Source: Eledone cirrhosa (Eukaryota). Taken from it: 64,000 nt of DNA. The position numbers and the translations under genes are program-made. The DNA lies in contig OZ024750.1 of assembly GCA_964016885.1 (NCBI GenBank), positions 45,818,001 through 45,882,000 of the forward strand. The letters run 5' to 3'. Shown here one piece after another: positions 1 through 64,000 of the stretch. Numbering within the stretch: position 1 is the first letter of the stretch; every line of letters starts with the position of its first letter. Below the pieces are notes generated by a model. It saw only the letters and a program-made list of their open reading frames with translations. It was not told the DNA's origin and made no database searches.

Positions 1-259
1 GTAACATGGTTGGCTGTACAACAATGAAACAATTGAAAATACCTGAAATAAAGCCACTTATTGTACAGCCAACCATATTACACTTCACTCTTTCACTATT
101 ATTACTCCAAGTATAACCTGCATAGGAATTCCAGCGAACTCGCTGCCTAACTATGGAAACATCTTGTTGAGTCAAACAAAGCCGTACGTTAAAACTATCC
201 ACGACACAGAGTATTGTCAACCTCTAGCTGGATTGCCTATAACGATAACTTGTTATCCC

Positions 260-291
<32 letters not shown>

Positions 292-399
292 GTAATAGGA
301 AAAAGTATACTTTTTCCTATTACCCACTCTACTACCCTAAGTATTGAGTACTCTGGTGCGTTATGGTCCATCTGGTTCCTTATCACAATTCCTTCGTTA
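292..399 (+). mobile_element. Family A (TA)n-inserted fold-back element, short copy (Penelope-like terminus)
   Basis: cctattacccactctactaccctaagtattgagtac...ttccttcgtta, the same as the copies at 3761, 15770, 16251, 31905, 37041, 47479, 50516 and 55583. Short inverted arm gtaataggaaaaagta/tactttttcctattac. Flanked by (TA)n. Confidence 0.75.
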
Positions 400-836
400 T
401 ATATATATATATGGAGATGTGTGTGTGTGTGTTTGTATATTTGCGTATATTTTTCGGGACGCGTTTGTGCATGTGTGAGTGTGGGTACGTGTTTGTGCAT
501 GTGTGTGTGCGCATGTGTGAGTGTAGGGACGCATGTATATGTGTGTGTTTGTATTTGCATGTAGGCGCACATATTACATAGTATGTGACAGTATATGTGT
601 TTGTATATATACATATACTTTTTTTTATTTTCCCCTTTACATTATGTCCGTTATTTTATTTCAGCCTCGCTTTCAATTGTCCTAATTGAAATTCATATCT
701 CACTTCCATTTTAAATAAAATTCATTCTGACGATTGAAGGCAGACTTCTATACCAAGCTCCTCTGTGTCTTCGTGAAACCTTTAGTAAATGAAATAATTA
801 TCTTATGTTGATTATTGCATAACTATATATACACTC

Positions 837-899
<63 letters not shown>

Positions 900-915
900 T
901 ATATATATATATTTT

Positions 916-1147
916 TAAATTTCTGTTGCAAGTTAACAGATATTGTTATACTTTGGGAGGGTCATGCTGCCAATAAAAACACATGCACCTGTTGGTTTTC
1001 ACTTCAATTTATTACAAATATCCGCTTAGTTGGTTGGTTCGTTAACCGCAAGATTGTTTATGTATTGTGAAAGTTCTTTCGTCACACATTCCGTGACCTC
1101 CTCCGTGACTAGATTTTTATGTTGTGTCCCTCCTTTGTTCTGGCCTG

Positions 1148-1152
<5 letters not shown>
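916..1152. mobile_element. Dispersed repeat family B between (TA)n tracts
   Basis: gatattgttatactttgggagggtcatg...aaaacacatgcacc recurs at about 1515, 46440-46700 and 59410-59740; the last two are fold-backs. Confidence 0.6.
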
Positions 1153-1192
<40 letters not shown>

Positions 1193-2269
1193 TAAAGTTA
1201 GTACTTCATCAGTGATCTTCCAACCATCATTGGTATTTCATCGCTTTAAAGACCATATACCTCCGGTTGTAGCGAGCAACGGCTAGAAAAAGTCGTTGGG
1301 ACACGTAAAGGGGACACGAGTGTAAACAAACAAAGATGGTGAAGAAACGAAAAGTGAGGAAGAAGGAGTCAAGTGCCAAACTTCTATGAATATAAATTCG
1401 GTGAAATCGTGAACGAGAGAGGATAAAGACCATCAAACCTGGTTGGAATATATATGTATAATCCGTTTTTTAATTTGTTTTGCGAGATGTCTTAACTGAA
1501 AACGTGTGTTGAAACAGATACTGTTATACTTTGGGGGTGTCATGTTGCCAATAAAATCACACGTACCGGGGTTTTCTCTACAAATTATTAGGTTGTTGAT
1601 TTCTTTGGGACATTATCCCCATAAACTTGCTCCAGAGTGTCAATGATTTGGCTGCTCTGCCACCCTAGCTTCACCATGAATTTTATGTTTTGATTGAGGT
1701 CATGTTGTTTGAGTTCTTCCGACTGGCGGCGCCGCGTTGCAACATGCATTTAAGGGATGATGCTAGAACATGTTATAACACGTTAGTACGAGAGCATACA
1801 GGTTTATTGAGATCAAAATCCCTGTGTTTGATTGTCAGCTATGAACTTTTTTCCACGAACTTTTTGAAGCCCCCTAGTATATAAATTCCCTTTCTAATGT
1901 CAACGATAGGAGTTACAGGACTCCAAATGTTGCATGGGTTTCTCAAGTTCTGGACTCTCAAGCTAAATCATGTTGAATTCAAAGCATAGAGCTATTGCAA
2001 TGGACAACCATACACACGGAAAATATGTACTACATGAGAAAACATAAGTAAACAACATGTTTATACTCTGCAGAGTTACCCACAACAGTACAGGATTAAC
2101 GATGCAGGCATAACCCAGAACACAGAAATGTGATGAAATTGACACACATTTAGCATCATATAAGCACGCGATAGTTCAGGTATTAATGGAAGGGTTAAGA
2201 GAAAAACGAGGTGGTAATGCTTGCATCAATTATATTGGGCTTGCTATAAGGCAGCAGCATAGACTATCG

Positions 2270-2617
2270 CAGAGGTTCTCAGACATTTTGGGCCACAAAC
2301 CCCTCACAGCCGTGTAATACCCTCAGCTCTCCCACCCATATTTCCAGAGAGACCTGCAGGCACGTAAATTATAAATAATATATAATAAATAAAAACGTTA
2401 ATTTATATATAATAAATAATATAATATATACTATATAATAATAAATATTATATATTTTTATTTTACCATGTCTATATATAATATATATCACTTGATATTT
2501 GATATATTATTATATAATCTTTACCGCTCCCTTCCGCCCGATTAGGCTCAAGCCCCCGCTGGACCTTCTCAACGCCCCTCCCCCCGGGGGTGGTAGAACC
2601 CACTTTGCGAACCTCTG
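2270..2617. mobile_element. Putative hAT (Charlie-like) MITE
   Basis: Terminal inverted repeats cagaggttctca / tgcgaacctctg with an AT-rich interior. No clean 8-bp TSD. Confidence 0.5.
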
Positions 2618-2853
2618 GTTTAACATCATTTGTTTACGAATACATGCCAACCGTGTAAACAAAACAGACACAAACCATCTAGAAGACTCACATACGAATA
2701 TATGTGGAAAACCTTGATACTGAAGCTATAAGCAGAACAGGGGTTGATTTCTATAAAATGCCTGAAAGAAAAATTGAGTGTACACATATATATATATAAA
2801 TCTGTATATGAATTCAAATCTGTATATATGTATCGATGTATATATAAAAAACA

Positions 2854-2895
<42 letters not shown>

Positions 2896-2946
2896 TACAC
2901 ATACACACGCACACACAAACACAAATACAATTACACACATACATAT

Positions 2947-2986
2947 CTTTCTTCTGATGAAGAACAAGCGTCCGAAACGTTAAGAT
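2947..2986 (+). ncRNA. Minimal type I hammerhead-like motif
   Basis: tctt-CTGATGA-agaacaagcgtcc-GAAA-cgt-TA-agat. A related copy with the same downstream sequence lies on the minus strand at about 16598-16636. Stem II is weak. Confidence 0.5.
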
Positions 2987-3179
2987 CCTATCCTATTCCT
3001 GCTATTTCAAGCGTTAAACTAATATATTCCTCCACTATACTGTACAGTTTGTGTTGTTATTTGTGTTTACATTTTACTCAAACACATACACACACAAACA
3101 CACACGCACGCACGGACTCACAGACACACAGACACACACAAACACACAAACACACACACACACACACATACACACACAC

Positions 3180-3211
<32 letters not shown>

Positions 3212-3216
3212 TTATA

Positions 3217-3256
<40 letters not shown>

Positions 3257-3258
<2 letters not shown>

Positions 3259-3449
3259 AAGATAATAATAAATGTAAACTATATTTATAAAACCATATTT
3301 ATTTTATTATATATATTTCAAGGGCGAGCAAGTCAAACTTGGTGCGCATTCATCAGATAAAATAAAGATATGGCTTGGTCGCCCTTGAAATAAATATAAT
3401 AAAATAAACATGGTTTTATAAATATAGTTTCCATTTATTATTATCTTGG
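3257..3449 (-). mobile_element. Fold-back element with hammerhead motif (3300-3364, minus)
   Basis: Arms ccaagataataataaatg.../...catttattattatcttgg. Minus strand reads tattttat-CTGATGA-atgcgcacc...gccctt-GAAA-tatata-TA-ataaaata. Same family as 24478-24808. Confidence 0.7.
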
Positions 3450-3637
3450 CGGTGGATGGGCAGTATCGGTAGAGGGTAGGACGCCATGCTTTGACGCATA
3501 GAGTTACGGCTCTTGCCATTCCGAGTTCAAATTCCGCCGGTTAACTTTGTCTTTCATCCTTAACGGGTTGATAAAATAAAGCACCAGTAATACACTGTGT
3601 AATTGCTGGCCTTGTGCCCAAAGTAGAAACAATTATT
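3448..3637 (+). mobile_element. SINE family 1 (tRNA-derived; central domain resembles MetaSINE)
   Basis: A-box-like ggcagtatcggtag, B-box gagttcaaattc, conserved ctttcatccttacggggtcgataaaataaagtaccag body, tail ...gtagaaacaattattat. Confidence 0.85.
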
Positions 3638-3760
3638 ATCTTATAATATTTACTCCAGTTATATTGTTGAATGCTCTATATCAGTTATAAACATTTATGT
3701 TTGTCGGAACTCCAACAAATTAAATACAACCCCTACATATATATATATAAATATATATAT

Positions 3761-4066
<306 letters not shown>

Positions 4067-4561
4067 TGTACATCTATGTATCTGTTATTATTTTCATGTT
4101 TCCGTATTTGTATAGACAGATCTCACAGATGAGACTGTGTAAGAGAAACATGAGAGGGAAATATGTTGTGTGTTGTTTTGATAGTATTTCTGGGGAAGAA
4201 TGGACTTAGTTGGCTCCGATACCTCGGGCCTTTAATTAATGTTTTTGTCTTGGAGCTGACTATGACATCTAGGGGTGTCTACTTCTGCCCTCAGCAAACA
4301 ACAATATGTAAGGAAGAGAGAGAGAGAGAGAGAGAGAGAGTGTGTATGTGTGAGTGAGTGAGTGAATGAGAGTGAGAGAGAGTAAGAGAAAGTAAGAGGG
4401 TGAGCGTGAGAAAGAGAAAGGTTGAGAGAGTGAGTGGGTGAGTGTGTGAGAGAGAGAGAGAAACATAGAGAGAGAGAGAGAGAGAGATAGAGAGAGATCC
4501 TCGTCGTTTCATCAACACTTTTACGACACAGCCAGATATCTCTACTATATTTTGACTACAC

Positions 4562-4605
<44 letters not shown>

Positions 4606-4711
4606 GCTGTTCTTCTTCTTCTTCTTCTTCAAACTACTACTACTACTACTACTACTACTACTGCTGCTGCTACTATTACCACTACTACTACTACCACCAC
4701 CATCATCACCC

Positions 4712-4764
<53 letters not shown>

Positions 4765-4775
4765 GCTGCTACAAT

Positions 4776-4817
<42 letters not shown>

Positions 4818-4962
4818 CACTACTACTACTACTACTACTGCTGCTACTATTACAACTACTACCACCACCACCACCACCACCACCAACACCACTACTACTA
4901 CTACTACTACTACTAATAATAATAATAATATTACTACTACTACCACCACCACCACCACCATC

Positions 4963-5001
<39 letters not shown>
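4562..5001. repeat. Compound trinucleotide microsatellite (GTT/CTT/CTA/CCA)
   Basis: Visible directly; explains the poly-T, poly-L and poly-V ORFs. Confidence 0.95.
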
Positions 5002-5002
<1 letters not shown>

Positions 5003-5508
5003 GTGTTCTTTGTTAACCCTCAATATCGCAACCATCACGATCCTCCCCTTCACCAACATCTGCAGCAGTAATAACAACAACAACAACAACATAATAATAA
5101 TCACATGATTTTGTTATTTCTAAAGGTCCTTCCTCATCTTCGAAGTCCTCTTCTATTCCCTCCACATCTTCCACGTCATCATTAGTCTCATATAGAGGAT
5201 GGTGGATTGCAGTACCAGTAGTGGATCGAGCGCTGTACTTTCCAGCGTAGAGTTACATCCCTTTCGTGTCTGAGCTCATATCCCGTCGAGGTTAACTTTG
5301 TCTTTTATCCTTACGGGGTTGATAAGATGAAGTACCAGTAATGTACTGGTACAATATTTCTTTCCTATTCCCCAGTGCCAGACTTGTATAGCTGGGCCCC
5401 TCCGTAAAAGTGTAATGATAGTCGCCCGTCCGAGGAACGAAACCCGCTCGCTTTCTCTCTCTCTCTATCTATCTAACTATCTGTCTATATATATATATCT
5501 TGTCCCTA

Positions 5509-5541
<33 letters not shown>

Positions 5542-5702
5542 GTATGTACTGTATATCATGTCTATATATATATATCTTGTCCCTATATCTATCTATCTAT
5601 CTATCTGTATGTATGTACTGTTTATCATGTCTATATATATATATCTTGTCTCTATATCTATCTTATCTCTATCTATCTGTCTATATATATATCTTGTCTA
5701 TA

Positions 5703-6335
5703 TGATGAAATACCAATGATGGTTGGAAAATCACTAACGAAGGACTATTTTTATCATATGTAACCTATGTGCAACCACGCAGTATTCTTCTTTCTTCTCA
5801 TGTTTTTTATATATATTTACCTCGGCTGCGTTTGTCTGTTTCTCTCTTACAGCTTCCCCGCTCTCTCTGTTTCTCTCACCTTCTTTCGCCCGCTCTGTCA
5901 GTTACTCTTTCTCTCGACTGACCTCTTCCTCACACTTCCACTCACTCACTCTCTGTTTCTCCCCTTCTCACTTGCTCCCGTTTGGCTTGTAGTGGGTCTC
6001 TTCTTGCTCACATCTCACACACATCAACACGGTCTGTACCTCTCTCGCTCATGAAATCCACCCAGCTTATGCTGACCGGACAACCATGTTGCTTGTTTAT
6101 TTTCCTATCTTCGGTTTGCTTTTATCCTTCTATGTTGTTTACTTGTTCCCCTCGCTTTACGCGAATTACTGGTCCAAATAACTTTTTTTAGTTATTGCTC
6201 GCACCAACCTGAGGTATCTGATTTTTAATGCGATGAAATACCAATGATGGTTGGAAAATCACTGACGAAGAACTATTTTTATCATATGTAAACTATGTGC
6301 AACCACGCAGTATTCTTCTTTCTTCTCATGTTTTA
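5703..6335 (+). mobile_element. Partial-tandem element with about 105-bp terminal direct repeat
   Basis: gatgaaataccaatgatggttggaaaatcact...cttctcatgtttt at about 5704-5808 and 6232-6334. Related minus-strand fragment at about 1195-1445. Ends in (TA)n. Confidence 0.65.
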
Positions 6336-6354
6336 TATATATATATATATATAT

Positions 6355-7397
6355 ATTTAAAAGTTAAACAAGATTCAGTGAATACATCAAAGAATGACTT
6401 TTACAATAGATTGGAAGCACTCTACAGTATTATATTAATCATTTACTTAATACAATATATGAACAAATAATAAACTATAATATTGGTACATTATGATCAA
6501 TACATATATATAGTTGAACATTCTGACATCTTTAAGTTTAATTATAAGGCTGGTTGATACTTTAGGTACTCAAACTATTTAACAATAAATTCTTTAATAG
6601 TTATAACTATAAATATCTTATAAATTATATTGTACAAACTGTTGTCAATATTATAAATAATTTTGGTAAAGACTACCTTCGTGGAGATATAAAACATTAT
6701 ATATATATATTTTCTTTCTTTCTCGGGTTTCGTAAATCCTTTAAATTTGTTTTCATAAAATTTGAAATTTAGAAATTTAACATAATTATATTATAATATT
6801 AATACAAATACCTATTAAATTTTAAAACCTAAAATGTGATTCTTTACCCTGAAATAACATAAATTAAATATTTTGAAAATTACCCGCCAACTATACTATA
6901 TAAGAATCTGTGTGTGTAGAAACTTGAACATAAATTACTCCCCTTTGTCTCTCTCTCTCTCTTTAATCATCTTTCTTCTGTCTTCTCAAGCTAAATAATA
7001 AATAAGTTATCACATCAGCTGTTTCTTCCTATATGCTTTCCTTTCCCTCCTCTTTCTCTAGTGGTTTTTAAAAAATAAAAATTCTATAACTGTTATATTG
7101 ATGCCATGTATTTCTTAACATATATTACTCACACTCTCTCTATTGTTTGTATTACGTTTTCTCATGTTCTCAATATTAGGGTATAAATATTGAATTTTGT
7201 CATAAATTAATCACTACCTTGATTAAATCTTAACCATCTACCATGTCAGGGTATGTCATGTATCATTTTATTTTATTTGATGAGGACGTAATGTTGAACT
7301 TAATTCAGTACCTCTGAAATATGTATAATAAAATATAATTGATCACAAGAATATCTATTTTGTTAATAGATATTCTTGTGATCAATTATATTTTATT
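6355..7397 (+). mobile_element. Degenerate Penelope-like remnant with decayed hammerhead (7269-7335)
   Basis: Shares sequence with 14490-14905. Motif tattttat-TTGATGA-ggacgta...tacctct-GAAA-tatgta-TA-ataaaata. Its start is an inverted copy of the 3' terminus seen at 14830-14905. Confidence 0.55.
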
Positions 7398-7449
7398 ATA
7401 TGTGTGTGTGTGTATATATATATATATATGCCGTGAGCGAATTATTTTT

Positions 7450-7568
7450 GTATTCTGATGTGTTGATATGTTGGTCAGAGGAAAATAATGTAATGGAGAT
7501 CGAGTGACGCAACTTCGTGCGATTAGTGACCTCTAGACTCACCTTATCAATGAAACAATTGTCAATAC
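7450..7568 (+). ncRNA. Type I hammerhead motif with long stem II and core mutation (CUGAUGU)
   Basis: gtatt-CTGATGT-gttgata...tatcaat-GAAA-caattg-TC-aatac: stem I 5 bp, stem II 7 bp, palindromic stem III. Related fragment at 1-90. Confidence 0.65.
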
Positions 7569-7609
7569 CTGAAATAAAGCCCCTTATTGTGCATCCAACC
7601 ATGTTACTT

Positions 7610-7649
<40 letters not shown>

Positions 7650-7836
7650 ATGAATAACAATGAAAGAGTGTTTAAAAAATGTTATGACTTACGATCGTTT
7701 CATCTTAGCAATTAAATGTTTTAAACACTCTTTGATTGCTATTTGTAAAGTATTTCGTCTCTGTAATATATTTGTTATTTTTCATGGAGCCAACCTCAGA
7801 CTTGTAATTGGAGAATATTTAATATTGCCCATATTT

Positions 7837-7867
<31 letters not shown>

Positions 7868-7934
7868 ATATATATGTGTGTGTGTGTATATATATATATA
7901 TGTGTGTGTGTGTGTATATATATGTGTGTGTGTG

Positions 7935-8031
<97 letters not shown>

Positions 8032-8035
8032 ATTA

Positions 8036-8152
8036 GCGGAGCAACATGAAATAAAATGTCTTGCTCATTGATACAACACATCACTCGGTCTGAGATTCGA
8101 ACTTACAACCTCCCGATTGCAAGCCCAATGTTCTACCCACCAATCGATGCAC
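8036..8152 (-). mobile_element. SINE family 2 (tRNA-derived, CORE-like)
   Basis: Reverse complement of ttgagcaagacactttatttcacgttgctcc with upstream gttcgaatc B-box. Other copies at about 17308-17430(-), 22190-22320(+), 60075-60300(+) and 63866-64000(+). Confidence 0.7.
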
Positions 8153-8373
8153 CTTATGGGTACAAATGTTGGATAAATACACTCAACATATAATGTGTAA
8201 TATGAGTATTTATAACAAGTTTGTTGCTATTATTTACTCCGTTCATTACGGGGTCGATAAAATAAAGTACCAGTAATGCACTGGGTAATTGCTGGCTTTG
8301 TGCCTAAAGTAGAAACAATTATTTACTCTGTTCATTTCATATATATTAAGAGTCCATTATAATAAACGTGATA

Positions 8374-8561
8374 GGGCGGTGGATTGGCAGTATCGGTAGA
8401 GGGTCGGACGCCATGCTTTCCAGCATAGTTACGTCCCTTTACGATCTGAGTTCCAATCCCGCCGAGGTTGACTTTGCCTTTCATCCTTACAGGGTCGATA
8501 AAATAAAGTACCAGTAATGCACTGGGTAATTGCTGGCCTTGTGCCAAAAGTAGAAACAATT
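8374..8561 (+). mobile_element. SINE family 1, full length (partial copy at 8245-8320)
   Basis: Matches the family consensus from ggcggtggattggcagtatcggtag to gtagaaacaatt. Flanking duplication tataataaacgtgatag at about 8357 and 8561. Confidence 0.88.
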
Positions 8562-9026
8562 ATAATAAACGTGATAGTCTTGTTGCTATTTGCCTTGTCT
8601 AGCGTGATTACCCCTTTCTGATTCTTTCAATGTTCTCAAACCAACTGTTGTGTGCTTGTCTGCTTGTCAATACACTTGTTTGTCCAGTAGAGTGTTGTAG
8701 TCTTATACGCTAACTAATACAACGAATATATTTGCTATTGAAAAGTCAAAGACTATAGTCGTGCTCTCTCCTCTAATTAACTGGTTAAACAAACCATTGA
8801 TTTGTTATTTCAGATACATAGTGTATTTTTAGAGTATTTTTGATACTGGTTTGATAGGGGATTGGTTTGATAGGAATACTAATTAGAATGATGGATATAA
8901 TTTCTAGTGGAGACGTAGGGGGTGGGGTGGGTAGATATGATGATAACAAGGAAGAGGAAATAGAGATACAGGGAAAGATAGATAGATAGAGATAAAAAGA
9001 CATAGAGTAAGGGTGATCTACGAGTG

Positions 9027-9079
<53 letters not shown>

Positions 9080-9193
9080 AAAGAGAGAGAGGGAGAGAGG
9101 GAGAGAGAGAGGGAGAGCAGATGAAAAAGAGAGAGGGGAAGAGAGAGAAAGCGGAGGAGGACGATAATGCCGAAAACGACGACCACGACCAAG

Positions 9194-9294
9194 ATGATGA
9201 TGATGTTGATGATGATGGTGATGATGATGATGACGACGATGATGATGATGACGACGACGACGATGATGATGATGATGATGATGACGATGATGAC

Positions 9295-9331
<37 letters not shown>
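9194..9331. repeat. (GAT/GAC)n microsatellite
   Basis: Visible directly; the poly-Asp ORF is an artefact. Confidence 0.9.
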
Positions 9332-9333
<2 letters not shown>

Positions 9334-9519
9334 TATGGGATAATGTCGATTACATTGACATCAAATCCACCAAATCATGACTGGTACTACACGTTATGGA
9401 GTTCTTAACTCAATGACAAAGTTGACCTCAATAAGATTTGAACTTTGAACGTAATGACCTGACAAATTCCACAAAGCATTCATGTCCGACGCCACGACCC
9501 CGCTCAGTCATAACAGTAC

Positions 9520-9520
<1 letters not shown>

Positions 9521-9551
<31 letters not shown>

Positions 9552-9918
9552 CTTCTTCTTCTTCGCTCTTTTATTATTGAGAGGGTCGTGGGGGCAGAGC
9601 CCTCAAACATATCTTCCAACGGGTCCTGTCAGAAGCAACTGTCTCCAACTGATCCGGCTGGATCTCCAAGCGAGACCAGCCAAGCTCATGGATGTTATCC
9701 AACCATCTTGCTCGGGGTCTACCCTTGGGCCTCCTACCTGTTGGTTTTTGCCCGTAAAATCTGTTCCAGCAATTCTTTCTTGAGACATTCTAACCCCAGG
9801 CCTATAATATCGGAGCTGTGATCTCTCAAATTCGAGAAGTTGCAGCTCTACCTAAAGTGACTCTCTGATCTCCGAGCTACACACTTTATCGAGTAACGTT
9901 ACTCGAAAGACCCTGGGA
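9521..9918 (-). mobile_element. 5'-truncated RTE-like LINE with (GAA)n tail and TSD
   Basis: Minus-strand frameshifted peptide RMSQERIA...GRPRARWLDNI...DRTRWKICLRAL is typical of an RTE C-terminus. (CTT)n tail. About 20-bp duplication cgctca(g/a)tcataacagt(a/g)ct at 9501 and 9919. Confidence 0.8.
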
Positions 9919-10279
9919 CGCTCAATCATAACAGTGCTATATATTCTTATTTATGTATTTATTATTAATGTTATTGTTGATGTTATTTATACAGTTTTAA
10001 AATGTTTAGGACTGAAATTGGCAGTGTTGAAACGAGTTTACATAAGTTCTTAATGTTGCTAAATATATGACATTTTATTTTATATTTTAGTATATTATTA
10101 CTATATTTTTTAGTATAATTTTATTCCTTTTATAAAATAGACACGTGATCATAAAACCAGTTGTATTTCTTGCTTCCGGCGAAGATCTTAGCCTCTTTTC
10201 TCTGTGATTTCATCAGATCAAAATACTTAATGCATCGTTTAAGGGAGAAAGAATCAGTAAAGAGAAGCTGGTGGAGGAT

Positions 10280-10377
10280 ATATAGATGAGGAAGATGTAT
10301 ATATGTATGTATGTATATGTATATGTATATATATATTTATGTGTGTATGTATGTGTGTAGGGGTAGATGTATGTATG

Positions 10378-10424
<47 letters not shown>

Positions 10425-10729
10425 GTGTGTATGTAGGTATGTAGGGGTAGATGTATGTATGTATGTATATATATATTTATGTGTGCATGTATGTATGTAT
10501 GTAGGCGTAGATGTATGTAGGGATAGAGGTATGTATGTATATATATATATATATTTATGTGTGTATGTATGTATGCATGTATGTAGAGGAAGATGTATGT
10601 ATGTATATATATATATATATTTATATGTGTATGTATGTATGTAGCGGTAGATGTATGTATGTATGTATGTATATATATATATATATAATTACGTGTGTAT
10701 GTATGTATGCATGTATGTAGGGGTAGATG

Positions 10730-10766
<37 letters not shown>

Positions 10767-11138
10767 GTGTGTATGTATGTATGTAGCGGTAGATGTATGT
10801 ATGTACAGATTTAAGGATGAATTTATGTATGCATGTATATATGTATGCTTATTGTAACTATGCATGTATGGGTGTATGTATGTATATATTTATGTATGTA
10901 TATATGTATGTATGTATGAATGTATGTATATATATATATGTATGTATGTATGCATATATGTTTGTATATATGGATGGATGTATGAATGTATGTATATATA
11001 TTTATGTATGTATGTATATATGTATGTATGTAAGAATGTATGTATATATATATATATGTATGTATGCATATATGTTTGTATATATGGATGGATGTATGAA
11101 TGTATGTATATATTTATGTATGTATGTATATATGTATG

Positions 11139-11174
<36 letters not shown>

Positions 11175-11440
11175 TATGTATGTATGCATATATGTTTGTA
11201 TATATGGATGGATGTATGAATGTATGTATATATGTGTGTATGTATACGTGTATGTATGCATGGTTGTGACTATGTCCGTACGTACGTATGTATGTACGTA
11301 AGCATGTATGCATGTATGTAAATATGCATGTATGTATGAACAGATATATGTACGCATGAACGTTTGTTTATATGTATATATCTATGAATATATGCATGTA
11401 TATGTACATATGTAGGAACGTATATACGCATATTTACATG
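10280..11440. repeat. Degenerate (TATG)n satellite with gtagg/gtagatgtatg subunits
   Basis: Visible directly. Confidence 0.9.
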
Positions 11441-11588
11441 TGTGTGGTTTAGCTGGTAGGTACTATTAACTGTTTTACAATCTGTCTATGTCTATCTAAG
11501 CTAACATTACCTGTGTTTAGATATATTTCTACGTATGTGTCTGTGTTTGCATATAAGTGTTTTTACTTGTAGCTATTTCATGTTCTTG

Positions 11589-11628
<40 letters not shown>

Positions 11629-11853
11629 AGTGTGTGTGTGTCTGTATATATGTATATATAATATATATATATAAATATAAATATATATAGATATATGTAT
11701 AAGAATATATATCTATATATATGTGTGAGTGTGTGTGTGTGTATATATGTATATATAATATATATATATATAAATTTAAATAGATATATGTATAAGAATA
11801 TATATATATATATATGTGTGTGTCTGTGTGTATGTTTGTGTGTGTGTGTATGT

Positions 11854-11898
<45 letters not shown>

Positions 11899-12036
11899 TT
11901 TGAGTGAATGTTTGTACTTTTGCATATAGTTATTTAGGTGTGTTTCAATATTTCATGTGTGCGTATATTTGTGCGTGTATATATATATATACATGTATAT
12001 ATATATATCCGATTCTCCATGCATGCATGTGTTTAT

Positions 12037-12085
<49 letters not shown>

Positions 12086-12098
12086 TATATATATATAT

Positions 12099-12175
<77 letters not shown>

Positions 12176-12191
12176 TAGATAGATAGATACA

Positions 12192-12239
<48 letters not shown>

Positions 12240-12276
12240 TATATATGTGTGTGTGTATATATATATATATATACAC

Positions 12277-12307
<31 letters not shown>

Positions 12308-12352
12308 TATATATATATATCCATATATACAGATATATATATACATATATAC

Positions 12353-12395
<43 letters not shown>

Positions 12396-12435
12396 TATAT
12401 GTGTGTGTGTGTATAAACACATGCATGGAGGGCAA

Positions 12436-12513
<78 letters not shown>

Positions 12514-13478
12514 TATTTAGGGATACAGAGGAAGAAAGGGAGGAAGTGAGAATGCGACGCTGTTGTAACTTCTAACGTCATTATCAGAAATACCCTTTTG
12601 CTATATAGCTTTTCTGAATAAACAGAATTTGCACTATTTAACGCCTGCGTGGCAGAGTTCAATACTTAGGTATTTAGTCTTAACCAATGAAAAAGAACAA
12701 CACCAAAGAAAGGTAGAAAGAACGAAAGATAGAACTACACCAAAGATAGATAGAAAGAACGAAAGAAAGAACTTCACTAAAGAAAGATAGAAAGAACGAA
12801 AGAAAGAGAGAAAACTATAAAAAAATAAGATAAAGAAGAAAATATTTAAGAAAGAAAATGGAAAATGTAATAAAGAAAATGTTCTCCCTTGGGGCGGAAC
12901 AATTTAGATATTTTTTAAGGTAATTTTCTCTGAAAGCATTGTTAACCATTCCTAGAGGGCTGTCATCATAGATGGGGAATAGTTACTATTTAATTTTCGA
13001 AGTAGATTTTAAGAACAGGGCAGCCTTTTGAATATGACATAATTAATGAATTCGCTTAAAGGGTTATACGTGTACGGGGCGGTGAAGAAGTATCAGAAAT
13101 CAGAAGATTTAGGAAGAATTAAATGTGACGCAGTAAATTCAGAGACATAGCAATAGAAGCTGGTTGTATATATTTGATTACGTGGAGTTGAACAGTCTTA
13201 ACACATACACACTCTGCCGTCTATGGTCAAATGCTGCTGCTTCATTCTGCCTGATGCTTGCTGCCGTTTGCTTCCTATTCAGTTAATTTATATCAAGAAA
13301 ATGACCCCTCCCTTTTAAAAGGTTTCACTGTCACGTGATGATAAACGAAACAAAACGTATTAATTAAACGCCATTTTATATTTAAAAGTATATGCTCCCA
13401 GCTAAAATAATTTAAGTGAGTGTGCGTGCAGCACAGCACTTGTATGTGGTAAATATGTTGGTTTTTGTTCCGATAAAC

Positions 13479-13521
<43 letters not shown>

Positions 13522-14489
13522 TGCATACATATATATATATATATATATATTAAAGTGTAATGCAAATGCATATTTTATAAATATGTTTTCGATTCTGTAA
13601 ATACATACAGACGCATATATTTAATCTAACATCCCACATTTGCATACTTAAACATTCACACAGGCGCATACACTCCCTATACACACAGATACACACATAC
13701 CCCCCCCCCCCCCCACACACACACACACACCACCACACACACACACACACACACATCCACACACACACACACACCCACACACACATATATATATATATCT
13801 ACGACGAGGAGTTTTTAAAATGTTATTAGTTATTTCTCATATTTTCTGATGCGCTTCGGAGCTCGTTTGGAAGAAGAAAGTAATACATTTCGATCGTAAT
13901 TTGAAACGTGAACCTTAGACGATATACAAATTTCATTCATACGCCAGAAACACGTGATCTATGATGTATAATTCTGTCAAGCTAAAAGTTTCAAATTTAG
14001 GCAAGAAAGCCTATACAAACGCTGCCAAAGAAAGATTTGCATGCATTTTCCTGCAGTACACACAACTGTACTACAATCGGCAGTAGAATAAGCCAATAAT
14101 GGTACATCTTCCGGTTATGAAAGTGTGGAAAACGAGAAAGGTTTAATGAAACAAGCTGCCGTGGCCTCATGAGAAAATATGTAAGAATAATAACAAATTA
14201 ACGTGTGTTTAGAAACGATGGCGAAATATGAATTTTTTTATGAGAAATGTATAAGCTTCAGCAAATTTGTTTGACTATAAAATTATAGTCTAAAAATAGA
14301 GGACATACGCCTTCCTTAATGGAAGAAAAGTAGGTATTAGCACATGCAGGACAAAAAAACTCTCTCCCTCTCTCCCTCTCTCTCTATCTCTCCCTCCATC
14401 TCTCTCTCTCTCTCACTCTCTCTCTATATATATACATCTCTCTATCTATCTATCTCTCTCTCTCTTTCTCTGTATATATATATATATAT

Positions 14490-29663: not shown

Positions 29664-29777
29664 GAGCAAAATAAGCATTTATAATCAAAAGGGATATTTA
29701 ATTTGTGTTGGTAATTCAACAAATATAAATGTTTATAACTGATTCAAACACGCGACATATTTTCTGGAGCATAATAG

Positions 29778-30177
29778 CATAATACCTAAATATAAGTATG
29801 TATACGTACATACATAAATGTATACAGACGTACAGTAGTATGTATAATATTGACTAATCAGATAAAAAAATTGAGTATAATATTTACTCATCAGATAAAA
29901 GACAAAGTTTGTTTTATAAATATTGACATACCCAGGAATAAGATCTTAACGGTTCAAGTTATTGCTGGATAGTATATATATTCCTACCAGAAATAAGTTG
30001 AACCGTTAAGTTCAAGATCTAATTCCTGGGTATTTCAATTTTTATAAAACAAACTTTGTATTTTATCTGATGAGTAAATATTATACTCAATTTTTTATCT
30101 GATGAGTCAATATTATACATACTACTGTACGTCTTTATACATATATGTATGTACGTATACATACTTATATTTAGGTA
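29778..30177. mobile_element. About 400-bp fold-back related to the 24478 family
   Basis: tacctaaatataagtatg... / ...catacttatatttaggta inverted arms. Contains a duplicated ttttatCTGATGAgt without a downstream GAAA. Confidence 0.65.
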
Positions 30178-30592
30178 TCAGCCGTACTAAGAGTGAGAAA
30201 TGAAATTTCGTTTCATTCTTTTCCATTTATCGTTTTCGGTATGACCGGCCGACTAACTGACTCGATATGCAAATTAGGCTGCTCAGCCGTTAACATGCAT
30301 AAGGAAAGTATATACTTTCAGACGTTCAATCATCTGACAGAAAGGTATACAATGCTGACGATAGCTAATAAGCTTGAAACTAGTTCAGCGTTCCTGTCAG
30401 TGTTGAACAAAAGGGCGACGATGGTTGCCGAGCACTGTACGGCGTAATTCGGGGTGTTTCTTTACAAACAAACCGAACATTATAATAAATGTTCGTTAAA
30501 CCCATACGTATATATATATGTGTGCATGTATGTATATATATATACATACTACCGTGCGTCTGTACACATATATGTATGTACGTATACATACT

Positions 30593-30697
<105 letters not shown>

Positions 30698-30848
30698 CAT
30701 ATATATATATAAACATGCGTATCTACATACATATATATACATATATTACATATATATATATATATATATGTAATATATATATATATATAAACATGCGTTT
30801 CTACATCCATACAGACGCATACAAACTCACACACATACACGCACACAC

Positions 30849-30983
<135 letters not shown>

Positions 30984-31754
30984 CATATACACATAAACAC
31001 TTACATCTACGAATACTAGGGAACATATCACACCGACCACTGACATACACACTGAAATATATTTTTGTGTGTGTATTGATGTGTTAAGAAAAAGGGTGGG
31101 TCATTTGTAAACACCGCTAGGGATGCGGGTATTGCCATGAAAAGAGGGAGGCGGGTTTGAGACCCACTGGGTAGAGTGGGTGGGGAAACAGAGCTGTACA
31201 TACCATTAAAGACATGTTATATGTAAAGGGATAGATTAATGAAGAAATACAAACATAAAGAAACGTTGTGTGTGAGATAACACCCATGGAGTCGAGATGG
31301 TTCTCCCAGGCTTCCCTATTCCCCTTGTTATTGTTATTGTTGTTTTATTGTCGTTTTTGTTATTGTTATTGTTGTTTTTTTTATTATTCAGATTGTTGTT
31401 GTTGTTCGTGTTATTTTTGTTATAATTGGTTTATTTTGTCATTGATGTTTTTATTATTGTTGTTGTTATATTTTTGTTATTATTTATGTCATTATAGCTG
31501 TTGGTATTGTTATTGATGTTTGTTATTATTGGTGTAATTGTTGTTGTTGTTGTTGCTGTTGTTATCCTCATCACTTTTGTTGTGTTTCTAATTATCCATA
31601 CTATTGTTATTGCTATTATTATTGTCTTTTTTGTTTTTTTTAGGTGTCTTTGATAATGACATTTTTAATATATATAAATATACATACATACATAAATATA
31701 TATATATAACATAAACCCACATATATATTCACACGCAGGCATACTTACACACAA

Positions 31755-31857
<103 letters not shown>

Positions 31858-31863
31858 ATATAT

Positions 31864-31904
<41 letters not shown>

Positions 31905-31908
<4 letters not shown>

Positions 31909-32095
31909 AACGAGTAGGACCCCAACGGCTGAGCTCAAGCCGTTACGACGGCTAATTCTGGACTAAATTAGCCCTCGAAACGGCTTGAGCTCAGCCGTCG
32001 GGGTCCTACTCGTTCCTATTACCCACTCTACTACCCTAAGTATTGTGTACTTTGGTGCGTTATGGTCCACCTGGTTCCTTACCACATTTCCTTCG

Positions 32096-32099
<4 letters not shown>
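31905..32099 (+). mobile_element. Family A fold-back element
   Basis: taggaacgagtaggacccc... inverted arm, then GAAA-cggcttgagctcagccg-TC-ggggtcc...ttccttcgtta. Confidence 0.8.
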
Positions 32100-32177
<78 letters not shown>

Positions 32178-32675
32178 TCATTCATTAATACATACAAGCG
32201 TTCATATCGACATATCTGTTTTTACGCCCTGATCCTCTCTAACTTATTAGACTTACGATTAAAGGTGATCGAATCATGTCCGTCTAATTCTTATTTCCGA
32301 AGTAATATTTACAGGGCTATGTTATTAAATCTAGCCTTTAGTTTTTAAAACGCTAGTGAAAATTTGAGAGAAATATGGCTGCCATTTCTAGCATTTATGA
32401 TGTTTTAACTGTTCTTATTAAGTTTGTTTATAAAATTACTGTTGTTTTCATAGTTTACTTGTTTCTGTTAATGTTGTTTTTCAACCTAAAGTGAAAGATG
32501 GAGGTAGGGTGGCCACTGCTCCAACTACTGAGTCTCCAGAGGTTCAAGACAAAAGTGAATGATATATCTGAGTGATATATTTGAGTGATATATTTGAGTG
32601 ATATATTTGAGTGATATATTTGTAATTTATTTATTTATTTGTGTATCTGTTTGTCTTTTATTATTGAATTGGCAG

Positions 32676-33230
32676 AAGGAGGATTGGCAGTATCGGTAGA
32701 AGGTCGGACGCCATGCTTTGCAGCATAGGTACGTCCCTTTACGATCTGAGTTCAAATCCCGCCGAGGTTGACTTTGCCTTTCATCCTTACGGGGGTCGAT
32801 AAAATAAAGTACCAGTAATGCACTGGGTAATTGCTGTCCTTGTGCCTTAAGTAGAAACAATTATTGAATTGGCAGTATCGGTAGAGGGTCGGACGCCATG
32901 CTTTCCAGGATAGTTACGTCCCTTTACGATCTGAGTTCAAATCCCGTCGAGGTTAACATTGCCTTTCATCCTTACGGGAGTCGATAATATAAAGTACCAG
33001 TAATGTACTGGGTAATTGCTGGCCTTGTGCCAAAAGTAGAAACAATTATTAAAGTATCACTCGTTTGAGCGTCGGACAACATGCTTCCTTGTTTAGTGTT
33101 ACGTTCCTTTACGTTATGAGTTCAAAACCCTTCAACGTTAGTTTTGCCTTTCATTCCTACAGGTTCATTTTAATCGACTTTCCCCTCCCAAAAGATTGCT
33201 GGCCTTGTACCTAAATCTGAAACCATTATT
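32676..33230 (+). mobile_element. Head-to-tail cluster of SINE family 1 (two good copies and one diverged)
   Basis: Consensus repeated at about 32680, 32869 and 33052. Confidence 0.8.
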
Positions 33231-34766
33231 TAAGTGTCACCATACAAAAGGGAGAAAGTGTACTTAATAATTTTAACAGGGAATATTGTGAATCATACCG
33301 CCAGGAATCAGATTTTCTTACTGAATGTTCATACAACATGCAAGCTGAAACTCAGAGTAACAGCCATCTGTGTAGAATAGAAACTTTGGAATCTATGTAT
33401 GTATGTACGTATTACTATATATATATATATATATTTACGTATGTATGTATGTGTGTGTACGTGTTTATATGTGTATGTATGCATTTTTGTATGTATGTAT
33501 ATATGCAACCCTGATGGTATCCAATGATGTTGACTTGTTCTTCATTTTGGTAAATATCATCTTGGTTAAGAGAGTGGGACTGACTTTGTGCAGTGCCTTT
33601 GCTCACTATAAAAGCTTCACGGCACATGCATTGCTTTATATCTGGAGATCTCTCTGCACTTGTCGTCACATGGTACTATGGGCCCAGAACTATATGTCAA
33701 TAATTGTCACAAGTGTAGTGTTTGTACCAGAGTTTTCAAGTCACTGGCTGGACTAAAAAGTCACACTCGTTCAGCGCATCGGTAGGGGTTCCCCTACATG
33801 GTTATAAAGTAGTGGCCGTACTCGAAAACGAGTGTCTGTGTGTGTACGTGTGTATATGTGTATGTATGGATTTGTGTATGTATGTATGTATGTATGTATG
33901 TATGTAGATCCTAAAGTTATTGCCGAGATGGGAGAAGAACTGAGAATCCACTCTCTACTAAAATGCCCGAAAAGCTATGCAACAAACGAAGCCACGTTCC
34001 TGGTCTTACCCTGGTGGAGATATTTCAAACTGAGAAGGAAACATGGCAAAGGCGAGTTACTGGTGCTTTAAAGCCAGCTGCTCCGGGAAGACAGGATTCG
34101 TCAGCTTTGTATAGTAGCCTTTCTATGTGATGTGTCACATTAGATTAAAGACCTTAGTAGATGGGGCTCGGTATTCATACGTAAGGCAACCGATCTGTAC
34201 GTGGCAACTCAGAGAAATCTCCCTTGTCGGTGACAAGAAGCATAATATCTCAACTAGGATTGATGGATCCCGAGATGTTTGTACGGCTTTCTTCTAAGAA
34301 ATGTAAAATATGAACTGAAACCTGCAGTTTTCCTGATTACTGATCAACATGCTCTTTTGTTGTTATTAATTAAAGATACGTGTTGATCTGAGTTCAAATG
34401 CCGCCGAGGTTGACTTTGCCTTTCATCCTTACGGGTCGATAAAATAAAGTACCAGTAATGCACTGGATAATTGCTGGCCTTGTGCCTAAAGTAGAAACAA
34501 TTAATTAAACAGACGTGTTGTACAGGCGTGTGTCACCATAACCAATGACGTACAGATGTTTGTTTCCCATCCTCTCTTCTTTCATTCTATCCCTACAGCC
34601 GATGCAGACCAGGATACTGAATTCTGGACCTCATATAGAAATTGGGCCCATTGCTGAAACATTCCCGTTCGAGCGAGACACACTTACTCGACCCAACTTG
34701 CCTCAAATGGGACAAAACCGTCAAATCCATGTTAGCGTGGAAGATGGACGTCAAACAATAATGATG

Positions 34767-34813
<47 letters not shown>

Positions 34814-34986
34814 ATTGAATATAAAAGAGATATAAACACAGATATATACATATATGTGCTTAAATCGTAAGGCACCAGATTCGCTAGGGTGAAAAAAATA
34901 CTAACTATGAACAATAAGGTTTGCCACACTCAATTTTTTTAAAAATCAAGAAAATAAATACAAACTGATATTGGAGCAACTGCCTA

Positions 34987-35065
34987 ACACCCAGACAGCT
35001 TTGGTAATGCTGTTTCGCAATTATAGTGACGGGAATTACCAATTCTTTTGCTCATCAGTGGGTGT
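34987..35065 (-). ncRNA. Canonical type I hammerhead ribozyme motif
   Basis: acaccca-CTGATGA-gcaa...ttgc-GAAA-cagc(attaccaaa)gctg-TC-tgggtgt: 7-bp stem I, 4-bp stem II, monomeric stem III, GUC site. Confidence 0.9.
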
Positions 35066-35393
35066 AAACTTAGTAAACCCTTTACTTCTAAGTATCTCAA
35101 AATACTGAATAGTGTGCGTATATAAACCTAGCCTGTCTCATAAACGGATACTACTAAAAATAGCAACCAATTGTTCTCATCACTCCACATAACGACGTAT
35201 TATCTTCGCTTTTTTCCGTTCATTGCCAGCGAACGTCTTCACGAACCAAAGTGTCGTCATCCTGTTTTCCTTCGGTTGCAACGTTTTTCGAAATATTTAC
35301 TTCTGCATCCACAGACTATTTGCTCTACTATATATATATTATCTTTATCGCGCCCTCTTCGCATTTTAGTCTTCACATTTATTATTATTATTA

Positions 35394-35480
<87 letters not shown>

Positions 35481-35485
<5 letters not shown>

Positions 35486-36533
35486 ATTTAGATATACATA
35501 AAGTCACAGATATATATGTGGCAACCGGTCACGTTGTGGCTCAATGAAGAATTAATAAATTAAATAATCAGAGCAATATATCATAAATCATGTCCTTAGA
35601 ATTATTAGATAAAATATATACCATTTCCTCTCCCAATTAGCATAATTAACCATATAAAAAATCAATTAGAATAAAGGCTCCTATGAAGGGATATTTGATA
35701 AATAACCGAAAGCGGCCTCTTCCCGGTGACCCCAATAGAATATTTACCCAACATTTCAACATGCCGAAACTGTCTAAATATACCCTCAACCATACACAAT
35801 TAGGTTTAAATTTAAACTTAGAAGAAACGTGTACATACCGTAATTACATCTCTACCACGGTTTCGTCCGTATTTTTAGATATCCTACTGTTAAGGATGAA
35901 CCTAGAGTAACAGACTCATCAAGAGACAAACTCAGTTGGACAGTTAATTTTTCCAAAGCGATCACGCCAAAAATAGATTCAAAAATGGCTAAGAATCGTG
36001 ACGTGGCAGTGGTCAAGTTAGAAGGAATGTGATTAGTTGCTTATGGCGGGTAGGCTGGTTGCTAGAAAGCGCAGCCCAATATCGCCCAATTGCATCTCAA
36101 CCCAGCGGGAGATTATTAAATATAAAGATTTACATATACATAAAGTCACACATATATATGTGGCAACCGGTCACGTTGTGGCTCAATGAAGAATTAATAA
36201 ATTAAATAATCAGAGCAATATATCATAAATCATGTCCTTAGAATTATTAGATAAAATATATACCATTTCCGCTCCCAATTAGCATAATTAACCATATAAA
36301 AAATCAATTAGACCAGGCTATAAGAATAACGGTTCCTATGAAGAAATATTTGATAAATAACCGAAAGCGGCCTCTTCGCGGTGACCCCTTTCCGTTATTT
36401 ATCAAATATTTCTTCATAGGAACCTTTATTCTTATAGCCTGGTCTAATTGATTTTTTATATGGATTAATTATGCTAATTGGGAGAGGAAATGGTATATAT
36501 TTCATCTAATAATTCTCAGGACATGATTTATAA
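35481..36533 (-). mobile_element. Partial-tandem plus inverted-arm element (Penelope-like architecture)
   Basis: About 250-bp direct repeat at 35481 and 36123, followed by an inverted arm at about 36390-36533. Hammerhead between the repeats. Confidence 0.8.
35848..35927 (-). ncRNA. Type I hammerhead, U3:G8 variant
   Basis: gtctc-TTGATGA-gtctgt...acggac-GAAA-ccgtgg-TA-gagat. Confidence 0.7.
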
Positions 36534-36549
36534 TATATATATATATATA

Positions 36550-36979
36550 GGATTATCCTAGATGCAGTAATGGTTAATTACTACACTGGATAGAGTTGAC
36601 GTACGGTGAGAGGTTACTCAATGAGTTATGGAAGAATTGTTGAAGAAACTCAGTTCCTGATCCTTCTGTATTCCGGAGTGTAGATAAAGAATGAATAATA
36701 ACAGGTAGACATCATAAAAAGGTAATTTATTCTGTGTGCTTACAAATGTTTCCACGGTGGTTATACAGCCTAGTTATACTATGTGCAAATTTATAACTAT
36801 TTGCAAAACTCAATTATCAAATGCTGTGACCACAATTATCAAATGCTGTGGTCACAGCATTTGATAATTGAGTTTTGCAAATAGTTATAAATTTGCACAT
36901 AGTATAACTAGGCTGTATAACATTTGTAAGCACACAGAATAAATTACCTTTTTATGATGTCCACCTGTTATTATTCATT

Positions 36980-36985
<6 letters not shown>
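36550..36985. mobile_element. Fold-back element
   Basis: Arms ataaagaatgaataataacagg... / ...cctgttattattcattctttat centred at about 36845. Minus strand has GAAA-catttg-TA-agcac, a possible 3' half of an HHR. Confidence 0.65.
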
Positions 36986-37038
<53 letters not shown>

Positions 37039-37040
37039 TA

Positions 37041-37280
37041 AACTAGTAGGTCCCCGACGGCTGAGCACAAGCCGTTTCGACGGCTAATTCTGGACTGCAT
37101 TACCAAAGCTGTCTGGGTGTCTGGGAGTTGCCTCAATTCTAGTCCAGAATTAGCCGTCGAAACGGCTTGAGCTCAGCCGTCGGGGTCCTACTCGTTCCTA
37201 TTACCCACTCTACTGCCTTAATTATTGAGTACATTGGTGCGTTATGGTCCATCTGGTTCCTGACCACATTTCCTTCGTTA
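37041..37280 (+). mobile_element. Longest family A copy, carrying two successive hammerhead 3' halves
   Basis: gcattaccaaagctg-TC-tgggtgt (37097-37120) lies upstream of GAAA-cggcttgagctcagccg-TC-ggggtcc (37159-37188). Confidence 0.75.
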
Positions 37281-37531
37281 TATATATATATATATATATA
37301 TAATAATAAAGATGCTGAGGTTACATATATCGTTTAATCATAATAATTATTTCCACGGTTCTCCATGCAATCGAGATGTCCTTCATGCATTTGCTATTGA
37401 TTAAGAGAACGGTTTTCTCAGATGAAAATCGATACATTTGATATGTGACTGGCAGGAAATTGGAGAACTTTCTGCTTACTCCTGTTTTTACGGAAACAAT
37501 CTTTTCCGAACACACACACATACACACACAT

Positions 37532-37568
<37 letters not shown>

Positions 37569-37881
37569 TACACATATATATATATATGTGTGTGTGGGGG
37601 GGGGGGGTGTATACAGACACACTCACATACATATACAACCTCAGAGATAGTGTGCTGGATATAGATAGATAAATGAACAGATATATATATAAGAAACACA
37701 TGTATGTGTATAAGTGTGTAAGACTGCATCTATGTTGATGATGTGGAGTAAGGTTTGTTGGTTTACATGGAAGTTACCATGAGAAGGCTGGAGTTTGTGA
37801 GAGACAATGAGCAATGGAGGGAGCAGAATGTGAAAGCCAGAATCTAGGTGATCATACGCCTGAAAAACTTACCAAATCCCA

Positions 37882-37920
<39 letters not shown>

Positions 37921-37921
37921 C

Positions 37922-38002
<81 letters not shown>

Positions 38003-38964
38003 AAATTATATATATTTATACACACACACATAACATACAGTTATAAATATATATATATATATATACATGTGTGTGGTGTGTGTATATATATAGATTCGCC
38101 CTCTTACGGGAATAATTAACGGTGATACGCCTAGCCAACGAATGGGTAATGGGCTCCCCTGTGAGGCGGCTAGCGGTGTGGAATGGCAGCAGTCAGTTAG
38201 TGTGCTATATAAAAAAAAAGCCTATAGAATTCATTGCCTTCTCCGATGTCACTCCGCTATAAAAGTATGGAATTATAGGTTCAGAATTATAAACCTGGAG
38301 GAAAATATATATGTAAACACCTCCCTGCCCTAACACTCTCGTTCAGCTTCTCTTTCTCCCATCAACCTCTCCCCCGTTCTTACCATATCGTCGACTCTCA
38401 CCACGACATGCTTATAGCCACCGTCACCGCATCCATTTTGATTCACGACGCCTCCATTTTGTCGCCGCGGCAGCCATTGCAAAATCATTACTAATTCATT
38501 TCCGTCAAAAGTCCTCGCATTAAGAATTATAATAGGAAATTAAAAAGAAATGTAAATCATTATATCTGGTGTGTGCACGCGCGCGCGCGTGTGTGAGTGT
38601 GTGTGTATGTGTGTGTGTGTGTGTGTGGATGTCTTTATGTCTTTATGCCTGTGTGTAACTGTGTGCAGGTTTCTATTCTTTTCTTATCATTTTATATTCT
38701 TTTATTTGTTAAATGTTCTTTATTTCCTTGGTTTTCGAGATGTTTCTTTTCTCACCCGCTTCTTTTCTCATACAATCATCGGTCATCCTCCGTTAAACAA
38801 GCATATCTCACCAGGAATAGGTAAAAAAAAAAAGCCCCAAAAAACACCCAGAAAAACTGCCCCGGAAATTTCTAGTTTCTATAACTTTCGATTGCTATTC
38901 TTTTCACATCTTCTCCTCCCTCTGTTTATTTTTTTCTTCAATTTTGTTTTAGGGACATTGATTT

Positions 38965-39720
38965 ATTCATATATTTATATGTTTATATATCTATATATTT
39001 ATATATTTATATATTTATATGTTTATATATTTATATCTTTATATCTTTATATATTTATATATTTGTATGTTTATATATTTATGTTTATATATTTATATAT
39101 TTAGATATTTAGATATTTATATATGTTTATGTTTATATATTTATATGTTTATATATTTATATCTTTATATATCTATATATTTATATATTTGTATGTTTAT
39201 ATATTTATGTTTATATATTTATATATTTATATATTTATATGTTTATATATTTATATATTTGTATGTTTATATATTTATATCTTTATATATTTATATGTTT
39301 ATATATTTATATCTTTATATATTTATATATTTATATATTTATATATTTATATGTTTTTATATTTATATATTTATATCTTAATATATTTATATATTTATAT
39401 ATTTGTATGTTTATATATTTATATATCTATATATTTTTATGTTTATATATTTATATATTTGTATGTTTATATATTTATATCTTTATATATTTATATATTT
39501 ATATCTTTATATATTTATATATTTATATATTTATATCTTTATATATTTATATATTTATATCTTTATATATTTATATATTTATATATTTATATCTTTATAT
39601 ATTTATATATTTATATATTTATATGTTTATATATTTATATATTTATATATTTATATATTTATATGTTTATATATTTATATATTTATATATTTATATATTT
39701 ATATGTTTATATATTTATTA
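38965..39720. repeat. 8-bp-period AT-rich satellite (ttatatat variants)
   Basis: Visible directly. Confidence 0.9.
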
Positions 39721-39939
39721 TTCATGATTTTTTAAGAATAAATTTCGTAATCCTAGAGTGATAGATAATTAGAACGATGTAATTATTATTAGCGCAAATA
39801 AGGTGTATGTAGATGATGTTGATTATGATGATGATGGTGTTGTTCTTGTTGTTCTTGTTGTTAGTTTTGTTGGTGTTGTTAGTGGTAGGAGTGTTTGTAG
39901 CGTTGCTGTTGGTCATGTTTGCGGTAATGGCTGTGATGG

Positions 39940-42900
39940 TGGTGATGGAGATGGTGTTTGTGATGCTGCTGTTGGTGGTGATGGTGGTGATGGTGGTGAT
40001 GGTGGTGTACCCCGATGGTGATAATGGCAGTGGTTGTAGTTGTGGTGGTGGCGAAGGTGGTGGTAGTGGCGATGGTCGTGAAGATGGTGGAAGTGCCGGT
40101 GGTGGTAGTGGCGGTGGTGACGGTGGTGGTAGTGGCGGTGGTGACGGTGGTGGTAGAGGCGGTGGTGGTGAAGGTGGTGGTAGTGACGGTGGTGGTGAAG
40201 TTGGTGGTAGTGGCGGTGGTGGTAGAGGCGGTGGTGGTGAAGGTGGTGGTAGTGACGGTGGTGGTGAAGTTGGTGGAAGTTCCGGTGGTGGTAGTGGCGG
40301 TGGTAGTGCCGGTGGTGGTAGTGGCGGTGATGATGGTGGTGGTAGTGGCGGTGGTGAAGGTGGTTGTAGTGGTGGTGGTGAAGGTGGTGGTAGTGGCGGT
40401 GGTGAAGGTGGTTGTAGTGGTGGTGGTGAAGGTGGTGGTAGTGGCGGTGATGATGGTGGTGGTAGTGGCGGTGGTGGTGAAGGTGGTGGTAGTGGCGGTG
40501 ATGATGGTGGTGGTAGTGGCGGTGGTGAAGGTGGTTGTAGTGGTGGTGGTGAAGGTGGTGGTAGTGGCGGTGGTGAAGGTGGTTGTAGTGGTGGTGGTGA
40601 AGGTGGTGGTAGTGGCGGTGATGATGGTGGTGGTAGTGGCGGTGGTGGTGAAGGTGGTGGTAGTGGCGGTGATGATGGTGGTGGTAGTGGCGGTGGTGAA
40701 GGTGGTTGTAGTGGCGGTGGTGAAGGTGGTGGTAGTGGTGGTGGTGAAGGTGGTGGTAGTGGCGGTGATGATGGTGGTGGTAGTGGCGGTGATGATGGTG
40801 GTTGTAGTGGTGGTGGTGAAGGTGGTGGTAGTGGTGGTGGTGAAGGTGGTGGTAGTGGCGGTGATGATGGTGGTGGTAGTGGCGGTGGTGAAGGTGGTGG
40901 TAGTGGCGGTGGTGAAGGTGGTTGTAGTGGCGGTGGTGAAGGTGGTGGTAGTGGTGGTGGTGAAGGTGGTGGTAGTGGCGGTGGTGAAGGTGGTGGTAGT
41001 GGCGGTGGTGAAGGTGGTTGTAGTGGCGGTGATGATGGTGGTTGTAGTGGTGGTGGTGAAGGTGGTGGTAGTGGTGGTGGTGAAGGTGGTGGTAGTGGCG
41101 GTGATGATGGTGGTGGTAGTGGCGGTGATGATGGTGGTTGTAGTGGTGGTGGTGAAGGTGGTGGTAGTGGCGGTGGTGAAGGTGGTGGTAGTGGTGGTGG
41201 TGAAGGTGGTGGTAGTGGTGGTGGTGAAGGTGGTGGTAGTGGCGGTGATGATGGTGGTGGTAGTGGCGGTGGTGAAGGTGGTGGTAGTGGTGGTGGTGAA
41301 GGTGGTGGTAGTGGCGGTGGTGAAGGTGGTGGTAGTGGTGGTGGTGAAGGTGGTGGTAGTGGTGGTGATGATGGTGGTGGTAGTGGCGGTGGTGAAGGTG
41401 GTGGTAGTGGTGGTGGTGAAGGTGGTGGTAGTGGTGGTGATGATGGTGGTGGTAGTGGCGGTGGTGAAGGTGGTGGTAGTGGTGGTGGTGAAGGTGGTGG
41501 TAGTGGTGGTGATGATGGTGGTGGTAGTGGTGGTGGTGAAGGTGGTGGTAGTGGCGGTGATGATGGTGGTGGTAGTGGCGGTGGTGAAGGTGGTGGTAGT
41601 GGTGGTGGTGAAGGTGGTGGTAGTGGTGGTGATGATGGTGGTGGTAGTGGCGGTGGTGAAGGTGGTGGTAGTGGTGGTGGTGAAGGTGGTGGTAGTGGCG
41701 GTGATGATGGTGGTGGTAGTGGCGGTGGTGAAGGTGGTGGTAGTGGTGGTGGTGAAGGTGGTGGTAGTGGTGGTGATGATGGTGGTGGTAGTGGTGGTGG
41801 TGAAGGTGGTGGTAGTGGCGGTGATGATGGTGGTGGTAGTGGCGGTGGTGAAGGTGGTGGTAGTGGTGGTGGTGAAGGTGGTGGTAGTGGTGGTGATGAT
41901 GGTGGTGGTAGTGGTGGTGGTGATGGTGGTGGTACTGGTGGTGGTGAAGGTGGTGGTAGTGGCGGTGGTAGTGCCGGTGGTGGTAGTGGCGGTGATGATG
42001 GTGGTGGTAGTGGCGGTGGTGAAGGTGGTTGTAGTGGTGGTGGTGAAGGTGGTGGTAGTGGCGGTGGTGGTGAAGGTGGTGGTAGTGGCGGTGATGATGG
42101 TGGTGGTAGTGGTGGTGGTGAATGTGGTGGTAGTGGTGGTGGTGAAGGTGGTGGTAGTGGTGGTGGTGAAGGTGGTGGTAGTGGTGGTGGTGAAGGTGGT
42201 GGTAGTGGTGGTGGTGAAGGTGGTGGTAGTGGTGGTGATGATGGTGGTGGTAGTGGTGGTGGTGAAGGTGGTGGTAGTGGCGGTGGTGAAGGTGGTGGTA
42301 GTGGTGGTGATGATGGTGGTGGTAGTGGTGGTGGTGAAGGTGGTGGTAGTGGCGGTGATGATGGTGGTGGTAGTGGTGGTGGTGAAGGTGGTGGTAGTGG
42401 CGCTGGTGAAGGTGGTTGTAGTGGTGGTGGTGAAGGTGGTGGTAGTGGCGGTGGTGATGATGGTGGTGGTAGTGGCGGTGGTGGTGAAGGTGGTGGTAGT
42501 GGCGGTGGTGAAGGTGGTTGTAGTGGTGGTGGTGAAGGTGGTGGTAGTGGCGGTGGTGGTGAAGGTGGTGGTAGTGGCGGTGGTGAAGGTGGTTGTAGTG
42601 GTGGTGGTGAAGGTGGTGGTAGTGGCGGTGGTGGTGAAGGTGGTGGTAGTGGCGGTGATGATGGTGGTGGTAGTGGTGGTGGTGAAGGTGGTGGTAGTGG
42701 TGGTGGTGAAGGTGGTGGTAGTGGCGGTGATGATGGTGGTGGTAGTGGTGGTGGTGAATGTGGTGGTAGTGGTGGTGGTGAAGGTGGTGGTAGTGGTGGT
42801 GGTGAAGGTGGTGGTAGTGGTGGTGGTGAAGGTGGTGATAGTGGTGGTGATGATGGTGGTGGTAGTGGTGGTGGTGAAGGTGGTGGTAGTGGCGCTGGTG

Positions 42901-43260
42901 AAGGTGGTTGTAGTGGTGGTGGTGAAGGTGGTGGTAGTGGCGGTGGTGATGATGGTGGTGGTAGTGGCGGTGGTGGTGAAGGTGGTGGTAGTGGCGGTGG
43001 TGAAGGTGGTGGTAGTGGCGGTGGTGAAGGTGGTGGTAGTGGCGGTGGTGAAGGTGGTGGTAGTGGTGGTGGTGAAGGTGGTGGTAGTGGCGGTGGTGGT
43101 GAAGGTGGTGGTGGTGGTGGTGAAAGTGGTGGTAGTGGCGGTGGTGGTGAAGCTGATGGTAGTGGCGGTGGTGGTGAAGGTGGTGGTAGTAGCGGTGGTG
43201 GTGGGGGCGATGGTGGTGAAGGTGGTGGTAGTGGAGGTGGTGGTGAAGGTAGTGGTTGAG
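39940..43260. repeat. GGT-based minisatellite with about 24-bp unit ggtggtggtagtgg(c/t)ggtggtgaa / ...gatgat
   Basis: 3.3 kb of near-pure repeats; produces the 1148-aa Gly-rich and 1094-aa Val-rich ORFs. Confidence 0.9.
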
Positions 43261-43476
43261 TGGTGGCTAGTCGTGGTGATACTGGAAATAAAGATGTAAT
43301 GTATTTACTGTAAAGAATATTAAATCCTCATCAACAAGAAATTAGACCCCATTTAATGACTAAAGATATATAATTAGTTTAATAATTGTACAGACACATA
43401 AGTGTGCTTACACACACACACACACACACACACACAGGCTCGCAAATACACACATACATTTATTTCTCTCTCTCTC

Positions 43477-43510
<34 letters not shown>

Positions 43511-43832
43511 CGTTATTCCGGGTTGAATCGGAGGTAACCACAGTAAGTAAGGTACTCAATACATAGCAGAGTATAAAAGTTTTAATATAGAAGAGATTCT
43601 ACAGGACTAGAACTGTTTCATTCTTTAGAAATCATCAGGATTCCTGATGATTTCTAAAGAATGAAACAGCTCTAGTCCTGTAGAATCTCATCTATATTAA
43701 AACTTATATATATATATATAAACAACAGATTAAAGTTTAAGCAAAGAATCGCTGCTTTCACCCTTAACAGGATCTTCTGATTTTAGTCTTCACATTTATT
43801 ATTATTACTATATATATATATAAACACACATA

Positions 43833-43896
<64 letters not shown>

Positions 43897-44035
43897 GATT
43901 GGTAAAAGGAAAAGAAAATGCTGACAAATTGTTCCCAGTGAAAAATAGTTTAATTAGGAATAAGTAAAAATTACTAATAATTATTGGTTAGTATTCAGTT
44001 TTAGTTTTAAGTTTTTATCGGTTGCGCTATTCTTT

Positions 44036-44173
<138 letters not shown>

Positions 44174-45074
44174 CAGAGACAGAGAGAGAGTATGTGTTAG
44201 ATAGATAGATAGATAGATACATATATATACAATATATACAAGTATATATACACATATATACTTGCATATATACGTTTTTACAAATATACATGCATATATG
44301 AATACATATGAGTGTGTGGGTGCGTGTAATTGTACATATATACAAACTTCCTGTCACTGAGTCGGTATATTTGCCCCATGTTTCGCTGACATGGTACATA
44401 AACAGAGAGGGTATACCATAAACTACATGTCAGACACGTGACCCCCAAATGTTTTACTGCCAAAGAACCATTTTTTGAAATGTTCTCCGATGGAACATCG
44501 CGACACGATTGGTAAATGGAAATAACAATAACCAAATGGTGTTGTTTTACTCAGAGAAGAATATATATATATATAAAATGTCTACTATTGGCATATAGCC
44601 AGCAATTTGAGGAGAGGGGAAAGTCGAATAAATCGACCCAAGTGCATTACGGGTACTTTATTTTATCGATCATGTAAGCTATCATCAACGGAATTTGAGT
44701 TCAGAACGTAAAGTGCCGTAACTCTATGCCGAAAAGCATGTTGTCCGGCACTCTACCTATAAAAATTGTTTTCTACTTTTGGCACAAGGCCAGCAATTAT
44801 CCCAGTGCATTACTGGTACTTTATTTTATCGACTCCGTAAGGATGAAAGACAAAATTAACCTCGGCGGAATATGAACTCAGACCTTAAAGGGACGTAACT
44901 CTATGCTACAAAGCTTGGCGTCCCGACCCTCTACTAGCCCCACCTATAATAATATGTGTATACTCTGTTTTTACCAAAGTATTGAAACTTGAACCTGGCT
45001 CACGGTGCCACGGTTCTGCGTTAACTAAATCCAATATTTTAACCGCTGTTTTAGACTAGCTTTTTAAAGAACAT

Positions 45075-45692
45075 TACTCAGCCATGTCCAGCCCCTAACA
45101 ACATCTCAGGAAGAAACCAGACTACAGCTATGGACTAGAAAGCTAGAGAATGTCTCCCCTCCTATTGACATGGGAATCCCCCCTTCGGAAGCCCTCCCTC
45201 CTGGCTCAGAAGCACCATGGATCCAGTGGAAGACACTCAACCGCCTGAGAACAGGAATGGTGTGATCAAAAGCTGCTAAGGCCAGATGGGGCTACAAGAC
45301 CGGCCCAACCATCTGCGAATGCGGAGAGGAGGACCATACGATGCAGCCCTGCCTTGTTTGCCCTCTACTACCCAACCAGTGCAGCTTAAAAGATCTCGCA
45401 GAATTTAATAATTGTTTCTACTTTTGGCACAAGGCCAGCAATTTCCCAATACATTACTGGTACTTTATTTTATCGACCCCGTAAGGATGAAAAGCAAAGT
45501 TAACCTCGGCAGGATTTGACCTCAGATCATAAAGGGACGTAACTCTATGCTTCAAAGCATGGCGTCCGACTCTCTACCGATACTGCCAATCCACCGCCCT
45601 AAAAGAATTTAATAATAATGCAAAGGACTGTGTAAAGAAATGGGAAACTGACATATAACCACATGCTTCGAGGATACGAAAAGAAGAAGAAG
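45075..45692 (+). mobile_element. 3' remnant of Ingi/Vingi-like LINE, interrupted by a SINE
   Basis: Encodes ...PWIQWKTLNRLRTGMV*SKAAKARWGYKTGPTICECGEEDHTMQPCLVCPLLP...DLAEF[SINE]NNNAKDCVKKWETDI*, followed by a (GAA)n tail. Confidence 0.75.
45413..45603 (-). mobile_element. SINE family 1 with 13-bp TSD
   Basis: Full consensus; TSD agaatttaataat at 45400-45412 and 45604-45616. Confidence 0.9.
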
Positions 45693-46037
45693 CACATATT
45701 TTTACTATATATCTCAAATCTTTGACCCGCTATAAGAGAGAGATAAACACGAAATATATCTTTCTTAGTTTATTGTATGTGTCTCTGTAGATTTCACGTG
45801 GTAAAATTGTTATGTTATCAGACAAGTGAATATGAGATATCTTCAGACTTTCTTTCTAGCCACAGGAAGATTTATCATTAATTTTTAGACGTTCGGTAAA
45901 ATATAATACCAACTAAGTATTGGAGTTAATGTAATCATCTATTCTAGCCTTATAACTGTGATCGAAATGATAATTGTAAGTATTGCTTTTAAGATTTAGA
46001 TGTATTAGGAGAATCATTAAATCTTCAGACAAAATAC

Positions 46038-46176
<139 letters not shown>

Positions 46177-46234
46177 AGCTGCTCTTGGCTCGGCTTCTAC
46201 GGTTCTACACGTTCATATTACAGTAAGGACTTGT

Positions 46235-46405
46235 TTGGCAGTATCGGTAGAGCATCAGATCCCGTGCTTTGCAGCATAGCTATGGCCCTTTGCTTTCTGA
46301 GTTCAAATGCATCGAGGTTAACTTTGCCTTTCATCCTTACAGGGTCGATAAAATAAAGTATCAGTAATGCACAGGAGTAATCGCTGCTCTTGTGCCAAAA
46401 GTAGA

Positions 46406-46408
<3 letters not shown>
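46235..46408 (+). mobile_element. SINE family 1
   Basis: Consensus match. A truncated copy also lies at 34386-34502. Confidence 0.8.
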
Positions 46409-46443
<35 letters not shown>

Positions 46444-46753
46444 ATGCTTTGGGAGGGTCATGTTGGTAATAAGAAACACACGCACCAGTTACTTTCACTT
46501 CAATTTATTATAAATTAAATTCATAAATTTAGGAATGTGTGACGAAAGAACTTTGACGATATATGAACAATCGTCTGTTTGTGGAACCAACCAACCAACC
46601 AACCGGAAATTTATAAATTTAATTTATAATAAATTGAAGTGAATGCATCTGGTGCGTGTGTTTCTTATTGGCAACATGACCCTCTCAAAGCATAACAATA
46701 TCGGTTTCAACACACATTTTCAGATAGAGAATCTTGTTAAACAAATTCAGAAA

Positions 46754-46927
<174 letters not shown>

Positions 46928-47244
46928 TAGAACTACAAGTGAAGTCATTACTTTCATTTTTTTAAATATACCTAACTATACCATGGATTTCACACATTTC
47001 AATTGCCGGCTTTGCCACATTAAACAAAATGTTTGGCCAGTCAGTTTCCTGTATACGAGCGATCAATGGCCGGCTTTGCCACATTCAAACTGACTGGCCA
47101 GTCTGCTGATATTCAAATCTGGCTGACCAGTGGATCTGCTAATATGCAAATCTGACTGATCAACCAGTCTGGTAATATGCAAATCAATTCGATCAGTCAC
47201 TGTATAGTTTAGAAACAGCATCTATTTTTACTAGCACTGACAGT

Positions 47245-47294
47245 GAGCTGTACTGATGAAGGATGATACCCAGAAATATTAGTGTCTGCAGTTC
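47245..47294 (+). ncRNA. Minimal type I hammerhead motif
   Basis: gagctgta-CTGATGA-aggatgataccca-GAAA-tattagtg-TC-tgcagttc: 8-bp stem I with wobbles, quasi-palindromic stem III. Confidence 0.75.
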
Positions 47295-47478
47295 TGTTTC
47301 CATGCCTATACAAGAGCAAGAATGAGGGTTCATTCTACTGACATGGCTTTAAAAATGAGGCTTGTTTGCATAATTGCAAACGAATAGAATATTATTATTA
47401 ATATTCTAAAAACTCAGATGACATTTATTGTACTCAGCCATGTAGAACGAAATTTGTTTTTCTTTACAATATATATAT

Positions 47479-47675
47479 ACAAAGAAAGTGTGCTGAGAAA
47501 CCAGGTGGACCATAACGCACCACAGTACTCGATACTTAGGGTAGTAGAGTGGGTAATAGGAAAAGAGTCAGGACCCCGATGGCTGAGCTCCGGCCGTTTC
47601 GACAGCTAGGTCCAACAGTTCGGATCTAGTCGAAACGGTCGGAACTCAGCCGACGGGGCCCTGACTCTTTTCCTA
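47479..47675 (-). mobile_element. Family A subfamily 2 fold-back element (fragment also at 58775-58838)
   Basis: Same terminus as family A with variant stems (ggatctag...cgaaacgg...ctcagccg..ggggccctgactcttttcc). Confidence 0.7.
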
Positions 47676-48236
47676 TATATATATATATATATATATGTAA
47701 TATAAATGTGAAATGGGCGAAAATTGTCTGATACAGGCAAAAGGGTAGTACCAATGCTGTGATCGTTATAAAAATTTACACATTAATATAAAAGGTGCCG
47801 AGGAAGCGACAGGTCAACTTGGGGTTCTCTAAATTGAAAAATGTCTTCTCTGGGGCCCCAAAACGGTCTTGTTCTATCGATTTTACCCCTCTATAGTTTC
47901 TTAGCTTTACTCACTCCGTCGCTTTTCCCTCTCTCTATAATAGATCATTCCCCCTCTCTATAATTTAACTGCTTTACTCTCTCTGTCGCTCTTCACTCCC
48001 TATATGACAACACTGGAGAGAGAGATAGGCCGTTAGACAGAGAGAGATACAATTAAAGTGTTAGATATTCAGAGAGAGAGAGAGATAGGGGGGGGGGGGA
48101 AGAGAGAGACAGACCGGGACCATCAAACTTTAGTTAACTTTCAGTAACGTGTTATATATCTTTGATCAGTCGTCGCTCGCATAGCACACACACACATACA
48201 CACGATACTTATATAAAGCTGCGCTTCGTGTGTGTG

Positions 48237-48270
<34 letters not shown>

Positions 48271-48529
48271 TGTATGTATGTATGTATGTATGTATGTATG
48301 TATGTATGTATGTATCCTACACACCTCCCTATACTATTTAACCTAAAATACTTTATATCCATCTCTTAGTGAAGCATTTTCAATTCATTATACGTAAACA
48401 ATGACATTAATTTTTCGCTTTTAGCCTAGCATTTTACATTCAATGCCTCCCTTTTTTAATGCAACTTTTTATTGAAACAACTACGTGCTCTCAGTGGTTC
48501 AGTATTTAACCTAAAATACTTTTACACTG

Positions 48530-49709
48530 CTTCTATAGTATGCCTCCAGTGGTATTGCGGCGACATAGCAGTCGTACGGCACACTCCACATTCAAATTGC
48601 CTTTGGACATTGCAAAGAAGGAGAATCCTACATGTAGAATGGATCGTGGCGACCCTAAAAACATCTTTTTTCTGAGTGCTGCCTGATCATATGATACGAG
48701 GCTAGCATGAGTCACAAGGCGGCCTTTGAGGCTCTGGATCGAACTATCAAGGACTTGCGTCGGAACTCACGCGTCATGGGTGGAGCAACAGTACTGCTGG
48801 CTGGCGATTTCCGACAGACTCTTCCTGTTATCATTAGAGGCAGTAGAGCTGACGAAGTGAACGCATGCATCAAGTCGTCCTACGTATGGCAGTATGTCCA
48901 CAAACTAGACCTGACTACCAACATGAGAGTGCATGTGCATGGTGACGCAGACTCCATCGATTTCTCAAAACATCTACTGGAAGTTGGTAATGGAACTGCA
49001 CCTGGAGTGGATGAAGAGCATATCCGTTTGCTTTTTGGGAACTTTGTGTCAAACATTGACAAATTAATGTCATCTGTATTTCCAGACCTTGAATCACGAT
49101 TCCATGATCACATCTGGCTGAAAGGGAGAGCTATTTTGGCACCACACAATGCAACTATTGACGTGATGAACCAAAAACTACTCGATCAGGTTCCCGGAAA
49201 TGAAGTCTCCTTCAAGTCAATTGACACCAATAAAAACGCGGACGACGCCGCCATCTACCCAATTGAATTCCTCAACAGTCAACTACCTCCAGGACTTCCT
49301 CCTCGTGACCTGAAACTGAAGGTTCGTGTGCCAGTTATGCTGCTGAGAAACCTGGATGCACCAGCACTATGCAACGGAACGCGTTTTATCATCAAAATTA
49401 ATAAGGACCCAAATTCTGGACACAACCATTTTGAGCGGACCCACTGCTGGCGTGACCAGGTTAATTACCCCTATGAGCCTTAGTCCCTCTGACGTGCCCT
49501 ATGAATTTACGCAACGGCAGTTTCCCATAAAACTCTGTTTTGCAATGAGCATTAACAAAGCACTAGGACAAAGGCTGGAAGTGGTTGGCCTAAATCTAAC
49601 ACAGCAGGTATTTGCCCATGGTCAACTATACGTCGTATGCTCCCGCGTCGGCAGTCCACACAATCTCTTCATTTGTGGTAACCCGGGCAACACCAGGAAC
49701 GTTGTCTAG
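48530..49709 (+). pseudogene. Helitron RepHel PIF1-family helicase domain, disrupted
   Basis: Motifs ASSGIAAT / RTAHSTFKLP, MSHKAAFEALDRT, GDFRQTLPV, LTTNMRV, RAILAPHN, YPIEFLNS, VMLLRNLD..LCNGTR, RQFPIKLCFAMSINK, VFAHGQLYVVCSRV. Stops upstream of 48707 and a frameshift near 49390. Confidence 0.93.
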
Positions 49710-49809
49710 AAAGAAGTCCTGCAATAACATCTTTGAACCCTACTCCACCCAACGTCTCTCTGTCAAACCACTCTCTTCACGTCGCCCCTCAACATATTAA
49801 CTTAATAAC

Positions 49810-49854
49810 GAGTGGCCCTGAGTAGCCCCCAGTGCAACCGGGCTCAGCTGATAG

Positions 49855-49856
<2 letters not shown>
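49810..49856 (+). mobile_element. Probable Helitron 3' terminus
   Basis: GC hairpin gccc...gggc followed by tcagctgatag|t (degenerate CTAG), about 120 bp after the helicase stop. Confidence 0.55.
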
Positions 49857-49869
<13 letters not shown>

Positions 49870-49887
<18 letters not shown>

Positions 49888-50040
49888 GAGAATGTCTGTC
49901 TATCTGTCCGACTGACTCCCTAAGACTCGAGATCCAATCCACCCAACCGATTGTTTTCAAACTTTACACATGTAATACTTATGGCCCTGTGAGTCCTTTG
50001 GGCAATGAATATTTCAAATTGTCGAGGCCCTAGGGACCGC
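49870..50040 (+). mobile_element. Probable non-autonomous Helitron 5' region
   Basis: tatataaaacagagaatgtctgtctatctgtc...ccaaccgattgttttcaaactttacaca, resembling invertebrate Helitron 5' ends that carry (CTGT)n. Confidence 0.5.
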
Positions 50041-50450
50041 ATTAGGCGATTTAGCGATCTCTTTCTATAATTCTTAGTCTTTCTTTTTTGATAGATACAT
50101 AAATATAACATTGCACCCTTATAATATCTGTCTGTATGTCTTCCTGATCGTAATTTTTCGGTCGTATGGGTGATTTTAGACATAATCTTTGTGTGTTGGT
50201 ATTTTAACGATAGTTATAGCTCTGATTTATCTGAATTATTGAGCCCTCTGCCACTCATGTCGAATTTTGTTTATCGTGAACTCGTGCGCCGATTTTTCGA
50301 TACTCGATTATTCTACTATATATATATATATATAGTTAGGGAAGCAGAAAAGTGCTTATTGTGATCCAGTTCGTGGTTAAGAAAGCCAGTTTCATGAAAT
50401 CCTTCTCTTAATGCTTACCTCTGTTTTCTCTTTTATATATATATATATTT

Positions 50451-50515
<65 letters not shown>

Positions 50516-50519
<4 letters not shown>

Positions 50520-50697
50520 AACGAGTAATACCCCGACGGCTGAGCTCAAGCCGTTTCGACGGTTAATTCTGGACCGTCGAAACGGCTTGAGCTCAGCCGT
50601 CGGGGTCCTACTCGTTCCTATCACCCACTCTACTACCCTAAATATTGAGTACTTTGGTGCGTTATGGTCCACCTGGTTCCTTACCACATTTCCTTCG

Positions 50698-50700
<3 letters not shown>
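50516..50700 (+). mobile_element. Family A fold-back element
   Basis: Inverted arm plus family terminus; TA-flanked. Confidence 0.8.
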
Positions 50701-50743
<43 letters not shown>

Positions 50744-51170
50744 ATGCTATCTGAAAACTGAGTCACTACACGATTTTCTCATGCTATTATCATAATCATG
50801 GTAAGGAATCTCTGACTAGATACGAACATTTTAAAATTGCAAATCATAGATGCCATAAATTCAATGTCCACTACTAGAAACATGTTTTAAAATATTCCCC
50901 AAATTTCTAGTATGCATATTTTTCTGGAGTTAAACGTCCCCAAAAGTGAATTTTGGGCTGAAGATTACAAATAATATTCCAGATACTTGTATTTCCACTC
51001 ACCACATTTAAATGTGAATCTCGACTTTTATTTTCTACTGCTTTTCAATCACTCTTAAACCTATTCGTGAATACTTTCTTTGTTTGTTTTTTTCATATAT
51101 GTGATAAGACACACATACACACATACAGACGCAAATAAACACACACCCACTGACACACACACATACCCTC

Positions 51171-51201
<31 letters not shown>

Positions 51202-51739
51202 AAAAAGAAAAATATATATATGTATACATATTTACATACACACATACTTTAATATATTTACATACTTACGTATATACACATATAGTATGTGTGCACATAA
51301 ATATGTATATATACGATTCTTTCTTCCATTGACACTACCAATTTTTCTTTCATTGTATCTCCTCCTCTCTCTCTCTCTCTCTCTCTCTCTCCTTATGTAT
51401 CATTCATTATGTCTATAAGTTTGGTCGTCACCCATTTCCACATTTATTCCCATTTATTTATGTATTTAACTATATATCATATATACTGGAATGTATGCAA
51501 TTTTCACAGAGATCAAACTTTACACTCATCCCCATGATAGGTCGTGATTACAATTTGTAATTGTATGTGGTATCATTTTATTTTCCTTACATATCTATCA
51601 GCATTTGTTGTTGGTGATGCTGGTCGTTGTATCACTTGTGATTGCGGAAATTATAAAAAAATGTTTCTTTATTAAAAACATCACTATCTATACATTTAGG
51701 AAAAATGAAGCCATCCAATCAACACGAAAATACTTAAGT

Positions 51740-52400
51740 TACATCATACTACACTACACCACACTTCACCACACTACACCCGATTACAACACACTACACC
51801 ACACTTCACCACACTACACCCCATTACAGCACACTACATCACACTACACCCCATTACAACACACTACACCACACTTCACCACACTACACCACACTACACC
51901 ACACTACACCATACTACGCCCCATTACAGCACACTACACCACACTTTACCACACTACACTACACTACACCACACTACACCACACTACACCACACTACATC
52001 ACACTACACCCCATTAAAGCACACTACACCACACTTCACCACACTACACCACACTACACTACACTACAACACTACACCGCATTACAGCACACTACAGCAC
52101 ACTTCACCACACTACACCACACTACACCACACTACACCACACTACACCACACTACAGCACACTACACCACACTACACCACACTACACCACATTACAGCAC
52201 ACTACACCATACTTCACCCCATTACACCACACTACCCCACACTACACCACACTTCATCACACTACACAACATTACACCACACTACGCCACATTACGCCAC
52301 ATTACATCACATTACAAGATATTGCTACAAATTATTCCATACACCTACACTCCCTCCCCACTACACCACTACGCCACTACACCATTATACCTCATCAAGC
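51740..52400. repeat. 5-bp-based (CACTA/CACCA) satellite
   Basis: acactacacc repeats; the His/Thr-rich ORF is an artefact. Confidence 0.9.
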
Positions 52401-52892
52401 TACACTTCATCAACATCACACCTAACAATCTACACCATAGTTAACAGCGAACTAAAACAAAATCAAACAATATATCATATTTAATTACATGGCTAGTTAA
52501 GTAATTCTGCTTACGTATGTCCAGAATCGTAGTTAATTCAACGTAACAACAACTACAACTGCAACAACTACAACAACAACAACTACAATTACAACTAAAA
52601 CAACTACAACTACAACAACTACTACAATAACAACTACAACTACAAAATCAACAATAATCATTGCAAATACTACAATAGAATTAGTCAAAATGTTAAAAAG
52701 GTTTTGAAACAACGCTAAAATAGGAATAGAGATTAAAAAAAAGCAGAGCCAAACAAAATTAACCTCAGAAAACAGAGTTGAATATATATTAAGACTTGTG
52801 ACAATCTACTTTTCTGTGTTGGACAATATCCTTTGAAGTCTGTAAATTCTTATTATCGTCGTCCCTCTTCTGCTTCACCTCCTCCACTTCAT

Positions 52893-53540
52893 TCTCCTCC
52901 TCCGCCGCCTTCTGCTACATCACCTCCTCCGCCTTCTGCTACATCACCTCCTCCGCCTTCTGTTACATCACCTCCTCCGCCTTCTGCTACATCACCTCCT
53001 CCGCCTGCTGCTACATCACCTCCTCCGCCTTCTGCTACATCACCTCCTACTGCCTTGTCTTTCGCCAGCACATTCTTCTTCTTCTTCTTCTTCTTCTTTG
53101 TCGTCTTCTTCTTTGTCTTCTTCTTCTTCTTCTTCTTCTTCTTCTTCTTCTTCTTCTTCTTCTTCTTCTTTGTCGCCTTCTTCTTCTTCTTTGTCGCCTT
53201 CTTCTTCTTCTTCTTCTTCTTCTTCTTCTTCTTCTTCTTCATCTTCTTCTTCCTCTTCTTCTTATTCTTTGTCGCCTTCTTCTTCTTCTTCTTCTTCTTC
53301 TTCTTCTTCTTCTTCTTCTTCTTCTTCTTCTTCTTCTTCTTCTACTTCTTCTTCTTCTTTGTCGCCTTCTTCTTCTTCTTCTTCTACTTCTACTTCTTCC
53401 TCTTCTTCTTATTCTTTGTCGCCTTCTTCTTCTTCTTCTTCTTCTTCTTCTTCTTCTTCTTCTTCTTCTTCTTCTTCTTCTTCTTCTACTTCTTCTTCTT
53501 CTTTGTCGCCTTCTTCTTCTTCTTCTTCTTCTTCTACTTC

Positions 53541-53572
<32 letters not shown>

Positions 53573-53779
53573 CTTCTTTGTCACCTTCTTCTTCTTATTC
53601 TTCTTCTTCTTCTTCTTCTTCTTCTTCTTCTTCTTCTTCTTCTTCTTCTTCTTCTTCTTCATCGGTTGTCGCCCTTTCGTTGCCGCCCTTTCGTCACCGA
53701 CGTCGTCATCGCCTTCTTCAGCCTCGCCATCGCCACCGTCTTCCTCCTCTCCTTCAATCGTCACCACCGTAGCCCCCCC

Positions 53780-53810
<31 letters not shown>

Positions 53811-53836
53811 CATCATCATCATCATCATCATCATCA
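52893..53836. repeat. 21-bp minisatellite (cctcctccgccttctgctacatca-like, 21-24 bp) followed by (CTT)n and (CAT)n arrays
   Basis: Visible directly. Confidence 0.9.
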
Positions 53837-54160
53837 GCTGATTCTTGCCACATATTTCTTTGTTAATATTTTCTTCATCACAATTTATTTCCTTTTGTGT
53901 GATTACCAAATTTTTGTCACATGAATTCATTTACTTTGATTCTCAGAAATTACAAGCGCAGAATGTATGGCTGTGGCTTTTTCAAATACATCGTTATCAC
54001 TAGCTCTGCTATTATTCCCTGTCTCTGAGAAGCACCAACAGATGCCAAACCGTTAATCAGCCATAGATGTCTTTTGAATCTTGTATAAAACTACTTATAT
54101 TTGACGCTATATTTTATTTTCTGGTTCCATTACTTAAATACACGATAGTACGTACGTAAT

Positions 54161-54261
<101 letters not shown>

Positions 54262-54370
54262 ATACTTCTATACATGCGTACATACATAGGTTGTGCATAT
54301 CTATATATATATATATATATATCTCTTTCTCTCTCTCTCTATATATATATATATAAATATATATGTACAC

Positions 54371-54419
<49 letters not shown>

Positions 54420-54496
54420 TATATATATATATATATAAATATATATGTACACATGCATATATATATACACATATATATACATATATATATGTATAA

Positions 54497-54577
<81 letters not shown>

Positions 54578-55076
54578 CATGCCTGTGTGTGTGTATTGAA
54601 AAAGAGTGAGAGAGAAAGAGTGCACGTATGTATATGTATATGTATATATATATGTATATATATATATGTATATGTATATAGACATATGTATACTTATGTA
54701 TACATATGCATATATGTGTATATAGATAGAAGCACATTTGGATTTTTGCAGATCGAATCGTCAACGATTATTAGATTGCAAATTTTACCTTAATAACACC
54801 AGCAACAACAATAACGACAATTCTGAAGAACAACAACAAGGAGAACAACAACAACGAGAACAACAACAACGAGAACAACAACAATAACATATTTACATAT
54901 AGCATCATCATCTTTATCTCATTTTCTCACGGGTTACTATCATCAGATATCCATTGCAAACAATAATTACGCTTTACAGTTCAACGAGATTTCGGCGAAA
55001 GATAAATTTGTTAATATAACTTCGTAGAGCTGTCATTAATGTGCTTCTTAAAGTTGATGGCATATGTCATTATGTT

Positions 55077-55260
55077 GTCTGTTGTTGGTGTTGTTGGTGT
55101 TGTTGTAGGTGTTGTTGGTGTTGTTGTTGGTGTTGTTGGTGTTGTTGGTGTTGTTGTTGGTGTTGTTGGTGTTGTTGGTGTTGTTGTTGGTGTTGTTGGT
55201 GTTGTTGTTGGTGTTGTTGGTGTTTTTGGTGTTGTTGGTGTTGTTGGAGTTGTTAGTGTT
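55077..55260. repeat. (GTT/GGT) repeat
   Basis: Visible directly. Confidence 0.9.
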
Positions 55261-55357
55261 AGAGAACATACTAAGTTTTTTGTAACCTTGCATTCGCCAT
55301 GCGTGTGTAGAGAGGCGCTGTGTGTCTCACCGTATAAATGTGCAGTATATATGTATG

Positions 55358-55453
<96 letters not shown>

Positions 55454-55469
55454 ATTATATATATATATA

Positions 55470-55571
<102 letters not shown>

Positions 55572-55582
55572 TATATATATAT

Positions 55583-55743
55583 AGCGAAGGAAATGTGGTA
55601 CGGAACCAGATGGACCATAACGCACCAAAGAGCTCAATACTTAGGGTAGTAGAGTGGGTAATAGGAACGAGTAGGACCCCGACGGCTGAGCTCAAGCCGT
55701 TTCGACGGCTTGAGCTCAGCCGTCGGGGTCCTACTCGTTCCTA
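55583..55743 (-). mobile_element. Family A fold-back element
   Basis: Family terminus plus an inverted arm ending ctcgttccta(TA)n. Confidence 0.8.
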
Positions 55744-56068
55744 TATATGTATATATACATGTGTGTTGGGTGAATTCATTAATTGTCTGCGTGTGTAAGG
55801 AACCAGTGTGTGTCTGAATGTATATATGTATATAATAATATATATATATATGCATATATATATGTATGTGTGAGTGGGAGGGTATTTCTGTATATGTGTG
55901 TGTGTGTGTGTGTGTGTACGTATGTGCGTGTGGCTGTGTCTCTGAATGATTTCACTATATTTTCATTTAGTTTAGTCACTGTTGCGTTTTGTAGCATTAG
56001 AAACTGTTGTACGCCTAATTATATGTATATGTTTATGTATGTATTCGTATATATACACTCATATAGGT

Positions 56069-56195
<127 letters not shown>

Positions 56196-56214
56196 TGCAC
56201 GTATATAAATATAA

Positions 56215-56271
<57 letters not shown>

Positions 56272-56303
56272 AAACTATATATATGCATGTGTAGCCTCAT
56301 ATA

Positions 56304-56335
<32 letters not shown>

Positions 56336-56519
56336 CTCATATATATATAGTCTCATATATATATATATATGAGACTATACAAGCATACATGCATACACAC
56401 CTACATATATACATACATACATTCATACATATCTACATACATACGTACCTACATACATACGTACACACGTATACATACATACATACATACATACATACAT
56501 ACATACATACATACATACA

Positions 56520-56555
<36 letters not shown>

Positions 56556-56619
56556 TAGATTCACACACAATTTTGCAGTATAATCTGAATGTATGGGAAC
56601 AAAAATGTATAGGCACGTA

Positions 56620-57515
56620 AGACTGTGTATGTGTATGTATATATGTGTATGTATATATGTATGTATGTGTATGCATGTATGTGTATGTATGCATATATGG
56701 GTATGTATATATGTATGCTTGTCTATGTATGTATGTATATGTATGTGTATGTATATATGTGTATTTATATGTATGCATGTGTATGTATGTATGTATGTGT
56801 ATGTATGTGTATGTATATATATGTATGTATGTATGTTTGTATGTATGTGTATGTACATAGTTGTATGTATGTGTGTCTATGTGTATTTGTATATGTGTAT
56901 GTATGTATGTATATATGTGTATGTATGTATGTATGTGTATGTATGTGTATGTATATTTATGTATATATGACTATGTATGTATGTGTATGCATGTATGTGT
57001 ATGTATGTGTATGTATATATGTGTATGTATGTATGTATGCATGTGTATGTATGTATGTATGTGTATGTATGTATGTGTATGTATGTGTATGTATATATGT
57101 GTATATATGTGTGTATGTTTGTATGTATGTGTATGTACATATTTGTATGTATGTGTATGTATGTGTATTTATATATGTGTAAGTATGTATGTATAAATGT
57201 GTATGTATGTATGTATGTATGTATGTATGTGTATATATGTTTATGTATATATAACTATGTATGTATGTGTATGCATGTATGTGTATGTATGTGTATGTGT
57301 ATGTATGTATGTTTGTATGTATGTATATGCATGTATGTGTATGTATGTGTATGTATGTTTATGTATATATGACTATGTATGTATGTGTATGCATGTATGT
57401 GTATGTATGTATATATGTGTATGTATATATTTATGTATGTGTATGTATGCATGTATGTATGTATGTGTATATATATGTGTATGTATGTATGTATGTGTCT
57501 GTATGTGTATACGTG
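56620..57515. repeat. Degenerate (TATG)n satellite
   Basis: Visible directly. Confidence 0.9.
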
Positions 57516-57996
57516 TGATTATCTACAATGTATCCTAATTTGTAAATTTTATAATTCTGCCACATAGCCTACCTGTAATAATCAAAAGATCAAAGGCATC
57601 GGTTCGTGATGCCTGGTAATTGCATTGAATATAATATGTGTCTAAACCTAAACGTCGTTTTATGGAATCTCACATTTACTTACCAGTGTAATGGCTGGCG
57701 GGAATGAACCAACGATGTGATATAATAATTTCTACAGAGGCGACTGGCATTTAGCCAAAAATTAGACTGATAGACACATGGATAGAAGAGTTAGGGGAAG
57801 TAGGGAAACAAGGGAGGGACCAAGAGATGTGAAAGGTAGTGAAATAGATACATATATATATGTATATATATATAGTAATAATAATAATAATAATAGTAAT
57901 AATAATAATAAATTTGAAGACTAAAATCCAAAGAGGGCTCGATAAGGATAAATATATATCAAATATATAAGAACCGTAGAGCAAATATTTTAATAA

Positions 57997-58049
<53 letters not shown>

Positions 58050-58159
58050 GGTGTGTGTGTGTATGTGTGTGTGTGAGTGTGTGTGTGTAGATTATTAGAT
58101 AAATATATAGATAGATAGATAGATAGAGAGATGGGTAGGTAAATAGATACCTACACAGG

Positions 58160-58261
<102 letters not shown>

Positions 58262-58406
58262 CGTGTGTGTATGTGTGTGTGTGAGTGTGTGTGTGTGTAG
58301 ATTATTAGATAAATATATAGATAGATAGATAGATAGAGATTAGATAAATATATAGATAGATAGATAGATAGAGAGTTGGGAATGTAAATAGATACCTACA
58401 CAGGTA

Positions 58407-58476
<70 letters not shown>

Positions 58477-58674
58477 GGGCTTGGTTTGAGTGTGTGTATA
58501 TTTAACTACGTGTATGTAAAGTATGAAAGACTGATAGAAAAGTAGTTTGGAATTAGAGGGTTTCTGTAAAACGATGTAAAAACAGAAATAGTAAGATTAT
58601 TTTGTAAGGTGGAGGAAACGTGAAGCGGAGTCAGAGAATGTGATGGGTTGTATAAATAGGAGTGAGAGAGGGAG

Positions 58675-58748
<74 letters not shown>

Positions 58749-58839
58749 TATACTTACACACTCATATACCAGCAGGGTTTGTTCGGATCTAGCTGCCGAA
58801 ACAGACGGGTCTCAGCCGTCGGGGCCCTGACTTTTTTGC

Positions 58840-58892
<53 letters not shown>

Positions 58893-58893
58893 T

Positions 58894-58942
<49 letters not shown>

Positions 58943-58953
58943 GTATATATATT

Positions 58954-59342
<389 letters not shown>

Positions 59343-59889
59343 ATATATAGATATATGTATATATATATATAGTTTTGCGAGGTTTTTGATATGAAATCGT
59401 GTGTGAAACAAATATTGTTATACTTGGGGAGGGTCATATTTGTGTAATATTGCCAGAATTAATAACACTCACTGTTTGGTTGGTTTTCGCTTTTCGCTTA
59501 TGTGTCTTTTATATCGGTAATTTAATTTATTCGGTCCTCAATGTTGCCATTGACTGACCAACGGTCAAAAATACATATACAATATAGACACAAACACATA
59601 CATATATATTGTTTATCAAAGTTCTTTCATTGCACATCTGCAACTTCGTCAGTGGTGCTATTGTTTCCTCCCGTTGCATTGTATTTTCTATTAATTCTGG
59701 CAATATTACACAAATATGACCCCCCCCAAGTATAACAATATATATATATATATTAAAGATACTATTTATAGTTTTGTATATACTATACTATAGACAACTA
59801 TAAACAGGGAAGGTCAGTAATGTATTACTACCTTATTACCAGTAAGATAAACAGCTCAATTTAAGAACATCAGTTGTTTTACGGAGCAG

Positions 59890-59962
<73 letters not shown>

Positions 59963-59964
59963 GG

Positions 59965-60011
<47 letters not shown>

Positions 60012-60016
60012 TTACA

Positions 60017-60074
<58 letters not shown>

Positions 60075-60077
<3 letters not shown>

Positions 60078-60310
60078 TGGAGGTCGTGGGTTCGATTCCT
60101 GGGTTGCGTGTTGTGTTCTTGAGCAAAACACTTCATTTCACGTGACTCCAGCTTACTCAGCTGAAAATGAGTACCAGCAATAGCTTTGGGTTTAACCCTG
60201 CGATGGACTGGCGTCCTGTCCAGGTGGGAGACGTGTACGCTCAGTCGCTTACCGCCATGAAACCGAGATAAGCACAGGTCAAATGAGCCTTCTGGCTTAA
60301 GACAGACTTT
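60075..60310 (+). mobile_element. SINE family 2 variant
   Basis: B-box ggttcgattcc, ttgagcaaaacacttcatttcacg, and 3' aaccctgcgatggactggcgtcctgtccagg. Confidence 0.75.
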
Positions 60311-60350
60311 AGTCTTTAGATCTCTCTATATATGTGTGTGTGTTTGTGTG

Positions 60351-60423
<73 letters not shown>

Positions 60424-60424
<1 letters not shown>

Positions 60425-61240
60425 CTAGCAGTAAAGCCCGGCGTTGTTCGGGGCTGTTCAGTAGCTGTATTAAAGTTACAATGTTAAGTTCCTTTCTTGG
60501 CTTAAAAACTGTAGAGTCTACAGTGTAGACTTTCATGTGGTACTTTTAATATCCCTCAACCAACAGTATGCCTTATGAAGTTAAGAAAACATAACCATAA
60601 CCCGAATGTTAAAACAAAAGAGGATGCTGGGGATAAAAACTACACTGCCTATCTATGAACAAAAAATCGAAAATGTAAACACTTGTCTCAGAGAAAAACA
60701 TCAGCGTAACCAATCTATCAGTTATTTTGAAACAAAGAAATTGGATGGACATGAACAAAAAAAAAATAATAATAATGCGTTATCTGTCTGTCGTTTAAAA
60801 TCATTGCTTCTAAATGAAAATCTCATAAGGCTTTATTCGAGATTATATATATAGATCAATGCTTTTTTCACAAAATATTTGCTTGTTTTACGGTGTATTC
60901 AAATAGGCTTGTTTTCAAGTAAAAATATTGTTTTAAAAGACTTTTTAATGAAAGTTTAATGTTGAAACCTCGAACTCATGAATTTTGAGGGTTAACATTT
61001 TGCTGGCCCGAAAACTGTTCGTGAATTTTTTGTACTTTTGCACTCGTCGTTTATTCGAAACATAAATAGACAGAATGACGCCATAAAAGGGAAATAACTA
61101 ATCTCTCATCTTTATTTATACGTTTGAACTGAAAAATCAATACATTACAAATTCGATTTTTGCACTTGGCGTGGGTCGATTTGAACATTTTTTGACCGAT
61201 GTCGCCGCCAGACCATCATCTATAAGTGTAGCAATTTCAC
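60424..61240 (-). mobile_element. Non-autonomous Helitron-like element (3' end at about 60424; 5' boundary uncertain)
   Basis: Minus strand ends gcccgaacaacgccgggc (hairpin) tttactg CTAG|t. Confidence 0.6.
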
Positions 61241-61757
61241 CGAACTGCTCTGTAGAAACAACTGATGTTATTACATAGCACTATTTATCTTACTGGTAAT
61301 AAGGTAGTAATAAATTACTGTCTTTCACTGTTTAGGGTGTAAAAAATATATAACTATAACAAGTTTTAGTATATACATAACCATAAATAGTATCCTTAAT
61401 ACTAGATATAAATATGTGTATATATATGTGTATTTACATATATATATATATTTCTATGTCCCCGTGCATATACATACACATGCACCCATGCATATACATA
61501 TATACACACACATGTAGATGTGTATATACATATTTACACACTTTTGGATGGCCGTTGAACCCTATGAGATCTTCCGCCCTTTGTCAGGTTTTGTTTTTTG
61601 TCCTGCAGGGTGTCCAAAATCACCCTCCTCACCAAGTAAACTTGGTGGGGTTGCCGGTTTAGTCGCCGATGACCCCACCACGCGACAGGTTGTACTGGGT
61701 TACATGTTACCAGTATCACTCAAGAGTGACCCGATATATATATATACATATACATAT

Positions 61758-61816
<59 letters not shown>

Positions 61817-61820
61817 TATA

Positions 61821-63858
61821 TTGGAATAAATGCTCTGAAATAGCGATATATATGTGAATATAGACATAGAATATTCGAAAATATTCTGTATGTTTATAAT
61901 AAACATTTTGAAGACCTAATCGCTATAGAATAGAATACGTCACGTATTACAATTAGATTCTCGATAAAAGCAAGGGAAGTAATCTACGCGTTTCATTCTT
62001 GTTAGAAATCATCAGGACTACATATCCAGTGCTTTTATCGAGAATGACACAGCTAGAGACTTATAGAATACTTAGCTGTGTACAGGAACTGGTTTGAAAG
62101 AGCGGTTGCCGGTCCGGCAGAAATTAGAAATTGGAATAAATGCTCTGAAATAGCGATATATATGTGAATATAGACATAGAATATTCGAAAATATTCTGTA
62201 TGTTTATAATAAACATTTTGAAGACCTAATCGCTATAGAATAGAATACGTCACGTATTACAATTAGATTCTCGATAAAAGCAAGGGAAGTAATCTACGCG
62301 TTTCATTCTTGTTAGAAATCATCAGGACTACATATCCAGTGCTTTTATCGAGAATGACACAGCTAGAGACTTATAGAATACTTAGCTGTGTACAGGAACT
62401 GGTTTGAAAGAGCGGTTGCCGGTCCGGCAGAAATTAGAAATTGGAATAAATGCTCTGAAATAGCGATATATATGTGAATATAGACATAGAATATTCGAAA
62501 ATATTCTGTATGTTTATAATAAACATTTTGAAGACCTAATAGCGATTAGGTCTTCAAAATGTTTATTATAAACATACAGAATATTTTCGAATATTCTATG
62601 TCTATATTCACATATATATCGCTATTTCAGAGCATTTATTCCAATTTCTAATTTCTGCCGGACCGGCAACCGCTCTTTCAAACCAGTTCCTGTACACAGC
62701 TAAGTATTCTATAAGTCTCTAGCTGTGTCATTCTCGATAAAAGCACTGGATATGTAGTCCTGATGATTTCTAACAAGAATGAAACGCGTAGATTACTTCC
62801 CTTGCTTTTATCGAGAATCTAATTGTAATACGTGACGTATTCTATTCTATAGCGATTAGGTCTTCAAAATGTTTATTATAAACATACAGAATATTTTCGA
62901 ATATTCTATGTCTATATTCACATATATATCGCTATTTCAGAGCATTTATTCCAATTTCTAATTTCTGCCGGACCGGCAACCGCTCTTTCAAACCAGTTCC
63001 TGTACACAGCTAAGTATTCTATAAGTCTCTAGCTGTGTCATTCTCGATAAAAGCACTGGATATGTAGTCCTGATGATTTCTAACAAGAATGAAACGCGTA
63101 GATTACTTCCCTTGCTTTTATCGAGAATCTAATTGTAATACGTGACGTATTCTATTCTATAGCGATTAGGTCTTCAAAATGTTTATTATAAACATACAGA
63201 ATATTTTCGAATATTCTATGTCTATATTCACATATATATCGCTATTTCAGAGCATTTATTCCAATTTCTAATTTCTGCCGGACCGGCAACCGCTCTTTCA
63301 AACCAGTTCCTGTACACAGCTAAGTATTCTATAAGTCTCTAGCTGTGTCATTCTCGATAAAAGCACTGGATATGTAGTCCTGATGATTTCTAACAAGAAT
63401 GAAACGCGTAGATTACTTCCCTTGCTTTTATCGAGAATCTAATTGTAATACGTGACGTATTCTATTCTATAGCGATTAGGTCTTCAAAATGTTTATTATA
63501 AACATACAGAATATTTTCGAATATTCTATGTCTATATTCACATATATATCGCTATTTCGGAGCATTTATTCCAATTTCTAATTTCTGCCGGACCGGCAAC
63601 CGCTCTTTCAAACCAGTTCCTGTACACAGCTAAGTATTCTATAAGTCTCTAGCTGTGTCATTCTCGATAAAAGCACTGGATATGTAGTCCTGATGATTTC
63701 TAACAAGAATGAAACGCGTAGATTACTTCCCTTGCTTTTATCGAGAATCTAATTGTAATACGTGACGTATTCTATTCTATAGCGATTAGGTCTTCAAAAT
63801 GTTTATTATAAACATACAGAATATTTTCGAATATTCTATGTCTATATTCACATATATA
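61821..63858. mobile_element. 310-bp hammerhead tandem array (non-LTR retrozyme-like) with internal inversion
   Basis: About 2.3 minus-oriented units (61821, 62131, 62441), a turn at 62541-62544, then about 4.2 plus units (62541, 62851, 63161, 63471, 63781). (TA)n on both sides. Confidence 0.92.
62754..62796 (+). ncRNA. Type I hammerhead of the 310-bp unit (also 63064, 63374, 63684 plus; 61979-62021 and 62289-62331 minus)
   Basis: gtagtc-CTGATGA-tttctaacaagaat-GAAA-cgcg-TA-gattac. Stem I is extended by attctcgataaaagca / tgcttttatcgagaat. Confidence 0.88.
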
Positions 63859-63865
63859 TATATAT

Positions 63866-64000
63866 GAAGGCGTGTGGCTGAGTGGTTAGAGAATTGGATT
63901 CGCAATCGTGAGGTTGTGAGTTCGATTCCTGGAACAGGCGATGCGTTATGTCCTTGAGCAAGACACTTTATTTCACGTTGCTCCTTCTACCTGGAGTTGC
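63866..64000 (+). mobile_element. SINE family 2
   Basis: ggcgtgtggctgagtggttag (A box), gagttcgattcc (B box), ttgagcaagacactttatttcacgttgctcc. Confidence 0.85.

Follow-up and report, generated by a model that had tools for sequence, protein, structure and literature searches.

The window, by which we mean the whole 64,000-nt stretch of DNA analysed here, contains a 2040-nt array of hammerhead-bearing units at 61820–63859. The array has a period of 310 nt and 6.6 units, in agreement with the earlier note on this DNA, which had described ~6.5 near-identical 310-bp units. The units form two head-to-head arms, and the inversion proposed at 62541–62544 with ~720-bp perfect arms was recovered as perfect inverted arms of 726 nt each with these 4 nt between them. 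The right arm exceeds the left by 600 nt, and the A>G substitution at 63559, the one previously reported, was the sole difference within the array. Both 3' ends had been said to run into (TA)n, and they do, the right tract being short and soon followed by a SINE-like repeat. The two outer ends correspond to different unit positions, 165 and 131–139, where position 1 of the unit is 62791, the base after the predicted cut. The features are as follows.

61779–61819, no strand: left (TA)n target tract
61820–62540, minus strand: left arm, 721 nt, 2.3 units; its 3' end is unit position 165, the "long end", and bears the tail
61820–61845, minus strand: "tail", unit 140–165, at one outer end only
61985–62015, minus strand: hammerhead core, left arm, outer
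62295–62325, minus strand: hammerhead core, left arm
62539–62544, no strand: inversion junction; a 2-nt microhomology (62539–62540) joins unit positions 65 and 59, with an asymmetric 4-nt centre at 62541–62544
62539–63859, plus strand: right arm, 1321 nt, 4.3 units; its 3' end is unit position 131–139, the "short end"
62730–62818, plus strand: type I hammerhead whose stem I is extended; core at 62760–62790, predicted cut after 62790; period 310 nt
62791–63100, plus strand: a single 310-nt monomer, counted from the base after the predicted cut and predicted to form an RNA circle
62849–62935, plus strand: branched stem-loop, unit 59–145, with compensatory changes in sister families; candidate reverse transcriptase binding site
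63070–63100, plus strand: hammerhead core, right-arm copy 2
63380–63410, plus strand: hammerhead core, right-arm copy 3
63690–63720, plus strand: hammerhead core, right-arm copy 4
63852–63859, plus strand: short-end AU tract, unit 132–139, matching the (TA)n target exactly; the primer probably anneals here
63860–63866, no strand: right (TA)n target remnant, then a SINE-like repeat

The monomer has a GC content of 34% (106 G+C of 310) and is non-coding, with no LTR pair and a single ATG ORF of 30 aa, so the element is non-autonomous. High-copy SINE-like repeats surround the array (60080–60149, 61570–61720, and 63867–63990), and the array sits in (TA)n directly before one of them. Elsewhere, the window holds a 3.3-kb G-rich tandem array with a 24/48-nt period and extreme strand skew (39934–43254), and a 185-nt tandem repeat of 2.6 copies with 85% match (32683–33154).

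A type I hammerhead had been proposed for each complete unit, and we found it in 6/6 complete units, four on the plus strand and two on the minus strand. The core is CUGAUGA/GAAA/GUA, with the predicted cut after 62790. The 16-bp distal extension of stem I claimed before (62730–62745 paired with 62803–62818) is present in the MFE fold (z −6.4, 0/200 shuffles as stable). Helix II begins with a U.U mismatch as its first pair, and helix III would consist either of one pair closing CGCG or of a 6-bp intermolecular duplex (−9.5 kcal/mol predicted). Rfam returned no hammerhead match at the gathering score; in E-value mode, Hammerhead_HH9 was aligned over its full length with a weak score (19.2 bits, E 0.026). 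The exact 40-nt core occurred 4470 times genome-wide, while its reversed control occurred 0 times, and the motif is therefore not due to chance. In the sister families described below, both sides had changed in 7/11 hammerhead pairs, including the core pair C3-G8, which became U3-A8, in a comparison of 12 units; these are related sequences and the structures were drawn from the same sequences, so that the counts lean in favour of covariation. The covarying pairs indicate that the hammerhead has been under selection as a long-lived functional ribozyme across the sister families. Within the family, the absence of array-wide variants from the 12 core bases (0/36, p 0.24) was weak alone, and a loop control base (14 mutants) was about as invariant as core G5 (18) and A13 (2). 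Transcripts of the unit are predicted to cleave themselves.

Other arrays were abundant elsewhere in the genome. Copies were counted by sequence patterns (the exact 40-nt core, a relaxed core, and exact junctions into (TA)n), and a pattern with four variable sites matched 17,812 hammerhead cores in the 3.0-Gb genome. Exact (TA)n junctions numbered 1006 at the long end (165) and 463 at the short end (131–139), and the copies were ~98–100% alike. The array at 61820–63859 is one insertion of a young, dispersed mobile family of ~18,000 copies, in which each insertion can be read as an experiment. A diverged 312-nt subfamily with ~15 differences from the unit was also observed (L311, L312). The public runs X4 (organism B) and X6 (organism D) each contained one 340-nt contig, which spans a unit and some overlap; matched to 62130–62469 and 62811–63150, these contigs differed from the window unit at 0 and 1 positions. 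In X4, the unit and one right-hand SINE bin were both at ~0.2% of X1 depth. Either other species carry this young element as well, or the contigs result from carry-over.

Arrays were sampled from one contig (C1) and chosen by an intact end, comprising the first 100 long-end arrays and those 20 of 37 short-end arrays that were unpaired with them. Among the 100 long-end arrays, 95 were head-to-head, four were one-armed, and one ran into a gap; among the first 37 short-end arrays, 29 were two-armed and eight were plain 5'-truncated single arms. The set of 101 complete two-armed arrays leaves aside L061 and L107 (three-segment centres), L095, L100, and L290 (incomplete in one stretch), L070 (gap), L173 (11-nt second arm), and the one-armed arrays. 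Arm lengths varied widely across arrays, reaching 8.5 kb.

The inversion had been attributed to a fold-back insertion, in which the first cDNA would have snapped back and copied itself; it could also be a sequencing or assembly chimera. The centre in the window is indeed almost symmetric, with a 6-nt offset and 2-nt microhomology, and no independent contig or read was found across this array's own junction. However, its outer ends differ and enter different flanks, and across the 101 arrays the two inversion points were unrelated, with a uniform offset between them (Rayleigh p 0.51) that fell within 10 nt in 9 arrays compared to 6.8 expected. Of the two arms, the long-end one was longer in 58 arrays and the short-end one in 43, and the shorter arm of L082 has units that are absent from its longer arm. 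Given these unrelated inversion points and the lack of a consistently longer arm, coincidence is the simplest account of the near-symmetric centre in this array. Contigs of the public run X1 held at least seven head-to-head joints at other positions, indicating that this class of structure is not peculiar to the present assembly. At the centres of the first 65 arrays, microhomology of at least 2 nt was found in 26 (~18% expected at random), 0–1 nt in 14, and extra bases in 25. Together, the unrelated inversion points and widely varying arm lengths leave the fold-back unsupported and fit two separate primings. As a general mechanism, fold-back is rejected on the uniform offsets and the either-arm-longer pattern, and we give a fold-back or chimeric origin of the inversion almost no credence.

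The outer ends of the 101 arrays lay at 125–139 on one side and 155–172 on the other, usually 26–35 nt apart. The long end was at position 165 in 93/101 arrays, most of the arrays having been selected on that end; the 10 arrays chosen otherwise ended at 155–172. The short end coincides with the AU tract of the unit (~130–139), and in its commonest junction classes a target T replaced C131 (42) or C131 was kept (25), as if the (TA)n end had paired with the AU tract in shifting register. Outer ends that were not chosen by (TA)n likewise enter (TA)n. Because both ends lie inside (TA)n, a target-site duplication cannot be read. The idea of a "ruler" setting the long end was set aside, as the site is homologous without gaps in the sister families and sequence and distance are inseparable there.

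According to the available text of Craig et al., Penelope insertions favour (TA)n, carry an inverted 5'-truncated copy, and are extended on one side by a tail of 30–40 nt (10.1101/2021.04.23.441226). All of these were found in the present family: a tail delimited by two start sites in 101 arrays, with the same long-end position in sister families; an inverted 5'-truncated copy in 95/100 long-end and 29/37 short-end arrays; and a microsatellite or AT-rich insertion target. In the sections available of Frangieh et al., purified Penelope protein cut and extended both strands, two adjacent internal RNA start sites bounded the tail, and a dimer was predicted (PMC11167929). The genome-wide counts, ends, and architecture uphold the retrozyme identity put forward in the earlier note, and the two fixed ends in (TA)n lend support to its proposal that a Penelope-like reverse transcriptase was primed from both strands of a TA target. 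Penelope-type twin priming of the family is strongly supported by these sequence footprints, and from them we infer the identity of the mobilising reverse transcriptase.

Sister families with units of ~315–325 nt gave 5426 pattern matches, in addition to an older group. They have the same terminal region and both end positions, and often the head-to-head build. The fold at unit 59–145 lies just upstream of the start sites, and 4/20 of its pairs covary across these families, a count that leans in favour for the reason given above. It marks a second conserved RNA structure and is likely a protein-binding element. Older sister retrozymes of ~315–325 nt with the same ends and build were located at L191–L220, L122:2440–2864, L066, L116, and L221–L250, and in many of these older units the core has U3-A8 and helix III is a different palindrome.

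The genome contains >10,000 GIY-YIG candidates and ORFs with reverse transcriptase and GIY-YIG domains, and several families of the latter also end in (TA)n at two sites. Nine Penelope-type proteins gave no tblastn match in the window, and the array held no reverse transcriptase or GIY-YIG ORF. No autonomous element with the 3' region of the unit was found among 30 GIY-YIG, 20 long-ORF, 20 713-aa-family, and 30 + 30 sister-family loci, ~130 loci in all, which covered a small part of the >10,000 GIY-YIG candidates. Hammerheads near Penelope-type ORFs were rejected as signs of a partner, being the own minimal motifs of those elements or separate small insertions, and neither a 20-nt resemblance between the unit and the terminus of the 713-aa family (E 0.14) nor a short one to the L153 family tail, noted by eye, was significant. 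A by-eye look for Pol III boxes revealed nothing conserved across families.

Several Penelope-type elements were observed in the course of this search. One very abundant young family (L251–L270; 85,898 candidates, the best 131 of which were 96–100% identical) has a 713-aa open frame and is a candidate source of the active enzyme, with no clear terminal match to the unit. Autonomous-type Penelope copies at L156, L166, and L122 are themselves head-to-head pairs of 5'-truncated ORFs. Two ~210-nt hairpin elements with a minimal hammerhead are inserted in (TA)n within the window (28956–29162 and 43511–43719). Their helix II region nearly matches that of the 310-nt unit (74% over 80 nt), they also occur at L160, L169, and L181, and they likely belong to another non-autonomous Penelope-type family.

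The variants within arrays were informative about the template. The family comprises many haplotypes, yet both arms carried the same one in 68/71 informative arrays, compared to 7.8 by permutation (maximum 16 in 2000), and 18 private variants filled every covered unit of their own array (e.g., 25/25, 22/22, 19/19, and 18/18). Private variants in all units of both arms imply a one-unit bottleneck followed by repeated copying. These results point to one RNA monomer, likely a circle, that was copied repeatedly into both arms. The earlier note had proposed rolling reverse transcription of a 310-nt circular RNA; the concordant arms support its repeatedly copied monomer, which was probably circular.

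The same Penelope-type twin priming could have used a long, uncleaved linear array transcript, with a minor role for the hammerhead and no circle. Two primers that copied a linear transcript from a common terminal unit should leave single-unit variants of the source array at matching places in the two arms. If all templates were linear copies of arrays, ~31 mirrored in-register variants would be expected, assuming that singletons are real and were as frequent in source arrays as they are in today's; the pattern was seen in 2 of the 101 arrays (L091 and L108), and 81 in-register variants were not common to both arms. The one-unit bottleneck required by the 18 private variants in all units of both arms (18–25) also argues against a linear transcript. 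Several arrays nevertheless speak for it. Both arms of L108 change from one haplotype to another after two units, and a comparable mirrored variant occurs in L091; such a unit order, mirrored in both arms, cannot be given by a single monomer circle. Core mutation G5A occupies 2/3 adjacent units of L310, arm lengths are weakly correlated (rho 0.30), and the lizard Penelope, in the available text, used unprocessed RNA in vitro, preferring uncleaved RNA and dispensing with its own hammerhead (PMC11167929), which we count against our main reading. Together with L116, in which the arms differ, L108, L091, and L310 imply that some insertions used oligomeric or exchanged templates. As the general template, we consider the linear transcript unlikely.

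If the template were instead a hammerhead-cut linear monomer, with the enzyme crossing from the 5' end of the molecule back to its 3' end in every round, the resulting arrays would hardly differ from those made on a circle and would show the observed single haplotype per array. Two of the three array-wide indels lie 2–3 nt from the cut site, as such jumps might leave, and the mixed arrays L095 and L108 could be jumps to another molecule. Yet 5' truncation points were not enriched within 10 nt of the cut site (11/202, compared to 13 expected), which weighs against linear monomers more than against end-to-end jumping; unit joints were letter-perfect in nearly all units, and related retrozymes accumulate mostly as circles in the parts of PMC7229834 available. 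Jumping on a linear monomer is an improbable account, more so than the linear transcript. The insertions near the cut site were also considered as ligation scars, an idea that was weak because they lie 2–3 nt from the cut and not at it.

Later growth at the DNA level offers a further account, in which short two-armed insertions were expanded as satellite DNA by unequal exchange while conversion kept the arms alike. Satellite expansion was proposed for Xenopus retrozymes (10.64898/2026.07.22.740005, in its main text), and shared or recurring partial variants in the longest arrays (L072, L073, and L095) and in the older 312-nt L312 show DNA-level duplication in the longest and oldest arrays. Against expansion as the rule, 41/52 polymorphic substitutions in arrays of at least eight units (among the first 81 arrays) were singletons compared to 15.5 expected under gradual turnover, an excess that sequencing errors could have inflated. 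Furthermore, the 81 in-register variants unshared between arms indicate that the arms are not being converted. We hold it very improbable that satellite expansion built these arrays in general.

Some substitutions may record events on the RNA itself. Sense-strand A>G changes made up 10/33 array-wide substitutions compared to 11/118 singletons (p 0.004), although A>G against T>C alone was not significant (p 0.11). A20G, A259G, and A276G, which lie within the long stem or next to it, were found repeatedly on different haplotypes, and such recurrence may reflect A-to-I editing of double-stranded RNA. In L082, one arm lacks A276G in the four units copied first but carries it in every later unit, as does the other arm throughout; a circle altered during copying would leave this pattern, and so would a template swap.

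We consider it probable that a Penelope-type enzyme with reverse transcriptase and GIY-YIG domains cut both (TA)n strands and extended both ends on the same 310-nt RNA, and a circular RNA as the insertion template is our best reading, held with fair though not high confidence. In this sequence of events, the array would be transcribed and its hammerheads would cut the transcript to monomers, likely acting as dimers via the ACGCGU helix III. A host ligase would close the monomer into a circle, and the lone circle, cleaving itself poorly, would persist. To judge from the footprints, one DNA end would start at the AU tract (130–139) and the other 26–35 nt downstream, mostly at 165, both in (TA)n. 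Each primer would be extended through a differing number of rounds on the circle, giving arms of up to 8.5 kb, and the arms would be joined at unrelated positions by microhomology or a few extra bases, as the centres suggest. A single haplotype would fill both arms, as seen in most arrays, whereas in a minority of insertions the template would have been oligomeric or exchanged. Arrays that are long or old would later be enlarged by ordinary DNA duplication. We also weigh against this reading that, in the main text of the Xenopus study, 8/9 dimer retrozymes tested did not cleave (10.64898/2026.07.22.740005).

More tentatively, and at somewhat less than even chances, a viroid-sized RNA circle may parasitise the Penelope enzyme, whose two active sites, starting on it 26–35 nt apart and each from one strand of the cut target, would roll along it for up to 27 turns; the circle would be A-to-I edited while alive, in L082 apparently during copying. 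If so, each array would document, turn after turn, what happened on a single RNA molecule, and the general occurrence of an inverted copy plus tail in Penelope insertions would be explained. The identical units under other organism codes would then reflect a circle moving between species.

Retrozyme circles as insertion templates and the copying of circles by Penelope enzymes have been proposed steps, and both are made testable here. With the RNA sequence, both start sites, a covarying fold that may bind the enzyme, and the (TA)n target specified, rolling reverse transcription becomes directly accessible to the existing in vitro Penelope assay. The family may also offer an explanation for the inverted copies left by Penelope elements. 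In addition, it has recently added ~5.5 Mb of long perfect palindromes to one genome, a load that could affect stability as well as assembly.

Judged by all features open to test in the sequence (tandem 310-nt units, hammerheads, GC content, and dispersal), the family is a non-LTR retrozyme, its RNA side being predicted. Like the metazoan non-LTR retrozymes of coral, mussel, and axolotl (PMC7229834, PMC7761336) and of Xenopus and other vertebrates (10.64898/2026.07.22.740005), as described in the available texts, it is non-coding, low in GC, and present in thousands of copies as ~300-nt tandem units with one type I hammerhead. It resembles axolotl HHR_Amex1 in its weak palindromic helix III and HHR_Amex2 in the U.U at the base of helix II. 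The metazoan retrozyme RNAs in those texts were shown by experiment, whereas that of the present family is predicted. Those retrozymes are described there as direct tandems, with no mention of head-to-head arrays, fixed twin ends, or tails; the word "inverted" occurs 0 times in PMC7229834, and once each, in a reference title, in PMC7761336 and 10.64898/2026.07.22.740005. A review describes retrozyme repeats as lacking a motif that points to the mobiliser (PMC7761336, in part). The available text of PMC7229834 and PMC7761336 already put forward circular templates and mobilisation by Penelope elements, and Penelope mobilisation is backed by sequence kinship in Xenopus in the main text of 10.64898/2026.07.22.740005. 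The two-armed, tail-bearing, single-haplotype build was not found for a retrozyme in the literature searched (main texts only, with few subscription papers) and is, within that literature, what is new here.

The insertion ends place the family close to the endonuclease-bearing Penelope-like elements (Penelope/Poseidon, Neptune, and Naiad), which in the available texts share its 30–40 nt tail, inverted 5'-truncated copy, (TA)n bias, and hammerhead (10.1101/2021.04.23.441226, PMC11167929), as well as two adjacent internal start sites and the extension of both DNA strands (PMC11167929). Unlike these elements, as far as they are described there, the family has no ORF, both of its arms contain many units, and its hammerhead is a full one with a long stem I instead of the minimal form.

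In L1 twin priming, both target ends prime on one RNA, giving a head-to-head product with a microhomology joint; the upstream site at which the second primer anneals varies, and each arm is a copy of its own part of a linear RNA. The present arrays resemble L1 twin priming in that both target ends appear to have primed on one RNA with a head-to-head product, and differ from it in that neither start site varies and the two arms are built of one and the same unit.
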